DNA from: a virus
Lineage: Duplodnaviria > Caudoviricetes
IMG/VR virus record: IMGVR_UViG_3300042507_002438
Span: 1 to 63,187 of that record
Length of the DNA stretch: 63,187 nucleotides
Direction: 5' to 3' (one strand)
Made by a program: the position numbers and the translations under genes. Positions 1 through 63,187 of the stretch are shown one piece after another (the first letter of the stretch is position 1; each line of letters opens with the position of its first letter). Under the pieces are notes generated by a model. That model saw nothing but the letters and a program-made list of their open reading frames with translations. It was not told where the DNA came from and searched no databases.

Positions 1-197
1 GAAATACTGCCGTAGGGAAAACAACATCAAGCACCAACACGTCTTTACCTAATTTTAACACATACATTGGAGCAACTAATTTTAGTGGTACTGCTGCTCA
101 ATTTTCATCAAAACAAAATGCTTTTGCACACATAGGAGATGGTTTAACAACAGTTGAATTTAATAACCTTTATTCAGCAGTACAATTAATGCAACTT
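1..197 (+). repeat. Terminal direct repeat (circular assembly overlap), copy 1
   Basis: Identical to 62991-63187 except A128 vs G63118 (synonymous GCA/GCG); one ORF reads through the junction. Confidence 0.97.
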
Positions 198-218
198 AAT
201 TTAAATAGGAACGTATGA
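3..218 (+). CDS. 3' end of the junction-spanning tail-associated protein starting at 62387
   Basis: Frame continues from 62387 across the repeat and ends ...QLNLNRNV* at TGA 216-218. Confidence 0.85.
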   Translation, partial: NTAVGKTTSSTNTSLPNFNTYIGATNFSGTAAQFSSKQNAFAHIGDGLTTVEFNNLYSAVQLMQLNLNRNV

Positions 219-445
219 TAGGCTATATTTTAACCGAAGAACAATACACCGAAATTCAAGGCAAAGAATTTGCACCATTTCAGCATTTTAACTGCGTTCA
301 AGATGTCAATGATGTTTGGTTCAACTTTGTAACTGAACAACAAATACCTTTAATACAAGCATCTCAATACGCTTGGGTTTTAACATTGCCACAAGGCGAA
401 TATATCGCTAAACCAACACCTAACCCATTCAATGAAACTAACTGA
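215..445 (+). CDS. Hypothetical protein following tail fibre genes
   Basis: 76 aa ORF, ATGA overlap with the upstream gene. Confidence 0.75.
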   Translation: MIGYILTEEQYTEIQGKEFAPFQHFNCVQDVNDVWFNFVTEQQIPLIQASQYAWVLTLPQGEYIAKPTPNPFNETN

Positions 446-450
446 TACCA

Positions 451-708
451 ATGAAACTACCAATAGACTTTGAACAATTTAAAAGCGATCCAACCAAGGC
501 AATAACATTCCTTATGTTGGTTGTTGTGAGTGTGCTATATTATCGTGCTGAACGCCAAAGTAAAGCCATCAATGACCGTTGTGAAAAGCGTTTGGAATTA
601 TGTGAGGCTAAACTTGAAAAGATGTCAAAAATGTTAAAAACGCAAGATTCGCTTTGTTCTGCGTTAATTACTGAAATAAGCATTTACAAAAATTTAGGTA
701 AAATATGA
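451..708 (+). CDS. Membrane protein with coiled coil (possible lysis accessory)
   Basis: One TM segment (AITFLMLVVVSVLYY) followed by a coiled-coil-like tail. Confidence 0.65.
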   Translation: MKLPIDFEQFKSDPTKAITFLMLVVVSVLYYRAERQSKAINDRCEKRLELCEAKLEKMSKMLKTQDSLCSALITEISIYKNLGKI

Positions 709-899
709 AACTACTTTACGCAATAGCAATAATAGCCTTAATTATGGCGGTTGCAATTGAACCTGATATTGAGCAGAAAGCCGAAGAGCAAATCCACCAT
801 TCGGAAATGATGTGTGATTCTGCGGCAATTGTTTTGGAAGAAATCAGAGCCGTTAATGATAGTCTTTTAATTGAAAAATATTTCTATGAGAATAAGTGA
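705..899 (+). CDS. Small secreted or membrane-anchored protein
   Basis: N-terminal hydrophobic segment; ATGA overlap. Confidence 0.6.
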   Translation: MKLLYAIAIIALIMAVAIEPDIEQKAEEQIHHSEMMCDSAAIVLEEIRAVNDSLLIEKYFYENK

Positions 900-1089
900 G
901 TTATTCAAAGGTGACAAAGGCGAATTTTCGTCTAAGAGGTTTGTTGGTATTTTTGGGGCTTTGGTTCTATTTGGCTCTATGGTTTATTATAATAGCGATA
1001 AACTCGTGGAGGCGGTGGAGTTCATCACGATATTTTCGTTAGGGTACACAGTAATTGATAAATATACAAATGGCAAGCAAGGATCCTAG
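886..1089 (+). CDS. Putative holin
   Basis: SSKRF motif, two hydrophobic segments and a charged C-terminus; ATG 886 preferred to TTG 871. Confidence 0.55.
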   Translation: MRISELFKGDKGEFSSKRFVGIFGALVLFGSMVYYNSDKLVEAVEFITIFSLGYTVIDKYTNGKQGS

Positions 1090-1375
1090 ACTAGAAAGAG
1101 CTGGAGTAAGCGGGTTTAACAAACCCAAGAAAACTCCTGGACACCCAACAAAGTCTCACATTGTTGTGGCTAAGGAAGGTGAAAAAATTAAGACGATACG
1201 TTTTGGGCAGCAGGGAGTAAAGACAAACCAGACTGTTGGTCAGCGTGAGGCGTTCAAATCTCGTCACGCTAAAAACATCTCTAAAGGTAAGATGTCAGCC
1301 GCTTATTGGGCTGACAAAGTAAAATGGAGCCCAAGTAAGACTGCGTCTCCAAGTAAAAAGTGGAAGAAGGGATGA
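1070..1375 (+). CDS. Small Lys-rich phage protein
   Basis: Very basic; KTIRFGQQG...FKSRH...SAAYWA pattern familiar from aquatic phage proteins. Confidence 0.75.
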   Translation: MASKDPRLERAGVSGFNKPKKTPGHPTKSHIVVAKEGEKIKTIRFGQQGVKTNQTVGQREAFKSRHAKNISKGKMSAAYWADKVKWSPSKTASPSKKWKKG

Positions 1376-1716
1376 AAGACGCTTGCTACAAAAAAGTAAA
1401 GGCACAGTACGACGTGTTCCCTAGTGCTAGGGCGTCTCAGGCAATAGCAAAGTGCAGAAAGTCTTCAGGCAATGTCAAGAAGACGGAGAAGGGAGCGAGC
1501 CTCAAGAGATGGGAAAGTGAAAAGTGGCAGGACACCAAGTCTGGCAAGGCATGTGGGGCTGGAGGTAAGAATGAATACTGTAGGCCAACTAAGAGGGTAA
1601 GTTTAAAGACTCCGGTCACAAAGTCTGAAATGTCAAGCTCTCAGCTATCAAAAAAGAAGGCAGAGAAGTCTGCTGTAGGAATGGGTAACAAAGTAAAACC
1701 AGTAAAGAAAAAGTAA
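1372..1716 (+). CDS. Small basic phage protein
   Basis: KDACYKKVK...FPSARAS...LKRW..EKW...YCRPTKRVS; ATGA overlap. Confidence 0.75.
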   Translation: MKDACYKKVKAQYDVFPSARASQAIAKCRKSSGNVKKTEKGASLKRWESEKWQDTKSGKACGAGGKNEYCRPTKRVSLKTPVTKSEMSSSQLSKKKAEKSAVGMGNKVKPVKKK

Positions 1717-1856
1717 TGGCTAAAAAAGAAAAACCATCAACCAGTTCTTGGTCTCCAAAGCCGTCAATAAAAAGACCGGGTGTTCACGCAAAGTCAAAGT
1801 CTAGTAAGCTAAAGTCTAGCAAGAACTACACCAAAAAGAGTAGGGGTCAGGGATAA
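1716..1856 (+). CDS. 46-aa Lys/Ser-rich peptide
   Basis: TAATG overlap, MAKKEKPSTSS...SRGQG*; fills the gap before a promoter. Confidence 0.6.
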   Translation: MAKKEKPSTSSWSPKPSIKRPGVHAKSKSSKLKSSKNYTKKSRGQG

Positions 1857-1867
1857 CAAAAATATAT

Positions 1868-1875
1868 TATCTTTG
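1868..1875 (+). promoter_or_regulatory. Bacteroidota -7 promoter box TATCTTTG
   Basis: Matches TAnnTTTG, intergenic, 4 nt before ATG 1880. Confidence 0.65.
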
Positions 1876-1879
1876 TGCT

Positions 1880-2137
1880 ATGAGCTATACTAAACTCCAG
1901 GCGGGACGTGCAGCAGCAGTTACGCCATCAGATACAGTAAATATACCGGCAGTTACCGGTGGAACTAATAACGGGTGTGTTTTGTATGTTGGCGGTACCG
2001 GAACATTAAAGGTTACTACTATTGGTGGTGACGATGTTACGTTTACTGGAGTACCAACCGGAACATTTATCCCTGTTCACGTGGTAAGGGTTTGGGCAAC
2101 CGGAACTTCAGCTACATCAATAGTGGCTCTATGGTAA
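1880..2137 (+). CDS. Head spike base protein (RcGTA Rcc01079-like)
   Basis: AAAVTPSD...LYVGGTG.LKV...G.FIPV.V.RVWATGTSATSIVAL pattern. Confidence 0.7.
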   Translation: MSYTKLQAGRAAAVTPSDTVNIPAVTGGTNNGCVLYVGGTGTLKVTTIGGDDVTFTGVPTGTFIPVHVVRVWATGTSATSIVALW

Positions 2138-2161
2138 TCGGTATCGGCATATTTATTTAAC

Positions 2162-2416
2162 ATGCCAAAGAATAAGGTAGTAGCAAAAAACAATAGACCC
2201 GGATCCAATAAGGCTACCGGTAGGGACTATTCATACGACAAGAAGTACCAGTCAACAGAGGAGAGAAAGAAGTACAGGGTTGAATTAAATAAGGCCAACA
2301 GAAAAGACGGTACATATGGAAATGGCGATAAGATGGACAAAAGCCACACCAAGTCTGGCAAGTTAGTCAACGAGTCACAGTCTAAAAATAGAGCAAGAAA
2401 TAGAGGTAAAAAATGA
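2162..2416 (+). CDS. Small basic protein
   Basis: 84 aa K/R-rich ORF in the operon. Confidence 0.7.
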   Translation: MPKNKVVAKNNRPGSNKATGRDYSYDKKYQSTEERKKYRVELNKANRKDGTYGNGDKMDKSHTKSGKLVNESQSKNRARNRGKK

Positions 2417-2799
2417 GATGGTTAATTATAACTTTACTACTGTCTGGGTGTTCGGCCAACTGGCACATGAAAAGAGTCTGCAAAAAGGACCCAATGCTAT
2501 GCCAGCCGAAAAAGATAGTAGTACTAGACACAATAGTGTACACAGATACGCTAGAATTTTACGAGGAATACTTTACGGACGTACACGACACAATAGTAAT
2601 TGACACTGGAAGCGTTACCGTTAAGATTATTAGAGAGCACGACATAATAAAGACTTACATCAAGCAGAGGCCAGACACAATAAGAATTACAAAGTCTGTT
2701 ACAATGCCTCCGCAGATCGTTTATACTGAGTCGTGGTTTAAATGGTGGTATCTTTTGATTATATTTGCTATATTTGCACTTATAATCAAAATCAAATGA
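2413..2799 (+). CDS. Lipoprotein with C-terminal TM helix, putative unimolecular spanin
   Basis: Lipobox LLSG-C at residue 13; C-terminal WWYLLIIFAIFALII TM segment. Confidence 0.6.
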   Translation: MRWLIITLLLSGCSANWHMKRVCKKDPMLCQPKKIVVLDTIVYTDTLEFYEEYFTDVHDTIVIDTGSVTVKIIREHDIIKTYIKQRPDTIRITKSVTMPPQIVYTESWFKWWYLLIIFAIFALIIKIK

Positions 2800-3035
2800 A
2801 TACAATCACACAAGAAGAATTACAGTCTCTAAGAGACTTAAACCAGTCTGTATCTAACCTAAAGACGATGATCGCAGACTATGACATCAAAAAGCATTAC
2901 GCACTAGACAAGATTTTACGTCACGCTAACGAGTTAAATTCGTTATACGCTTCAATGGAAGAGAGGTACGGAAAGATCGAGATCAATCTTGAGACTGGAG
3001 AGTATGTTAATCAGGAAGATATCAATAGGGAGTGA
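2796..3035 (+). CDS. Coiled-coil hypothetical protein
   Basis: ATG 2796 after tandem TATATTTG boxes (2760, 2769) and an A-rich leader; ends YG..EINLETGEY. Confidence 0.7.
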   Translation: MNTITQEELQSLRDLNQSVSNLKTMIADYDIKKHYALDKILRHANELNSLYASMEERYGKIEINLETGEYVNQEDINRE

Positions 3036-3228
3036 CTATAAGAACTCCATGAACTACCTGGTGGGTCAGCCTGTCTTAAATAATACATACAAGATACACG
3101 ACATTACCAGGGAGTCAAAGGGTGACGTTACCATATGGATCAAGAGTGAAGATTCTGGCGAGATAATGCGCTGGAAAAACTTCAACTCAAACATGCCAAT
3201 ATCATTCGAGTACAACATAGACTTTTAA
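3004..3228 (+). CDS. Hypothetical phage protein
   Basis: MLIRKISIG...WK.FN.NMPIS.EY; TAATG overlap with the next gene. Confidence 0.7.
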   Translation: MLIRKISIGSDYKNSMNYLVGQPVLNNTYKIHDITRESKGDVTIWIKSEDSGEIMRWKNFNSNMPISFEYNIDF

Positions 3229-3779
3229 TGAAATCTACTTACTACGTGCTGGTTGAGCCAGTAGACGGAAAGGAGTACGCAAATCAGACCAAGGACGGGC
3301 TGATTCTTAATGTCAGCATAGAAGACTTTAAGTCAACCCAGCGCCTTGCGAGGGTAGTGGGAGTACCAGGGGCAATGAGCCTTGATGTATTGGTTGGCGA
3401 CATTATTGTTGTCCACCATAACGTGTTTAGATCAAACTATGACATGAGGGGCAGACTAAAGAAGTCTAACTACCTGATAGAGAATAGTCTTTACTACGTA
3501 GAGCCGGAGAGGGTGTACATGATAATGCGTGACGGAGAGTGGAAGATGTTTGGCGACTACGCATTTGTGGAGCCGGTAAAAAGAAGCACGGACGGATACC
3601 ACAGCAACTCAGCTGCATACGTTGAGATGGTTGGAAGGGTGTCTATGATCGATGAGTCTTTTGGTAGCGTTCATGTTGGTGACTTAATAACATTCCAGAA
3701 GGAGAGTGAGTACGAGTTTAGGATTAATGATCAGAAGTACTACAGGATACCAACCAAAAACATAGTAGCCGTATTATGA
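3228..3779 (+). CDS. GroES-like protein with two tandem Cpn10-like modules
   Basis: YVLVEP...GLIL...VVGV..VGD.I.V and FVEPV...G.V...VGD.I.F...EY....K.Y.I...IVAVL both resemble the Cpn10 fold. Confidence 0.65.
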   Translation: MKSTYYVLVEPVDGKEYANQTKDGLILNVSIEDFKSTQRLARVVGVPGAMSLDVLVGDIIVVHHNVFRSNYDMRGRLKKSNYLIENSLYYVEPERVYMIMRDGEWKMFGDYAFVEPVKRSTDGYHSNSAAYVEMVGRVSMIDESFGSVHVGDLITFQKESEYEFRINDQKYYRIPTKNIVAVL

Positions 3780-4057
3780 CAACAAAAAACACTAGAGAAG
3801 AAATCATAAAAGCCGGAGAGATAGCAGTTAAGGAACTCATTAGGGTTGCTAAAGAGGAGATACTCACCGGGGATAAGGACAACGAGCTGGCCGCTGATAG
3901 GTTAAAGAATGCTGCTGCCACAAAGAAGTTGGCAATATTTGACGCGTTTGACATCTTGAACAGGATCGAGGACGAGCGAAATGTAATAGAGTCAATGCAG
4001 GGTGGCCAGAAGCAGGACAAGCCAAAGGGAGGGTTTGCTGAAAAGTTTAGTAAATGA
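3776..4057 (+). CDS. Probable terminase small subunit
   Basis: Helical 93-aa ORF overlapping the start of terL; positional inference. Confidence 0.5.
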   Translation: MTTKNTREEIIKAGEIAVKELIRVAKEEILTGDKDNELAADRLKNAAATKKLAIFDAFDILNRIEDERNVIESMQGGQKQDKPKGGFAEKFSK

Positions 4058-6285
4058 GCAGCGACTACAAGCTATACGACAAGAAGGACGCATCCAGTAT
4101 AGTTCCTGTATCTACGCTGAAGAAAAGAAACGATGAAAAGTCTTGGGAGTACGGGTACAACGAAGAGTATGACCTTGTTGTTATATCTAAGGATGGGACT
4201 ATTGGAGACGTATACGTCATCAACTCGGTCAGAATTGCATTGCCAGGCACGCCAAAAGAAGTTGAGGACAGAGGAGACAGGTGGCACCCACAGGAGTACC
4301 CAAAAGAACTAGAAAAGGTAAAGACCATATTTGACTGGAATAGGAAGCCAAAGGAGTTTCATTCCAGGTGGGTCGACTACGTAGAGAGTGAGTTCGATAG
4401 AAGGGAGTATGGGTTCTGGTTTATGAACAATAAAAAGCCTACGTACATAACTGGCACCCACTACATGTACTTACAGTGGACCAAGATTGACGTCGGTCTT
4501 CCAGACTTTCGTGAGGCGAACAGGATTTTCTTTATATACTTTGAGGCGTGCAAGGCAGACAATAGGTGCTTTGGTATGATATACCTAAAGAATCGTCGTT
4601 CTGGATTCTCGTTTATGAGTGCATCTGAGATAGTCAACCAGGCAACCATGTCAAAGGACGCAAGGTTTGGAATACTATCCAAGACGGGAGACGACGCCAA
4701 AAAACTATTTACTGACAAGGTTGTTAACATATCAAACAACTATCCATTCTTCTTCAAGCCCATACAGGACGGTATGGACAGGCCAAAGACTGAGTTAGCC
4801 TATAGAGTGCCAGCCTCTAAGATCACAAAGAGGAGCATGGTCAAGATCGAGGACGAGGACATGGACGGACTTAATACGACCATAGACTGGAAGAATACAG
4901 CAGACAACAGCTATGACGGAGAAAAGGTAAAACTTCTTATTCATGACGAGAGCGGAAAGTGGGTTCAGCCAAATAACATCCTAAATAACTGGCGAGTTAC
5001 CAAGACGTGCCTTCGTTTGGGTAGCCGCATTATAGGAAAGTGCATGATGGGTTCCACGTCAAACGCATTAGACAAGGGAGGAGGGAACTTCAAGAAGCTG
5101 TACGAGGACTCTGATCCATCACAAAGAAATGACAACGGACAGACCAAGAGCGGACTGTACAGGCTATTCATTCCGATGGAGTGGAACTTTGAAGGATACA
5201 TAGACGTTCATGGCATGCCCGTGTTTCATAAGCCAAAGTCTCCAATACGTGGAGTTGACGGCTCGATGATAAAGAACGGGGTTATTGACTACTGGGAGAA
5301 CGAGGTTGCTTCATTAAAGTCTGACGCAGACGCACTAAACGAATTTTATAGGCAGTTCCCTAGAACGGAGTCTCACGCGTTCAGGGACGAGAGCAAGGCA
5401 AGTATATTCAACCTTACTAAGATATACCAGCAGATCGACTACAACGGGTCTTTAATGCAGGACCGCGTGCTTACCCGTGGGTATTTTCACTGGAAGGACG
5501 GAAAGAAGGACACAGAGGTGGTGTGGACCCCAGACAACAAGGGGAGGTTTATAGTGTCATGGCTACCACCGGTTGGAATGAGAAACAACACGGTGAAACG
5601 TGGAGACTCATTCTATCCAGGCAATGAGCACGTAGGAAGCTTTGGGTGTGACCCGTATGACATATCTGGTGTGGTTGGAGGTGGTGGCTCTAATGGTGCA
5701 CTACACGGGCTTACCAAGTTTCACATGGACGACGGGCCAAGCAATAGGTTCTTTCTTGAGTACATAGCAAGACCGCAGACGGCTGAGATATTTTTCGAGG
5801 ACGTACTGATGGCATGCTTTTATTATGGGATGCCAGTGCTTGCAGAGAACAACAAGCCAAGGCTACTGTATCACTTCAAGAATAGGGGCTATAGAGCGTT
5901 CTCTATGAACAGGCCAGACAAACAGAAGCATAACCTGTCTAAGACAGAAAAAGAGTTAGGCGGTATACCAAATACTTCGGAGGACGTAAAACAGTCGCAC
6001 GCATCAGCCATAGAGACCTACATAGAAAAGTATGTTGGCATAGACTTAGATGGGGTGTATAGGTCTTCTGACGAGATGGGTTACATGTATTTCAATAGGA
6101 CTTTAGAGGACTGGGCTAGATTTGACATAAATAATCGTACAAGACATGACGCATCTATCAGTAGCGGACTTGCCATAATGGCGAACATGAGGCACGACTT
6201 TATCTCTGAAAAGAAGCAATCAAAAATAAGTGTTAAATTTGCAACATACAACAACAAAGGTTACTCTAGCGAGATCATAAAGTAG
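4054..6285 (+). CDS. terL: Terminase large subunit
   Basis: Walker A-like KNRRSGFS, Walker B LLIHDE, MMGST coupling motif, RNase H-like GCDPYD...HDA. Confidence 0.93.
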   Translation: MSSDYKLYDKKDASSIVPVSTLKKRNDEKSWEYGYNEEYDLVVISKDGTIGDVYVINSVRIALPGTPKEVEDRGDRWHPQEYPKELEKVKTIFDWNRKPKEFHSRWVDYVESEFDRREYGFWFMNNKKPTYITGTHYMYLQWTKIDVGLPDFREANRIFFIYFEACKADNRCFGMIYLKNRRSGFSFMSASEIVNQATMSKDARFGILSKTGDDAKKLFTDKVVNISNNYPFFFKPIQDGMDRPKTELAYRVPASKITKRSMVKIEDEDMDGLNTTIDWKNTADNSYDGEKVKLLIHDESGKWVQPNNILNNWRVTKTCLRLGSRIIGKCMMGSTSNALDKGGGNFKKLYEDSDPSQRNDNGQTKSGLYRLFIPMEWNFEGYIDVHGMPVFHKPKSPIRGVDGSMIKNGVIDYWENEVASLKSDADALNEFYRQFPRTESHAFRDESKASIFNLTKIYQQIDYNGSLMQDRVLTRGYFHWKDGKKDTEVVWTPDNKGRFIVSWLPPVGMRNNTVKRGDSFYPGNEHVGSFGCDPYDISGVVGGGGSNGALHGLTKFHMDDGPSNRFFLEYIARPQTAEIFFEDVLMACFYYGMPVLAENNKPRLLYHFKNRGYRAFSMNRPDKQKHNLSKTEKELGGIPNTSEDVKQSHASAIETYIEKYVGIDLDGVYRSSDEMGYMYFNRTLEDWARFDINNRTRHDASISSGLAIMANMRHDFISEKKQSKISVKFATYNNKGYSSEIIK

Positions 6286-8712
6286 ATGGAAAAAGCACAA
6301 CTTGTACCGTATAGTACGTTCCCAAACAATACAGCCACAGAGCAAGAAAAAGCGTCTATGGAGTATGGCCTACAGGTCGGACTCTCTATTCAGTACGAGT
6401 GGTTTAAAAGAACATCAAATAGCTGTAGATACTACGACCAGTGGATCGAGTATAACAGGCTAAGACTTTATGCTAGAGGAGAGCAGTCTATCGCAAAGTA
6501 CAAAAAAGAGTTTGCTGTAGACGGAGACCTTTCGTATCTTAACCTAAACTGGGAGCCAGTACCAATCATACCTAAGTTTGTTGACATCGTAGTAAACGGA
6601 ATATCAAACCGTATGTACGACGTTAAGGCATCTGCGCAGGACCGCCTTTCTTCTAAGAAAAGAAACGACTACCGAAGAATGGTAGAGGCTGACATGCTTG
6701 CGAAAGACTTGTTGAACCAGGTCAAGAATGACTTTGGCGTAGACGCATTTAACGTAAATCCAGACGAGTTGCCAGAGAACAACGACGAGTTGAATCTGTA
6801 CATGCAGCTTAACTACAAGCCAGGCATAGAGATCGCTGAGGAGCAGGCAATTAGAACCATTCTAAATAACAACGACTACGAGGACACCAAGAAGCGTATC
6901 GACTATGATATCGCTGTTCTTGGTATTGGAATGGTTAAGCATACGTTCTGTCCTAATAGGGGCGTTAAGGTTGACTACGTAGACCCTGCTGCTGTTGTGT
7001 ATTCTTACACCGACTCTCCTACGTTTGACGACTGCTTTTACTTTGGCGAGATCAAGCGCGTACACATATCGGAGGTTAAGAAGATGTACCCATACATTTC
7101 TGAAGAGGACATCGAGGAGATTAGTAACTACAGCTACACGTGGTATCAGGACTATGGAGCGATACGCCCATACATAGACAGTGTATTTGAAAAAGAGATA
7201 GTAAACCTATTGTTCTTTAACTACAAGACAGACAAGAAGTTTGTATATAAGAAGAAGTTTTTGGACAATGGTGGCGAAAGAGTTATCAGAAGAGACGAGA
7301 ACTTTAATCCTCCACAAGAAGAGGACGCTAAGTACGAGAGAATAGAAAAGGTTATTGACGTTTGGTACAAGGGCGTTATGGTCCTTGGCACCAACAAGTT
7401 GTTGGAGTGGGACATGATGAAGAACATGGTCCGTCCAAAGTCTGCGTCACATTCAGCGGTTCCAGAATACGTGTGTGTTGCTCCAAGAATGTACCGTGGA
7501 GTAATCGAGTCATTGGTTCGTAGAATGGTTGGATTTGCTGACTTGATTCAGTTGACTCATTTGAAATTACAGCAGGTGATTTCTCGTATGGTTCCAGACG
7601 GTGTGTACATAGACGCTGATGGGTTGAACGAGGTGGACCTTGGTAATGGATCAAACTACAACCCGGAAGAAGCGCTTAAGTTGTACTTCCAGACCGGTAG
7701 CGTGATTGGTAGGTCTTTCACTCAAGACGGGGAGTTTAACAATGCCAGAATTCCTATCCAGGAGTTGGGTACTAGCTCTGGACAGTCTAAGATTGCCAGC
7801 TTGGTTAGTTCTTACAATCACTACCTTGGAATGATTCGTGACGTTACCGGACTAAACGAGGCAAGAGACGGATCGAGCCCAGACCCTAACGCATTAGTTG
7901 GTGTTCAAAAGCTAGCTGCGTTGAATTCAAACACGGCAACTAGACACATCTTAGAGGGTGGGTTGTTTATTACAAGAAAATTAGCAGAGGCGATCTCTTT
8001 GAGGATATCAGACATACTTGAGTACTCAGACACAAGAGAGCAGTTGATGTACCAGATTGGTGCGCACAACACAGAGATCTTGGAAGACATTAAAGACCTA
8101 CACCTACATGACTTTGGTATTAAGATTGAAGTAGCTCCAGACGAAGAAGAAAAGGCGCAGATGGAGGCTAACATTCAAGTGGCTCTTTCTACGGGCCAGA
8201 TTACTCTTGAGGACGCTATAGACATTAGAGAACTCAAGAACGTTAAGCTTGCAAATGAGTTGCTAAAGGTCAAGAGAAAGAACAAGGAGAAGAAGGACAT
8301 GGAGATGGAGCAGCAGAAAATGCAGATGCAGACAGAGTCCAACGTACAGTCTTCTCAGGCAGCTGCCCAGGCCAAGATGCAGCAAATACAGATGGAGTCT
8401 CAGGCTAAAATGGAATTGAAGAGGGCTGAGTCTGAGTACGATATCGTTAAGATGCAGAAGGAAGCAGAGATGAAGTTAATGCTTATGGACAAGGAGTTCC
8501 AGTACCAGATGGCGTTGGCCGAGATAAATGCAAACGCACAGAAGAGTATTAGCGACGTAAAGGAAAAGGCAAAGGACGAGAGGATAAACTTGCAGAGTTC
8601 TAACCAGTCAAAACTTATAGACCAGAGAAAGAAGGACTTACCTCCGATGAACTTTGAGTCTAACGAGGACAGTCTAGACGGGTTTGAATTATCTGAATTT
8701 GAGCCTAGATAA
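6286..8712 (+). CDS. Portal protein
   Basis: 808 aa directly after terL, with long C-terminal coiled-coil barrel typical of podovirus portals. Confidence 0.88.
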   Translation: MEKAQLVPYSTFPNNTATEQEKASMEYGLQVGLSIQYEWFKRTSNSCRYYDQWIEYNRLRLYARGEQSIAKYKKEFAVDGDLSYLNLNWEPVPIIPKFVDIVVNGISNRMYDVKASAQDRLSSKKRNDYRRMVEADMLAKDLLNQVKNDFGVDAFNVNPDELPENNDELNLYMQLNYKPGIEIAEEQAIRTILNNNDYEDTKKRIDYDIAVLGIGMVKHTFCPNRGVKVDYVDPAAVVYSYTDSPTFDDCFYFGEIKRVHISEVKKMYPYISEEDIEEISNYSYTWYQDYGAIRPYIDSVFEKEIVNLLFFNYKTDKKFVYKKKFLDNGGERVIRRDENFNPPQEEDAKYERIEKVIDVWYKGVMVLGTNKLLEWDMMKNMVRPKSASHSAVPEYVCVAPRMYRGVIESLVRRMVGFADLIQLTHLKLQQVISRMVPDGVYIDADGLNEVDLGNGSNYNPEEALKLYFQTGSVIGRSFTQDGEFNNARIPIQELGTSSGQSKIASLVSSYNHYLGMIRDVTGLNEARDGSSPDPNALVGVQKLAALNSNTATRHILEGGLFITRKLAEAISLRISDILEYSDTREQLMYQIGAHNTEILEDIKDLHLHDFGIKIEVAPDEEEKAQMEANIQVALSTGQITLEDAIDIRELKNVKLANELLKVKRKNKEKKDMEMEQQKMQMQTESNVQSSQAAAQAKMQQIQMESQAKMELKRAESEYDIVKMQKEAEMKLMLMDKEFQYQMALAEINANAQKSISDVKEKAKDERINLQSSNQSKLIDQRKKDLPPMNFESNEDSLDGFELSEFEPR

Positions 8713-8722
8713 ATATTTATAT

Positions 8723-8730
8723 TATATTTG
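8723..8730 (+). promoter_or_regulatory. -7 promoter box TATATTTG
   Basis: Intergenic TAnnTTTG before the scaffold-capsid operon. Confidence 0.6.
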
Positions 8731-8749
8731 CAAAAAATAAAATCAAATT

Positions 8750-9841
8750 ATGAGTGAATTTAAGGTACGTGTTCTTGACGCTGAAGAAGAAAAGAGCGTC
8801 CAGGAGTTGGAGGAACAGCTTCTAGGAGATCACGAAGAAAAAGTGAGCACTGAGCAAGAAAGCCAGGTGCAAAACGAAGACAAGCAAGAAAGCCAGGAGC
8901 AGGCTCCGGTTATCGAGCTAAAAGAAGAAGACGTTCTTTCATTTATTAAGAATAGATACAACAAGGAGATTAATACATTTGAGGAGTTGCTTACTGAGCG
9001 AGAGGTTCAGGCAGAGTTACCAGAGGATGTGTCAGCCTTCTTGAAGTATAAACAAGAAACGGGCCGAGGTATTCAGGACTTTATTGCATTAAATAGAGAC
9101 CTTAGTAACGAAGACCCACAAAAACTGCTACTCCAATTCTACAAGGAGACACAGCCAGAGCTAGACGACGAAGACATTGTCTTTGACATACAGCAACGGT
9201 TCTCTTATGACGAGATGTTGGACGATGAGACCGACGTTAGACAGAAGAAGGTAGCAATGAAAAAAGAACTTGCAAAGGCTAAAGAGCACTTTGAAAAACT
9301 GAAGGAGCAGTATAAGATTCCAGTCGAGCGGGCTGGTTTCGGTGCTTCGGACGAAGAAAAAGAGCAATACGAAGCCTTTAAGAGTCAAGCCCAAAAAGCT
9401 AGAGAGCTACAACAAGAGCAGGTAAAACGTTCTGAGTTCTTTGCGCAAAAGACAAACGAATTGTTCGGAAATGAATTCAAAGGTTTTGAGTTCGACATTG
9501 AAGACAAGAGAGTTGCCTTTAAGCCTGCTGATGCAGACACGCTAAAGAAATCTCAAAGTGACGTGAGCACTTTCTTCCAGAAATTTTTGGACGAGAGTGG
9601 ATACGTCAAGGACGCTGCTGCTTATCATAGGGCGATAGCTGTTGCAATGAATCCAGACTCATTCGCAAAATACTTCTACGACAAAGGAAAATCTGATGCG
9701 GTAGACGAAGTTGCGAGAGAATCAAAGAATATAGACATGAACGTAAAACGCGTTCCAGAATCTGTAAGCAAGTCAGGACTCAGGATAACAGCCTTGGACA
9801 GCGGATCTAGCGGAAAACTGATTATAAAAAGCAAAAAATAA
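8750..9841 (+). CDS. Capsid scaffolding protein
   Basis: Acidic, helical, lies between portal and MCP. Confidence 0.7.
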   Translation: MSEFKVRVLDAEEEKSVQELEEQLLGDHEEKVSTEQESQVQNEDKQESQEQAPVIELKEEDVLSFIKNRYNKEINTFEELLTEREVQAELPEDVSAFLKYKQETGRGIQDFIALNRDLSNEDPQKLLLQFYKETQPELDDEDIVFDIQQRFSYDEMLDDETDVRQKKVAMKKELAKAKEHFEKLKEQYKIPVERAGFGASDEEKEQYEAFKSQAQKARELQQEQVKRSEFFAQKTNELFGNEFKGFEFDIEDKRVAFKPADADTLKKSQSDVSTFFQKFLDESGYVKDAAAYHRAIAVAMNPDSFAKYFYDKGKSDAVDEVARESKNIDMNVKRVPESVSKSGLRITALDSGSSGKLIIKSKK

Positions 9842-9859
9842 AAACTAAAAAACAAAAAA

Positions 9860-11263
9860 ATGGCTGGATCTGTATCCGCGGTGCCTGGGTTTTCATTAAC
9901 CCCCTCCGCATCTAAAACTGCGTTGCCTAGCAACTACATCACTAACTTCGACTTCTTGAATCAGTATCTTCCTGATACTTACGAGAAAGAATTCGAGCGT
10001 TACGGTAATCGTTCTATCGCTTCTTTCTTGAGAGCGGTTGGAGCTGAATTGCCTTCTAACTCTGACTTGATCAAGTGGAACGAGCATGGTCGTTTACACA
10101 CACAGTACACTGGCGTAGCTACTACTGGTGCTGTATCAAGCGGTACTCAAACTTTTGACATTGGAACTGGAACTTGCGTGTTCCGTGTAGGTCAAACTGT
10201 AATCTTGTCTTCTGCTACTGCTGCTAAGACTGTAAAGGGTATTGTTGTTGCATTGCCAGCAGCTGACACATTCACAGTTGCTTACTACAGTGCAACTTCT
10301 CCTGGTTTCACTCACACAACTTCTGACGTCGTAGCATTCGTTTACGGTTCTGAGTTCAAGAAGGGTGCAAACGGTATGGACGGTTCTTTGGAATCTCAAC
10401 CAAACATCTTCAGCAACAAGCCAATCATCATCAAGGACAAGTACACTGTATCTGGTTCTGACATGGCTCAAATCGGATGGGTAGAAGTTTCTACTGAAAA
10501 TGGTGCTACCGGTTACTTGTGGTACATCAAGTCTGAGCATGAGACTCGTTTGCGTTTTGAAGACTACATGGAAATGTCTATGGTAGAAGCTGAGCCAGCT
10601 GCAAGCGGTTCTGGTGCTGCTACACAAACTACTGCTACTCAGGTTGGTACTGAAGGATCTGAAGGTCTTTTCTACGTTATCGAGAACCGTGGTAACTTGT
10701 GGTCTGGTGGAAACCCATCTACTTTGGCTGACTTCGACGCTGTAATCGAGCGTTTGGACAAGCAAGGCGCTATCCAAGAGAATGCATTGTTCATCAACCG
10801 TCAATTCGGATTCGACATCGACGACATGTTGGCTACCCAAAACAGTACTGGTACTGGTGGAACTAGCTACGGTTTGTTCGATAACGACGAGAAGATGGCT
10901 TTGAACTTAGGTTTCTCTGGCTTCAAGCGTGGATACGAGTTCTACAAGACTGACTGGAAATACTTGAACGATCCTACACTTCGTGGTGGATTATCTACTG
11001 CTGCTGGTCGCGTTAACGGTGTATTGGTTCCTGCTGGTTCTATGAACGTTTACGATCAAGTAATGGGTAAAAACGCTCGTCGTCCATTCTTGCACGTTCG
11101 TTACAGAGCTTCTGAGAATGAGGACCGTCGCTACAAGACTTGGATCGTAGGATCTGCTGGTGGTGCTTCTAACACTGACTTCGACGGAATGAATGTTCAC
11201 TTCTTGTCTGAGCGTGCATTGTGCACCATGGGAGCTAACAACTTCTTCTTATTTGAAAACTAA
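9860..11263 (+). CDS. Major capsid protein
   Basis: 467 aa after the scaffold, strongly biased high-expression codon usage, followed by a terminator. Confidence 0.88.
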   Translation: MAGSVSAVPGFSLTPSASKTALPSNYITNFDFLNQYLPDTYEKEFERYGNRSIASFLRAVGAELPSNSDLIKWNEHGRLHTQYTGVATTGAVSSGTQTFDIGTGTCVFRVGQTVILSSATAAKTVKGIVVALPAADTFTVAYYSATSPGFTHTTSDVVAFVYGSEFKKGANGMDGSLESQPNIFSNKPIIIKDKYTVSGSDMAQIGWVEVSTENGATGYLWYIKSEHETRLRFEDYMEMSMVEAEPAASGSGAATQTTATQVGTEGSEGLFYVIENRGNLWSGGNPSTLADFDAVIERLDKQGAIQENALFINRQFGFDIDDMLATQNSTGTGGTSYGLFDNDEKMALNLGFSGFKRGYEFYKTDWKYLNDPTLRGGLSTAAGRVNGVLVPAGSMNVYDQVMGKNARRPFLHVRYRASENEDRRYKTWIVGSAGGASNTDFDGMNVHFLSERALCTMGANNFFLFEN

Positions 11264-11284
11264 GAGATAGTTATACCTTAAAAT

Positions 11285-11314
11285 AAACGGGGGTCAATGG
11301 CCTCCGTTTTTTTT
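11285..11314 (+). terminator. Rho-independent terminator after MCP
   Basis: AAACGGGGGTC-AAT-GGCCTCCGTTT hairpin followed by a T tract. Confidence 0.85.
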
Positions 11315-11347
11315 GTTATATTTGCAACGTTAAATAATTACAATAAA

Positions 11348-12085
11348 ATGAAACATAACTTAAAGGACAAGATCTACTATCTGAAGGATGGTAGTGAGCC
11401 AATCTCATTCGTGCTTCAGTCTAGAAGCGGTCGTAGAACACCATTACTTTATTTCGACGAGGAATCAGGACGTAACAGAGCGTTGCGTTATGCCAGAAAC
11501 CAAAAGTCTCCGTTTGAGGACGAGCAAGACGAAAATGCTATCGTAGAGCCAATCATCTTCGAGGACGGAACGCTTAAGGTTGATAAGACTAACGTTGTTC
11601 TTCAAAAGTTCTTAGAGTGTCATCCTGGGCACGGAGTAATCTTTGTTGAGTTTGATCCAGACAAGGACGCAGAGCAAGACATCGAGGACTTAAACTACGA
11701 GGTAGACGCATTAATCTCTGCCAGAGAGATGGGCATCGAGAAGTGTGAGGAGATCTTGAGAGATATTATTGGCAACAGAGTGGACACGATGACGTCTAAA
11801 GAGGTTCGTAGAGACATTTTGGTATATGCCAGAACAAACCCATACGACTTCTTGACTCTAGCTGGAGACCCAAGCGTTAGAATGAAGAACAATATCACTA
11901 AGTTCTTTGAGATGAAAATGATCCAAATGAGAAATCAGGACAGAGACGTCTACTTTAACATGCCAAATAATAAGAAGAAGATGACAAGTATTCCAGAGGG
12001 AGAAGACAAGAGTACGTTCTTGTTTAACTACTTCTCTTCTGAAATGGGAGAACCTGTTTATAACAGAATGTTAAGAGAATTATAA
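11348..12085 (+). CDS. Conserved-looking phage protein downstream of MCP
   Basis: ATG 11348 lies downstream of the terminator and TATATTTG (11317); the 11297 start would fall inside the terminator. Confidence 0.8.
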   Translation: MKHNLKDKIYYLKDGSEPISFVLQSRSGRRTPLLYFDEESGRNRALRYARNQKSPFEDEQDENAIVEPIIFEDGTLKVDKTNVVLQKFLECHPGHGVIFVEFDPDKDAEQDIEDLNYEVDALISAREMGIEKCEEILRDIIGNRVDTMTSKEVRRDILVYARTNPYDFLTLAGDPSVRMKNNITKFFEMKMIQMRNQDRDVYFNMPNNKKKMTSIPEGEDKSTFLFNYFSSEMGEPVYNRMLREL

Positions 12086-12106
12086 AATCACTATCTTTGC
12101 TGAATC

Positions 12107-12388
12107 ATGGAAAAATTTTTAAGCATCCCCGTTACTAATGAGCAAAACCAGTTGGTTTCTGCTAACAACGTTATTTTGGTAGAGCAAGCGTCTACTACTA
12201 CTGTTACTATTGCTTACGCTGGTGGAAAAGTAGTTACATTAACTCACGCAACTGCTGGTGCAGGCGTTGAAACTGAGCGTGACGCAATTCAAGCTGCTAT
12301 CGTAGCTGCATTGCAGAGCCCTTGGTACAGCGTTTCTTACCAGGTAGATAACTTGCCTTTCGCTGTTAGCGGAATCGCTGTAGCGTAA
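12107..12388 (+). CDS. Small virion or decoration protein
   Basis: A/V/T-rich, high-expression codons, own -7 box (12092) and terminator. Confidence 0.65.
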   Translation: MEKFLSIPVTNEQNQLVSANNVILVEQASTTTVTIAYAGGKVVTLTHATAGAGVETERDAIQAAIVAALQSPWYSVSYQVDNLPFAVSGIAVA

Positions 12389-12406
12389 TCTAGTTGTTGA
12401 TTTATG

Positions 12407-12438
12407 AAAGAGCCACCTCTTATCGGGGTGGCTTTTTT
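12407..12438 (+). terminator. Rho-independent terminator
   Basis: AAAGAGCCACCTC-TTATC-GGGGTGGCTTTTTT. Confidence 0.85.
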
Positions 12439-12455
12439 GTTGTATATTTGCGATT

Positions 12456-13151
12456 ATGATCAACGAAGTAAGAAATGCCGTTATGTTTATCCTGAACAAG
12501 GATAATAATGGATATCTTACTCCATCCGAGTTTAACGCATTTGCGCGACTTGCTCAATTGGAGGTATTTGAGGAGTTATTCCAGAAGGTTAACAATTCAT
12601 ACATAAGAAGAAATAACAGAACAGCAAACAGTGGGGTCGCTGACCTTGGAAAGAAATACTCTCAGGAGCTAGACAGGTTTGTTAGTAATGTCGCATTGTC
12701 TCTGGACTCTGGCAGTACTTTTAATATGCCTGCTGACACGTACAGCCTAGTGGACGTAGTATACAATAATAAGTCAGTGGAGAGAGTTTCTCAGCACAAG
12801 ATTACAATGCTGAACGCCTCAAACATGACAGCTCCAAGTCTATATTATCCAGCATATATTGATACGGAGACCAAGATAACTTTGTATCCTACCACTATTA
12901 ACACTGGGGTTAATGCTATATACTTGAGGCTTCCGGCTGATCCAAAGTGGACGTATTTTACAGACCCAACTACCAACTCTCCTATATTTGATTCTAGTGC
13001 CAACGACTACCAAGACTTCGAGCTGGGTAAGGAGGACGAGGTTGATTTAGTGTTAAGGATTCTGGCAAAGGCTGGAGTAACTCTTAGAGAGAGTTCAATT
13101 ATCGATGTAGTTAACATGGAAGAGGCTAAAAAAGACCAGGGAGATAAATAA
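12456..13151 (+). CDS. Head-tail adaptor / tail ring protein
   Basis: LNK.NNGY.TP.EFN.FA..AQ start and YLR.P.DP.W motif; position in the structural module. Confidence 0.65.
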   Translation: MINEVRNAVMFILNKDNNGYLTPSEFNAFARLAQLEVFEELFQKVNNSYIRRNNRTANSGVADLGKKYSQELDRFVSNVALSLDSGSTFNMPADTYSLVDVVYNNKSVERVSQHKITMLNASNMTAPSLYYPAYIDTETKITLYPTTINTGVNAIYLRLPADPKWTYFTDPTTNSPIFDSSANDYQDFELGKEDEVDLVLRILAKAGVTLRESSIIDVVNMEEAKKDQGDK

Positions 13152-14044
13152 TGGCACAGACACCACAACAATACTATGGCTCACCTTCTAGCTGGGGTAG
13201 CGGACAGTACGTCACTCTACAGGACGTGGTCAATAACTTTATGCTCATGTACGTGGGCTACGACAAGCTCATAGACAATGCAGACAGGTACAACGTATTG
13301 TTCCACGCGAAACGTGCGGTACAGGAGTTGAACTATGACGCATTTAAGGAGCTAAAGGTATTGGAGACGATTGTCAATGATAACCTAAAGGTGATACTTC
13401 CTCAAGACTACGTAAACTACGTTAGAATTTCTTATGAGATCGACGGCGTTTTGTTTAAGTTGACAGAAAACCAGACCGTTAACTGGGCCACAAGATACGA
13501 CCAGAACTCTAGCTATAGTTATGTGTTTGACGTAAATGGAAACTTGATTACTGAACAGTCTGAGTTAGACAAGATAAGAATTGACGGAACCTTTGCACAG
13601 TATCCATTCCCCGGAATATGGTACGGAAGAGACGCGTACATGCTAGACGGTGACTGGTACTTCTTGTCAAGCTTTGGTGGACTTTACGGAGCTGACGCTT
13701 CTAAGTTGAACGGAAACCCAACATACGTAATTAATAAGGCAGAGGGCGTGATTAACTTCTCGTCTGGACTACAGGGTAAGTTAATAGTATTGGAGTACAT
13801 ATCTGACGGTCTAGAAAGTGGAGACCCGTCTCTAATTACCGTGCACAAGTTTGCTGAAGAGTTTATCTATTCGTACATAAAGTGGTGCATGCTGAATAAT
13901 AGAGTGAACGTGCAGGAATATATAGTAAGACGCGCAAGGGATGAGAAGTCTGCGCTATTAAGAAATGCAAAGATTAGACTCAGCAATATCAACCCTAGAA
14001 GACTATTGATGGCCCTTAGAGGAAAAGATAACTGGATTAAGTAA
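13151..14044 (+). CDS. Tail ring / structural protein
   Basis: LP.DYVNYVRIS...LEY.SDG pattern; TAATG coupling. Confidence 0.65.
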   Translation: MAQTPQQYYGSPSSWGSGQYVTLQDVVNNFMLMYVGYDKLIDNADRYNVLFHAKRAVQELNYDAFKELKVLETIVNDNLKVILPQDYVNYVRISYEIDGVLFKLTENQTVNWATRYDQNSSYSYVFDVNGNLITEQSELDKIRIDGTFAQYPFPGIWYGRDAYMLDGDWYFLSSFGGLYGADASKLNGNPTYVINKAEGVINFSSGLQGKLIVLEYISDGLESGDPSLITVHKFAEEFIYSYIKWCMLNNRVNVQEYIVRRARDEKSALLRNAKIRLSNINPRRLLMALRGKDNWIK

Positions 14045-17000
14045 TGAATAGTAGCAAAAATTTTATTAGGGGCATAATGAACAAAGACCTGGACGACAGG
14101 TTACTGCCCGACGGAATATACAGAAATGCAATAAACATAAACGTATCGTCTTCTGACGACAAAAATGCTGGTACTGTACAGAATCATCTTGGTAACACAG
14201 AGAAGATGAGTATAGACGGACTTTTGAATGCAGAAGGCTTTACGTTACAGGGGGTGAATGTATTTCCTATAGGATCTTTTACTGACACAAAGAACAACGC
14301 CATATACTGGTTTTTGACGTCTACAAACTATGACATGATTGTTAGGTATCACGAGAGTGACACCGGAACAGTCACCGGAAAGTTAGTGCTAGTAGAGACA
14401 ATATCTACAGGTATTATGAACTTTGATCGCCAATATCTTATCACCGGAGTAAACTTGGTAGAGAATCTATTGTTCTTTACTGATGGCCTGAACCCACCAA
14501 GAAGAATAGACGTAACAAGAGTATATAGAGACGCAAGCATATCAGAGGACACGGTAAACGTAATTGTTAAGCCGCCATTGAACTCTCCCGTCATAGAGTT
14601 GATAGACGACACGACGGACGAGGCTAATAATCTAGAGGACAAGTTCATCAGATTTGCTTACAGATACAGATACGTAAATAATGAGGTGAGCGCATTGTCT
14701 CCATTCTCTGAGACCGCATTTGAGGCTAAGGAGTTTTCTTTTGACTACGCAACCGGTAGAAATATTTCCATGCAGAACAAGGCCAACTCTGTAAATATTA
14801 CGGTAGAGTTGGGGTCTAAGGAGGTAGAGTTTGTTGACATCGTGATGAAGGACACCAGAAACTTAAACGCCATGGTTGTTACTTCTATTGACAAAAGAAA
14901 CATCGACCCGGCTGCTACAACGTATCAGTACAAGTTTAAGAACAACAAGATATACACCGTGTTGCCAGATAGTCAAGTTAATAGACTGTTTGACAACGTA
15001 CCATTAAAGGCAAAGGCACAAGACCTTATAGGTAGTAGGATTATATACGGAAACTATAAGCAGTTCTACGACATAAAGAAGGCTAGCGGAGAGGACATCA
15101 TAATGGACTTTGAGTTGAATACTACAGAGAACTCAATAGTTCCAGGAACTCCAACGCCTACGTTTAAGTCTGGTAGAGACTACGAGGCTGGTATTGCTTA
15201 CTTGGATGACTTTGGAAGAATGACGACTGTGCTAGAATCAAAGGTGCACGTCGACAATATCAACATTCCAATTACAAATGCATCAAAGAAAAACGACCTA
15301 AAATTAAAGATTTACAATAACGCTCCTGAGTTTGCTAGCAAGTACAGAGTGTTCTTAAAGCAGAACCGTGGACGCTACTACAACATAATACCTATTTCTG
15401 TGGTAAATGATGGCCTGTTTGTTTACTTGCAGATTGCCAGATACGATATAGACAAGGTAAAAGAGGGTGACTACATTTATATTAAGTCAACCCCGTCTGG
15501 AGTTAAAGAGGACTCAGACAAGTACAAGGTAATAGAGGCTGTAGTTAAGCCAAAAGACTTCTTGGGAGACAAAGTTGGCCAGATACAGGACGAGGGATTT
15601 TATATTAAGATCAAGGTTCCAAATTCCAATTATTTTTCAGAGGAATCAATCTATACTCTCAAGCAGACAAACAACGGAAGAAACACAAAGAATTCAATAA
15701 AAAATGGGTCTGATACCGCATTCTTGACTTCGTTTGGAGCTGGAGCCGTAGACACGCCTATTTATTATGGAGATGGAGAAAACAAGTCTCTTTCTATTAT
15801 AAGGTCTTCTTCTGCATATACATTTGATACTGATAGAAGATTTGTAATAGAGATCACTGGCGCAAATACATTTTCATGGAGAGACTACAACGCTCAGTGG
15901 TATTACGGAGAGAACGTTACAATGAACTCTGATTCACTTCCTCCAATATATTTTTCAGGGTCAAGTGGAAACTATCTAATAGCAAACATAGGAGGAAATA
16001 ACATAACATTTGGTATTATATCTTGGGATACTTCACAAGCATATACCATTGGTGATTCGTTTAGACTAAACTACAGGGGAGGAAAGTATGGAATATTTGG
16101 AACTCCAATAGATTTTAGGTACGACATTAACTTGTTCTGGAGTGGTCCATATACCGCACTTCCTAACCTAGCGGGGACTATAAATGACAACCCTGGAGAC
16201 TTAGCAATAACACCAGGAACTGTAATAGAAATACAGGTTACTGATACATTTGAGCAAGAAAAACAAAGATTTATTTCTTCCAGCTCATATACCAACATAG
16301 AGGAGTGGTTCTTTGAAGAAAGAATATACAACAAATACAAGCAGTTTTTGCCAGACGGAAAACCAGACGGCGCAAAGGCTGTATTCTTCAGAAGGGGTAT
16401 ATACAAGCAATGGAATCCCCCCGGAGGAGGTGGTGGTACACAAGCTAGGATTGAGGAAGTAAACGACCCAAGAGGATACATAATGATGTGTATAAAGGGG
16501 TATGCAACAAGCACAAAGCAGAACGATCAAAAAGAGATAAAGGTAGACTTTTCTATACGCGTGCCTGATAACTACACTATACTTGAGACGGAGGGAGACC
16601 CTATCGCTGACAACGTATACTACGAGTTGCCTGGAACATATCCAATTATAGCAAATAGAAGACACGGGAAGTTGTTAGCGTCAGACCAAGACCAGGGAAC
16701 ATTCACGCCTGCTGTTATTACTATTGAAGACTTTAACGCTGTATCATTTGGCAATGGAATGGAGTCTTCTATTATAGAGGATGACTGGAATGGCCCAATG
16801 TTACTATCGTCTCCTAGAGCGAGTGCATCAATCGAAGAGTATAAACAGGTAGACGCAAATAACTTCTTGACATACAGCGGAGTGTTTGATATTACTTCAG
16901 GCGTGAATTCATTAAACGAGTTTAACCTGTCTCTTGCAAACTTCAGGCAGCTACACAAGGAGTTCGGGTCCATACAAAAATTGTATGCCAGAAATGCTGA

Positions 17001-19638
17001 CCTAGTTGTCTTCCAAGAGGATAAGGTGTCTAGAGTATTATACAGCAAGAACCTAATATCAGACTCTTCTGGTGGTGGCGTTATTACCACAAACACAGAC
17101 GTGCTTGGAACGCAGCTTCCATACGACGCTGAGTACGGTATATCAAACAACCCAGAAAGCTTTGCAAAGTGGGGTACCGACGTGTACTTTACAGACCAAA
17201 AGCGTGGATCGGTTCTAAAGCTGACTGACGGTGTTGGGATAGAAGAGATTTCTAGCCTGGGCATGAAGGCCTGGTTTAGAGACCTATTTGATGACTATCC
17301 AGACACTCAGAAGATTGGTGCATTCGATCCAAATGAGTTTGTGTACGTATTATCAAACAACGAGACTGAGGTTGTAAAGTGTATGGCTTCAGTTAGCCTA
17401 AACGATATAGACCTTAGTGGTGACGCATTGACTAATGTGTTCTTGTTTAAGTTGTTTGCAAACAGAAGCTGGACAATATCTAAAATAAATACTGGATCTG
17501 GAACCGGTTGGTTGACATTAAATCAGACGTCTGGAAATGGAGACGCAGCAGTGGGTGGAACCCTTACTTCTAATATTGGAGGCGCAACAGAGAGAACGAT
17601 GACACTCAGAGTAAATGCGTGCGGATCTAATATCGACATAATACTAAGACAGTCTAATAGGGCCAGAAAAGACGTAGTCGTTGTTACTTACGGTGACAAG
17701 CAAAATGACGGAGCTAAGCTAATTGCACCTAAGTACAACTACGGTTCTGGTGACGTTGGATTTGGCCAGATACCTCTCTACAATGGCTCTGAGTACATAT
17801 TCAATCCTAAGTCAGGCATAGTTGGGTCCGACGGTATACCTGGAGTTTCTAGCACGGTAAGCATAATTGCGGGAGCTGGATTTGGTACAACAACCGCTCC
17901 ATTAAAAGCGTTTAACCCTAACCTTGGAAACAAGATGTACTACCTAGACACCAACACAGAGTACGACCCAACACAGGGCGCTACGCTGATTGCGGCTGCT
18001 ACACAGGTACCATCTTATTCGTTGGTTAGCGGAGAGTACAAGGGTAACTTTACGTACAGCGCTACAAATAAGTTCTTGTACATGATTACCGACTACACGA
18101 ATGTAATCAACCCAGGAGCTAGCGTGTCTTCTATTCCGGTGCCTACAAACGGGCTTCCAGAATCAATAAACATCAATAACGCCAATGTTCTTGGTAGCTA
18201 TTCCGTGTCTATCACTTCTACGTCTACAAATATTAGAATGACCGTAGAAAACGCAGCCGGAGTAGTAATAGCTGACACTGGATTCTTGAACGCTCCTAGC
18301 GCTGTGTCTTTAAGCATAAAAAAGAGCACAACAGGAAAGCACGTAATCAAGGTGTACAACACTATAACTGCCGGATCTCCAACGTACAACATATCTGTTG
18401 GGGCGATGGGGCTGACATCTGCTAGCATCAGTAGTGCCGGATTTGCAACTTCTGCACTTGCGTGCGCTAGTTCTGGATCAACTCAAACCATTTACCATGA
18501 CGGGGCTGGAGCATCACCTGTACAGGGAGACAACATATACGTGGACGCTCTTGGAGAGGGCATCTTCGTTGGTGGCCTACTGTATTACAAGAGGGGTACA
18601 AATGCCATATCTATTAACGACCAGGGCGTTGTTACTGACCTAGTTTCTTGCGTGTGTGGAGAGTCTAGCGTTCCAGTGGTTAATCAGATAAACGTAAACC
18701 TGGTACAGGGAACAGAGGTTAGCTTCGTTATTAGTGCAACCAACAACCCATTCTCTTATGCTGCCGCTGGAAGCTGTAGAGAGTTTACATTGTATGGTGG
18801 AAGTGGAAGCGCGGTGTTTAGCGGGCAAGACTGTGTTACCGGTGTAACTAAGAGCATATTTGTTTCTGTAAACCAGACAATTACTCAGTGCTTCTGGACA
18901 GACTCTGTTTACGCTCTTATTAGTTCTGATGGATCTTATTTCACAGACAATGGAGGGTGTACAACAACTGCAATACCTCCTGGCCTTGCCTTTGACGCGA
19001 CAAACGGAATTATATCTGGAACACCAACACAGCAGGGCCAGTACACCTTTACGGTTACAGCGACAAACTGCGTTGGAACAAGTTCTCCTGCATCATTTAA
19101 GATGATAGTGGGGCCAGAAACGCCTCCAACAACAGCGTTCAATATTGACGTTACAAATACACAGACCTCCTCTTCATCTGCATGTTCTTTGGTTACTCCT
19201 TCTTACTCTGTATTGTATCATAACGGATTGCTAGCATACCCTGTAATTAGAGACGTAATATTTAGAGACGAGCTAGCTACTATCTTGTTTAACGGTAACG
19301 GACTGTGGTACTCTACGACTCTCGGTATAGCTGTTAAGATTGACGTAGACGGAACGGTTCTAGATACCTTCCAGTGTGGGGTGGGTTCTCTTACTCCAAC
19401 AAATCCAACGTGGATCAGCATGGGAGCATTGTCTAGAAGCAGCGAGTCTGCGCTAGCGGCGTGCGGAGCTGCACCTACTGGAGCGTTCTGGAGGACTGGA
19501 ACATTTGGAGCTAACCCTGGCAAGTTGTCTACAGACTTCCAGGGAACCGTATACGCACCGGCTGGATGGTACAAGAGCGGAACTAACTCTTACTACTGGG
19601 ACGGATCGCAGTGGGGCTCTGTAACACCATGTCCATAA
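14044..19638 (+). CDS. Tail nozzle / DNA stabilisation protein with C-terminal Ig-like extensions
   Basis: N-terminal F..G.MNKDLD.R..P.G.Y..A.N; propeller-like YGIS.NPES, YFTD.KRG; C-terminal Ig-like PPGL.FD..NG.ISGTPT..G.Y.FTVTATN. Confidence 0.75.
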   Translation: MNSSKNFIRGIMNKDLDDRLLPDGIYRNAININVSSSDDKNAGTVQNHLGNTEKMSIDGLLNAEGFTLQGVNVFPIGSFTDTKNNAIYWFLTSTNYDMIVRYHESDTGTVTGKLVLVETISTGIMNFDRQYLITGVNLVENLLFFTDGLNPPRRIDVTRVYRDASISEDTVNVIVKPPLNSPVIELIDDTTDEANNLEDKFIRFAYRYRYVNNEVSALSPFSETAFEAKEFSFDYATGRNISMQNKANSVNITVELGSKEVEFVDIVMKDTRNLNAMVVTSIDKRNIDPAATTYQYKFKNNKIYTVLPDSQVNRLFDNVPLKAKAQDLIGSRIIYGNYKQFYDIKKASGEDIIMDFELNTTENSIVPGTPTPTFKSGRDYEAGIAYLDDFGRMTTVLESKVHVDNINIPITNASKKNDLKLKIYNNAPEFASKYRVFLKQNRGRYYNIIPISVVNDGLFVYLQIARYDIDKVKEGDYIYIKSTPSGVKEDSDKYKVIEAVVKPKDFLGDKVGQIQDEGFYIKIKVPNSNYFSEESIYTLKQTNNGRNTKNSIKNGSDTAFLTSFGAGAVDTPIYYGDGENKSLSIIRSSSAYTFDTDRRFVIEITGANTFSWRDYNAQWYYGENVTMNSDSLPPIYFSGSSGNYLIANIGGNNITFGIISWDTSQAYTIGDSFRLNYRGGKYGIFGTPIDFRYDINLFWSGPYTALPNLAGTINDNPGDLAITPGTVIEIQVTDTFEQEKQRFISSSSYTNIEEWFFEERIYNKYKQFLPDGKPDGAKAVFFRRGIYKQWNPPGGGGGTQARIEEVNDPRGYIMMCIKGYATSTKQNDQKEIKVDFSIRVPDNYTILETEGDPIADNVYYELPGTYPIIANRRHGKLLASDQDQGTFTPAVITIEDFNAVSFGNGMESSIIEDDWNGPMLLSSPRASASIEEYKQVDANNFLTYSGVFDITSGVNSLNEFNLSLANFRQLHKEFGSIQKLYARNADLVVFQEDKVSRVLYSKNLISDSSGGGVITTNTDVLGTQLPYDAEYGISNNPESFAKWGTDVYFTDQKRGSVLKLTDGVGIEEISSLGMKAWFRDLFDDYPDTQKIGAFDPNEFVYVLSNNETEVVKCMASVSLNDIDLSGDALTNVFLFKLFANRSWTISKINTGSGTGWLTLNQTSGNGDAAVGGTLTSNIGGATERTMTLRVNACGSNIDIILRQSNRARKDVVVVTYGDKQNDGAKLIAPKYNYGSGDVGFGQIPLYNGSEYIFNPKSGIVGSDGIPGVSSTVSIIAGAGFGTTTAPLKAFNPNLGNKMYYLDTNTEYDPTQGATLIAAATQVPSYSLVSGEYKGNFTYSATNKFLYMITDYTNVINPGASVSSIPVPTNGLPESININNANVLGSYSVSITSTSTNIRMTVENAAGVVIADTGFLNAPSAVSLSIKKSTTGKHVIKVYNTITAGSPTYNISVGAMGLTSASISSAGFATSALACASSGSTQTIYHDGAGASPVQGDNIYVDALGEGIFVGGLLYYKRGTNAISINDQGVVTDLVSCVCGESSVPVVNQINVNLVQGTEVSFVISATNNPFSYAAAGSCREFTLYGGSGSAVFSGQDCVTGVTKSIFVSVNQTITQCFWTDSVYALISSDGSYFTDNGGCTTTAIPPGLAFDATNGIISGTPTQQGQYTFTVTATNCVGTSSPASFKMIVGPETPPTTAFNIDVTNTQTSSSSACSLVTPSYSVLYHNGLLAYPVIRDVIFRDELATILFNGNGLWYSTTLGIAVKIDVDGTVLDTFQCGVGSLTPTNPTWISMGALSRSSESALAACGAAPTGAFWRTGTFGANPGKLSTDFQGTVYAPAGWYKSGTNSYYWDGSQWGSVTPCP

Positions 19639-19659
19639 TATTAGGTAAATTTGTAAGGA

Positions 19660-20460
19660 ATGCCTAACTACGAAACACTAACATACTCGGACTCATTAAA
19701 GGGGTGGACATCGTTCCACTCCTATGAGCCATACTGGATGACTAGTATGAACAATGACTTCTACACCTTCAAAAACGGAAAGGTGTGGAAGCATCATACA
19801 AATCAGACCAGGAACAACTACTACGGAGTTAACAATAGCTCTGTAATTCAGACGGTTCTAAACGAGGCCCCGTCTCAGCCAAAGGTATTTAAGACAATTA
19901 AGCTAAAGGGAACAAGCGGAGAGGCATGGGCCGCTGTTGTGTCTTCTGACCTTGGGTCTGGCACACTGCCTGCTGACGCGTATCAAAAGAAGGAGGGCAA
20001 CTGGTACTCATACATCAGAAGAAACACTGGAGACATTGATCCTACGTATCTTTCTATTCAGGGTGTCGGTAAGTATTCCAGCTCAATTCTTGGTACCGGA
20101 TTTATTACGTTGGTATTCAATGGAAATCTTCTAAGTTATATCAACCAAAAGGCGACAACTTACAACAACGGAGATCTTTTGTATAAGTACGACGCGTCTA
20201 CCGGAAACAAGGTATTAATCGGACAGGTTGACTTCTTGGTGTACGATAACGTAACAGACCTTACGGTGTTAACATACGTTGCGTCTGGAGCTACTTTATT
20301 ACTACCACTAAATACAGAGTTTATATTCTCTGCCAAAAACTCACAGACAGAATCATACGGACTTCGCGGAGTGTACATGGACGTAACATTGACAAATGAT
20401 GAGACAAGCTACATAGAATTGTTTTCTGTGGAGTCTGAACTGTCTCAGAGTTATCAATAA
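19660..20460 (+). CDS. Tail nozzle C-terminal-like structural protein
   Basis: TL.YS...KGWTSF...RNNYYG...K.FKTI...GLRG.Y; own -7 box at 19646. Confidence 0.65.
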   Translation: MPNYETLTYSDSLKGWTSFHSYEPYWMTSMNNDFYTFKNGKVWKHHTNQTRNNYYGVNNSSVIQTVLNEAPSQPKVFKTIKLKGTSGEAWAAVVSSDLGSGTLPADAYQKKEGNWYSYIRRNTGDIDPTYLSIQGVGKYSSSILGTGFITLVFNGNLLSYINQKATTYNNGDLLYKYDASTGNKVLIGQVDFLVYDNVTDLTVLTYVASGATLLLPLNTEFIFSAKNSQTESYGLRGVYMDVTLTNDETSYIELFSVESELSQSYQ

Positions 20461-20477
20461 TTCGTATATTTGCACTA

Positions 20478-21236
20478 ATGGATCCATTTACTATATCTTT
20501 GGCTATGGCCGGTATCAATGCCGGAATCTCTGCATACCAGGGATACAAGGCCAATCAAAAAGAAAAAGACGCAAGGGCTGCTGCTGAAAAGTTCGGAGCG
20601 CAGCAACGTGCAGTCACAGAGACAGATATGATGGCGGGCCTGAAAGTTCCACAGCTTGGAGCGCAGTTAGCATCGCAACAACTTGGACAGCAATACGCTA
20701 CAGGAGTAGAAGCACTAAGAGGCTCAGGAGCGGCTGGAGTATTGGGTGGTGTAACTGGGCTTGCTGACGTATATTCTGACGCAGCACTAAAACAAGCTGC
20801 ACAATTAGAGCAATTAGAGTTCCAGAGAAATGCAATGCAGGCAGAGAACGCACAGAATGTAGAAATGAGAAGAGCCAATAGGCAGTCAGAAAATATACAG
20901 AGCCAGTTGACTGGTGCTCAGCAGGCAGCAGCAGTTTCAAACATGGCAAAGAATCAGGCAATTCAGTCTGGCCTTTCAGCTGTTACTGACATTGGGCTTA
21001 AGTACATGCAAAATGCTCCGCTGTATCAGCAGCAGAAAGTTTCAGACATGGGGGTTACTGGTCCAATTAGTATAAAGCCAACAAATTTTGACGCTGGACT
21101 AAAAGCACCACAAATGCCAGCTGGTGCGGTACCAATCCCTGGCAAGAGTGGAATGTATAGCATACCTGGGTTGGGTATAATGTCGGAAGAAGAGGCAATG
21201 GGGCTTTCTTCTTTATATTCTTCACCTTTTTCATAA
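20478..21236 (+). CDS. Internal virion / ejection protein
   Basis: MDPFT start with a hydrophobic A/G-rich N-terminus and A/Q-rich body, typical of podovirus ejection proteins. Confidence 0.6.
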   Translation: MDPFTISLAMAGINAGISAYQGYKANQKEKDARAAAEKFGAQQRAVTETDMMAGLKVPQLGAQLASQQLGQQYATGVEALRGSGAAGVLGGVTGLADVYSDAALKQAAQLEQLEFQRNAMQAENAQNVEMRRANRQSENIQSQLTGAQQAAAVSNMAKNQAIQSGLSAVTDIGLKYMQNAPLYQQQKVSDMGVTGPISIKPTNFDAGLKAPQMPAGAVPIPGKSGMYSIPGLGIMSEEEAMGLSSLYSSPFS

Positions 21237-21242
21237 TTAAAC

Positions 21243-22658
21243 ATGGTAGAGTATTCAGGTTATATACCCGTCCAACCAATAGACTGGACGGCTAAGACTT
21301 CAGAGATTACTGGAAAGTTCTTAGACACATATTACGACAGAGAAAAACAAAGAAAAGACCTAGACATTTTACAAGACGAGGCTATTTCTGATGTTGGAAA
21401 GTTTGAGACTTCCAACTCTCAGACATTTAATAATTTTGTATTGAATGGATCTCAGAGCGCAAAGTCATACATCCAGGCACAAAATGACTTATTAAAGAGA
21501 GGTATTATTGACCCTAATACCTATAAGAGAAATATACAAAACTCTAGGGAGGGATTCTCTAATCTAAAAATATTAACCGATGGAGTTAATGAAAGAATAA
21601 GAATTGGCACCGAGAGAATGAATACTGGAAAGGCTTCTAAGATGGAGCAGTTCATTCAGGACAATATATTTGACATTATTGACGTATCGAATAAGCAGTT
21701 CATTCAAGACGAGAACGGAAACGGATACATAGTGTCTACAGACGGAAAGACTAAGATTTCTACCAAGTCGTTAAATAATACCCTTAACCAGTTCATTGAC
21801 ACTCCAGACATTATATCTGACGTTGATGCCGCAGTTAAGGGATTGGGAGTTAGCGGATTAAATAAGGACGGAAAGTACGTAATATCTGCAAGGCTAACAG
21901 GAGACTGGGAAGGAACAAAAAACAGAATGGCTAACGATATTCTTGCCAGCCCACAGAAGGCGGCAAACGTTCTTGCTATGCAGTTTGGGTACTCGTTTAC
22001 CATGGACCCAGAAGAAGCAAAAGGAGATAGCAATAAGATATTACTAACGCTAGACCCTAACGGTGCTTATGTTCCTAGCCTTACAAAGGAACAAAAGTCT
22101 CAAGCCGTTGACGTTGTGAAGAAAGAGATACAGGCAAGGGTTGGATACGAGGAGGACAAGGTAGATCCAGACGCGAAAGCAAAGATAGCGCTAGAAAATA
22201 AAAAGCTAAACCTTGAGTTTACCAAGTTAAATGCAGAGCAAAGAGCAAAAGAAGAGCCATACTTTTTAAGATTGAGCACATTAAACGACATACTATCTGG
22301 ATCAAGAGAGGGAATGGCTGCTATAATTGGAAAGCCATTGTCATATGCTAGCGCTAGAGGTGTTGAAGGTGGCAAAGCTGGAGAGGCAAGTAAACTATAC
22401 GCTGGATACGTTATAGACGATATAATTCCATTAAAAAATGGAACCTATAAGGTGACGATGAAGTTTGGAAAAGGAGGTTCTGCCAAGAAGGCTGTTTTTA
22501 ATTATGATAGACAGGGATTGGTTTCAGATCTTAATCAAGTGTTGAATACTATTGAAGGTTCTTCTAAATTAGACAACGAAAAGATATTATCTTTGAGCAA
22601 GCAAATCAGTGGTGGCGGTGCTACAACTCCAGCTGCTGGTGATGACATTTTTAAATAA
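21243..22658 (+). CDS. Internal virion / ejection protein
   Basis: 471 aa, between the small ejection protein and the giant protein. Confidence 0.6.
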   Translation: MVEYSGYIPVQPIDWTAKTSEITGKFLDTYYDREKQRKDLDILQDEAISDVGKFETSNSQTFNNFVLNGSQSAKSYIQAQNDLLKRGIIDPNTYKRNIQNSREGFSNLKILTDGVNERIRIGTERMNTGKASKMEQFIQDNIFDIIDVSNKQFIQDENGNGYIVSTDGKTKISTKSLNNTLNQFIDTPDIISDVDAAVKGLGVSGLNKDGKYVISARLTGDWEGTKNRMANDILASPQKAANVLAMQFGYSFTMDPEEAKGDSNKILLTLDPNGAYVPSLTKEQKSQAVDVVKKEIQARVGYEEDKVDPDAKAKIALENKKLNLEFTKLNAEQRAKEEPYFLRLSTLNDILSGSREGMAAIIGKPLSYASARGVEGGKAGEASKLYAGYVIDDIIPLKNGTYKVTMKFGKGGSAKKAVFNYDRQGLVSDLNQVLNTIEGSSKLDNEKILSLSKQISGGGATTPAAGDDIFK

Positions 22659-22663
22659 AACTA

Positions 22664-25600
22664 ATGGATAAATTAGACAAATTATACAACCTTTATCTAA
22701 GTAAGGGCCTAATAACTGAGGCTACGCCAATTGACAAGTTTAAGTCTGCTTCTGACCAGCAGAGAGCAAAATTATACGAACTAGGAAAGACTAGTGGCCT
22801 TTTTGCTACTACAGACTTAAATACGTTTAGCAGCGCATGGGGAGGGCTTTCTGTTGATAAAAAAAAAGAGGAATCGGCTTTACCTTCAGGGGAAGAAGGT
22901 ACTTCATTGGCTACACAAAAAATGGCGGGTCCAAAGCCTTTGGCTTCTTCTCGTATAAAGCAGGTAAAAAATCCGTCTAACTTTAATAAAAACATTGAAT
23001 CTTCTGACTATCAAAGACACACAAAGTTAGCGTCTGTAGCAATCAACGCGGCAGACAAGGGAGACAAGAACACACTTATTAATACCCTAAAGGAGATGAA
23101 CGCCATTAGGGCTATGTACCCTGCTGGTGTATTTGAGTCTGACAAGCAGATGTCAGAGGACTTGCAGTCTATTGAAAAGGTAGCATCAAGAAAGAAGCTA
23201 GACGTCGATATTAAGACCGCTAGTAGAATGCCTGTCCCGCAGAAGAAGATCGAACTAAAACTGCCACAAGGCGTGCAGATAAAGACGTCTGACATTAAGC
23301 AAGACCCAGAAGACTTAAAGAGGGCTGTGCGCGCTGATCTTATAGAGCTAGAGGCTATGGACTTTGAGATGGTTGATAAGCAGGTTGAAGAGGAGTTTGC
23401 CCAGGACGGAATTTCTGACAAGGTCCTTCAGACAATTAACAGATGGACATCTAGGGCCGGTTGGGGGTACATGCCAACAAGCGTAGAAAAATCAATAGCA
23501 AAGGCAACAAACGAGGTAAAGGCTAACAACCCAGACGCTAGCGCAGAAGACATTCTTGCATACGCAAAAGAACAGAGAAAAAGAGAGCTATTAGAAGTTC
23601 AAAAGGACAAGGCCGTAGAGGATTACTTTGAAGGAAAAGCAATACTTGGAAGGCCTGAAGAGCAGGTAAATATTGAGAGGTCTCTTGAAAACATCAAGAG
23701 CAAGCAAGAGTATCATATCGCCAAGTTTAACGAAAAGAATCAGGAGATAGAAAGAAATTTATCTACCCTAGAACTTTACAATAAAAAAATAGAAAACAAA
23801 GAAGAGTTAACGCCTGAAGACGTAAACAACATAAACTATGCTGTAAATAATGTAAACTTATTGTACGACGACTTACAGAAAAACTATAAAAACATAGAGA
23901 CCGACGACAAAGATCTTAAGAATACAGCAGAAGAGATTGACAGATTTAAGAGGAACTACTCATATTTAACTAACGCTGGAGCCAGAGTGGGATCTGCTGC
24001 TATTGACATAACGTCTGGAATAGCAGGATACATGGACATGCAGCAGTCATTGTTAATGGGTGCTCTAAAGGACGCGACTGGAGTAGATGTTAGTCAGGCA
24101 AATATATGGGACGACATATCAAAAAACCTTTCGGGAACATCCGAATCCATTAAGCAGTCAATAGCAAAAAACAAAGAACTAAAGAACGTAAACTCTATTG
24201 GTGATTTTGCCGAGTGGTCTGGACAGTTAGTGTTGGATCAGGCACCTCAAATCGTACTAGCCATGGCCACTGGTGGAGCAGCCGTTCCATTGATGGGAGC
24301 GTCAGCTACTGGATCAAAGTTTGAAGAAATAAAGGACGACGAAAAGTATACAATGACTCAGAAGGTTGTTGCGTCTTATGCGGTTGGCTTGGCAGAAGCC
24401 TTATCAGAAAAGATAGAGCTTGATGTTATCAAGTACGCATTTCCGTCTTCAAGGATAGCAAAAGCAGCAGCAAATACTAAAGCTGACGAAGAGATACTAA
24501 AACAGTCTCTAAGAACCGGAATCAAGGGAGCGACTATAAATAACATAGAGAAGCTAGGGATGGCTTCATTGAATGTAAACAAGGAGGGTATATCAGAAGT
24601 TGTTGCTCAGCTTGGGACAAACCTAACCGACAGATATATTCTTGACAAAAAGGACGTATCAATTCTTGACGGGATTGATGATGCGTACCTATCTGGTGCC
24701 GTAATAGGTGGATCCATGATTGCTGCTCCTGCGTTTGCAAGCAAGGTTATATCTCCATTCGTTTACGATCCAGAGAAGAACGTATCAAAGAACGTATCAA
24801 AGATTGCTGAACTTACAAAGGCTTTAGGAATTGCCACTAAAGAGTCAGACAAGAAGATTATACAAGGCCAGATAGACAAGCTGAATAATGACAACTTTAG
24901 CATTGTAGACGCTGCGATAAACAGAACTAAGAACTTATCTCCAGACGAAATTAGAGAGGGCGTAAAGTCTATAGAAAGAATGCAGGAAATCAAGTCAGAG
25001 ATTGCTGACATTAGAGGGAATGCATCGTACTCTACAGAAGCAAAGAATGCCATGGTAAGTGGGTTGTTAGACGAGTACAACCAGTTAGTATTAAAAAGAA
25101 AACAATTAATAGATAAAGCAAATGCCATTCAAAAGCAAACAACAAGTGAAGTTCCTGTACAGCCAGAAGCCGGAGTTGGCGAAGAAGTGGCGCAAGGAGA
25201 ACCCCAAACAGAACCTAAAATCACTACCAAAGAAGGTGTCCAAGAAGGCACAAAAGAAGTAGTATCTGGAGTAGAGATTACCTACCCAAGCGAACAACAA
25301 AAGCAGGAGCGTAAAGAGGCTAGAAACAGGCCTGAGTATGTGGAAGAGTCGTCAAAAGACCTTCAAGAAGAGGACGTTGATGCTCTTTCAGAGGAATTAT
25401 CTGGAGAGTTTGGAATACTCACAGCTGAAAACCCAATGGCTCAGCCTTTGACAGAGGAGGAGAATAAGCAGCTAAATCAAAAAGCTGAAGAGTGGTTAAA
25501 GGGCAAAGGGTATAAGCCAAAAAGAGTGACAGGAAAGTATGACCAGGCAGAAAACTCATTCTTTGTTCCTGGACTTACGGTGGAGGACGCAATTGAATTT

Positions 25601-28600
25601 GCAAAAGAGTTCAATCAAGAATCAGTAGCTCATTCGACTGGCCTTGTAAAGCAAGACGGGTCCATGAATCCAAGGATGAATAGCGATGATAATTTTTCAT
25701 TTGAAGACTTTACTCCAGAATCAAACTACGTATCGGTAGTAAAAACAAAGGACGGACTTAAAACATTTCAGGTAGGATACGACTTTAATACCACGGTAGA
25801 TAGTAAGAAACCTTCCGCTCAACCAGTGCAACAGGCTGTTGCACAAAATATACAGGAGACTGACGAAAACTACCAAGAGTCTAGAGACGCCGTTATGCAG
25901 ATCGCTCAAGACCAGAAGGAGTTCGTTCCTGGTGACGCGGTACTAGAGCAGGTGACTACGGACGGCCAGGGCAATGTTACCGGTGGAGTTGTTACGTTCT
26001 TAGACGCGGACAGAAACCCCACAAGAAAGACCATTAGCCGTGCACAAACAGCACCAGCAAAGACAGGCATCGTAGAAAACGTTAAGAAAGCGATCAGTAA
26101 GTTGTTCCCTAAGTTGGAAGCTAAGAACTTTAATAGCGCTGCCGAGATGCGTGAGTATGCCAGAAGCAAGTACGGAGACGCTGTAGCAAACCAAGTACAA
26201 GATGACGACGCAGCACGTGTGTTGCTTGACCAGAATAACGAGCCAATAGCAATACTAATCAACGACCAGCTTTCTGACGAGACCACGCTTCCACACGAGG
26301 CATGGCACCCAATCATGCTCAAGGCGTTTGGAGACAACCAGAAGTTGTTCTCGCAGTTTAGAGCACAGATCAAGAAGGCGTTAATAGACAACGGATTTAA
26401 GGACATTGCAGACCAGTTAGACGCGTTTGCAAACCAGGAGGAATATAAAAAGACCGGGGTAGACGCTGAGGAGTGGCTAGTACAGTTTGGCGCACTATTG
26501 ACCAATAAAAAGATAGACGCGAATAAGTTGACGCCAAAGCAAAAGTCATTGATAGAAAAGTTGAGAGACATCATAAACTCATTCATGATCAAGGTGTCTG
26601 GCCAGCCAGTATTCAATGAGACGTCTTCAGCTAAAGACATCCTAGACTTCATGGCTTCTATTGCTGACTCAATGGCAAAGGGAGAGGACATCAGTGGGCT
26701 CTTTGAAGTTGAAGGAATAGATAAAACTACAGAGGTAAAAAGCAGAAGCCAAAAGGCTGCAATAGAAATACTTGATGGTCCTAAGTTTGACAATAAGCTT
26801 AAGGAAGATGTAGCTTCTTACTTAAATAGCCTTAGAGATTCAGAGATACCACCAAACTCTAGTAGAGAGCAGCTAATGGAAAGGTTTATCAACAACGTCT
26901 ACGAAGAAGTTGGATACTACCTTTTTAGCAAGCCAGACGCAAGATCAGCTGGGTTGACTTGGTATATAGAGGACATGGTAGAATTTGAAAACAAGGTAAA
27001 AGTTATTATTCCTGAACTTTCAAATGAAAAACAATACAAGCTGTTTTTATCTATATTAGCATTTACCTCTTCTGGTACTAATCCCAACCAGAATCTATCG
27101 TACGCATACAACCTTTGGAATAACTCCAACGACCCGAAGAATTTTGATTTTTCAAAGGACTGGGGAGATAAAAAGCTTTCTTTTGTAGACAAAAAAGGTA
27201 AGGCAGTTGCCAGCGGAGTTATAGTTAAAGAGACCGCTAAAGAATATACAGTAGAGCTAGTTGACTCTCTTGGTAGACCAGAGGTTGATAGCAAGGGCAA
27301 TAAAAAGTACGAGAAAATTTCTAAGGCCTCTATGAAACCAGGATATCCTAAGCCAACTGGATATACCAATAGAGGTAAAATAATCGTAGGTCAGTTAGAA
27401 AAGCTAGAAAAGCTGTATTCTGATCTTAAATCTATAGATGCTGTTGTTGACTGGCTTGAAACACCACATCCTATTGCAGAGCTTAGAAAGTACAACGAGG
27501 CTGTGCCCGATGTTAATGGTAAGGGCCCTGGAAAGACCAATAAAAAATACGATCCTAGTAAAAACGCAGATGGAGAAAGAAACGGAGCGTTTATATTTGG
27601 AGAGAAAATAGGATCTTTTTACCAGAACATGATCGGTATTGGAGAAACTATTACTATGGACCTGTGGTGGTCTAGAACATGGAACCGATATATGGGGACC
27701 ATGATCAACACGACATCTGGAAATAAAGAGATTCAAGAAGTACCAAGAAGCGATCGCGAAAGAAATATTATGCGAGAAGCCGTGAAAATGGTAGCCGAAG
27801 ATTTAAACTTACAAGTAAGCGAATTGCAGGCTGCGATTTGGTATTTTGAGCAGGAACTTTGGACTAAGTCTGGTAACGCCTCTCCTAGTTATAGTTATGT
27901 AACCGCTATTGATGAATTAACCGAAAAACTTAAAGTAGATGAAGAAACAAGAACAAAATTACGATCAGCTGAAGCAGATCTCACAGAGGCTGAAAAAAGA
28001 AGGAAGAATGCCGCAGAAAGAGCAGCTGCTGTTGTCGCTAGCAAAGGCGGCGAAATCCCTAAAGTCAAAGTAACCACTCGTGCACAGAAGTCAATAGAGC
28101 AAGCCAATGAAGACTTTGGAATAGAGGACGGAGAGGCAATGTTCTCAACTAGAGCACAAAAGCTAGAACCAAAAAAGGTAAGTAGCCTGTCATCATCTAT
28201 TCAGTCTATTGACAAAGAAACTACCAAAAAACTAAAGTCTCTAATAAATAAGGGAGTAAAAGAGCCTAAGAAAACACAAAAGGCCTACAAATTATTCAAG
28301 GTAAAAAAAGAATTTCCTGGAGAATTGTTTCCGTTGTTTGTTGGAGCTAATGAATCTGTAACAGTTGGAGAATGGATAGAAGCAAAAGCCGGAGAGTTAA
28401 CTACCACAAAAGAGGGAAAGACAATGGTAAAATCAACTCTTGGGCCTTTGGCTTACAGACCAGGATGGCATTCTGGGGATCTAGCCATTGCTACTCATAT
28501 AGGATCAAAAAGAAATCCTACTGACAAAGCTCCAACACTAAGAGCAGAAGATCAGGTATGGGCAGAAGTAGAAGTTGGATCTGATGTTGACTGGCAAAAA

Positions 28601-31600
28601 GAAGCTACGTCTAGAGCAGAAAAAACAAAAGACGGAAGAATTAATTTGAGAACTGCTCATATTACAGACCAGGTTCCATTAGGTGGATTCTATAAATATA
28701 AGACAAACTCTAACATGACTGGAAGCTGGATTATATCTGGCGAGATGAAAGTAAATAGAGTATTGACGGATAAAGAAGTTAATGATATTAACAAGAAAGG
28801 GGGAGGAAAAGATCTGCCAAGGCTTACTCCGTTTGACTACGAGGCATATGGATTTAATGTTGACGGATCAGTAAAAAATCCAAAAAATGTATTATCAAAC
28901 CAAATTGCTAGAGCGTATTTAGTGGCAAAAGAGACCGGTGAGAACGAGGAATTAGTTAACGCGGTAGACAATGCGCTAAAGATAAATACGAAGGCTCAGA
29001 AGGCTCCTAAGTACGTGCCAGAAAGTGTGTACAAGTATCTTACAGAAGACGCCGACGGTAACATCGTGTTCCACCACTACTCTAAGGCAAGAAGAGACGA
29101 GATCAAACCATCGACTGGTTCTGGTAGCTTCTTGACTAGCAGAGAAGAGCAGCAGGCACTGTCTAGTGTCGGTGGTCTTGGGATGTACTATACCCAGCAA
29201 GGACAAAAAGAGCCAGGAGTAGGGGACGAGAGACACACGGTGGTAGTTCCTAAAGAAAAGATCTACTACATGACTAGTGACCCGCTAAATCTTTACGACG
29301 AGGCTAGGGCCCGATTCCTTGACTACATGAACAGAAATAACGACGTACAGATTGAGTACGCGTTTAATCCTAACTACCAGACAGCATGGATCACGAAGGT
29401 AGCGCAGGAAAAAGGTTTTGACATGGTCATCAGCAAGTGGAAGAACGACGCCGACTACAGAGCACAGTCTTCTATAGCGTTGAAGCCAATTGAGGAAGAC
29501 TTGCCAATGAAGGACATCGAAGACAACATAGAGGTTGGAGACCGAGTGTTTGTTTCTGGTGCGCCTGCAATTATTACTAGTATCGACGAGAACGGACTCG
29601 CTACATACAAGCAAAAGAACTCTTCTGGTAAGTTTGACATAGAACTTGGCAAGCGTACCGACAGATACGGCAAGATGACCTTGCTAGACAAGGGGCCATT
29701 CGAGATGACAGAGGACGGAGAAATAGTTCAGGCATCCATCACAACAAGAGGCCAGAAAGCTTCCAGAGAAAGAATGATGAACGAACTTGACGGAGTAATA
29801 GCAAAGTCAAAAGAAAGAAAGGCAACAAAAGAAACCGTGTACAATAACGCACTTGCATACTTGCAGGGGTCTAAGGTATACGAGGAGGCTGACGACGTCG
29901 AGAGAGAGTCACTAGTAAGAGGACTTAGAAAGAAGCTAGGCCTGAAAGAAAAGTCTGTGTCTAGAATATTCTCACTCAAGAGAAAGGACAACGGAATAAC
30001 CGTAAACGAGAGAATATCACTCAGAGAACAGATCAGACTGGAAGCAAAGGCGGCAAAAGACGCTATCCAGGCACGCCAGAAGATTGGCGCAATGATTAAG
30101 GACCAACTGTCTGGAATGTTCAAGAAGGGCATCATCAAGACCGCTCAGTTGCAGGCCATCAACAGAAAGTTATTGCAGCTTAACTTCTTCAACCAGGACC
30201 ATGTAGAGAACTTTATCAACTACATGGACAAGGTGTTCAGAGACGCTGAGTACGCAGACAAGCTGTCTAAGGCAAACGCATTACAGGCTAGAATCAAGAG
30301 ATCTGTCAAGGACAAGACAATTCAGGCAGAAACTAGAGACACGGCTAAAGAGTTCTCTAAATTGGCTCCATATCTTGCGACAGACATCGACGCTTACATA
30401 GCAGCTGCTGAAGAGGTTTACGAGGCTATTCAACAGACAAAGGGAACCGTGACAGATGGAATAGCAAGCGTTACCTTTAAGAAGGCCATGAACTACGAAA
30501 GGGTTCAAGAGTATACAAAGAACGAGGCGGCAGCACAAGAGGAGGCTAGAAAGCAACAGTTAATAGAAAAGAATAAGTACCTTCTAGAGGCTGGAGTTCT
30601 TGACGAGAGCATGTCATTGAAAGAAATGATGTCAATAATCGAGTCAATAGAAGCCAATCCAGAAAGTGAAGTGGCTAAAGACAAAGAGAAGATCATCAGA
30701 GACTACGTGAATAAGTACTTTGACTCTTATAGAACTATCCTAGAAGAGATCATAAGAACTGACATCGATCCATTTACCGGAGAGCGCATGTATCTAACAG
30801 ACGCGCAGAGAACACAGATCGGAAAATTCTTGGCAGTTGATCTAAACGTATTGAGCCTAAAGGATGCGTACAGCATGGTTAACGCTATAGACAACTTCGT
30901 GATGAACCAGAACACGGACGGAATGGAGGCAACTATAGCTGCATACGAAGGAATAAAGAACGCAAAAGAAGCCCTCAAGAAAGGCTTAGTGGCTAGATCA
31001 TTGAGAGCATACTGGAGTAAGAAACTTGGAAGGGTTTGGGGTGAGCAGTTCGAGCAGATCACTATGATGCACGAACGCATGTTTGGTGGCGTTCAAAGAG
31101 CTATTGAATTTGACAGGCTAAGCGGACTTTCTAAGTTGTTGACTGATAAAGTAAAAGCGCTAAAATCTTTCAATGCTATCGTAGAGAGTTACGCCAATAA
31201 ATTCGGAAAGGTAAAAGACTTCAACAAGGCTGAAAATGTATTTGAGCGTGGAATGCTTGGTATTGTTGCCAGAAATGTTCAGGGATCAGAAACCGAACAA
31301 CAAGAAGAGTTCAACAAGCAGAAGAAGAACATAGAGATCAGCATAAAGGCCATGGAGCAAGGAACTGATAAGCAAAAGAAGGAGGCCGTAGTCGCTAAGA
31401 AGGTTTACGATAAGATACTCAAGGACTCAAACTCATATCAGGACGCCAAGAAAAAAGCCGGAAAAGAAAACGTAATGGCAGTTGAGTTCTGGCAGGGTCA
31501 ATTCTCTAACATATTTGACAGTCTACAAGATGTTTCTAGAGGCGTGTACAACACCATACTAGACAGGGACGTTAACTACCTTCCTCACACGTACAAGAGG

Positions 31601-33238
31601 TTTGAGAAGAAGGGCGACAGCATGGAGGTTAGCGAAGACGGAAGCGCATTCATGGGCATAAACGAAGGCTTCGACACCAAAGAGACCGGAGTATTAATGA
31701 AGGCTACAAAGCCAAAACTCACAGAGACTGGCATACCCTCTAGAATACTCAGCTTTGACTTTGACACAAATATGTCTAGAGCTATGCAGGGAGCTTTGAT
31801 TGACATCAATACCGCGTCAACCATCAGACAAATATCTTCTTTCTACAACTCAGATGAGTTTGCTAAGATAATTCCTAGCAAAGAAGATAGAGACCTGGCC
31901 AGAGACAGAATGAGAAAGTTCATCAAGAAGACCAAGAGGAAAGAATATACTCAAGAGGACAACTTAGACACGCTTACAAAGGCCGCAAACTATATATCCT
32001 CATTCTCTGCCAGTAGAGCGCTTGGTAGTATTTCACAGATACCAAAGCAGACTATAAGTGTCGCGGCAAATACCATGATAAACACCGGAGGAAGCATATC
32101 AATATTCGACGTATTTAAGGCTAAGGACTTCATCGATAAATCTGGATACGGAATATCTATCCGTGGTATTGCCTCTCAGGCAGACATACAGAGTATTAAC
32201 CAAATCCTCAAGAAGGCCGAAGAGTCAAAGGGCAAGCAGGCGCTAGACTACCTCAAGAAGTTGAATGACATGTACCTTGAGTTGTTTGTTGCAAGCCCTG
32301 ACGTGTACATCGCAAGAGCGTCATGGCTAGCGTACTACAAAAAGAAGTTAAATTCTCTTGGGGTAGACACAGACAATATCGACTGGTCAACGCACGAGAT
32401 CAACACAGAGGCCGGAGACTATGCGCAGAGAATGACTGACCGTCAGCAAAACTTCTCAGACTCAGACCTTGCCGGAGAGATAATGTCAAACAAGAAGCCA
32501 ATCGTACAGCTTTTAAGAAAGTCATTGTTCCCGTTCGCGTCATTTGGCATAAATAAAAAGGCGCAGCTTATGGGCGACATGTCAGTTCTTTACAACCCAC
32601 TATCATCAAGCGATGACAAGAAGGCAGCGGTAGCGTCACTTGCTAGCTGGGGCGTAGAGATGGCGGTGTACAGTGGCGTGAGCATATTCATCAGCAACGT
32701 GGTGTTTAACTTCATTGCTAACTTGATGGCCGACTACGAGGAGGACGAGGAAGAGGAAGACAAGAAATATACAAAGGCCATTCAGTACAGAGCAAAGAAT
32801 GCGGCGGTAGAATTACTTTCTCCAATACCAAACGTTGCAGACGACGCCCTTGTAGACGGAATAAACTTTACACTAAATAGTGTTGGCGTTGACGAACAGT
32901 ACAGACTACCTGAAGGAAAGGGAGAGAAGTTGTATGAGAAGGTGGGACTCACAAACATCATGCAACAGAAACTGGCAAACCTTAGCAGAATGACTTACGC
33001 CGGAGCTACCGGAACATACGTTGACAAGTTTGGAAACGAGAAAGAGATGAGCAAGGAAGACCAGCAAAGAGCTGCATCTATGGCCGCCGTGTATGCGTTC
33101 TACGCATTTGGTTTTGTGCCTGCTGACTTTGGAATAACCATAGACAATGCATACTACAAGCTAGGAAAAAAATCTAAGAAGGCTGGTAGCGGTGGAGGAA
33201 AGAGCGCATTCGGATCAATTGACACAAAGATTAAATAA
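22664..33238 (+). CDS. Giant multidomain (polyvalent-type) virion-ejected protein
   Basis: 3524 aa ORF; hydrophobic A/G segment, LTAENP domain, HEAWH zincin-like motif, DLWWSRTW domain, RPGWH domain, long helical C-terminus. Confidence 0.8.
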   Translation: MDKLDKLYNLYLSKGLITEATPIDKFKSASDQQRAKLYELGKTSGLFATTDLNTFSSAWGGLSVDKKKEESALPSGEEGTSLATQKMAGPKPLASSRIKQVKNPSNFNKNIESSDYQRHTKLASVAINAADKGDKNTLINTLKEMNAIRAMYPAGVFESDKQMSEDLQSIEKVASRKKLDVDIKTASRMPVPQKKIELKLPQGVQIKTSDIKQDPEDLKRAVRADLIELEAMDFEMVDKQVEEEFAQDGISDKVLQTINRWTSRAGWGYMPTSVEKSIAKATNEVKANNPDASAEDILAYAKEQRKRELLEVQKDKAVEDYFEGKAILGRPEEQVNIERSLENIKSKQEYHIAKFNEKNQEIERNLSTLELYNKKIENKEELTPEDVNNINYAVNNVNLLYDDLQKNYKNIETDDKDLKNTAEEIDRFKRNYSYLTNAGARVGSAAIDITSGIAGYMDMQQSLLMGALKDATGVDVSQANIWDDISKNLSGTSESIKQSIAKNKELKNVNSIGDFAEWSGQLVLDQAPQIVLAMATGGAAVPLMGASATGSKFEEIKDDEKYTMTQKVVASYAVGLAEALSEKIELDVIKYAFPSSRIAKAAANTKADEEILKQSLRTGIKGATINNIEKLGMASLNVNKEGISEVVAQLGTNLTDRYILDKKDVSILDGIDDAYLSGAVIGGSMIAAPAFASKVISPFVYDPEKNVSKNVSKIAELTKALGIATKESDKKIIQGQIDKLNNDNFSIVDAAINRTKNLSPDEIREGVKSIERMQEIKSEIADIRGNASYSTEAKNAMVSGLLDEYNQLVLKRKQLIDKANAIQKQTTSEVPVQPEAGVGEEVAQGEPQTEPKITTKEGVQEGTKEVVSGVEITYPSEQQKQERKEARNRPEYVEESSKDLQEEDVDALSEELSGEFGILTAENPMAQPLTEEENKQLNQKAEEWLKGKGYKPKRVTGKYDQAENSFFVPGLTVEDAIEFAKEFNQESVAHSTGLVKQDGSMNPRMNSDDNFSFEDFTPESNYVSVVKTKDGLKTFQVGYDFNTTVDSKKPSAQPVQQAVAQNIQETDENYQESRDAVMQIAQDQKEFVPGDAVLEQVTTDGQGNVTGGVVTFLDADRNPTRKTISRAQTAPAKTGIVENVKKAISKLFPKLEAKNFNSAAEMREYARSKYGDAVANQVQDDDAARVLLDQNNEPIAILINDQLSDETTLPHEAWHPIMLKAFGDNQKLFSQFRAQIKKALIDNGFKDIADQLDAFANQEEYKKTGVDAEEWLVQFGALLTNKKIDANKLTPKQKSLIEKLRDIINSFMIKVSGQPVFNETSSAKDILDFMASIADSMAKGEDISGLFEVEGIDKTTEVKSRSQKAAIEILDGPKFDNKLKEDVASYLNSLRDSEIPPNSSREQLMERFINNVYEEVGYYLFSKPDARSAGLTWYIEDMVEFENKVKVIIPELSNEKQYKLFLSILAFTSSGTNPNQNLSYAYNLWNNSNDPKNFDFSKDWGDKKLSFVDKKGKAVASGVIVKETAKEYTVELVDSLGRPEVDSKGNKKYEKISKASMKPGYPKPTGYTNRGKIIVGQLEKLEKLYSDLKSIDAVVDWLETPHPIAELRKYNEAVPDVNGKGPGKTNKKYDPSKNADGERNGAFIFGEKIGSFYQNMIGIGETITMDLWWSRTWNRYMGTMINTTSGNKEIQEVPRSDRERNIMREAVKMVAEDLNLQVSELQAAIWYFEQELWTKSGNASPSYSYVTAIDELTEKLKVDEETRTKLRSAEADLTEAEKRRKNAAERAAAVVASKGGEIPKVKVTTRAQKSIEQANEDFGIEDGEAMFSTRAQKLEPKKVSSLSSSIQSIDKETTKKLKSLINKGVKEPKKTQKAYKLFKVKKEFPGELFPLFVGANESVTVGEWIEAKAGELTTTKEGKTMVKSTLGPLAYRPGWHSGDLAIATHIGSKRNPTDKAPTLRAEDQVWAEVEVGSDVDWQKEATSRAEKTKDGRINLRTAHITDQVPLGGFYKYKTNSNMTGSWIISGEMKVNRVLTDKEVNDINKKGGGKDLPRLTPFDYEAYGFNVDGSVKNPKNVLSNQIARAYLVAKETGENEELVNAVDNALKINTKAQKAPKYVPESVYKYLTEDADGNIVFHHYSKARRDEIKPSTGSGSFLTSREEQQALSSVGGLGMYYTQQGQKEPGVGDERHTVVVPKEKIYYMTSDPLNLYDEARARFLDYMNRNNDVQIEYAFNPNYQTAWITKVAQEKGFDMVISKWKNDADYRAQSSIALKPIEEDLPMKDIEDNIEVGDRVFVSGAPAIITSIDENGLATYKQKNSSGKFDIELGKRTDRYGKMTLLDKGPFEMTEDGEIVQASITTRGQKASRERMMNELDGVIAKSKERKATKETVYNNALAYLQGSKVYEEADDVERESLVRGLRKKLGLKEKSVSRIFSLKRKDNGITVNERISLREQIRLEAKAAKDAIQARQKIGAMIKDQLSGMFKKGIIKTAQLQAINRKLLQLNFFNQDHVENFINYMDKVFRDAEYADKLSKANALQARIKRSVKDKTIQAETRDTAKEFSKLAPYLATDIDAYIAAAEEVYEAIQQTKGTVTDGIASVTFKKAMNYERVQEYTKNEAAAQEEARKQQLIEKNKYLLEAGVLDESMSLKEMMSIIESIEANPESEVAKDKEKIIRDYVNKYFDSYRTILEEIIRTDIDPFTGERMYLTDAQRTQIGKFLAVDLNVLSLKDAYSMVNAIDNFVMNQNTDGMEATIAAYEGIKNAKEALKKGLVARSLRAYWSKKLGRVWGEQFEQITMMHERMFGGVQRAIEFDRLSGLSKLLTDKVKALKSFNAIVESYANKFGKVKDFNKAENVFERGMLGIVARNVQGSETEQQEEFNKQKKNIEISIKAMEQGTDKQKKEAVVAKKVYDKILKDSNSYQDAKKKAGKENVMAVEFWQGQFSNIFDSLQDVSRGVYNTILDRDVNYLPHTYKRFEKKGDSMEVSEDGSAFMGINEGFDTKETGVLMKATKPKLTETGIPSRILSFDFDTNMSRAMQGALIDINTASTIRQISSFYNSDEFAKIIPSKEDRDLARDRMRKFIKKTKRKEYTQEDNLDTLTKAANYISSFSASRALGSISQIPKQTISVAANTMINTGGSISIFDVFKAKDFIDKSGYGISIRGIASQADIQSINQILKKAEESKGKQALDYLKKLNDMYLELFVASPDVYIARASWLAYYKKKLNSLGVDTDNIDWSTHEINTEAGDYAQRMTDRQQNFSDSDLAGEIMSNKKPIVQLLRKSLFPFASFGINKKAQLMGDMSVLYNPLSSSDDKKAAVASLASWGVEMAVYSGVSIFISNVVFNFIANLMADYEEDEEEEDKKYTKAIQYRAKNAAVELLSPIPNVADDALVDGINFTLNSVGVDEQYRLPEGKGEKLYEKVGLTNIMQQKLANLSRMTYAGATGTYVDKFGNEKEMSKEDQQRAASMAAVYAFYAFGFVPADFGITIDNAYYKLGKKSKKAGSGGGKSAFGSIDTKIK

Positions 33239-33266
33239 AAAAGGGGGCCTATTGGCCCCCCTTATT
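33236..33266. terminator. Terminator between converging transcription units
   Basis: AAAAAAGGGGGCC-TATT-GGCCCCCCTT hairpin at the +/- strand switch; T tract on the - strand. Confidence 0.8.
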
Positions 33267-33401
33267 AAAAATTTCTAGGAGTTTTACTTTGTATTCTATC
33301 GCCTCCTGCTCTGACAAGAATACCCTGTCCAACTGATAGTCTACGTAAACACGCCACTCAGGCCTGTTATTTACCGTAGCTCTTACTACCTCTACTGTCA
33401 T
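33249..33401 (-). CDS. 50-aa hypothetical protein
   Basis: MTVEVVRATVNNRPEWRVYV...; fills the gap to the terminator. Confidence 0.5.
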   Translation of the reverse strand: MTVEVVRATVNNRPEWRVYVDYQLDRVFLSEQEAIEYKVKLLEIFNKGGQ

Positions 33402-33810
33402 GTTTCTTTATAATTATTTTATATCCTGTAGGAATAATCTCAAAACCGTCTACAATCATTGCATCGAATTCCTTGCTCACGTACTTCATGTCCATGTTAA
33501 CCGCAATGTATGGTCCACCACTTGGATCCACCATGTCTATCCGTGACATGTCCGACCTGACGTGCTTCATGTACTTTCTGGAAAACTCTGTGTATCCGTT
33601 GTCGTCAGTTTCATGCACTGCCTTTTCAAACTCTCCACGAGTCATCATTGCAGAGCTGTCGCAGTCGTCCTCAACGTACCTGTTGTATGCCTGAGTATAG
33701 TCATTTGGCCATCCCATTCTACACCACTCAAAGTTACCTTCCCAGAGTATGTTGCCTTCGTCGTCTAACGTGAAGGTAAATTTTTCATTGTACCTATTTC
33801 TGTATTCCAT
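33367..33810 (-). CDS. Hypothetical protein
   Basis: 147 aa, NRY...F.F...DPSGGPY pattern; tightly packed operon. Confidence 0.75.
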   Translation of the reverse strand: MEYRNRYNEKFTFTLDDEGNILWEGNFEWCRMGWPNDYTQAYNRYVEDDCDSSAMMTRGEFEKAVHETDDNGYTEFSRKYMKHVRSDMSRIDMVDPSGGPYIAVNMDMKYVSKEFDAMIVDGFEIIPTGYKIIIKKHDSRGSKSYGK

Positions 33811-34174
33811 TTTTTAATTTTTCTAAGTATTCATAAAGCGACTCGAAAGAGTAGCAAATTGGATTTCCATTCTCGTCAGTAGCTCCAGACCTTGGCTCTC
33901 CTTTTCTTGCAACAATCTCGCCCTTCTCATTGTATGCGTCACAGGTTGACCAGTCTTTCTCTCCCCAGTTTGACTCAAAGATAAACCAAGTAACCCAACC
34001 AAGCCCTTCTTCGCCGTAGTGAGATTCTATCGATGTGTATAACAAGGAGTCTACATATTCAATGATGGCGTACTTTCCTTCGTGCAAGTCCACCCCTACC
34101 TGATATAGCTCGTGTGCATTTTCTGAGAACTGACGATAGTTTAAAAGTATTTTTAAAAATTGTTCGTATGTCAT
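33794..34174 (-). CDS. Hypothetical protein
   Basis: 126 aa, W..WFI.E..WG...ESLYEYL. Confidence 0.75.
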   Translation of the reverse strand: MTYEQFLKILLNYRQFSENAHELYQVGVDLHEGKYAIIEYVDSLLYTSIESHYGEEGLGWVTWFIFESNWGEKDWSTCDAYNEKGEIVARKGEPRSGATDENGNPICYSFESLYEYLEKLKNGIQK

Positions 34175-34398
34175 TATTCAAATTCTAAACTATAACTGCT
34201 CATTATTCTACGCAACTCATCTCTGGTCTCATATAAAGCATTTACTTTTTCTTCATGGTATGAGTCAGGAGCGTATTTTGTATTTGTCCTTAAATATTGG
34301 TCAAGATCCCACATAGCAAGTTGCCACTTGGAACCATTCACAGCAGAGTTAAACTCTACTTGATCGTCTGGTAGTTCAAATTTTAAGATAGCTTCCAT
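34174..34398 (-). CDS. Hypothetical protein
   Basis: 74 aa, A.L.F.LP.D..EF..A..G...W..DQ.LR. Confidence 0.75.
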   Translation of the reverse strand: MEAILKFELPDDQVEFNSAVNGSKWQLAMWDLDQYLRTNTKYAPDSYHEEKVNALYETRDELRRIMSSYSLEFE

Positions 34399-34733
34399 AA
34401 TTCGTAATTACTATTTCTTGTTTTAAATTTAATGTAGTCTCCTCTCTGTTCAACTATTTCTGTAACAGGCGTAGTTTGCCAGGTAAAGAACCTATTGAAT
34501 GGAGACATAAGCAATGATCTACCAACAGCTGGCTCAGGATGCTCAGATTTAAATGTGCCATTTTCATTCCATTCTAACCACTTTATGTATTTAGACTCAT
34601 TAACTAGACCATCTCTTTCTCTGACAAGCCTCCAGTTTAACCCGTCATCAATAACTCCTTGCTCGATAGCAATCTTAAGCAAGCCATCATCGTCAATGGT
34701 TGTTGGTATTTTAGTTTGTTTTATTTTACTCAT
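34383..34733 (-). CDS. Hypothetical protein
   Basis: 116 aa, TWQTT.VTEI...F.T.NS.Y.L. Confidence 0.75.
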   Translation of the reverse strand: MSKIKQTKIPTTIDDDGLLKIAIEQGVIDDGLNWRLVRERDGLVNESKYIKWLEWNENGTFKSEHPEPAVGRSLLMSPFNRFFTWQTTPVTEIVEQRGDYIKFKTRNSNYELWKLS

Positions 34734-35002
34734 CTTAATTCTATTTTTAAATAGTACGCATTGTTAGTATTCATTATCTGACAAAACCGATCGTAATGTT
34801 TATTTTGTACATAATCTTCTAAACAAAACAAGTCAGAGTCTATGCCAAACATTTCTGCATAATAACCTTTCCATTTTTTAAGTTTAGTTCTAAACTTTTC
34901 TACATATAGCTTTGCAAGCTCTTCGTTTTCAGTTACAAATATATTTACTGTATAACTATCCCAGTCCCCAACTGAATATTGAACTATAAACATTTCTTTC
35001 AT
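34730..35002 (-). CDS. Hypothetical protein
   Basis: 90 aa, ATGA overlaps. Confidence 0.7.
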   Translation of the reverse strand: MKEMFIVQYSVGDWDSYTVNIFVTENEELAKLYVEKFRTKLKKWKGYYAEMFGIDSDLFCLEDYVQNKHYDRFCQIMNTNNAYYLKIELR

Positions 35003-35586
35003 TTGTATTTATCTTTTAAAATTAAATCATAGTAGTTTACTTTTCTTTGTTCTCCCCACTTTGAAACCGTATAGTCTAATGGAAATTCTTTTTTACATTG
35101 CTCAATTCTTTCACGCTTAGTTCCTTTAGTGTTTCTACAATAGTATAACCATGCTTCCCAGAATCTAGGCGGCTCAGGTGCACTTACAATAACAGCAAAT
35201 TGCCATTTAAAGAATACAAAAGATGCTAATGGTGCCCACTCAAATCTGTAGTCGGTATCGTCACATTTTGTTTTCCATCCCAGTCCAACAAAATCAAATC
35301 CTATTTTCTTGGGTATTGCAAATTGATATCTTAACTTTTCTTCATAAACTTCATCTAATGGTCTTACTTTGCGCTTAAAAGTAGAGTTTGGATTTTTATT
35401 ATTCCAATCTTCAGCGTCTGCAATTTCAGCCATGGCTGCTTCCACTACCATTTCATGTGTAGGATTTACAAATCTTCTAGGAAGAAAGTACGGTGTACCA
35501 ATAACAATCTTACCAAAATACCATTTTAGTTTTGGTCTTTTAAAGGGACTGTTTGTTAATTGTAATAGTTTCATTACTTTCCCCAC
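34999..35586 (-). CDS. Hypothetical protein
   Basis: 195 aa ORF in the operon. Confidence 0.75.
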   Translation of the reverse strand: MGKVMKLLQLTNSPFKRPKLKWYFGKIVIGTPYFLPRRFVNPTHEMVVEAAMAEIADAEDWNNKNPNSTFKRKVRPLDEVYEEKLRYQFAIPKKIGFDFVGLGWKTKCDDTDYRFEWAPLASFVFFKWQFAVIVSAPEPPRFWEAWLYYCRNTKGTKRERIEQCKKEFPLDYTVSKWGEQRKVNYYDLILKDKYK

Positions 35587-35795
35587 TTTTTTACAGGCTC
35601 GTCATAGTATTCGGCATAAGTCTTTTTTAACTCACTTAAAGCATGAAAAACATAGTCGTCACTGAATGTTTTATTAATGTAGCTATTTTCATCGTTTAGC
35701 AATGCTCCGAATGCCCGCTTAATTTCAATCAATGCAAAGGCACTGATTTCTACTTTATCGTTAAACAAGTCTCGTTTTTTTGTTTCGTTACTCAT
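35574..35795 (-). CDS. Hypothetical protein
   Basis: 73 aa, GGAGG upstream, ATGA overlap. Confidence 0.65.
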   Translation of the reverse strand: MSNETKKRDLFNDKVEISAFALIEIKRAFGALLNDENSYINKTFSDDYVFHALSELKKTYAEYYDEPVKKWGK

Positions 35796-36025
35796 TTGTT
35801 ACCTCCTTGTATTACTTTATTAACCCTATCAAATAATTCTTGTAAGTCGTTCACGCTATCGATGCTCCAACCGTCGGTTTTCAGTACATAATAACAACCT
35901 TCATCATTATCTATACCAAGTGATGACTCGCATTCAATGGTAAGTATTTCAAACTCATCTGTTGTGCCGTTACTGTTTCCTTCTTGGTTAAACGTAAATG
36001 AGCATCTTTCAAGTTTTGGTTTCAT
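35792..36025 (-). CDS. Hypothetical protein ending QGGNK
   Basis: 77 aa, ATGA overlaps. Confidence 0.7.
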   Translation of the reverse strand: MKPKLERCSFTFNQEGNSNGTTDEFEILTIECESSLGIDNDEGCYYVLKTDGWSIDSVNDLQELFDRVNKVIQGGNK

Positions 36026-36471
36026 TTGTTATTCAATTCTGTTATTGATGAGTCCCAGTCAGATAATATAAACTGAAGTTTAAGGTTAGTAATTTGAGTC
36101 TTTTCTTCATTACACCATGCCATTGCCTCAAATCCTCCGGTACCATAAGAAATGGGAATTTGGTAATGCACATGAATAAGATCAGTAAGTCTGTAGTCTG
36201 CTGCACCAACAAGCAGCCTCTTAGCTTCTCTCTTTAACTCTCCTATTGATGGTACACCATCGCTTGCGCTTGACCAGTTCCAGTTCAAGTGCCACATTAC
36301 CTTGCGGACTTTATTAAAGTCAAACGACTCTAAGATGTCATCAACCAGGTCATTAACTGGATCAAGAGAAAGCTTTTTATTTGGATCTTCTAGCATCTTG
36401 CCTAACATTTCATGAAGGCTCTTAATTTCTTCTTGTGTTAAATTTTGTATATTCATGTACTTATTGTTCAT
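36022..36471 (-). CDS. Hypothetical protein
   Basis: FDF.KV..VM..L.W.W...GTGGF.A; start uncertain (36471 or 36456). Confidence 0.7.
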   Translation of the reverse strand: MNNKYMNIQNLTQEEIKSLHEMLGKMLEDPNKKLSLDPVNDLVDDILESFDFNKVRKVMWHLNWNWSSASDGVPSIGELKREAKRLLVGAADYRLTDLIHVHYQIPISYGTGGFEAMAWCNEEKTQITNLKLQFILSDWDSSITELNNK

Positions 36472-36597
36472 TATATTACGCCAAAACAAACAAATTTTAT
36501 GAGTTTTGGCTGGGTTATAAATAAAATAGGCTGTTACGTTGTAGTCATTAATCTGCTTTCACACCCAACTTAATGTCAGTATCAGATCACCTATTAG

Positions 36598-36760
36598 AAG
36601 TCAGAGGAGGACTTGAACCCCCACACCATTTGTGGTTTTCTCTAATCTACCCTTGCAAAGGTACCACCAGCGTTTGGCCACTCCTACTAAAGGTCCGCTT
36701 ACCTCCCTTCAGTAATAACAGACTTGCGGTCTATTGTGTGCACTCCTGTGCTATCTGACT
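36598..36760 (-). ncRNA. 163-nt tRNA-shaped RNA with an expanded domain in place of the anticodon arm
   Basis: Acceptor AGTCAGA/TCTGACT, D-like arm GCAC-AGGA-GTGC, T arm GGGGG-TTCAAGT-CCTCC, several internal hairpins; intergenic. Confidence 0.7.
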
Positions 36761-36885
36761 ATGCCAGGTTTTTGCATTAAGCATCCATAGAACCTGATAA
36801 CTATGCCGACTCACGATTCGGAAGGTCTGCTGATCTTACGGAAAGCTACCTTGTTTTCGATCCATTGTACTTCTGGCTACTGTTT

Positions 36886-36893
36886 CAAAGTTA
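36886..36893 (-). promoter_or_regulatory. -7 promoter box TAACTTTG heading a ~400-nt non-coding region
   Basis: TAnnTTTG just after the stop of 36905-37132. Confidence 0.55.
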
Positions 36894-36904
36894 ACTACAA
36901 CAAA

Positions 36905-37132
36905 TTACTTTTGTGTCATAGAATTGTTATAATTTCTATTGTAGTACTCTTCCGGTATCAAATTGTCTGTGAATCCAGAAACGTGCGCCTCCTTTATTCT
37001 GTCCTTCTCTATTTCCTCTGCGCGATCAAGTAGTTCATACATTACGCCATGAACTCCAACCGAACCCTCAAGTTTCATAAACTCACTCCTGAGCCATTGT
37101 ACCGCTGTTAATTTTTCTTCTGTATTTCTCAT
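36905..37132 (-). CDS. Small protein of the TAVxWL paralogue family
   Basis: TAVQWL...A.E.EK..I..A...YYN. Confidence 0.7.
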   Translation of the reverse strand: MRNTEEKLTAVQWLRSEFMKLEGSVGVHGVMYELLDRAEEIEKDRIKEAHVSGFTDNLIPEEYYNRNYNNSMTQK

Positions 37133-37301
37133 TTCTTATTTTTTGAATTGCCCTAGCTTTTGGCGTGCACTTGTGCTGAAGGTAGTACCCTCTCTGCTCG
37201 CTAAGGGTACAGTCTATACACTTTCCGTATAGACCGTCCCCATTAAACTTGTGTTTGTAAAACCTATCAGTTACAGTCTTGCACTTCTTGCACTCTTTCA
37301 T
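37083..37301 (-). CDS. Zinc-finger protein
   Basis: CxxC...FY....G....CxxC; ATGA overlap. Confidence 0.7.
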   Translation of the reverse strand: MKECKKCKTVTDRFYKHKFNGDGLYGKCIDCTLSEQRGYYLQHKCTPKARAIQKIRNEKYRRKINSGTMAQE

Positions 37302-37690
37302 CTGCATATGTACCTCATCAGGTCTCTGTAGTATCCAGTCTCCTCCGGGTACTTCATCGTTAACATGTCCGAGTATGCGTTCTTAGAGTGTATGATGCTG
37401 CTGTGGTCTCTATTGATTTTCTTTGCGACCTCAGTAACGCTCATGGCCATGTGCTCGCACGCAACAAAACATATCAGCTGTCTTGCTGTTACGATTTTTC
37501 TTGTGCCGCGCTTCTTGTCCATAAGCTGGTCCTTGGTTACAGATGTTAGCTCGCATGTAGCTTCTATCATGGTGTCGAATCTTTTTCTTAGCGTGGAGAT
37601 CGTTGGAGGGACTCCCATGCTGTCCTCCATCTTCTTGACCCTGTTTTCTAGTTCCTTGATTTGATTGTTAATTAATTCTATTGTGTTCAT
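37298..37690 (-). CDS. DnaA C-terminal-like helix-turn-helix protein
   Basis: R.R.IV.ARQ...A......S..E.A...NRDHSSIIH signature. Confidence 0.75.
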   Translation of the reverse strand: MNTIELINNQIKELENRVKKMEDSMGVPPTISTLRKRFDTMIEATCELTSVTKDQLMDKKRGTRKIVTARQLICFVACEHMAMSVTEVAKKINRDHSSIIHSKNAYSDMLTMKYPEETGYYRDLMRYICR

Positions 37691-37694
37691 TGTA

Positions 37695-38813
37695 TTAAAA
37701 TATGTGTGTTAGTCTTGCTATCTGTCCGTTTACTTTGCAGTGAAGAAATCCTTCTATTGCCTTTGGATTGTGCTGGTACCCATTCCGGTGGTGCCACCCG
37801 TCAGTCCCAGAAGGAGACCTAAGACTCTCAACGGTCACTCCAATGTAGTCCTTTGACGTCTTGTGATGCACGTGGTGCGTGTACACGTACCGGTGCTTGG
37901 TTGCGGCCCACATGTCTGAGGCCTCTTGCGCCATCAATAGTGGCAAGTCAGGCAGCCTAGCACCGTCTCCATGAGTAGTTCCGATCAAGTTGTTGTGATA
38001 CATGAAGTACTTGCGATGCGATATAGAACAGTCAAATGTCACGTCGCTCTGATTTCTGAACCAGCTCTTTATAACGTCAGCCAAAAAGAATCCGTTTGTG
38101 TAGTCATGGTTAGACGGGTTGTAAACAAAGTGCACCGGAGCAACCGCAAGTAATGTCTCGATAACAGCAATGTATAAGTCCTTTGCCATCAAGAAATTGT
38201 CGTACCACATTCCGTCCGTGTCCTGCGGGGTTCCAGATGTTGTCGTTCTCCTTGGCGTGTCTATGTGCAGGATGTCATTGCCAGCAACCAGCAAGATCTT
38301 GTCAACGCTGAATCCAGAAGACTTCTTTAGTATGCCAAGTACGCCTTCCATAACTCTGTTCACGGCGATCTGATTATTGTACTCCTCTCCAGTCTCAAAT
38401 GATGACGCCAGCTTTCCTATGTGTACGTCTGCCGGATCAATCACCAGTAAGTGCCCGTCGTAGCATGGAGCCCTGTCAATCCTTGGATAGTCCGGTGAGT
38501 ACTTATTCATCTCCTCTATAATAGAGTCTCTGAGGTCGTCATACGTCTTTTCTTCTGAAGACTTTACGTGTACCGACATGTGCTTGCCCTTGTGCCAGTA
38601 GTGAGAAACTCCGTCAAGTGGAACGCCATTAGACTCACAGTACTCCGCTAGAGCGTTGTGAGACTCCTTTAATACCCAGTAACTTATGTTTCTTCTTATC
38701 GTTGCCACGGGGCTGTCTAAATTAAACTCCTCGTGCACTTTCTTTGCTATCTTTCTGCTAGAACCGTATCCTTCACGGTGAAGCTGCATAGCCCTCTCAT
38801 AGTAAGGTTTCAT
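37695..38813 (-). CDS. Calcineurin-like metallophosphoesterase with N-terminal HTH
   Basis: DxH (DVHIG), GND, SNHD, HGD, HxH motifs. Confidence 0.85.
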   Translation of the reverse strand: MKPYYERAMQLHREGYGSSRKIAKKVHEEFNLDSPVATIRRNISYWVLKESHNALAEYCESNGVPLDGVSHYWHKGKHMSVHVKSSEEKTYDDLRDSIIEEMNKYSPDYPRIDRAPCYDGHLLVIDPADVHIGKLASSFETGEEYNNQIAVNRVMEGVLGILKKSSGFSVDKILLVAGNDILHIDTPRRTTTSGTPQDTDGMWYDNFLMAKDLYIAVIETLLAVAPVHFVYNPSNHDYTNGFFLADVIKSWFRNQSDVTFDCSISHRKYFMYHNNLIGTTHGDGARLPDLPLLMAQEASDMWAATKHRYVYTHHVHHKTSKDYIGVTVESLRSPSGTDGWHHRNGYQHNPKAIEGFLHCKVNGQIARLTHIF

Positions 38814-38979
38814 CTGTGTGTGTTTCTTTTATTTGATTTATTTTTTCTGCAATCTGCTTACATGCAAGCAATACAGCCTCGTCTTCCCTGTCCATCATAG
38901 ACTCGTAAAGCTGGTCAACAAGGGCATTAATTTCCGACATGGAAACGTTAACGTAGTTAATATACTCTATCTTACCCAT
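38797..38979 (-). CDS. Hypothetical protein
   Basis: ATG 5 nt after TATCTTTG (38985-38992). Confidence 0.65.
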   Translation of the reverse strand: MGKIEYINYVNVSMSEINALVDQLYESMMDREDEAVLLACKQIAEKINQIKETHTDETLL

Positions 38980-39062
38980 CAATACAAAGATAGCCTACCA
39001 AATCAACGATAGGCTACCATTTACGTCATTTTTGTGTTAAATGTTGTATAGTTGTTTACAAC

Positions 39063-40919
39063 TTACACAATCTCGCACCCATTCCCGCCACATGCAAGTT
39101 CACCAGAAAGATTTGTGTTGTCATTTATCTCAATAATATTTGCGACATTTAACCCCTTTAAGTTCTTAGACAATTCCAAGTACCTAGCCTCGTCAATCTC
39201 CTCGAACGGAGTCTGCTGATAAGAACCTAAGTCTTCAGGCAAGAATGACAGCCCGTTGTAGTGGTTCTGATTCTCCCAAAGCCATTCTCCTACCATCTTC
39301 CACTCCCCTGGGTTCATGGTAACGGTAGCAGATATGTTGTGCGTATTCTCGCCGTACACGTGCCCCGGCTTGATCCACTTCTCATGAAGGAACTTGACGC
39401 GCTCCAAGAAATCAATAGCAGACTCAGAGTCCCTTGTAAGAGCACCAGCAGGTGCAGCGATAGGAACAGATACGTATGCCTCCTTAGAGTCGTAAACGCT
39501 GTCCTCTAATAACTCTGGATGATTTATCAGCATGTACGTGTACAACGCCTCGCTCTTTCCTACGCGCATTCTACGGATGTAGTACTTAGAGTGCCATGTG
39601 TGTACACCGGAAGAACACCCTAAAACGATAGAAGCAGTTCCAGATGGCTTAACAGTCGTTACACGTGCAGCTTCGTTGATGCCAATAGTAGCAGCAACAA
39701 ACTTATTCACACGAACGGCAGCCTCGGCAGCTTCAGCGATGTCAAGATTCAAAATCTTACCGCTTGCAATACCGGTCATTCCAACACCAAGTAATGCCTC
39801 TCGCTCGGTTACTTCCTTCCATTCTGGTCTCAAGTAGTGAAAGTCCGTGTATGATGCCTGAAGCGTTCCGATAAACGCAGCCGTCTCTGCTCTCTGCTCG
39901 AAGTCAAACTGATCGATAATGTCAGAAGCATTGATCTCCACCAAGTTACAAAATTGAAATGAGTTCAAACTAATTTCTGCGCATGGATTTGTGCCGAGCT
40001 CTAGGTCGTTCGTAAACAAGAACCCTGGCTCTCCGGCATTACTTAACTCTACCTTCTTCCAAAGATCCAAGAACATCTCCTTAGAAACTTCTCCGTTGCG
40101 TAAGATTTTAACAGAGTTGTTTGCCCTTCCACGCTGAGGATTTGATTCGTACCACTTGCCAGACTTACACGTAAGCATGTCTTGGTCGTCGTGATCAAAC
40201 AGGGCAATCATTGCAGACCTTCTAATGCCACCAGCCAACACAGCATTAGCGATGTGACACAGTATGTCGTGGCACTCAAGAGACGTAAGTTGCTCTCCAT
40301 CTTTCTTGCGCTCAAGGATAGCCTCAACATGAGCAAGGCACAGCCTCAATGGTTCAGGACCAGGAGCGACACCACCGCTAGTGATAAGCCTCTCGCCTTT
40401 AGCGCGAATAGAACGGTAATCAAAGTTAGGCTTCCAAGAACTCAAACCAAAGTAAGACTTCATCAAGACCTTAACCGAGTCAGCCCATCCCTCAATATTG
40501 TCTGGAATGAGGTACCTTCTTGTCTTGGTTGCTTTAGATATTGCAGGTAACTTACCAATATGATTGCGAGATACGCTATACCCAACCCCAGTGCCTGAAA
40601 GAAGTAAGAACATAGTTTCGTTAAAGGCTCTATAATCATCAATATGCAAATAAGAGCAATTATACTGACGCGCATGATTAACTTCAATAGGCTTACCGCT
40701 AAACTGTAAAGCCCGCATAGAAGGAAGGACCTTCCTTTCGAGTACCAATTCATAATTTGTTCTGATTAATTTTTCTAGTCTAGGAAACTTTCGGATATGC
40801 ATCTCCATGTTGCGAGTAACAAGCTCCTCCCAGGTCTCTCTTCTCTGTTTTGTCTCGTCATACTTAGCGTACTTGCTCCATACAACAATGTCTGATAAAA
40901 TTTTGTGATTTATTTCCAT
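39063..40919 (-). CDS. nrdJ: Class II (adenosylcobalamin-dependent) ribonucleotide reductase, monomeric type
   Basis: VLPSMR, YNCSY, NPCAEI, TTVKPSGT, C-terminal ACGGNGCEI; no small subunit gene seen. Confidence 0.92.
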   Translation of the reverse strand: MEINHKILSDIVVWSKYAKYDETKQRRETWEELVTRNMEMHIRKFPRLEKLIRTNYELVLERKVLPSMRALQFSGKPIEVNHARQYNCSYLHIDDYRAFNETMFLLLSGTGVGYSVSRNHIGKLPAISKATKTRRYLIPDNIEGWADSVKVLMKSYFGLSSWKPNFDYRSIRAKGERLITSGGVAPGPEPLRLCLAHVEAILERKKDGEQLTSLECHDILCHIANAVLAGGIRRSAMIALFDHDDQDMLTCKSGKWYESNPQRGRANNSVKILRNGEVSKEMFLDLWKKVELSNAGEPGFLFTNDLELGTNPCAEISLNSFQFCNLVEINASDIIDQFDFEQRAETAAFIGTLQASYTDFHYLRPEWKEVTEREALLGVGMTGIASGKILNLDIAEAAEAAVRVNKFVAATIGINEAARVTTVKPSGTASIVLGCSSGVHTWHSKYYIRRMRVGKSEALYTYMLINHPELLEDSVYDSKEAYVSVPIAAPAGALTRDSESAIDFLERVKFLHEKWIKPGHVYGENTHNISATVTMNPGEWKMVGEWLWENQNHYNGLSFLPEDLGSYQQTPFEEIDEARYLELSKNLKGLNVANIIEINDNTNLSGELACGGNGCEIV

Positions 40920-40921
40920 GA

Positions 40922-41320
40922 TTAAAATTGTTTTCCGTGTTTATAACCTCTCATTGAATTGTACATCATCTTTAGTTCTATGTGCTTGTCCAAGTCTACA
41001 CCAAGACCTCCACACAAATCAAACAGGCGAATAGCAACATCTGCTAATTCGTCCTCAAATGAGGACTTTATGTTTGCCTCAAACCCAGATTTCCAAGGAC
41101 CGTCCATGATGTTGAACTCATCGTCCCACAAGTTTATGTGTATATCTTTATACAATTCATTCACCGCTTCCTTGTTTGCGTAGTGATCTTTTCTTAGCGC
41201 CTCTAATGCCTCGGCAAGTTCCGAAACAATTAGCATTAATAACTCCGATTTGTTTCTCTCTGAGTCCCAAAATCCCTTTTCTTTGGCCATTCCGTGGGCC
41301 TTTTTAATTAGTTGTTCCAT
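40922..41320 (-). CDS. MazG-like NTP pyrophosphohydrolase
   Basis: LIVSELAEALEA...EDELADVAIR. Confidence 0.85.
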   Translation of the reverse strand: MEQLIKKAHGMAKEKGFWDSERNKSELLMLIVSELAEALEALRKDHYANKEAVNELYKDIHINLWDDEFNIMDGPWKSGFEANIKSSFEDELADVAIRLFDLCGGLGVDLDKHIELKMMYNSMRGYKHGKQF

Positions 41321-41555
41321 AATGTACTTCTACGTTAAATCCTTTTTCTTTTAGTTCTTTTATTCTGTACTCTTGTAATGGCGACAGTTTACCATCGGCT
41401 CTTTTTACTTCGCAGAATAGAGCCCCCTTCTGCGGGTGCAGGGCAATAAGATCGGGTATTCCGTTCTTGTTAGTCTTAATAAGCTTTATTACGTAATAGC
41501 CCTGCTCCTCTAATTCTTTGATCCTCTTAGTTTGGACCTTCTGTTCGCTAAGCAT
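41304..41555 (-). CDS. VRR-NUC domain nuclease
   Basis: E..VQ...G.PDL...EVK...G.LS.LQ; ATG 7 nt after TATCTTTG (41563-41570). Confidence 0.85.
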   Translation of the reverse strand: MLSEQKVQTKRIKELEEQGYYVIKLIKTNKNGIPDLIALHPQKGALFCEVKRADGKLSPLQEYRIKELKEKGFNVEVHYGTTN

Positions 41556-41559
41556 GGGT

Positions 41560-42804
41560 CTACAAAGATACGAAATCTCTTTCAAAATGTGACGACGTGT
41601 AGTTCTTTTTTTTGTTGACTACCTTATAAATTTCTCGCTCTATGCCATGGTCAGAGAATACCCAGTAAACCTTATTATATCCACGGTCCTTGGTAGTCAT
41701 CCGGTCTCTGGCCTGCCAGTAACTAGTAGCACTAAAGTCTATATTATAGAAAACCAAGTACTTAGCATTTTTGAGTGAGATACCCTCCCTGCCAGAAACA
41801 ATCTGAAGCGCTATACTCTTCCCACTATCATCAAACTCCTTGAGGTCTGTAGTTAGGTTTTCGTCTCCAAAAACTTTCTTCAATGCGTTCAACTCTTCGA
41901 CAAATTTGTAGAATATTCCGATCTTCTGTCCCCTAAACTTTTCTCTTATGTACTCGGCCTTGTACGTGCTCAACACCATTGAGTTGCCTGACTCAAACTT
42001 TACCGTGCCAGAAAATATTTGGTGCAGCTTTTGCATCATCTTGGCCCCGGTGTCCGCAAGTATTACCTCTGACTTTCCTTCGACAACAGCGTCTCTCTTT
42101 AATTTCTTTGCGATGTCCATGATATTTTGCGGAGTCTGAACCAGTAACACCTCCTCGTCTATCTGACTCTCAAAGCCGGCCTCTGTCTGAGTGATTGAGA
42201 TCATGTACGGTGATATGGATGCCTGCACCTTCTCCTCTATGGCGTGCGAGTAGTCGTTGACCATCATGGACCCGATCTTTCTCTGTTTCACGTTCACGTA
42301 GTCCTTTGACCATGCATAGAAGTTTTTGTAGTCAGCGAATGGACTCTTGTATCCAAGGACCCAGAACTGATGGTACACCTGTGAGAACGACTCAGGCGAT
42401 GGGGTACCAGACAAGAATATGACCGGAGGGTTAGAATTCTTGAATAGAATGTTCTTAATCTCGTCGGCCCTCTTGCTTGGCTTTGGAAACGCTCCCATTC
42501 CGTGCGCCTCGTCCAGTATCACCATGTCATACTTGTGTATGGCGTACTTGGTCACGCTCTCATAGTTTATAACCGTCATAGCATAACTGCATTCTAGTTG
42601 GTCGTAGTCTGACATGATGGTGTCTATCGCCTTCTTCTTTGTCACAAATAACACAGACTGGCAGCCCATGTCCTTTGCGATCCACATAGAAGTTATTGTC
42701 TTGCCCGTGCGTACCTGCATGGCAAGGTAAACGAAGCCATGGGTATTTATAACCTCTATGGCCTCGTCTACTATTCTTGATTGGTAGTCTCTTAATACGA
42801 TCAT
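41560..42804 (-). CDS. SNF2-like superfamily 2 helicase
   Basis: LRDYQ, GKT, LDEAH, LSGTP, G.EG.SL, QA.DR. Confidence 0.9.
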   Translation of the reverse strand: MIVLRDYQSRIVDEAIEVINTHGFVYLAMQVRTGKTITSMWIAKDMGCQSVLFVTKKKAIDTIMSDYDQLECSYAMTVINYESVTKYAIHKYDMVILDEAHGMGAFPKPSKRADEIKNILFKNSNPPVIFLSGTPSPESFSQVYHQFWVLGYKSPFADYKNFYAWSKDYVNVKQRKIGSMMVNDYSHAIEEKVQASISPYMISITQTEAGFESQIDEEVLLVQTPQNIMDIAKKLKRDAVVEGKSEVILADTGAKMMQKLHQIFSGTVKFESGNSMVLSTYKAEYIREKFRGQKIGIFYKFVEELNALKKVFGDENLTTDLKEFDDSGKSIALQIVSGREGISLKNAKYLVFYNIDFSATSYWQARDRMTTKDRGYNKVYWVFSDHGIEREIYKVVNKKKNYTSSHFERDFVSL

Positions 42805-45173
42805 TTTGTTTTAATTATAATGTACTTCCCTCTTGCGTCTCTATTCCATTCCGGGTCTATTCCGGTTCTGAACACCGAGTACGCTGTCATCCATTGGTAG
42901 AAACGGTTCTGGCTTATGCTACGCTTTCCTCCCTTTGCAAAGTCAGGGAACTCAGATATGAACGTATTCCACAGGTCATTGCCGTACACCCTAACGTCTA
43001 ACTTGAATATGTTGTCGTTGTTCGGGTCAAGCACCCACTCGTAGAAGTTCATGTCAGTCTCGGCAATAAACTTACGGATGTGTAGGTTTCTATACTCGCT
43101 CTTGATGAATCCTTCACGCAGATACAACTGCAAGTTAGATATCATGTAGTTATCAAACCTCAACCACTCTGCCTCTGTCCAGTCGCTGAACAGCAACTTG
43201 CCAAACTCTTGCTCAGGCGTGTAGTCCTTTGAGTAGTACGAAGCAAACTCAATCTCCCACTTTCTTCTCTCAAACGAATTACCCTTTCCCTTGATGGCGT
43301 AGTTGGTCGTGATGATGATCTTTGGTGACTTGTCGAACCCGATCTTGATGGCGTCCTTATTCTTTTTCTCAAGCGTTATACCCTCTGTAACGATACTGAA
43401 CAACCTCTCAAAGTCAAAGTGCTTTCTAACGTCGTCAAATGTCAGAACCTGCGTGTCTGTGGACACCAACTGATACGGGAACGAACGCTCAAAGCTGAAC
43501 GACTTACCGTCCAAAACAACTAAGTTCTTCATCTTGCCAATGGCACTGACGAATATACCCTTACCGGTACCACCCTCCGGGTTCTCCGTGATGACCTCGT
43601 CATTGATGATAACTGCCGGGCAGTAGCCCAAGTTCTTGTAGCCGTGCAGCATGTAGCCAATGGTACTCTCTATACTCTTGGATCTAGCCTCGTCACCACC
43701 GGACACGTTGAACACGAACTGCTTGTAGTCGCAGTCTACGTCATTCAGTGGCCTGAACTCTCGCTGTATCACCTGTCTCTTCCACACATATCCACCAAGG
43801 TCCATGTAGTCAATCGTCTCAACAGCGTCTAGAGTCACACGCACCGCGCAGTTTTTGTAGTACAGATACGACGAGTCCTTGGTGTCACTAACGAAGTATA
43901 CGTCGACTGGGTCAAGCATATTCAGAAACTCCTCCTTGAAGTACTTAGTCTTCTCAGCAAAGAAGTTGTATATGTTTACCTCCGCGTTCTCCTTGACGTA
44001 TCTAAGCACGAAGTCTTTAATCTCTTCGTCTGAAGTGTCGTCGATAAGGTTGTTCGTAACCTTAACAAAAATATAAGACTTAGTGCCTTCCGGTGAATAC
44101 TTATAAAATCCATGGTCTTCTAAAAACTCTTTAAACTCTAGGTGTAGTAATGATACCGCTCCCCTCTCTGATATTGTCCAGAACCTAGGAATAGACAAGT
44201 CCTTCTCCACTTCCGCAAGTACCGCGTCTATGGTCTCGTCGTCGACTCCGGACTCCCTTAAGTCGAGACGCAAGTCCTTTTTTGGCACCCCGTTCTGGAA
44301 ACGTGCGCGCACCTCGTCATACTTTTCTACGTCCTCAAAGAACCTAGTGTTATGCTCATCTGCATGAGAGTACGCACTAGTCACGATCTGCATGATCTCC
44401 TTGTGGTCGAACCCGTCGTGTTGGTAGTACAGGCACTCCTCAATGGCGCGCCCTTTGTCTATGCCAAAACGGTTCATGGTTGCAGCGAGAACAAATACGT
44501 TATTGTTTCTCTCTCCCTCAACGATGCCATACTCTCTGTCCCACCACAACTTGAGCCTGCGAATAATCTCGTCAGTTCTTGTGAGCCTAATCTTTGGCAT
44601 TAGAACGTCGTCCGTGCTGTACTGCCGAACCTCTTGGGTCATGCTCGTCCATGTGTCGGCGTTCTCGTTGATATATATGATCGGGTCATACGACTCGTAG
44701 CACACGCGAGACAAGTTCTTGCCTGTCACGTCGAAGTGGTCGCTGTTAAAGTGATCCTGCAACGCCTTAAAGTAGTGCTTGTGGTTCATCGAGTCTTTTG
44801 GTATTCTCACCAAGACCTTCAGACCGTCACCGGACGGCGATACAAAGCAGGCATACACGTATGGGCTTGATATAATTTCGCTTCTGGCCTCCATCAACGA
44901 CTTGTTTGAGTCGTAGTTGTCGAAGTCTAGACAGATCATCCCGCTATGGTCAAGCAGTGAGTTGTCGTTACGCTTCGTGAACGTGCCAGAAAAACAGATA
45001 GCCGGAAGCTTTGACTTCAGCTTGTTTCTTTCTTCTTTATTCTTTTCTTTTCGGATGGCATTGACAACTTCTCTGCTCTTGCCCTCCTTGATTCGTGCAA
45101 GTATAACGTTGACGTCTCTGTAAAATGGAGCAGACGTGTCCTTTATACTCTGAAATATGGTTATTTGTGACAT
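42801..45173 (-). CDS. Primase-helicase (VirE-N/BT4734-like AEP + PriCT + P-loop)
   Basis: K.KLP...FSG.F..R, CLDFD, F.SPSG.GLK, R.CY.S.D; GERNN; GGTGKG; FDD; TTN. Confidence 0.88.
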   Translation of the reverse strand: MSQITIFQSIKDTSAPFYRDVNVILARIKEGKSREVVNAIRKEKNKEERNKLKSKLPAICFSGTFTKRNDNSLLDHSGMICLDFDNYDSNKSLMEARSEIISSPYVYACFVSPSGDGLKVLVRIPKDSMNHKHYFKALQDHFNSDHFDVTGKNLSRVCYESYDPIIYINENADTWTSMTQEVRQYSTDDVLMPKIRLTRTDEIIRRLKLWWDREYGIVEGERNNNVFVLAATMNRFGIDKGRAIEECLYYQHDGFDHKEIMQIVTSAYSHADEHNTRFFEDVEKYDEVRARFQNGVPKKDLRLDLRESGVDDETIDAVLAEVEKDLSIPRFWTISERGAVSLLHLEFKEFLEDHGFYKYSPEGTKSYIFVKVTNNLIDDTSDEEIKDFVLRYVKENAEVNIYNFFAEKTKYFKEEFLNMLDPVDVYFVSDTKDSSYLYYKNCAVRVTLDAVETIDYMDLGGYVWKRQVIQREFRPLNDVDCDYKQFVFNVSGGDEARSKSIESTIGYMLHGYKNLGYCPAVIINDEVITENPEGGTGKGIFVSAIGKMKNLVVLDGKSFSFERSFPYQLVSTDTQVLTFDDVRKHFDFERLFSIVTEGITLEKKNKDAIKIGFDKSPKIIITTNYAIKGKGNSFERRKWEIEFASYYSKDYTPEQEFGKLLFSDWTEAEWLRFDNYMISNLQLYLREGFIKSEYRNLHIRKFIAETDMNFYEWVLDPNNDNIFKLDVRVYGNDLWNTFISEFPDFAKGGKRSISQNRFYQWMTAYSVFRTGIDPEWNRDARGKYIIIKTK

Positions 45174-45176
45174 GTT

Positions 45177-45357
45177 GTGTTGACTTGTGTTGACTTTGTG
45201 TTGATTTTGTGTTGATTTTTGACTTGTAACTTATTGATTACTAATACTAGTGTTGAAAATGTTAACTTTAGGGGTCTCTCGCACACAAGAGAAAGTAAAA
45301 GTGCTCACTACATATTGCTATATATATAAAGTGGGCCCTCACATTAACATTCAACAT
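45177..45357. other. Putative replication origin (copy A)
   Basis: Four tandem TGTGTTGA iterons, IHF consensus at 45227-45239, inverted arms TGTTGAAAATGTTAA / TTAACATTCAACA flanking TATATATAAA; directly upstream of the primase. Confidence 0.6.
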
Positions 45358-45360
45358 CGA

Positions 45361-45391
45361 AAAAAAGTGGGGCCGAGACCCCACAATTTTT
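45361..45391 (-). terminator. Terminator after SSB gene
   Basis: GTGGGG-TCTCGG-CCCCAC followed by a T tract on the - strand. Confidence 0.75.
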
Positions 45392-45416
45392 AACACTTCC
45401 AAACAAATGGTATACC

Positions 45417-45704
45417 CTAGAATGGAACGTCGTCCACCTCTCTAGAATGCGTTGTTTGTGCCTGAACCTGGCCCGGCTTGTGAACGTCGCCTGACGTGTA
45501 CAATACCTTGCCATTTCCGAGGTAGTTGCGCTTCGCTTTTGAGTCGCGCTCTTCCTTTGTCTGATTCTCCCAACAAGACACGTTGTTGCCGTACTTGTCC
45601 TCCTTGTCGTCGATGTTGATTGTGATGTTGATGTACTTGCCATCCTTCATGCGAGCCTTAGTAATCTTGGTCGCGTCAATTGATAATGAAATTAAATGTG
45701 CCAT
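45417..45704 (-). CDS. Single-stranded DNA-binding protein
   Basis: I.L.ID..KI.K....GKY...D.YGN...YLGNG, acidic tail DDVPF. Confidence 0.8.
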   Translation of the reverse strand: MAHLISLSIDATKITKARMKDGKYINITINIDDKEDKYGNNVSCWENQTKEERDSKAKRNYLGNGKVLYTSGDVHKPGQVQAQTTHSREVDDVPF

Positions 45705-45705
45705 A

Positions 45706-46419
45706 TTATAATGTAAATTGGTTTATATATTCGTTTACGTCTTCGGTTGAATCGGGCCCGAAGTACCTCGCCCATACGTTTACTGCCTGTATTACCTTCT
45801 GCTCGCCAGCTTGAAGGAAGCGTGTAGAACAACTTACCACAGAGGTTCTGAGTGTGCCCTTCTCGATCACTAGGAACACCACCGGCACACCGAACAACTT
45901 CTCGTACACGTATGCCTGAGAGTCGTAGTTGTACTTGCGTGCCGAGAACTTAAAGTCGTCGATGTTTGACGTGGTCTTTAGGTCCACTATCATGTCTCGC
46001 TTTATGATGTCAGCCTTGCCCTTCCAAGGAGCGCCGAAGATCTCTCCTACAGCAGGCTCCTCATAAGCGATTGTGTCCACGTGCACCAAGTCATAAAGGT
46101 AGAAGTTAGACGCGATCTTGTCAGCCATCCTACGGACCTCGTCAGCCTCATGCTCAAGCAGTAGAACGTCGTCTCCAGCCTCTTCCTTGTATTTATTAGT
46201 GTTACGAGTACTAGCAGATACGATCTTGAAATTGCTAGCCTTTTGAGGCTCAAGCACAAGGGTGTGTAGATAACTTCCCTTGACCATGTCAGGAGTCTTG
46301 TCCTTACTCTTCTTGAAACTAGAAGGATCGCTAAGGAGAGCAGAAATGTCACTATTGCTAATGAACTTACTGCCCTCTTGACCATAGTAGTTGTCGTCAT
46401 TTCTTAGCGACTCAATCAT
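45706..46419 (-). CDS. PD-(D/E)xK exonuclease (RecE/ExoVIII-like)
   Basis: S.S.I..L...G...H..VLEP...KGKAD...DLKT...Y..QA..Y. Confidence 0.85.
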   Translation of the reverse strand: MIESLRNDDNYYGQEGSKFISNSDISALLSDPSSFKKSKDKTPDMVKGSYLHTLVLEPQKASNFKIVSASTRNTNKYKEEAGDDVLLLEHEADEVRRMADKIASNFYLYDLVHVDTIAYEEPAVGEIFGAPWKGKADIIKRDMIVDLKTTSNIDDFKFSARKYNYDSQAYVYEKLFGVPVVFLVIEKGTLRTSVVSCSTRFLQAGEQKVIQAVNVWARYFGPDSTEDVNEYINQFTL

Positions 46420-46982
46420 TTTTGATCAGTGATAAATGTTTCAACGTCCTTGGATAGTATATACTTTTTAGATATACTGTCAGCAATTGCCTGTGTCGTC
46501 ATGCCCTCCGATAACTTAGTGATGATCCACTTCTCTACCTCTGGCCAGTTCTTACTCTTCTTACTTAGCGGAACCTTTACCACCTCTACGGGTGCCACTG
46601 CCTTAGCGCCTGACTGCCCGTCGTCGTCGTCCATGTTAAGACTTAGAATGGACATCATGCTGTAACGTCTCGCATAAGAAATGAGAGAGCCTGTTACCTG
46701 TGGGTTGCTTGGGTCCTTTGAGATTAGTGGGTACTCACTCTGCATGAACTCTCCGCTCTCTGCATGGTACAAAGTAGTTACTAGGAAACCGTCATCCGGG
46801 TGTGCTGTCATTATCAAGCCACACGAATTTAACACGGGCGTTACCGCGTCCAAAATGTTCGATAGACTTGCGTAACTGCTCTTGAAGTGCGGATTCTTCG
46901 CGTCCTTCTTGATCTTGTTTACCTCGCTCTGAAATGTGTGTAGAGCCTTCGTTAGGTTGGTGATTTTTTCTGATGTTTTCAT
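46416..46982 (-). CDS. erf: ERF family ssDNA annealing protein
   Basis: K.AKNPHFKS.YA.L...H.ESGE...PQ..GS.ISYARRY...DDDG. Confidence 0.9.
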   Translation of the reverse strand: MKTSEKITNLTKALHTFQSEVNKIKKDAKNPHFKSSYASLSNILDAVTPVLNSCGLIMTAHPDDGFLVTTLYHAESGEFMQSEYPLISKDPSNPQVTGSLISYARRYSMMSILSLNMDDDDGQSGAKAVAPVEVVKVPLSKKSKNWPEVEKWIITKLSEGMTTQAIADSISKKYILSKDVETFITDQK

Positions 46983-47193
46983 TATAGTGTGTTATTAATT
47001 TGTTTATGTACCATTGTGCTTTCTTAATGTCTTCTATTCCGTTCTTGTCTTCGTAACGCCACAGGTACTTGATGACGTTGGCAACACAAACGGCTTCTAG
47101 GCCCTTCTTGTTTACGGTGGCCGACTCGATGGCGTCTATAGCCTCTACCTTACCGTTTTTGTAGTGAGATGGATTGATGTTGTCTTTGTTCAT
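46792..47193 (-). CDS. DUF3310-like protein
   Basis: NP.HY..G..E.ID.I...N..KY.WR...KNG.ED..KA.WY; 3' tail overlaps erf. Confidence 0.8.
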   Translation of the reverse strand: MNKDNINPSHYKNGKVEAIDAIESATVNKKGLEAVCVANVIKYLWRYEDKNGIEDIKKAQWYINKLITHYNENIRKNHQPNEGSTHISERGKQDQEGREESALQEQLRKSIEHFGRGNARVKFVWLDNDSTPG

Positions 47194-47420
47194 TCGCCTC
47201 CGTATGTTTCAATTTTTTGTTTTACTTGTTGCCAGTATTGCAAATATGATGGTGTCATTACGTATGTATCTTCATTCGTTAACATATCTGTATTAATTAT
47301 CTCATCAACTGCAACCAATGCACATTGTTTAGCAAAATGCAAAGTAATATCACTCGCAGAATTAGAATGTACAGCATACATTTTTTTAACTAATTCCTCT
47401 GCCTTCTCTTTTGGTTTCAT
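47190..47420 (-). CDS. Hypothetical protein ending ETYGGE
   Basis: PKEKA.EL...AKQCAL.AVDEI...YW..VK; ATGA overlaps. Confidence 0.75.
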   Translation of the reverse strand: MKPKEKAEELVKKMYAVHSNSASDITLHFAKQCALVAVDEIINTDMLTNEDTYVMTPSYLQYWQQVKQKIETYGGE

Positions 47421-47602
47421 TTGTTACCTCCTTGTTTTTCGTTTTGTAATTGTAAACATTTTGCACCAAAGTCAATCATTTGCTCCTTCTCCATTTCTAA
47501 ATGGTGCTCAAGTAATTTTTGGATTTCATCTCCATTGCCTTGCAAATATCCACCTTCATAAAGTGCTATTGCAAATTCCTCTAATGCTGTTTTGTTTTTC
47601 AT
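47417..47602 (-). CDS. Small protein ending QGGNK
   Basis: KTALE...EMEKEQ; ATGA overlaps. Confidence 0.7.
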   Translation of the reverse strand: MKNKTALEEFAIALYEGGYLQGNGDEIQKLLEHHLEMEKEQMIDFGAKCLQLQNEKQGGNK

Positions 47603-47796
47603 TGCTTACAGAATTTTTTACTTAGCTGCTCTAGTAGGTTCTTCTCCCAGATCCGCGTCGTGTGTCGGAGTTCTGCCGTAACGACATTACCTCCGACGTC
47701 CACGATTGCGTTCTTCTTGTCAACAAAAATCACCCTACCATACTTAACACCATCCATCAAAGATACGGCAACTATGTCGTCAATTCGTATCCGCAT
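47599..47796 (-). CDS. Small SH3/KOW-like protein
   Basis: I.D.V.V....G.V......A.V pattern. Confidence 0.55.
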   Translation of the reverse strand: MRIRIDDIVAVSLMDGVKYGRVIFVDKKNAIVDVGGNVVTAELRHTTRIWEKNLLEQLSKKFCKQ

Positions 47797-48175
47797 GGGT
47801 TAAAATATTATTAAGTTTTTCACAATATTTCCACCGCATCTGCTTGTACTCGTTAAGCGCTCTCTTACTCTTCTCAGGCTCCACGTATCCGGTGTGCAAC
47901 TTTGTTCCGTTAGACACCCGTATCTTCTCGTCTATTGTCCATATGGCCATGTTGAGTGACGCCACGTCAAATCCCCTGCGGAAGAAGTGCTCACGCTCCT
48001 CGCCTTTGACCACTCTGTAGAAGTCGCCTCCGACCATGGTGTTATAGATTACGATAGACCCGTCCGTGTACTTCTCTACCTTGCACCCGTTGTCAATAAA
48101 GTACTCGTGGTCAATGCCGTTGAATAGGCCTCTATTAGATGTTGCCTCGTTCCAAAATTCTTCTTTCGATTTCAT
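47780..48175 (-). CDS. Hypothetical protein
   Basis: 131 aa ORF in the operon. Confidence 0.7.
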   Translation of the reverse strand: MKSKEEFWNEATSNRGLFNGIDHEYFIDNGCKVEKYTDGSIVIYNTMVGGDFYRVVKGEEREHFFRRGFDVASLNMAIWTIDEKIRVSNGTKLHTGYVEPEKSKRALNEYKQMRWKYCEKLNNILTHADTN

Positions 48176-48473
48176 TGTGTATATTTTTTAATTGTTTGTG
48201 ATACTTGTTCTTTGGTTTCTTTATCCACTGCTCCGCGTTGGCAATGGCTCGTGATATGTTTGACTGATTGCGGCCCATGGTCTCGGATAGTTGGATCTGA
48301 TCCAGCATCGTCCTGCTGTACACCTCGTATATCCATGCGTATCGCATGACTCGGTCACTCAGGCCCATCCTGTCCATGTCGAGGTAGTAGTCTTTGTCGT
48401 AGCCCGTCACCTCATTGATGACCGCCTCAACTAACCGCATAACCTCTCTGTCTCTCTTGGTTATGTAGGTCAT
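48135..48473 (-). CDS. HTH protein (remote DnaA C-terminal-like)
   Basis: QIQLSETMGRNQSNISRAI helix-turn-helix. Confidence 0.6.
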   Translation of the reverse strand: MTYITKRDREVMRLVEAVINEVTGYDKDYYLDMDRMGLSDRVMRYAWIYEVYSRTMLDQIQLSETMGRNQSNISRAIANAEQWIKKPKNKYHKQLKNIHNEIERRILERGNI

Positions 48474-48970
48474 CTTACCTTAGTTAGTTGTTCTGTGTAG
48501 TCCTTAGCCTCCGCATAACGCCCGTCGATATTCTTGAGGTACTTGTTCTGTATCCTCACGTAGTCTCTGAGGCAGTCTCTGTACGTGCTGTACACGTTGT
48601 GCCCTCTGTTGAGTCCCTTGGATAACTTGGACGCGCTGTTGCGTATGCCTGCAATATTCTTGTTCTCCCTGCATATGGCCGACCTGAAGTGACCCGTCTC
48701 GACCTTGAACTGGGCGAGCGCCACGTTTGGTAGCATGCACCCTAGTTGTGTTAACTCCTTGGTGATTGCGCTGTCCGTGAGCGGGACGTCCTCTATGTAG
48801 ACCGTGTCCGTGGTGTGCACCTTGCGAGTGTTGACCTGAACGTTGTTTGACATGTATACCATGGCCGTTAATGATGCGCCTAGAAGTACTAGGCACACCA
48901 ACAGCATCTTTCTGTAGTTTGGAGTCTGCCTCAACTTGAGGTCAGAGCCCATGACGTAAAACTTTTTCAT
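48470..48970 (-). CDS. Membrane-anchored glucosaminidase-like (GH73-type) peptidoglycan hydrolase
   Basis: N-terminal TM; ALAQ...ETG...N.N..GI...Y....DY...YAE..DY. Confidence 0.75.
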   Translation of the reverse strand: MKKFYVMGSDLKLRQTPNYRKMLLVCLVLLGASLTAMVYMSNNVQVNTRKVHTTDTVYIEDVPLTDSAITKELTQLGCMLPNVALAQFKVETGHFRSAICRENKNIAGIRNSASKLSKGLNRGHNVYSTYRDCLRDYVRIQNKYLKNIDGRYAEAKDYTEQLTKVR

Positions 48971-49194
48971 TTGTTAAACTTGTTTCTGTAGTACTCTTTC
49001 TGTTCTTTTTGTACGTTTGTAAACACCGAGTTGAACGTGTTCGGGTCTATCTTTGGAAAGTCAGGCTCTCTGTATGGCTCGGCCTCACTTATGGGCTCTC
49101 GGCCCGCGTTCTTGGTCACGTAGTACAGCATGGCGGCATACACTATGTACCCCGCCCCTGCCATTAGTATGAAAAAACCTATCGTGTTACTCAT
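48967..49194 (-). CDS. Small membrane protein
   Basis: MSNTIGFFILMAGAGYIVYAAMLYY TM; GGAGG upstream. Confidence 0.65.
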   Translation of the reverse strand: MSNTIGFFILMAGAGYIVYAAMLYYVTKNAGREPISEAEPYREPDFPKIDPNTFNSVFTNVQKEQKEYYRNKFNK

Positions 49195-49426
49195 CTTTAC
49201 CTCCTTGTATTTTATCACGCATCCATTTTGCTCCTTTTCTAAATCCATTCATAACTCCTAAATCAAAATCACCACTGCATTCTTTTGGCTCTGCTTGGTA
49301 AATCTCCTCGTCACTTGGTATTTCGATGTGTGTTATTTCATTCATAAGATGTTCAATATGCAGTGGCGTGAATTTGTCTGTCTTAATTAGCATTGTTTTT
49401 ACTTGTTCTTCTGTGTATAGTTTCAT
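49187..49426 (-). CDS. Hypothetical protein ending QGGKDE
   Basis: LYTEEQV...PSDEEI...GF..GAKWMR. Confidence 0.7.
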   Translation of the reverse strand: MKLYTEEQVKTMLIKTDKFTPLHIEHLMNEITHIEIPSDEEIYQAEPKECSGDFDLGVMNGFRKGAKWMRDKIQGGKDE

Positions 49427-49692
49427 TGCTCACCTCCTCCGTAGGTTTCGTTGTATGCTTTTGCTTCGTCTAAATAAGTTATAATATGCTGAGTATCGTG
49501 GTGATTTATTTCTCCCATCTCCCCCGCTTTGAGAACATCTTCCTTGGTGTAACCCCTATTTTTATTCTGCATTTCTTTGGCTTGTTGAAATTTTATGGCT
49601 ATTACTCTTTTTTCTGATTGTGGCTTCCATTCTATATGTTCCCAAATTTCATTTTGCAACCACTCTACTGCCGTCTGTTGTTTATTGTTCAT
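49423..49692 (-). CDS. TAVxWL family protein ending ETYGGGEQ
   Basis: KQQTAVEWL...QAKEM. Confidence 0.7.
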   Translation of the reverse strand: MNNKQQTAVEWLQNEIWEHIEWKPQSEKRVIAIKFQQAKEMQNKNRGYTKEDVLKAGEMGEINHHDTQHIITYLDEAKAYNETYGGGEQ

Positions 49693-49997
49693 TTGTTACC
49701 TCCGTATGTTTCGTTAAATTTTACAATCAATTCCTTAACTCTAAAATATAATGTTTCATTCACAAAATGTTTTTGATACATTTTGAATTTATGGTTGTAC
49801 TTATATTCATTGCTGTTCAACCAATTAACAAAATCAATGCTAAATTCATTTTGTTGATTTTTCTCTATCCCTTTAACGACGGAGATTACGTGTTCTAACA
49901 AATACTGGTTTTGTTGGTAGATTGAACGCATTTGAGTTGGAAATTTCTGATTCAATTGCTCAATTAACTGCTCTACTGTGCTTTGTTGTTTACTCAT
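49689..49997 (-). CDS. TAVxWL-like family protein ending ETYGGNK
   Basis: KQQSTVEQL...; ATGA overlap. Confidence 0.7.
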   Translation of the reverse strand: MSKQQSTVEQLIEQLNQKFPTQMRSIYQQNQYLLEHVISVVKGIEKNQQNEFSIDFVNWLNSNEYKYNHKFKMYQKHFVNETLYFRVKELIVKFNETYGGNK

Positions 49998-50157
49998 CTT
50001 CTAGCATTTTATAGATTAATACATAGCCGCCCGATATCAACGTAATTGTCATCAGTGCGACCCAAAAGTCCGTCATGACTAGCGAAAGGGTCACTAGCCC
50101 CACTATCATCAGCATTGTAGATAGTAGCAGTCCTACTGCGTATAGATGTCTTTTCAT
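49990..50157 (-). CDS. 55-aa two-TM membrane protein
   Basis: MKRHLYAVGLLLSTMLMIVGLVTLSLV...; ATGA overlap with the upstream gene; below ORF-track cutoff. Confidence 0.65.
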   Translation of the reverse strand: MKRHLYAVGLLLSTMLMIVGLVTLSLVMTDFWVALMTITLISGGYVLIYKMLEDE

Positions 50158-50447
50158 TCTTCTGTATACTTATGGTGTGAAATAATGTCCAAGTCGTCGG
50201 GAGCCTCCACGACACTCATCGTGTTCTCTTGTCTGTCGTAACAGATTAGTCTGTTGTACGGGGCGAGCAGGTGTGCCTTCCTCATAAAGAATAGTTGTCC
50301 CCACTCCCTGAGGTTTGCGCCATCAGGGATGGACTCGATATCGATCAGGTCTAGGCCGGCCTTGTCTGTGTACACGTCGCCCGTGTTTGCGTTGTAGCAG
50401 AGCACCTCATACTCGTGTGCCCTGCTCATAAATAAGAATAAGTTCAT
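50154..50447 (-). CDS. Hypothetical protein
   Basis: ATG 50447 in an ATGA overlap. Confidence 0.65.
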   Translation of the reverse strand: MNLFLFMSRAHEYEVLCYNANTGDVYTDKAGLDLIDIESIPDGANLREWGQLFFMRKAHLLAPYNRLICYDRQENTMSVVEAPDDLDIISHHKYTEE

Positions 50448-50617
50448 TTCCAAATAATTAAGTGTTTGCCACCGCGTGGCCCGTAGTGTGTGTGCTCGTA
50501 ACGTTTCTTCTCTGTGTTGTACGCAAGTTCGCCCTGAACCCAGTACATTTGACCCTTAAAGTCGTACTCGTAGTACTGAGCCTTGTGGTCTTGTGTTGTG
50601 CCTTTAGTTATTCTCAT
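50444..50617 (-). CDS. 57-aa hypothetical protein
   Basis: MRITKGTT...YGPRGGKHLIIWK*; fills the gap. Confidence 0.6.
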   Translation of the reverse strand: MRITKGTTQDHKAQYYEYDFKGQMYWVQGELAYNTEKKRYEHTHYGPRGGKHLIIWK

Positions 50618-50864
50618 AAAATTGTATTGAATTTTGTAGTGTACCCTTTGTGCCCGCCTCTACCATGGAGCGGGATGGAATTGTCTGTCCGTATGCGCCG
50701 CGTCGTGCCTTTCTTGGAAGGAAGCACGCACCTATCTCTAGTAAGTGCATTGCCTCTCGTCCAAGTGAGCCCTCCATGTGCCACACGGCACCCGTCTCGA
50801 TAATGTTTTGCATCTTGTCGTATCCATACACGACTTGCAGTTTTCTAATCTCTGTAATCTTCAT
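50604..50864 (-). CDS. Hypothetical early protein
   Basis: Q..I..G..W..EGS.GR.AM..LE.G.C.L. Confidence 0.75.
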   Translation of the reverse strand: MKITEIRKLQVVYGYDKMQNIIETGAVWHMEGSLGREAMHLLEIGACFLPRKARRGAYGQTIPSRSMVEAGTKGTLQNSIQFYENN

Positions 50865-51102
50865 GGTCTTCGCTCATTATATTGTTAATTATTTCCCTCA
50901 CGTCGTTCTCGTCGTAGCACTCCATGAACCATGAATGCTTGAGGTACTCGTTCTCTTCGCACAAGAAATGTATCAGCATGTGCCGTCTCATCTCTCGCTC
51001 GCTGTCCCACTCGTAGCCCGAAAAGTCGTCCGAGTGCCACACTTCTTCTGTTGGGTAGTAGACCGCCTCGGCCTCAAACCCCTCTTCAAATATTATTTTC
51101 AT
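50845..51102 (-). CDS. Acidic early protein
   Basis: 85 aa, E/D-rich. Confidence 0.65.
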   Translation of the reverse strand: MKIIFEEGFEAEAVYYPTEEVWHSDDFSGYEWDSEREMRRHMLIHFLCEENEYLKHSWFMECYDENDVREIINNIMSEDHEDYRD

Positions 51103-51200
51103 TTTTTGTCGTTGTCAATTAGTGTAATAATCCCTACAAATAATAGATAGATAACGCCCATCGTCGCTATGCATATCAGTTGCCATACATGATGATTCAT
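51099..51200 (-). CDS. 33-aa single-TM peptide
   Basis: MNHHVWQLICIATMGVIYLLFVGIITLIDNDKK*; ATGA overlap. Confidence 0.45.
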   Translation of the reverse strand: MNHHVWQLICIATMGVIYLLFVGIITLIDNDKK

Positions 51201-51203
51201 TGT

Positions 51204-51620
51204 TTAGTCCTCCCACTCTGTATAGTAACTATCCCCGTCGTCGTCATACTCTTCCTCCCACGTGGTATTGTACACGTTCTTGCACACGGCATCCCTACAC
51301 TCGTCGCAGCAAGCATGCGCCTCACCGCCTCTGAATACGTAACCCTCTGTGAAATTCCAATCGCCGCAGTTGTCACAATATCTGTAGTCGTCGTTGTGTC
51401 TGTTGCATGCATAGATAAATGTAGCCTTTTCAAAGTCGGTCAACTTCTCTCCATCAATCCAATCTGATGGTTTACAATTTGGGTCCTCAAGATACTCGGC
51501 TACTAAACTCTTCATGTAAATTGAATTTGCAACCTCTTCTCTTAATTCGTTAATTGCCCATAGTTCATTCATGATGACTACGCTCTTGACGATTTCATTT
51601 GATTTTAATAGTTGTTTCAT
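51204..51620 (-). CDS. Early protein with zinc finger and acidic tail
   Basis: CDNC...EGY...CCDEC...YYTEWE; ACACTATATC leader. Confidence 0.75.
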   Translation of the reverse strand: MKQLLKSNEIVKSVVIMNELWAINELREEVANSIYMKSLVAEYLEDPNCKPSDWIDGEKLTDFEKATFIYACNRHNDDYRYCDNCGDWNFTEGYVFRGGEAHACCDECRDAVCKNVYNTTWEEEYDDDGDSYYTEWED

Positions 51621-51641
51621 GATATAGTGTATTAATTAGTT

Positions 51642-51863
51642 TTATTGGTTAAATCCCCATTGCTCTACGAAATGGTTGTTGCATTCGCTACACCTTACAA
51701 TGCGCTGTATTGCGTTTCCTACTTGCTGCCTCTCTTCGGTTGGGGTGTACTCTGTTTCGTCCCCACAATGTCTACATATCTTTTTGTATGAGATAATTAT
51801 TTTCTTGCTTGAGGTGTTGTCATATGCCGACTCCCAAGTTACTTGATGCGCTACTTGTTTCAT
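51642..51863 (-). CDS. Zinc-ribbon protein
   Basis: CRHC...CSEC. Confidence 0.65.
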   Translation of the reverse strand: MKQVAHQVTWESAYDNTSSKKIIISYKKICRHCGDETEYTPTEERQQVGNAIQRIVRCSECNNHFVEQWGFNQ

Positions 51864-52075
51864 GCTTGTTCGATTAATTTGATGATTTCTTCAGTTGACT
51901 CCAACACCTCAAACCCACCATTGTTATGGGTAGCTACGCCAACTCTTGTGTACTTTGGCTTTATCCTATTGTCGGCATTTTCGGGAACCTCATACATATG
52001 ACCAATGTGCATGGGGTTCACGTACAATTCTTCTTTTTTGTTAAGGTAGAATGTTGTTAGTTTAATTAGTTTCAT
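51860..52075 (-). CDS. FlbD-like small protein
   Basis: IKLT....E.YVN...I......V.ES.EEI...I; ATG 52075 follows the ACACTATATT leader. Confidence 0.65.
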   Translation of the reverse strand: MKLIKLTTFYLNKKEELYVNPMHIGHMYEVPENADNRIKPKYTRVGVATHNNGGFEVLESTEEIIKLIEQA

Positions 52076-52095
52076 AATATAGTGTATTAATTTGT

Positions 52096-52141
52096 TTGAA
52101 CCGCGGAGGGGAATCGAACCCCTCTCGTTCCTTTCGCGGTT
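52096..52141 (-). ncRNA. Mini-tRNA-like element 3 (degenerate)
   Basis: AACCGCG-AAAGGAACGA-GAGGGG-TTCGATT-CCCCTC-CGCGGTT-CAA; intergenic. Confidence 0.7.
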
Positions 52142-52145
52142 AGTA

Positions 52146-52418
52146 TTATAGATGTCCTCCAAATACTTTATTGTTGTCTTCAATTAAGTCAAATCTAGTT
52201 TCAGACTCGCAGTCTATCCAATCCATTCCGTCTTGCAGTCCAAAGCCAAAATCAAATTCTGATTTACTTATGTTGTCGTCCAATTGTTCAACAAACAATT
52301 CGTGGTTATCCAAAAGCCACTCGTGTATCTTGTCTTGGCTGATGTGAGATGGAACTTCGATAGTTACTGACGCTACCTTATGGTAAACTTCTCTTGTTGT
52401 GATTGTTACTTGTTTCAT
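52146..52418 (-). CDS. Early hypothetical protein
   Basis: 90 aa; ACACTATATC leader. Confidence 0.75.
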   Translation of the reverse strand: MKQVTITTREVYHKVASVTIEVPSHISQDKIHEWLLDNHELFVEQLDDNISKSEFDFGFGLQDGMDWIDCESETRFDLIEDNNKVFGGHL

Positions 52419-52429
52419 GATATAGTGTA

Positions 52430-52714
52430 TTATTTTAAGCCTAGGTTGATGTTGATTTGATTGAACATTACAGAACTTTCAAGGTCTTCTAGAAATCCTA
52501 CCTCAATGCCGTAAGTGTCAGTATCTTTTATATTGTCGCTATATTGGACTAAAGACTCTGATTCGTCATCGTGAAGTCTGAAGACCTCCTTGTTCATGTT
52601 CATTAGGTCTAGAACCTCGGTGTGTTTAACCTCTTGGAAGATAAACCCGTCCAAGTTGTAATAAGTTTCACATGGCGCTAAGCCCAATTTTTTTACGTTT
52701 GTTAATTTTTTCAT
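52430..52714 (-). CDS. Early hypothetical protein
   Basis: ATG 52714 after the conserved leader; F.L.DD.SES.....GIEVG. Confidence 0.75.
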   Translation of the reverse strand: MKKLTNVKKLGLAPCETYYNLDGFIFQEVKHTEVLDLMNMNKEVFRLHDDESESLVQYSDNIKDTDTYGIEVGFLEDLESSVMFNQININLGLK

Positions 52715-52735
52715 GATATAGTGTATTAAATTGTT

Positions 52736-52783
52736 TGGTTCCCGTGACCCGACTCGAACGGGTAGCATGCCATTGGCACGGGA
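52736..52783 (-). ncRNA. Mini-tRNA-like element 2
   Basis: TCCCGTG-13 nt-ACCCG-TTCGAGT-CGGGT-CACGGGA-ACCA; perfect 7+5 bp. Confidence 0.85.
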
Positions 52784-52788
52784 TGAGA

Positions 52789-53136
52789 CTAGTCTAGGTA
52801 TATAGACTTGTCGTTGTTGACGTCGTAGATTGCCTTCTGATGATTGGCGTGCCCGTAAGCAATGGCGACCTCTCTGTCTTGGATGTTCATGCTCAAGTCT
52901 AGGTATAACTTGTTGTCGTCTACCCAAGCGCCAAAGTACGTGTACTCTGACCTTAGTTGTGCTTGTGGTCTGTACCTATCGCACGTCTTGTTTATCTCTT
53001 CGTCCGATATGTCATCAAAGTTGTCGATGATGAACTCTAGCCCCTCTAGGCTGACCATGTAGCCCGACGTTGGCGCGCTGTTGTCCTTGTCCAAGGAAAA
53101 CCCGCCGTTACTTTTGAGTAAGTTTGCGTAATTCAT
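52789..53136 (-). CDS. Early phage protein
   Basis: GGF...P..GYMVS...G.W.D....YLD.S...A...G....Q.AIYD. Confidence 0.75.
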   Translation of the reverse strand: MNYANLLKSNGGFSLDKDNSAPTSGYMVSLEGLEFIIDNFDDISDEEINKTCDRYRPQAQLRSEYTYFGAWVDDNKLYLDLSMNIQDREVAIAYGHANHQKAIYDVNNDKSIYLD

Positions 53137-53278
53137 TTTCAATTTCTCTTTTAAGTTCTAGTTGTCGTTCAATTGCTCGCGTTAATTTGTTGGCGTACTC
53201 GTGGCGCCCCTCTTGGTGCACTAGGTAGGCTAACTTGCCTACCCGTTGTGCGATTTCGATTAGTTCTTCTATTAGCAT
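53108..53278 (-). CDS. 56-aa helical protein
   Basis: MLIEELIEIAQRVG...; fills the gap. Confidence 0.55.
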   Translation of the reverse strand: MLIEELIEIAQRVGKLAYLVHQEGRHEYANKLTRAIERQLELKREIENELRKLTQK

Positions 53279-53517
53279 AAATCTTTGTTTGATACTTTAA
53301 GTGTGTTGTTGTGCTGTTCTGAAATCATGTCGATTGCGACTCTGTATACACGTCCGTTCGGCATTTGATAGGTCACGTACTCTTGGAGTGCGCCCGTCGT
53401 GGAGCGGTGTGTAACCACCCCACTGCGCCATGCTTGATTTCGGTAGACCTTACACTCTCTAGCCCACCCGCGAAACTCGTCGCGTGCTTCGGGCAGTTCA
53501 TTTAATAGGTTAGTCAT
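53272..53517 (-). CDS. Early hypothetical protein
   Basis: MTNLLNEL...; start uncertain (53556 possible). Confidence 0.65.
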   Translation of the reverse strand: MTNLLNELPEARDEFRGWARECKVYRNQAWRSGVVTHRSTTGALQEYVTYQMPNGRVYRVAIDMISEQHNNTLKVSNKDLC

Positions 53518-53521
53518 GTCG

Positions 53522-53710
53522 TTAGTTGATTTTGTTTGATTGAATATGTAATTCATGCAGCATGTCTGATACGTTACATATCATCTGTTCTGTGTGCATT
53601 AAGTTTTGTTGGTCAGCAAAGCATTCGCCTTTTTCCATGTTGTACATTTTGCGAAGTGTCTTAAGAAACTTCTCGCATGCAGCAATTTTTTCTTCTTGAA
53701 TTGTTCTCAT
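53522..53710 (-). CDS. Early hypothetical protein
   Basis: 62 aa; conserved leader. Confidence 0.7.
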   Translation of the reverse strand: MRTIQEEKIAACEKFLKTLRKMYNMEKGECFADQQNLMHTEQMICNVSDMLHELHIQSNKIN

Positions 53711-53727
53711 GATATAGTGTGTTATGG

Positions 53728-54006
53728 TTAATATGTGTACAATGTGTTGTTGAAATTAATCGGGAGTTTTTTTGCTTTGATATATCCGTTACGCATGGTT
53801 TTGTATGTATTAATTGGCATCCAAAAACCAAAGCAAGACAAGAATGAGGATACGTAGATAAATGCCGCCTTATCCGTCATTACAATAGCGCGGCATCCGT
53901 GAGTTACCTCTTCATTTTGTGAGATTTTAAAAATTGGCTCGTCGGATGACTCATATTTTAACTTGAAGTCATCGGACATTTGCGGTGTAATTTTGATTGT
54001 CTTCAT
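53728..54006 (-). CDS. Early hypothetical protein
   Basis: ATG 54006 after the conserved leader, 21 nt from the hammerhead cut. Confidence 0.7.
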   Translation of the reverse strand: MKTIKITPQMSDDFKLKYESSDEPIFKISQNEEVTHGCRAIVMTDKAAFIYVSSFLSCFGFWMPINTYKTMRNGYIKAKKLPINFNNTLYTY

Positions 54007-54021
54007 GATATAGTGTGTTAT

Positions 54022-54071
54022 GGTTAAGACGCCCGTAGGCGTTTCGTCCAATTAGGACTCTTCAGTTAACC
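54022..54071 (-). ncRNA. Type I hammerhead ribozyme 1
   Basis: GGUUAA-CUGAAGA-GUCC-UAAUU-GGAC-GAAA-CGCC-UACG-GGCG-UC/UUAACC; complete core, three perfect stems. Confidence 0.93.
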
Positions 54072-54272
54072 TTTGTGGTCGTGAAAAACAACTTGGTGCG
54101 ACCTAATTAGTTCGGGTATACAATACGCGTCCCAATCACCGCTCTCTATTTTGTTGTCAGCATAATCAATTGCCTCCTCAATTGGTACGTTTACATACGG
54201 GCAGTTCGCATAGATTTCGTTTGGAATTTCACTAACGAATACGTCGTTGAAGTAGATTGTTACTAGTTGCAT
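54066..54272 (-). CDS. 68-aa acidic early protein bracketed by two hammerheads
   Basis: Conserved leader; stop codon lies in hammerhead stem I. Confidence 0.75.
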   Translation of the reverse strand: MQLVTIYFNDVFVSEIPNEIYANCPYVNVPIEEAIDYADNKIESGDWDAYCIPELIRSHQVVFHDHKG

Positions 54273-54287
54273 GATATAGTGTTTTAT

Positions 54288-54339
54288 GGTTAATATGCCC
54301 CGCAGGGCATTTCGTCTATTGAAGACTCGTCAGTTAACC
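54288..54339 (-). ncRNA. Type I hammerhead ribozyme 2
   Basis: GGUUAA-CUGACGA-GUCU-UCAAU-AGAC-GAAA-UGCCC-UGCG-GGGCA-UA/UUAACC; stems covary with copy 1. Confidence 0.93.
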
Positions 54340-54501
54340 TCTTACTCCTCCATTGTAGCACCTTTTCACTTTGTAGTGAGAAGACCCAATTTGCTTTTCC
54401 ATTTTTTTCGCTTGAACACAAGCATCTTTTAGGTTTGAAGCAATTATGTAAATGCTTGAAGGCTTGCCGTTTGAGTAGATTACATTGTAGGTGTTGTTCA
54501 T
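54334..54501 (-). CDS. 55-aa first early protein
   Basis: MNNTYNVIYSNG...NGGVRG*; conserved leader; stop in hammerhead stem I. Confidence 0.7.
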   Translation of the reverse strand: MNNTYNVIYSNGKPSSIYIIASNLKDACVQAKKMEKQIGSSHYKVKRCYNGGVRG

Positions 54502-54520
54502 GATATAGTGTGTAATTAGT

Positions 54521-54568
54521 TGGTTACCTAGAGCGGACTCGAACCGCTTGCACGCCTAGTGCTAGGTA
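54521..54568 (-). ncRNA. Mini-tRNA-like element 1
   Basis: TACCTAG-13 nt-AGCGG-TTCGAGT-CCGCT-CTAGGTA-ACCA; perfect 7+5 bp. Confidence 0.85.
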
Positions 54569-54855
54569 ATGTTACATGGTAGCCGTACCAAATAGGACTC
54601 ATTTGTATGCCTCGCAGCGGGACTATATACGCTGCTGTTAGTCGTTTCGCCGAATCTTCATGACGATTTACTCAAAGGTCACTATCGGGGCGCCGTATCG
54701 CGTTACACACTATGTCAGAGCATGTCACCTAATCGGGTTAGGCTAGCGTACGGGTTATTTCAAAGAACTTATACTATCGGCGGGGAGCCAAAGGCTGCAA
54801 CCCTAGAAGTAATAGTATGTAAGTAAAAGAACGATGTTGAACTAAATCAACGATA

Positions 54856-54887
54856 CAAAGGTATATCGGGGGTTTTGACTATGCAAG
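54856..54887 (-). promoter_or_regulatory. Main early promoter (Bacteroidota -33/-7)
   Basis: CTTG-20 nt-TACCTTTG, canonical spacing, heads the whole - strand arm. Confidence 0.8.
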
Positions 54888-54951
54888 TTATATGCAAAAT
54901 ATTTTTGATTTTCTGACATTTGCGTGACAAAGTTTTTTGAGTTTGATTGAT

Positions 54952-54964
54952 TATCAATGAGTTA
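54952..54964 (+). promoter_or_regulatory. IHF-type binding site
   Basis: TATCAATGAGTTA matches WATCAANNNNTTR. Confidence 0.5.
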
Positions 54965-55010
54965 CAAATCCATGTTAAAAAATGATGAAGAGAAGGTGGG
55001 GTAAACTCTC

Positions 55011-55067
55011 TGTTTCACGCACAAATGTTCCACGGAACTAATGCTGTTTCACGGCCAATGTTCCACG
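55011..55067 (+). repeat. Four direct TGTTYCACG repeats
   Basis: At 55011, 55026, 55045 and 55059. Confidence 0.75.
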
Positions 55068-55401
55068 GCCATTCCGTGACATTACTATGACACAGTTGTA
55101 AACAGGGAGCGAAGGTAGGGCAGCAAGCAAGCATACACGAACGAACGACGTACACGAACGACGAACGGCAGCGGACACGGTCAGCATGTATATTATGTAG
55201 GTAGGTATGTCATCCAAGGCCTACAGAAAATGCCAAAAATCTACAAGAAAAAGGCCGAAACCGAGACCCCCCTATCGCGAAAAAATCGGTTTCCGGGATC
55301 GGCGGCTGGACGTCAAATGGGTATATTACCCAAAATATCCACATTTCCAACGACTTTTTTCAGGCAATACAACTACCGGTTTCGGGGATATTCTGTGAAT
55401 A

Positions 55402-55571
55402 GTGTTGATTTCTAACATTTTGATGTTGATTTTGTGTTGATGTAACCCGCGTCAATACTGGGAATGTTGAAAATGTTAACTTTTTCTCTTAAAAATGAAA
55501 AATTAAAAATAATATTCTCACATATATTATCCTATATATATAAAGGGGCCGGTCACTTTAACATTCAACAT
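55402..55571. other. Origin-like element (copy B)
   Basis: TGTTGAT iterons, TGTTGAAAATGTTAAC, CTCAC...CTATATATATAAAG.GGCC, TTAACATTCAACAT in the same order as at 45177-45357. Confidence 0.6.
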
Positions 55572-55600
55572 TACTTTTTTGAGTTGTATCTTTGCCTGAA

Positions 55601-56227
55601 ATGAATCTAAAACAGGTCAATTTTAACGGCTACTACAAGGAAGAGTCGTCAAAGAAGCAGGTCTACCTGCACCATACTGCCGGAAGTGCGGACGGAGAGC
55701 GTCAGTTTCAGTTTTGGGACGCGGACGCGGTGAAGGTTGCGACGTGTGTTTGCGTGAGTAGGAGTGGAGAGGTGGTGCAGGGGTTTGGGAGTAAGTACTG
55801 GGCTCATCACTTGGGCCTGAGCAGCAAGCACTTTAAGGCTCGCGGCATTGGGTACCGCAACCTGGACCGCTCGTCAATCGGGATCGAGATCTGTAACTGG
55901 GGCTGGCTCAAAAAGGACGGGGACAACTTCTTCACGTATACGGGCACGAAGATTCACAAGGACCTGGTAGTCGAGCTGGAGACGCCATACCGCGGCCAAA
56001 AGTACTGGGAGGCGTACACGCCGGAGCAGATCGAGGCGACAAGAGAGCTACTGGTGCTGTGGCGTGACAAGTACGGCATACCAATGACATACAACGGGGA
56101 CATATGGGACGTGACGATGCGAGCGCTAAAGGGTGACCCAGGCCTTTACACACACAATAGTGTGAGGTCAGACAAGACGGACGTGTACCCTCATCCACAG
56201 CTAGTAAACATGCTAAAGGGGCTATGA
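55601..56227 (+). CDS. N-acetylmuramoyl-L-alanine amidase (Amidase_2 endolysin)
   Basis: LHHTAG, WAHH, SIGIEI, YT.EQ, TH....DK.D..P; ATG 6 nt after TATCTTTG (55587). Confidence 0.9.
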   Translation: MNLKQVNFNGYYKEESSKKQVYLHHTAGSADGERQFQFWDADAVKVATCVCVSRSGEVVQGFGSKYWAHHLGLSSKHFKARGIGYRNLDRSSIGIEICNWGWLKKDGDNFFTYTGTKIHKDLVVELETPYRGQKYWEAYTPEQIEATRELLVLWRDKYGIPMTYNGDIWDVTMRALKGDPGLYTHNSVRSDKTDVYPHPQLVNMLKGL

Positions 56228-56754
56228 GCAGGCACGCAGCGCTGCCATTTCACCTATACGTCAATGTCAAGAACTCATTCCTTGGGCCTGACATGCCTGA
56301 GGGGACGACACGGGCCATATGGCACGGGGTCTACGGGCGTCCGTACCAACTACTGCTGTGCCACGTGATGCTGGATAGCGGAGCACACTGGTCAGGCCTG
56401 CCGCTACACGCCATCTCTACCACGGACGACTTCTCGCTGACACACCAAGAGCTGATGCCGTGGAAGTGCATGGGGGACCAGATGGACGTGGTGCACATGC
56501 CGTACCTGGAGGGGCTGGTAGCAAACACTAGGGCCGGGGCTGGCAGACACACCGGGCTGGTGATAGACTGGACGGACGGTTACAGCCGGTACCAGCAGGA
56601 GCACAAGCCACTGAGCTTGGTCGCGCTAGACGCTGGACAGTACGCGCTGATGCCTAACAACTACTGCCGGTACACGGACGATCACTTCACGGACCAGGCC
56701 CGAACAGAAGACACTAAGATGTACAGACGCGGTGAGGACATATACTGGGAATAA
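56224..56754 (+). CDS. Conserved-looking phage protein of unknown function
   Basis: GA.W..LP..A...W.C...DW...EHK...G.YA..PNN pattern; GC-rich. Confidence 0.75.
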   Translation: MSRHAALPFHLYVNVKNSFLGPDMPEGTTRAIWHGVYGRPYQLLLCHVMLDSGAHWSGLPLHAISTTDDFSLTHQELMPWKCMGDQMDVVHMPYLEGLVANTRAGAGRHTGLVIDWTDGYSRYQQEHKPLSLVALDAGQYALMPNNYCRYTDDHFTDQARTEDTKMYRRGEDIYWE

Positions 56755-56774
56755 ATTAGTATATTTGTGGCATT

Positions 56775-57293
56775 ATGGCAATTAAGAAAAAGAAAAACCC
56801 TGAACCACCAAAGGGTACAACATTAAAGGCAAGTGCTGCTCGCTACTCTGAGACTCGTCAGCAGACTAGCAAAAGGTTTGCTGATAAATACGAGGATAGT
56901 GACCTTAATGATGATGGATATAGAAAGTATGACAGAGGTAGTTATGCAGCGTCTATTCGAGATGACGATGACCAAAGGCAAAGAGGTCTCAAGTCAAAAG
57001 ACAAGGGGATGGTTGGAATGAGCGGACGGGACCCCATTACTGGGCGTGACACTAGATATGGGATGGAAAGTACTAAAGCTATAAAGGCCCTAGGAAAAGT
57101 AGGTGAGACTTCAAAAGCAAAGTTAGCTTCAAAAAAGAAGCCAATGTCAATGGAGGTTTACTCTGCTGGAATGGCTAATAAGGCTAATCAACCAAAGGGG
57201 CAAACTTTAAAAGCTACACCAGTTAAAGCTAAATCAGCACCATCTTCTGTGAAGGCTCCTGCTAAACCAACAGCAAAAAAGAAAGGTAAATAA
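56775..57293 (+). CDS. Basic low-complexity protein ending KKKGK
   Basis: K/A/P-rich, internal PKGxTLKA repeat; -7 box at 56760. Confidence 0.7.
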   Translation: MAIKKKKNPEPPKGTTLKASAARYSETRQQTSKRFADKYEDSDLNDDGYRKYDRGSYAASIRDDDDQRQRGLKSKDKGMVGMSGRDPITGRDTRYGMESTKAIKALGKVGETSKAKLASKKKPMSMEVYSAGMANKANQPKGQTLKATPVKAKSAPSSVKAPAKPTAKKKGK

Positions 57294-57295
57294 TC

Positions 57296-57604
57296 ATGGC
57301 AAAGATGAAAACTCAACGCAAAGGACCCGGAGACCCAAAGAGGCTATCTGCTTATGGTAGCTACTACGCAAGCGGCGAAGGAAAAAACATAAATGCAGGA
57401 GCTGAAGGTACTGTTGAGTACGGTAAAAATTCTCTTTCTGGTAGCATTGACGTTGGTAGAGGCTATAAGAACGTAAACCTTGAGTACAAAAGAAATATAA
57501 ACAAAAATGTTTCTGTTTCTGCAAACTATGGATCAGGAAATTCTTACGGAGTAAACGCAAGAGTAAACATTCCAATAGGAAGTAAAAAGAAAAAAGGTAA
57601 ATAA
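57296..57604 (+). CDS. Beta-strand-rich basic protein ending KKKGK
   Basis: Alternating hydrophobic/G/S/N strands. Confidence 0.65.
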   Translation: MAKMKTQRKGPGDPKRLSAYGSYYASGEGKNINAGAEGTVEYGKNSLSGSIDVGRGYKNVNLEYKRNINKNVSVSANYGSGNSYGVNARVNIPIGSKKKKGK

Positions 57605-57622
57605 TGCCTATATTTGCCGTGC

Positions 57623-58303
57623 ATGCACGAGCAAGAAGACGTATTTAGGGCCAAAAAGAAGCCCAAGAACCCAATTAAATTCAAGTTACAGCTCAACGAG
57701 GAGCAAAAGCAAGCAAAATCGGTCATACTACACAGTCCGATAACGGTCATAACGGGGGCAGCAGGGAGTGGAAAGACGCTCCTTGCTACCGCAACCGGCC
57801 TTGACCTGTTATTTACAAAGGAAGTGGAGAAGTTGGTGATAACCAGGCCTGCGGTTCTTGCCGGAGAGGACCTCGGATTCCTTCCTGGAGACATACAGGA
57901 GAAGATGGACCCGTGGCTACAGCCAATATACCAGAACTTTTACGCACTTTATGGCAAGGAGGCCATAGAAAAAGAGCTAGCGGAGGGCAGAATACAGATC
58001 CTTCCGATGGGATACGTGCGTGGAATCACGTTTGTGGACTCATTTGTCATAGCGGACGAGGTGCAGAACCTGACGGACAACCAGATGCAGGCACTTTTGG
58101 GTCGGTTGGGACGTGGATCCAAGATGGTGCTGTGCGGAGACGTGAGCCAGATTGACTTGAAGAACAAAAAACAGTCAGGCCTGCCATTCTTAAAGAAGGT
58201 GAGCATGTCAGTAGACGAGGTGAAGATGGTGTGCTTGCAGACAAACCACAGGCACGACGTTGTGGAGAAGATATTAGCAGTATACAAAACATACGAGGAC
58301 TAA
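57623..58303 (+). CDS. phoH: PhoH-like ATPase
   Basis: GAAGSGKT, ITRP, GFLPG..EK..P, RG.TF, DE.QN, R.G..SK..L.GD..Q.D. Confidence 0.93.
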   Translation: MHEQEDVFRAKKKPKNPIKFKLQLNEEQKQAKSVILHSPITVITGAAGSGKTLLATATGLDLLFTKEVEKLVITRPAVLAGEDLGFLPGDIQEKMDPWLQPIYQNFYALYGKEAIEKELAEGRIQILPMGYVRGITFVDSFVIADEVQNLTDNQMQALLGRLGRGSKMVLCGDVSQIDLKNKKQSGLPFLKKVSMSVDEVKMVCLQTNHRHDVVEKILAVYKTYED

Positions 58304-58335
58304 TATTCGTATATTTGCAGTAATAAAATCAAATT

Positions 58336-59877
58336 ATGATCGTAAAAAACATTGAATTCGACAAGGATCGACTGTTAGTTGGTATCTCAAAGATTGCCGC
58401 AGCAGTTGGAAGTACGATGGGACCGATGGGTCGCACGGTGTTGTTAGAGTCAGAGAACCACGTCGGTGGCGTTACAGTCACAAAGGACGGGGTAACAGTT
58501 GCTAGAGGGATCACTCTAGAAGACCCGGTAGAGAATTTAGCGGTTACATTGATGAAGCAGGCAGCAGAGAAGACTGCGGTAAGTGCCGGAGACGGTACGA
58601 CCACGTCAATTGTGCTGACGCATGCCATCATCGACACGTTTATTGCCAGCGGAAGAGAGGCCGTGGCAAGTGAGATGCGTGCAATTAAGAAAAGTTCAGA
58701 GGAGATCATCGAGAGACTAAAGGAGATGGCTGTTCCAGTGACTGACGAGACGTTACTACACGTTGCGACGATCAGCGCTAACGGAGACGAAGAGATTGGT
58801 CAGTTAGTGGCTGACGTATTCATGCGAGTTGGCGGCTCTGGGGTTGTTACGGTGGAGAGAAGCAATACCAGCAAGACGTACTTTGAGATCTCTGAGGGAA
58901 TGCGCATCAACAGAGGATGGACCAGTCCATACTTTATTACGGACCACAAAAAGAGAGAGGCTGTATTGGACAATCCATACGTGCTAGTGACGGACAGAGA
59001 GATACAGAGCATCCAAAGCATCGAGCACATATTGGCGCCGCTGGTGAGAGACGGCAAGAGCATACTAATCATCGGAGAGATGAACACGCACGCGTTGAAC
59101 GCTCTGAACATGAACGTTGCTAAGGGCACGATCAAGGCGGCTGCCGTGGTTCCTCCGCAGTTTGGATACAAAAGAAAAGAATTAATGGCTGACATCGCTA
59201 ACGCTGTTGGTGCAAAGTATATCAGCGACGAGGTTGGGGACGACTTTGGCCTGGTTAATATTTCTGACCTGGGGCGCGTGAGCAAGGCGGTGATCGGAAA
59301 GGACTCAACGGTGATGGTGATGCAAGACAACTCTTTGGCAAAGAATAGAGCGGACGAGTTGTTGTCGATGGAGGCTCCGGTGGACGAGGAGGAGAAGAAG
59401 TTCTTGGCAGAGAGAATCGCGACGCTAAACGGTAGTGTTGGGGTTGTGTATGTTGGGGCGCAGACGGACATCGAGCAGAAAGAGAAGTACGACAGGGTGG
59501 ACGACGCGGTGAGCGCTACAAAGGCTGCAATCGAGGAGGGAATCCTTCCTGGCGGTGGTTACGCACTGTTAAAGATCAGTGAGACCATGCCAGAAGACGA
59601 CGTGATGACTAATGCGGTGACAATTCCGTTCTACACCATATTGGAGAACGCTGGATTCGACGAGGACATGATCCAGACGGTGTGTGACGAGTTTGACGCC
59701 AATGGTCGGGCATTCAACCCTGTGACTCAGGAGTTTGGAGACATGATGGAGATGGGAATCGTTGACCCACTTAAAGTTACAAGAAGTGCAATCGAGAACG
59801 CGGTGAGCGTTGCTACGACTATCTTGAGCACACAGGCAATCATTTATAACATGAGAGAGCATGAGAGCGGTAAATAA
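58336..59877 (+). CDS. groEL: Chaperonin GroEL
   Basis: TMGP.GR, TKDGVTVA, AGDGTTT, TISANGD, EEGILPGGG, GIVDP.KVTR.A. Confidence 0.96.
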   Translation: MIVKNIEFDKDRLLVGISKIAAAVGSTMGPMGRTVLLESENHVGGVTVTKDGVTVARGITLEDPVENLAVTLMKQAAEKTAVSAGDGTTTSIVLTHAIIDTFIASGREAVASEMRAIKKSSEEIIERLKEMAVPVTDETLLHVATISANGDEEIGQLVADVFMRVGGSGVVTVERSNTSKTYFEISEGMRINRGWTSPYFITDHKKREAVLDNPYVLVTDREIQSIQSIEHILAPLVRDGKSILIIGEMNTHALNALNMNVAKGTIKAAAVVPPQFGYKRKELMADIANAVGAKYISDEVGDDFGLVNISDLGRVSKAVIGKDSTVMVMQDNSLAKNRADELLSMEAPVDEEEKKFLAERIATLNGSVGVVYVGAQTDIEQKEKYDRVDDAVSATKAAIEEGILPGGGYALLKISETMPEDDVMTNAVTIPFYTILENAGFDEDMIQTVCDEFDANGRAFNPVTQEFGDMMEMGIVDPLKVTRSAIENAVSVATTILSTQAIIYNMREHESGK

Positions 59878-60118
59878 TTTTGTGATCATTGACGAGCTGG
59901 TGGAGGAGAAAAAGACCTCCACCGGCCTAATACTGACGGCTGACGAGAGCGAGGAGATGCGCTACGGCAAGGGAACGGTTGTAGAGGCTGGAGACAAGGT
60001 TGTGGTTGTCAAGAAGGGAGACGTCATATACTTTGACAAGAGACAGGGTCACCAGGTGAGACTGGAGGGCACGCTGTACGGTATCATTAGAGAGCAAGAC
60101 GTAGTAGTAATATTATGA
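59861..60118 (+). CDS. groES: Co-chaperonin GroES
   Basis: EKKT.TGL.L mobile loop, G.VV..G, K.GD.I.F, E.DV..IL. Confidence 0.9.
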   Translation: MRAVNNFVIIDELVEEKKTSTGLILTADESEEMRYGKGTVVEAGDKVVVVKKGDVIYFDKRQGHQVRLEGTLYGIIREQDVVVIL

Positions 60119-60771
60119 GCATTATATACCAGTACCGCCTGAGGAATCAGATCAGAAATATGTCCGACTACTTTAAAAATAAGTGGAAGGCTGGAGACTT
60201 GGAGGCTAAAAACTTTTACGAGTGGCTTTCGAGTATCGATCAGTACGTGCCTGACTCAATGGACGGTGGGCTGTTTTCTCAGACTGGTGACTCTACCCCG
60301 ATAACAAACACTACCGCAGAGACGACAATGGTCAATGGTGGTGTCGGTGCTTTATTCGTGCCCGCTAATAACTTTAGGGTCGGAGACTCATTCATCGCTA
60401 CAATGCATGGTAATCTTACATGCCAGAATAACGCTACAATAAGAATAAGGATAAAGGCAAACTCTATTGTGGTTGCTGACACGGGGTTAATTACACTGGC
60501 TCATGCTACTTCAAATCACTATGACCTTTCTATATACTTTACTGTTAGGCAAATTGGAGTAGCTGGAGTTGCTAGTTTAATGACGACTGGAACATTTACG
60601 TATAACAAGTCATCAAATAATTCCCCGGAGAGGATAGGCATAGAAAGCCTTGATGTTTCTAATTTTGACACTACAATAGACAACGTTCTAGACATAACTG
60701 CACAGTGGGGTGCTGCTAGTCCAAGTAATTCTATTGACACTCATACGTTTAACCTGTACAAGATTTTTTAG
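60115..60771 (+). CDS. Structural (fibre/spike-like) protein
   Basis: Beta-rich, T/S/N-rich; FDTTI.N.L.IT.QW. Confidence 0.6.
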   Translation: MSIIYQYRLRNQIRNMSDYFKNKWKAGDLEAKNFYEWLSSIDQYVPDSMDGGLFSQTGDSTPITNTTAETTMVNGGVGALFVPANNFRVGDSFIATMHGNLTCQNNATIRIRIKANSIVVADTGLITLAHATSNHYDLSIYFTVRQIGVAGVASLMTTGTFTYNKSSNNSPERIGIESLDVSNFDTTIDNVLDITAQWGAASPSNSIDTHTFNLYKIF

Positions 60772-60783
60772 TATATTTGCGGT

Positions 60784-61122
60784 ATGAGTTTTTCAAAGAT
60801 ACCTTCAACAAAGGCACTCTTGATAACTCCCAGCGACGAGAACTTTTTGCCTCCAATAAATGCGGGGGCTTCCGGTGTAGCGGTTTATGTTGGTATTGGC
60901 GGTCAGATCACTGTCGTTAATAGCTCAAATGTAACACAGGTAATAGAGGCTACGTCTGGTGAGTTGTTGGACGTGCTAGTAAAGAAGGTGCTTAATACTG
61001 GGACTAGCGCCACTAGTTTGCTTGGAATATACAGAATAGTTGGTGGTGGTTCTTTTGGTAATACTCAGTGGCAATCACTTACAGTACAAAATTGGAATAA
61101 CATAACAGATACCTGGAGCTAA
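60784..61122 (+). CDS. Second head spike base-like protein with Trp-rich tail
   Basis: ITPSD...YVG.GG...V.VKKV..TGTSAT, similar to 1880-2137. Confidence 0.6.
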   Translation: MSFSKIPSTKALLITPSDENFLPPINAGASGVAVYVGIGGQITVVNSSNVTQVIEATSGELLDVLVKKVLNTGTSATSLLGIYRIVGGGSFGNTQWQSLTVQNWNNITDTWS

Positions 61123-61124
61123 AT

Positions 61125-62390
61125 ATGGGAACAAGTTTAAACGGAACCACGCCATCGTCTACCTACCCTGGACTAATAAAGACGACAAATAATAACCAGC
61201 TGGACGCTGTGCTTAGGACAATTACTGACGGTAATGGAAACGATACCCCATTAAAGTTATCTACCGCTGCTGTTGGTATTGGGTCTATAACCAATGTAGA
61301 GACTGCAATAAATGGAAAACAGGGAGCGATAACACTTACCACTACGGGTACAAGTGGGGCTGCGACATTAGTTGGCAATACATTAAATATCCCACAGTAC
61401 AGCGGAGGAGCAGCAGGAGTAACTACCCTTGATGGGTTAAGTGGTGCAATAACATTGGTGGAGGGTGCAAATGTAACCATCACCGATAACGGCACAAATC
61501 AAATCACGATAGCCGCTGCAAGTGGTGGTGTTACCGATGGTGACAAAGGAGATATAACCGTAACAAGTAGCGGAGCGACTTGGACTATTGACAACGGTGT
61601 TGTAAGTAATGCTAAATTAGGCACAGGGATTGACGCTGCAAAGTTGGCTGACGGAAGTGTAAGTAATACTGAGTTTCAAACATTAAACGGTGTTACATCT
61701 GCAATTCAAACGCAGTTAGACGGCAAAGTTGACGAAAACGCTGCAATCACAGGAGCGACAAAAACGAAAATAACCTACGATGCAAAAGGTTTAGTAACTG
61801 CTGGGGCAGATGCAACAACGGCAGACATTGCAGATAGCAGCAATAAACGCTATGTGACTGATGCACAATTAACGGTTATTGGAAACACAAGCGGAACGAA
61901 TAGCGGTGACAATGCAACAAACTCGCAGTATAGCGGTTTAGCGGCAAGTAAAGAGGACGTTGCAAATAAAAGCACATCAGTAACAACTGACCAAGCCTCC
62001 AACACTAAATACCCATCAGTAAAGGCGGTGTACGATTGGGCAGTAGGGTTATTCGCTACTATTGCGAATCTTGCATTAAAGACCGATAAATTGGTGACAA
62101 CTAATCGCCAAACGGCATCTTATACACTTGTTTTGTCTGATGCTGACAAGTTGGTTGAAATGAACGTGGGGAGTGCTAACAATTTAACCGTTCCTGCATC
62201 AGTTTTTTCTGCGGGTACTCAAATACTTTTGGCGCAATACGGAGCGGGACAAACTACAATCGTAGCGGGTAGCGGTATGACTATTCGCAGTAACGGCGGT
62301 AAACTTAAATTAAACGTTCAATATAGCGGTGCAACTTTGATATTTTTAAGTGGCACTGAAGCCTATTTATTTGGAGACATAGTAGCATGA
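61125..62390 (+). CDS. Tail fibre protein
   Basis: G/T/A-rich; DGDKGDITV, IQTQLDGK, K.TYDAKGLV, YTLVL.D...Q.GAGQ.T motifs. Confidence 0.8.
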   Translation: MGTSLNGTTPSSTYPGLIKTTNNNQLDAVLRTITDGNGNDTPLKLSTAAVGIGSITNVETAINGKQGAITLTTTGTSGAATLVGNTLNIPQYSGGAAGVTTLDGLSGAITLVEGANVTITDNGTNQITIAAASGGVTDGDKGDITVTSSGATWTIDNGVVSNAKLGTGIDAAKLADGSVSNTEFQTLNGVTSAIQTQLDGKVDENAAITGATKTKITYDAKGLVTAGADATTADIADSSNKRYVTDAQLTVIGNTSGTNSGDNATNSQYSGLAASKEDVANKSTSVTTDQASNTKYPSVKAVYDWAVGLFATIANLALKTDKLVTTNRQTASYTLVLSDADKLVEMNVGSANNLTVPASVFSAGTQILLAQYGAGQTTIVAGSGMTIRSNGGKLKLNVQYSGATLIFLSGTEAYLFGDIVA

Positions 62391-63187
62391 TATTAGCAAC
62401 ACACGGAATTGTTGGAAGTCAGATAGTTCAATCATTTGATACTGATGCTCAAGCATTTTTTGACCGAGTAACAACTGCTGGGGGTAATTTATCAAGTACT
62501 GAAAAAAATGCAGTAAATACATTGGTTATTCAAATGAAAAATTACGGCATTTGGACTAAAATGAAAGCCATATATCCAATGGTTGGAGCAAGTGCAGCGG
62601 CTTGTGCTCAAAATTTAAAGAGTTCAAGTTTTACAGGGACGTTTAATGGCGGTTGGACATTTGCAAGTACAGGTGTAACTCCTAATGGAAGCACGGGTTA
62701 TTTTGATACTGGATTAAATACAACTACTCATTTAAGTTATTTAAGTGCTTCTTTTAGTGTTTATATAAGAACAGAAAGCATGGGTAGTAATTTTGTTGTT
62801 GATATGGGTAATTCAACAAACACATACTCTCCAATAACTAATATAGAAGTCAATACAGATGGTACGTCAAGGAATCAATATTGTTGGGACTTTACCGCAA
62901 ATAGAGGTTTAGCAACAATAAACACTACTAACTCCCGTGGAATGTGGGGAACATCAAGAACTGCATCAAGTACTTGGGTTTCATTTGAAAGAAATACTGC
63001 CGTAGGGAAAACAACATCAAGCACCAACACGTCTTTACCTAATTTTAACACATACATTGGAGCAACTAATTTTAGTGGTACTGCTGCTCAATTTTCATCA
63101 AAACAAAATGCTTTTGCGCACATAGGAGATGGTTTAACAACAGTTGAATTTAATAACCTTTATTCAGCAGTACAATTAATGCAACTT
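62387..63187 (+). CDS. Tail-associated beta-sandwich protein (about 273 aa, continues to position 218)
   Basis: D.DAQAF...IWTKMKAIYP..G...NG.TG..DTG; open to the window end. Confidence 0.8.
   Translation, partial: MILATHGIVGSQIVQSFDTDAQAFFDRVTTAGGNLSSTEKNAVNTLVIQMKNYGIWTKMKAIYPMVGASAAACAQNLKSSSFTGTFNGGWTFASTGVTPNGSTGYFDTGLNTTTHLSYLSASFSVYIRTESMGSNFVVDMGNSTNTYSPITNIEVNTDGTSRNQYCWDFTANRGLATINTTNSRGMWGTSRTASSTWVSFERNTAVGKTTSSTNTSLPNFNTYIGATNFSGTAAQFSSKQNAFAHIGDGLTTVEFNNLYSAVQLMQL
62991..63187 (+). repeat. Terminal direct repeat, copy 2
   Basis: 196/197 identical to 1-197. Confidence 0.97.

Follow-up and report, generated by a model that had tools for sequence, protein, structure and literature searches.

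An inverted copy of a shared start-codon motif in the early 5' leader of a Bacteroidota-type podophage

Genome and layout of the early operon

The window, i.e. the whole stretch of DNA that was analysed, is a complete IMG/VR virus record of 63,187 bp. The phage is a Bacteroidota-type podophage. By similarity, its replication and chaperonin genes come closest to those of phages of Flavobacterium, Cellulophaga, Polaribacter and Bacteroides, and its nearest named relative is MW202828.1, with a primase-helicase that is 53% identical. A crassvirus muzzle domain was found by Pfam in a protein of 1864 amino acids. A second large protein, of 3524 amino acids, was considered as an N4-like virion RNA polymerase and rejected, since the DxDxD polymerase motif was not found in it and Pfam yields DUF domains only.

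The early genes discussed here are read on the minus strand, from 54501 downwards. Between 54863 and 52197 this strand matches TAnnTTTG, which we take to be the Bacteroidota -7 promoter consensus, only at 54863-54856; the early genes must therefore be read from this box or from further upstream. We infer that early transcription starts near 54850. A sister contig, L209, bears TTACTTTG at the position aligned to the box. This contig was the sole one recovered by four IMG/VR scans anchored on the leader, and it is the only relative that contains the leader.

Two hammerhead-like ribozymes and three mini-tRNAs interrupt the early operon, and after each of them comes a standard leader of about 20 nt. 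The promoter box, the first gene and the processing elements are located as follows.

54856..54863, minus strand: putative -7 promoter box TACCTTTG, a match to TAnnTTTG (pattern search)
54521..54568, minus strand: mini-tRNA 1, with a 7-bp acceptor stem, 13-nt linker, T arm, loop UUCGAGU and ACCA (sequence and pairing rules)
54499..54520, minus strand: standard leader and AUG of the first gene, including the target arm at 54501-54515 (sequence, motif search)
54334..54501, minus strand: first early gene, 55 aa, with no Pfam family (ORF list, Pfam scan)
54288..54339, minus strand: hammerhead-like ribozyme 1, predicted cut at 54294/54293 (core CUGANGA...GAAA read by eye)
54022..54071, minus strand: hammerhead type I ribozyme 2, predicted cut at 54028/54027 (Rfam, and complete core by eye)
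52736..52783, minus strand: mini-tRNA 2, before the leader of the gene starting at 52714 (sequence and pairing rules)
52095..52141, minus strand: mini-tRNA 3, with the 3' tail CAAA, before the leader of the gene starting at 52075 (sequence and pairing rules)

Ribozyme 2 matches the Rfam family Hammerhead_1 with 31.6 bits (E 7.2e-05), slightly under the gathering score of 34, and ribozyme 1 matches RAGATH-1-hammerhead over 54356-54289 with 23.1 bits, far under the gathering score of 56.3. Stem I of both ribozymes (GGUUAA/UUAACC) contains the TAA stop codon of the preceding gene, which for ribozyme 1 is the stop codon of the first early gene. The Rfam scan of 49000-55600, with E values up to 10, gave these two hammerhead matches, one plastid UTR match and nothing else.

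The three mini-tRNAs share one plan, a 7-bp acceptor stem, a linker of 11-13 nt, a T arm and ACCA or CAAA, and all satisfy strict pairing rules for the 7-bp acceptor stem, the 5-bp T stem and the T loop. ARAGORN did not call them as tRNAs. We presume that such minihelices are RNase P substrates, which would be cleaved at their 5' ends; that of mini-tRNA 1 falls at 54568, the position given by the initial annotation of this DNA. Following the predicted cuts, each mRNA would start about 20 nt before its AUG (21 nt after the hammerheads). The sequence motif that abuts these AUGs was also considered as a T7-like promoter. This was rejected, since the genome yielded no phage RNA polymerase and the motif stands just after the cut sites of ribozymes and tRNAs. 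Elsewhere in the genome, ARAGORN reports an odd tRNA of 92 nt, anticodon undetermined, at 36597-36688 (minus strand). Over-long tRNA matches (92-141 nt) were reported by Rfam 5' of the primase gene in three relatives (L200, 9297-9404; L177, 9279-9370; L176, 4082-4222).

Tandem hammerheads are known from prophage polycistronic RNAs, in which several of them separate the small genes of a single transcript (Perreault et al. 2011, PMC3088659), and in haloviruses HF1/HF2 an early gene has a hammerhead 13 nt ahead of its start codon (PMC3088659). Unlike the tandem hammerheads in that account, those of the present operon alternate with mini-tRNAs, are followed each time by the same leader of about 20 nt and score below the Rfam gathering thresholds, so that the likeness is one of setting and not of the element. 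Our literature search did not find the combined layout of hammerheads, mini-tRNAs and standard leaders described.

On the plus strand, TAnnTTTG boxes precede many genes, often by just 4-7 nt from the ATG. These boxes read TATATTTG or TATCTTTG (e.g. at 1868, 12443, 20465, 55587 and 60772), and their position suggests that such genes have leaderless or nearly leaderless mRNAs. The control region is adjoined by plus-strand genes for PhoH-like (57614-58303), GroEL-like (58336-59877) and GroES-like (Cpn10; 59861-60118) proteins.

The inverted start-motif copy and its predicted folding

The shared motif TAAYACACTATATCATG directly abuts the ATG of eight minus-strand genes. A 17-mer search of the 63-kb genome, allowing up to three mismatches, gave nine matches, against a chance expectation of 0.15 (nine were reached in 0 of 100 shuffles). 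Eight of the matches are on the minus strand, each abutting an ATG; the ninth, on the plus strand at 54703-54719, is the element studied here.

54501, 54272, 54006, 53710, 52714, 52418, 52075 and 51620, minus strand: A of the ATGs abutted by the motif (17-mer search)
54703..54717, minus strand: element UGACAUAGUGUGUAA, complementary at 14 of 15 positions to the first start region

The early genes would be transcribed from the 54863 box or from further upstream, and the element falls in their 5' leader. It reads TGACATAGTGTGTAA on the minus strand (54717..54703), and the first start region reads TTACACACTATATCA followed by TG (54515..54499). Positions 54717-54703 and 54515-54501 are complementary at 14 of 15 positions, with 11 contiguous pairs and a C.A at 54714 as the sole mismatch; the inverted-repeat listing gives the same pair as 15 nt, 93% complementary and 187 nt apart. 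The 15-mer is confirmed as a real inverted copy of the translation start region of the first gene, as had been noticed in the initial annotation. Searching with the antisense 15-mer and up to two mismatches gave eight matches (expectation 0.17), namely seven start regions and the element with its one mismatch, and the element is the only inverted copy of the start motif in the whole genome. The Erf-like gene (ATG at 46982) has a ninth leader, which is degenerate; with this leader included, the count of eight further leaders in that annotation holds. Among the nine copies, the best-matching target of the element is the adjacent one, 187 nt downstream in the same transcript.

It is possible that the element has no function of its own, being a chance match or a by-product of recombination between repeated leaders, in a block that is conserved for unrelated reasons. 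By our estimate, roughly one 15-nt inverted repeat with at most one mismatch and within 250 nt is expected somewhere in such a genome. However, a match to the particular start motif is expected at most 0.17 times per genome, and this one lies within the leader (roughly 350 nt) of the very transcript whose adjacent start region is its best match of nine. We consider this explanation improbable. Two further sequence relationships were rejected. The element is unlikely to be the sense start site of the plus-strand ORF 54722-54826, because this ORF is not conserved as a protein: its residues aligned to L209 differ at eight positions and the L209 stop lies one codon earlier. Another inverted repeat, I4 (54465-54480 / 54666-54681, 81% complementary), was judged to be a chance match and is topologically crossing.

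The element is made up of two parts: the six bases at its 5' end belong as second unit to a TGACAT direct repeat, considered further below, and its 3' seven bases close a local hairpin. Four structures were predicted in the leader.

54771..54818, minus strand: 5' stem-loop domain with an 8-bp closing stem (fold common to the phage and L209)
54693..54753, minus strand: Y-shaped leader domain enclosing the element (folding prediction; identical in L209)
54705..54725, minus strand: local hairpin, with ACAUGCU at 54725-54719, loop CUGACAU at 54718-54712 and AGUGUGU at 54711-54705 (folding prediction)
54614..54635, minus strand: hairpin GCAGCG/CGCUGC with a 10-nt loop containing AUAUAGU (folding prediction)

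The fold of the leader as a whole is no better than that of shuffled sequences (z -0.44), and the 61-nt Y domain, at -17.3 kcal/mol (z -1.72), is equalled by 11 of 200 shuffles. The AUAUAGU in the loop at 54614-54635 is 7 nt antisense to the core of the start motif, a length within chance. The early leaders of this phage (54620-54629, minus strand) and of MW202828.1 (L123, about 43640-43651) both carry UAUAUAGU in a hairpin loop.

Two mutually exclusive states of the element were considered. In state A, AGUGUGU would pair with ACAUGCU in the hairpin arm of the Y domain and the start site would be open. In state B, AGUGUGU and its neighbours would pair with UUACACACUAUAUCA just before the first AUG, which would be masked in the unprocessed transcript. 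Both the MFE and the centroid structure of the primary transcript contain the helix between element and start site, the probabilities of its 14 pairs are 0.67-1.0 in transcripts of 361, 411 and 517 nt, and the ensemble prefers state B over the local hairpin by 6.6 kcal/mol. The accessibility of the start site (-15 to +3) in the primary transcript is 0.20 by thermodynamic prediction, as compared to a mean of 0.69 (minimum 0.37) when the element was shuffled 30 times; in five processed mRNAs it is 0.76-0.91.

The ribosomes of Bacteroidia do not rely on Shine-Dalgarno pairing, and initiation is tuned by mRNA structure at the start site. For this reason the state B helix should block initiation, and the start site would be released by cutting at the intervening mini-tRNA or by earlier co-transcriptional folding of state A. 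We tentatively regard a cis-acting mask of the start site, in competition with the local hairpin, as the most likely function of the element. The only inverted copy in 63 kb lies upstream of its best target in one transcript, and the helix is predicted to dominate and to lower accessibility from the level seen with a shuffled element; selection may have favoured the pairing. That the element is a dedicated antisense regulator is unproven.

Long-range mRNA helices that mask the ribosome-binding region until refolding or processing occur in phage and bacterial mRNAs. The present case is like these in that the transcript itself carries, 5' of the start region, a segment complementary to it, in that the helix is predicted to be dominant and to lower accessibility, and in that a local hairpin represents the open state. 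Unlike them, it has no Shine-Dalgarno element in the masked region, as follows from the Bacteroidota type of the host; the masked leader is common to nine genes, a mini-tRNA stands between the two arms, and the pairing is not kept in L209. Little is understood of how Bacteroidota and their phages control translation, since the ribosomes of this phylum disregard Shine-Dalgarno sequences and are governed mainly by the structure of the mRNA. If the masking is true, a leader able to hide the standard start region, placed next to a cut site of the RNase P type, would show in compact form how processing can gate translation in Bacteroidota.

The initial annotation went further and proposed that the leader of about 280 nt, once freed by the mini-tRNA cut, acts in trans, pairing with all nine leaders and progressively shutting off early translation. 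The core AUAGUGU is indeed complementary to ACACUAU in all eight motif leaders and in the Erf leader. Duplexes of the 25-nt element region reach -11.4 to -18.4 kcal/mol with the eight leaders and -12.0 kcal/mol with the Erf leader, against a mean of -8.1 kcal/mol (sd 2.7) for 136 other gene starts. The element is also unchanged in L209, and a lake-water metagenome run, X20, shows no change in it among the differences listed. However, the commonest value, shared by three of the eight leaders, is -13.6 kcal/mol, while the best control gene start gives -16.8 kcal/mol and unrelated genomic windows reach -23 to -28 kcal/mol. The leader would be produced one-to-one with an operon that bears eight or nine targets, and no analogue was found in relatives (five with motifs of their own, and MW202828). 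In the free leader, moreover, seven of the 15 element bases are in the hairpin stem, with an unpaired probability of 0.12 or less. Burial in a local stem, which the annotation had named as speaking against a regulatory element, thus applies in part, to these seven bases. A timer acting on all leaders comes out as a weak proposal, and we regard it as very unlikely.

The precedent for action in trans is the C4 antisense RNA of phage P1. In P1, c4, icd and ant lie in one operon, and ant is fully repressed only with C4 (PMC8198154). RNase P accepts the C4 precursor as a substrate (Hartmann 1995, cited in PMC11143913). The arrangement described for the immI operon (c4-icd-ant) of P1/P7 resembles ours in that the antisense segment precedes its target within one operon transcript, on the same strand, and in that RNase P is implicated, here by prediction. 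It differs in several respects. No Rfam match to any such family, C4 included, was found here at E values up to 10 (49000-55600), the tRNA-like part is a separate minihelix between the antisense segment and the target, and the element is largely buried. The present phage is of lytic type with a host from another phylum, and action of the element in trans is putative. P1/P7 C4 RNA is the closest known analogue of the trans model, and the element is not a member of the C4 family. A C4-like riboregulator in a new setting, co-transcribed with its targets, freed by a mini-tRNA cut and titrating the Shine-Dalgarno-free leader of nine early mRNAs that hammerheads and mini-tRNAs release from a single transcript, is in our view highly doubtful; if true, such a leader would be an RNA-only clock for early translation shut-off in a Bacteroidota phage.

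Conservation in a sister contig, relatives and lake-water variants

In L209 the element is unchanged and lies within an identical block of 75 nt. The first gene of L209 differs from that of the present phage, and its first start region, TTAAACACTATACCATG, carries two uncompensated changes that leave 12 of 15 positions complementary. The probability of the long-range helix is consequently predicted at 0.06-0.18 and that of the local hairpin at 0.76, with state A favoured in the ensemble by 0.9 kcal/mol. As far as these predictions go, the pairing between element and start site is not maintained in this relative, which is one sister only. Sequestration of the first AUG in cis, as put forward in the initial annotation, is therefore supported by predicted folding in the present genome and not in L209, where the predicted helix collapses. 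A lack of covariation in relatives had been named in that annotation as refuting its proposal, and L209 partly shows it, having the same element and a target with two uncompensated changes.

Other parts of the leader do covary. The 5' domain has the same fold in both phages, with stems AUACUAUU/GAUAGUAU here and UACUAAAC/GUUUAGUA in L209 and an identical interior, and in the T stem of mini-tRNA 1 three of the five pairs are altered on both sides in L209. These compensatory changes in the T stem and the 8-bp 5' stem indicate that the leader is a folded RNA.

Searches for further relatives gave little. Blastn of 51000-56000 against the phage collection gave no match, IMG/VR scans with the start motif gave single chance matches or none (118 loci, 80 listed; none; 4 loci), and a metagenome scan gave one bacterial contig, L208, which was taken as chance. 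Eighty related loci were found via the primase, only five of which have a repeated pre-ATG motif of their own. In these five (L151, L179, L181, L199 and L203, among 81 loci screened) no antisense copy of the motif was found in the available upstream sequence, and antisense matches with up to three mismatches lie only far downstream. MW202828 has no antisense copy longer than 7 nt. The absence of an antisense copy from distant relatives stands against a cis mask, as does the loss of the pairing in L209 (12 of 15, helix probability at most 0.18).

An Rfam scan of six relatives at gathering scores gave no hammerhead and only three tRNA matches. Where this phage has ribozymes and mini-tRNAs, the relatives carry a strand-specific hairpin before early genes, either GTGTCGTTAACGACAC (11 copies in MW202828) or GTGTCTTCAAAGACAC; such hairpins were seen in L123 (MW202828.1; 43745-49890), L158, L188 and L203. 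The sixth stem pair of the two hairpin types shows a compensatory difference.

Variants of the phage are present in lake-water metagenomes. Among the differences listed for run X20, there is a crowding in 54632-54681 and none fall in 54682-54768. Lake contigs (X4, X9, X12 and X20; 51500-54400, minus strand) join, skip or reorder early cassettes exactly at leaders and hammerheads. The joint 52412/52709 shares 23 letters, others lie at 51837/52470 and 54030/54310, and at the last of these 54030 is joined to 54310 with a different insert of 27 letters. Since the contigs join at leaders and hammerheads, the gene cassettes are shuffled at these repeats, which act as recombination joints. Shuffling at repeated leaders, together with the loss of pairing in L209, is what would be expected if the element were a chance match or a recombination by-product. 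The setting may outweigh the element: an early operon cut to single-gene mRNAs by ribozymes and mini-tRNAs, with identical leaders and with cassettes that are shuffled in lakes.

TGACAT direct repeats at the control region

The 5' part of the element belongs to one of three pairs of direct repeats.

54712..54727, minus strand: TGACAT-N4-TGACAT, units 10 nt apart (54727, 54717), the second being the 5' six bases of the element (pattern search)
54914..54929, plus strand: TGACAT-N5-TGACA, followed by a GATTATCAATGAGTTAC centre like that of the family control modules (pattern search)
55077..55092, plus strand: TGACAT-N6-TGACA, with the second unit continuing ...CAGTTGTAAA and resembling the element (pattern search, direct repeat D2)

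TGACA-N5-7-TGACA occurs three times in the genome, always within 54713-55092 (shuffle mean 0.72; three are reached in 3 of 100 shuffles). Within 150 nt upstream of the primase gene, YGACA pairs were found in 39 of 77 related loci, as compared to 7 of 1533 random windows, and in many loci they flank a conserved TGATAATCA-like centre. In MW202828 four TGACA units fall at about +80 to +134 of the early leader, and the L209 leader has a third unit. The spacing of the repeats is 10-11 bp throughout. The element probably carries a second, overlapping constraint from this repeat, since its 5' six bases are the second TGACAT unit. The C.A mismatch with the start region is retained in L209, and it is this C that makes the unit TGACAT.

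The element could accordingly be read as a site at the DNA level, at which a candidate phage protein (a regulator, or the primase-helicase as replication initiator) would bind TGACAT-N4-TGACAT with the units one helical turn apart. Together with the pairs at 54914 and 55077, such a site would bracket the 54863 promoter and might, when occupied, switch off early transcription through a roadblock or a DNA loop, or else mark an origin. Complementarity to the start motif would then be incidental, or the start motif would itself be a weak inverted copy of the site (TGATATAGT vs TGACATAGT). The confinement of the pairs to 54713-55092, their recurrence 5' of primase genes around a common centre, the units in the leaders of MW202828 and L209 and the uniform spacing are all consistent with this reading, which also accounts for the conserved C at 54714. 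However, it leaves unexplained six further matching bases, GTGTAA, and the run of 11 contiguous pairs. Upstream of the primase gene, the module of this phage is built from TCAACAC and not TGACAT units, and the units in the MW202828 leader are unlike its start motif. The units are always in the sense orientation of the local genes, so that a role at the RNA level or one linked to promoters would fit as well. In addition, Pfam found no DNA-binding domain at or above the family cut-off in 19 small early or neighbouring proteins; among them, sub-threshold zinc-ribbon matches occur only in the 51642-51863 protein. On balance we consider a DNA site somewhat less likely than the cis mask. The initial annotation had offered an orientation-independent DNA operator as its alternative, which gains independent support, though for the TGACAT direct repeat that overlaps the element and not for the start motif as such. 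If the pairing should prove incidental, the useful result would be the TGACAT repeat, as a candidate control or origin site of the whole family.

Direct repeats that serve as iterons or operators, such as the sites of the phage P4 alpha primase-helicase, are found at control regions and origins. The repeats described here are similar, being short asymmetric units about one helical turn apart that are clustered at a divergent control region and, family-wide, upstream of the primase-helicase gene. They differ in that any binding protein is putative, in that the present phage has two unit types (TGACAT and TCAACAC) and in that they may have a role at the RNA level.

The TCAACAC units are part of a control module that is present in two copies, at 45290-45175 and 55480-55395 (both minus strand), each including GTTAACATTTTCAACA, a TAGTAATCAATAAGTTAC-like centre and three to four TCAACAC units about 11 nt apart. 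The primase ATG marks the end of one copy, and the second is found some 530 nt upstream of the early promoter; the layout recurs in relatives, where the units are YGACAT. The divergent intergenic region 54990-55170 (plus strand) also contains TTTCACG and GTTCCACGG units, spaced by about 33 nt, together with tandem ACGAACGAC units; these repeats are partly conserved in L209.
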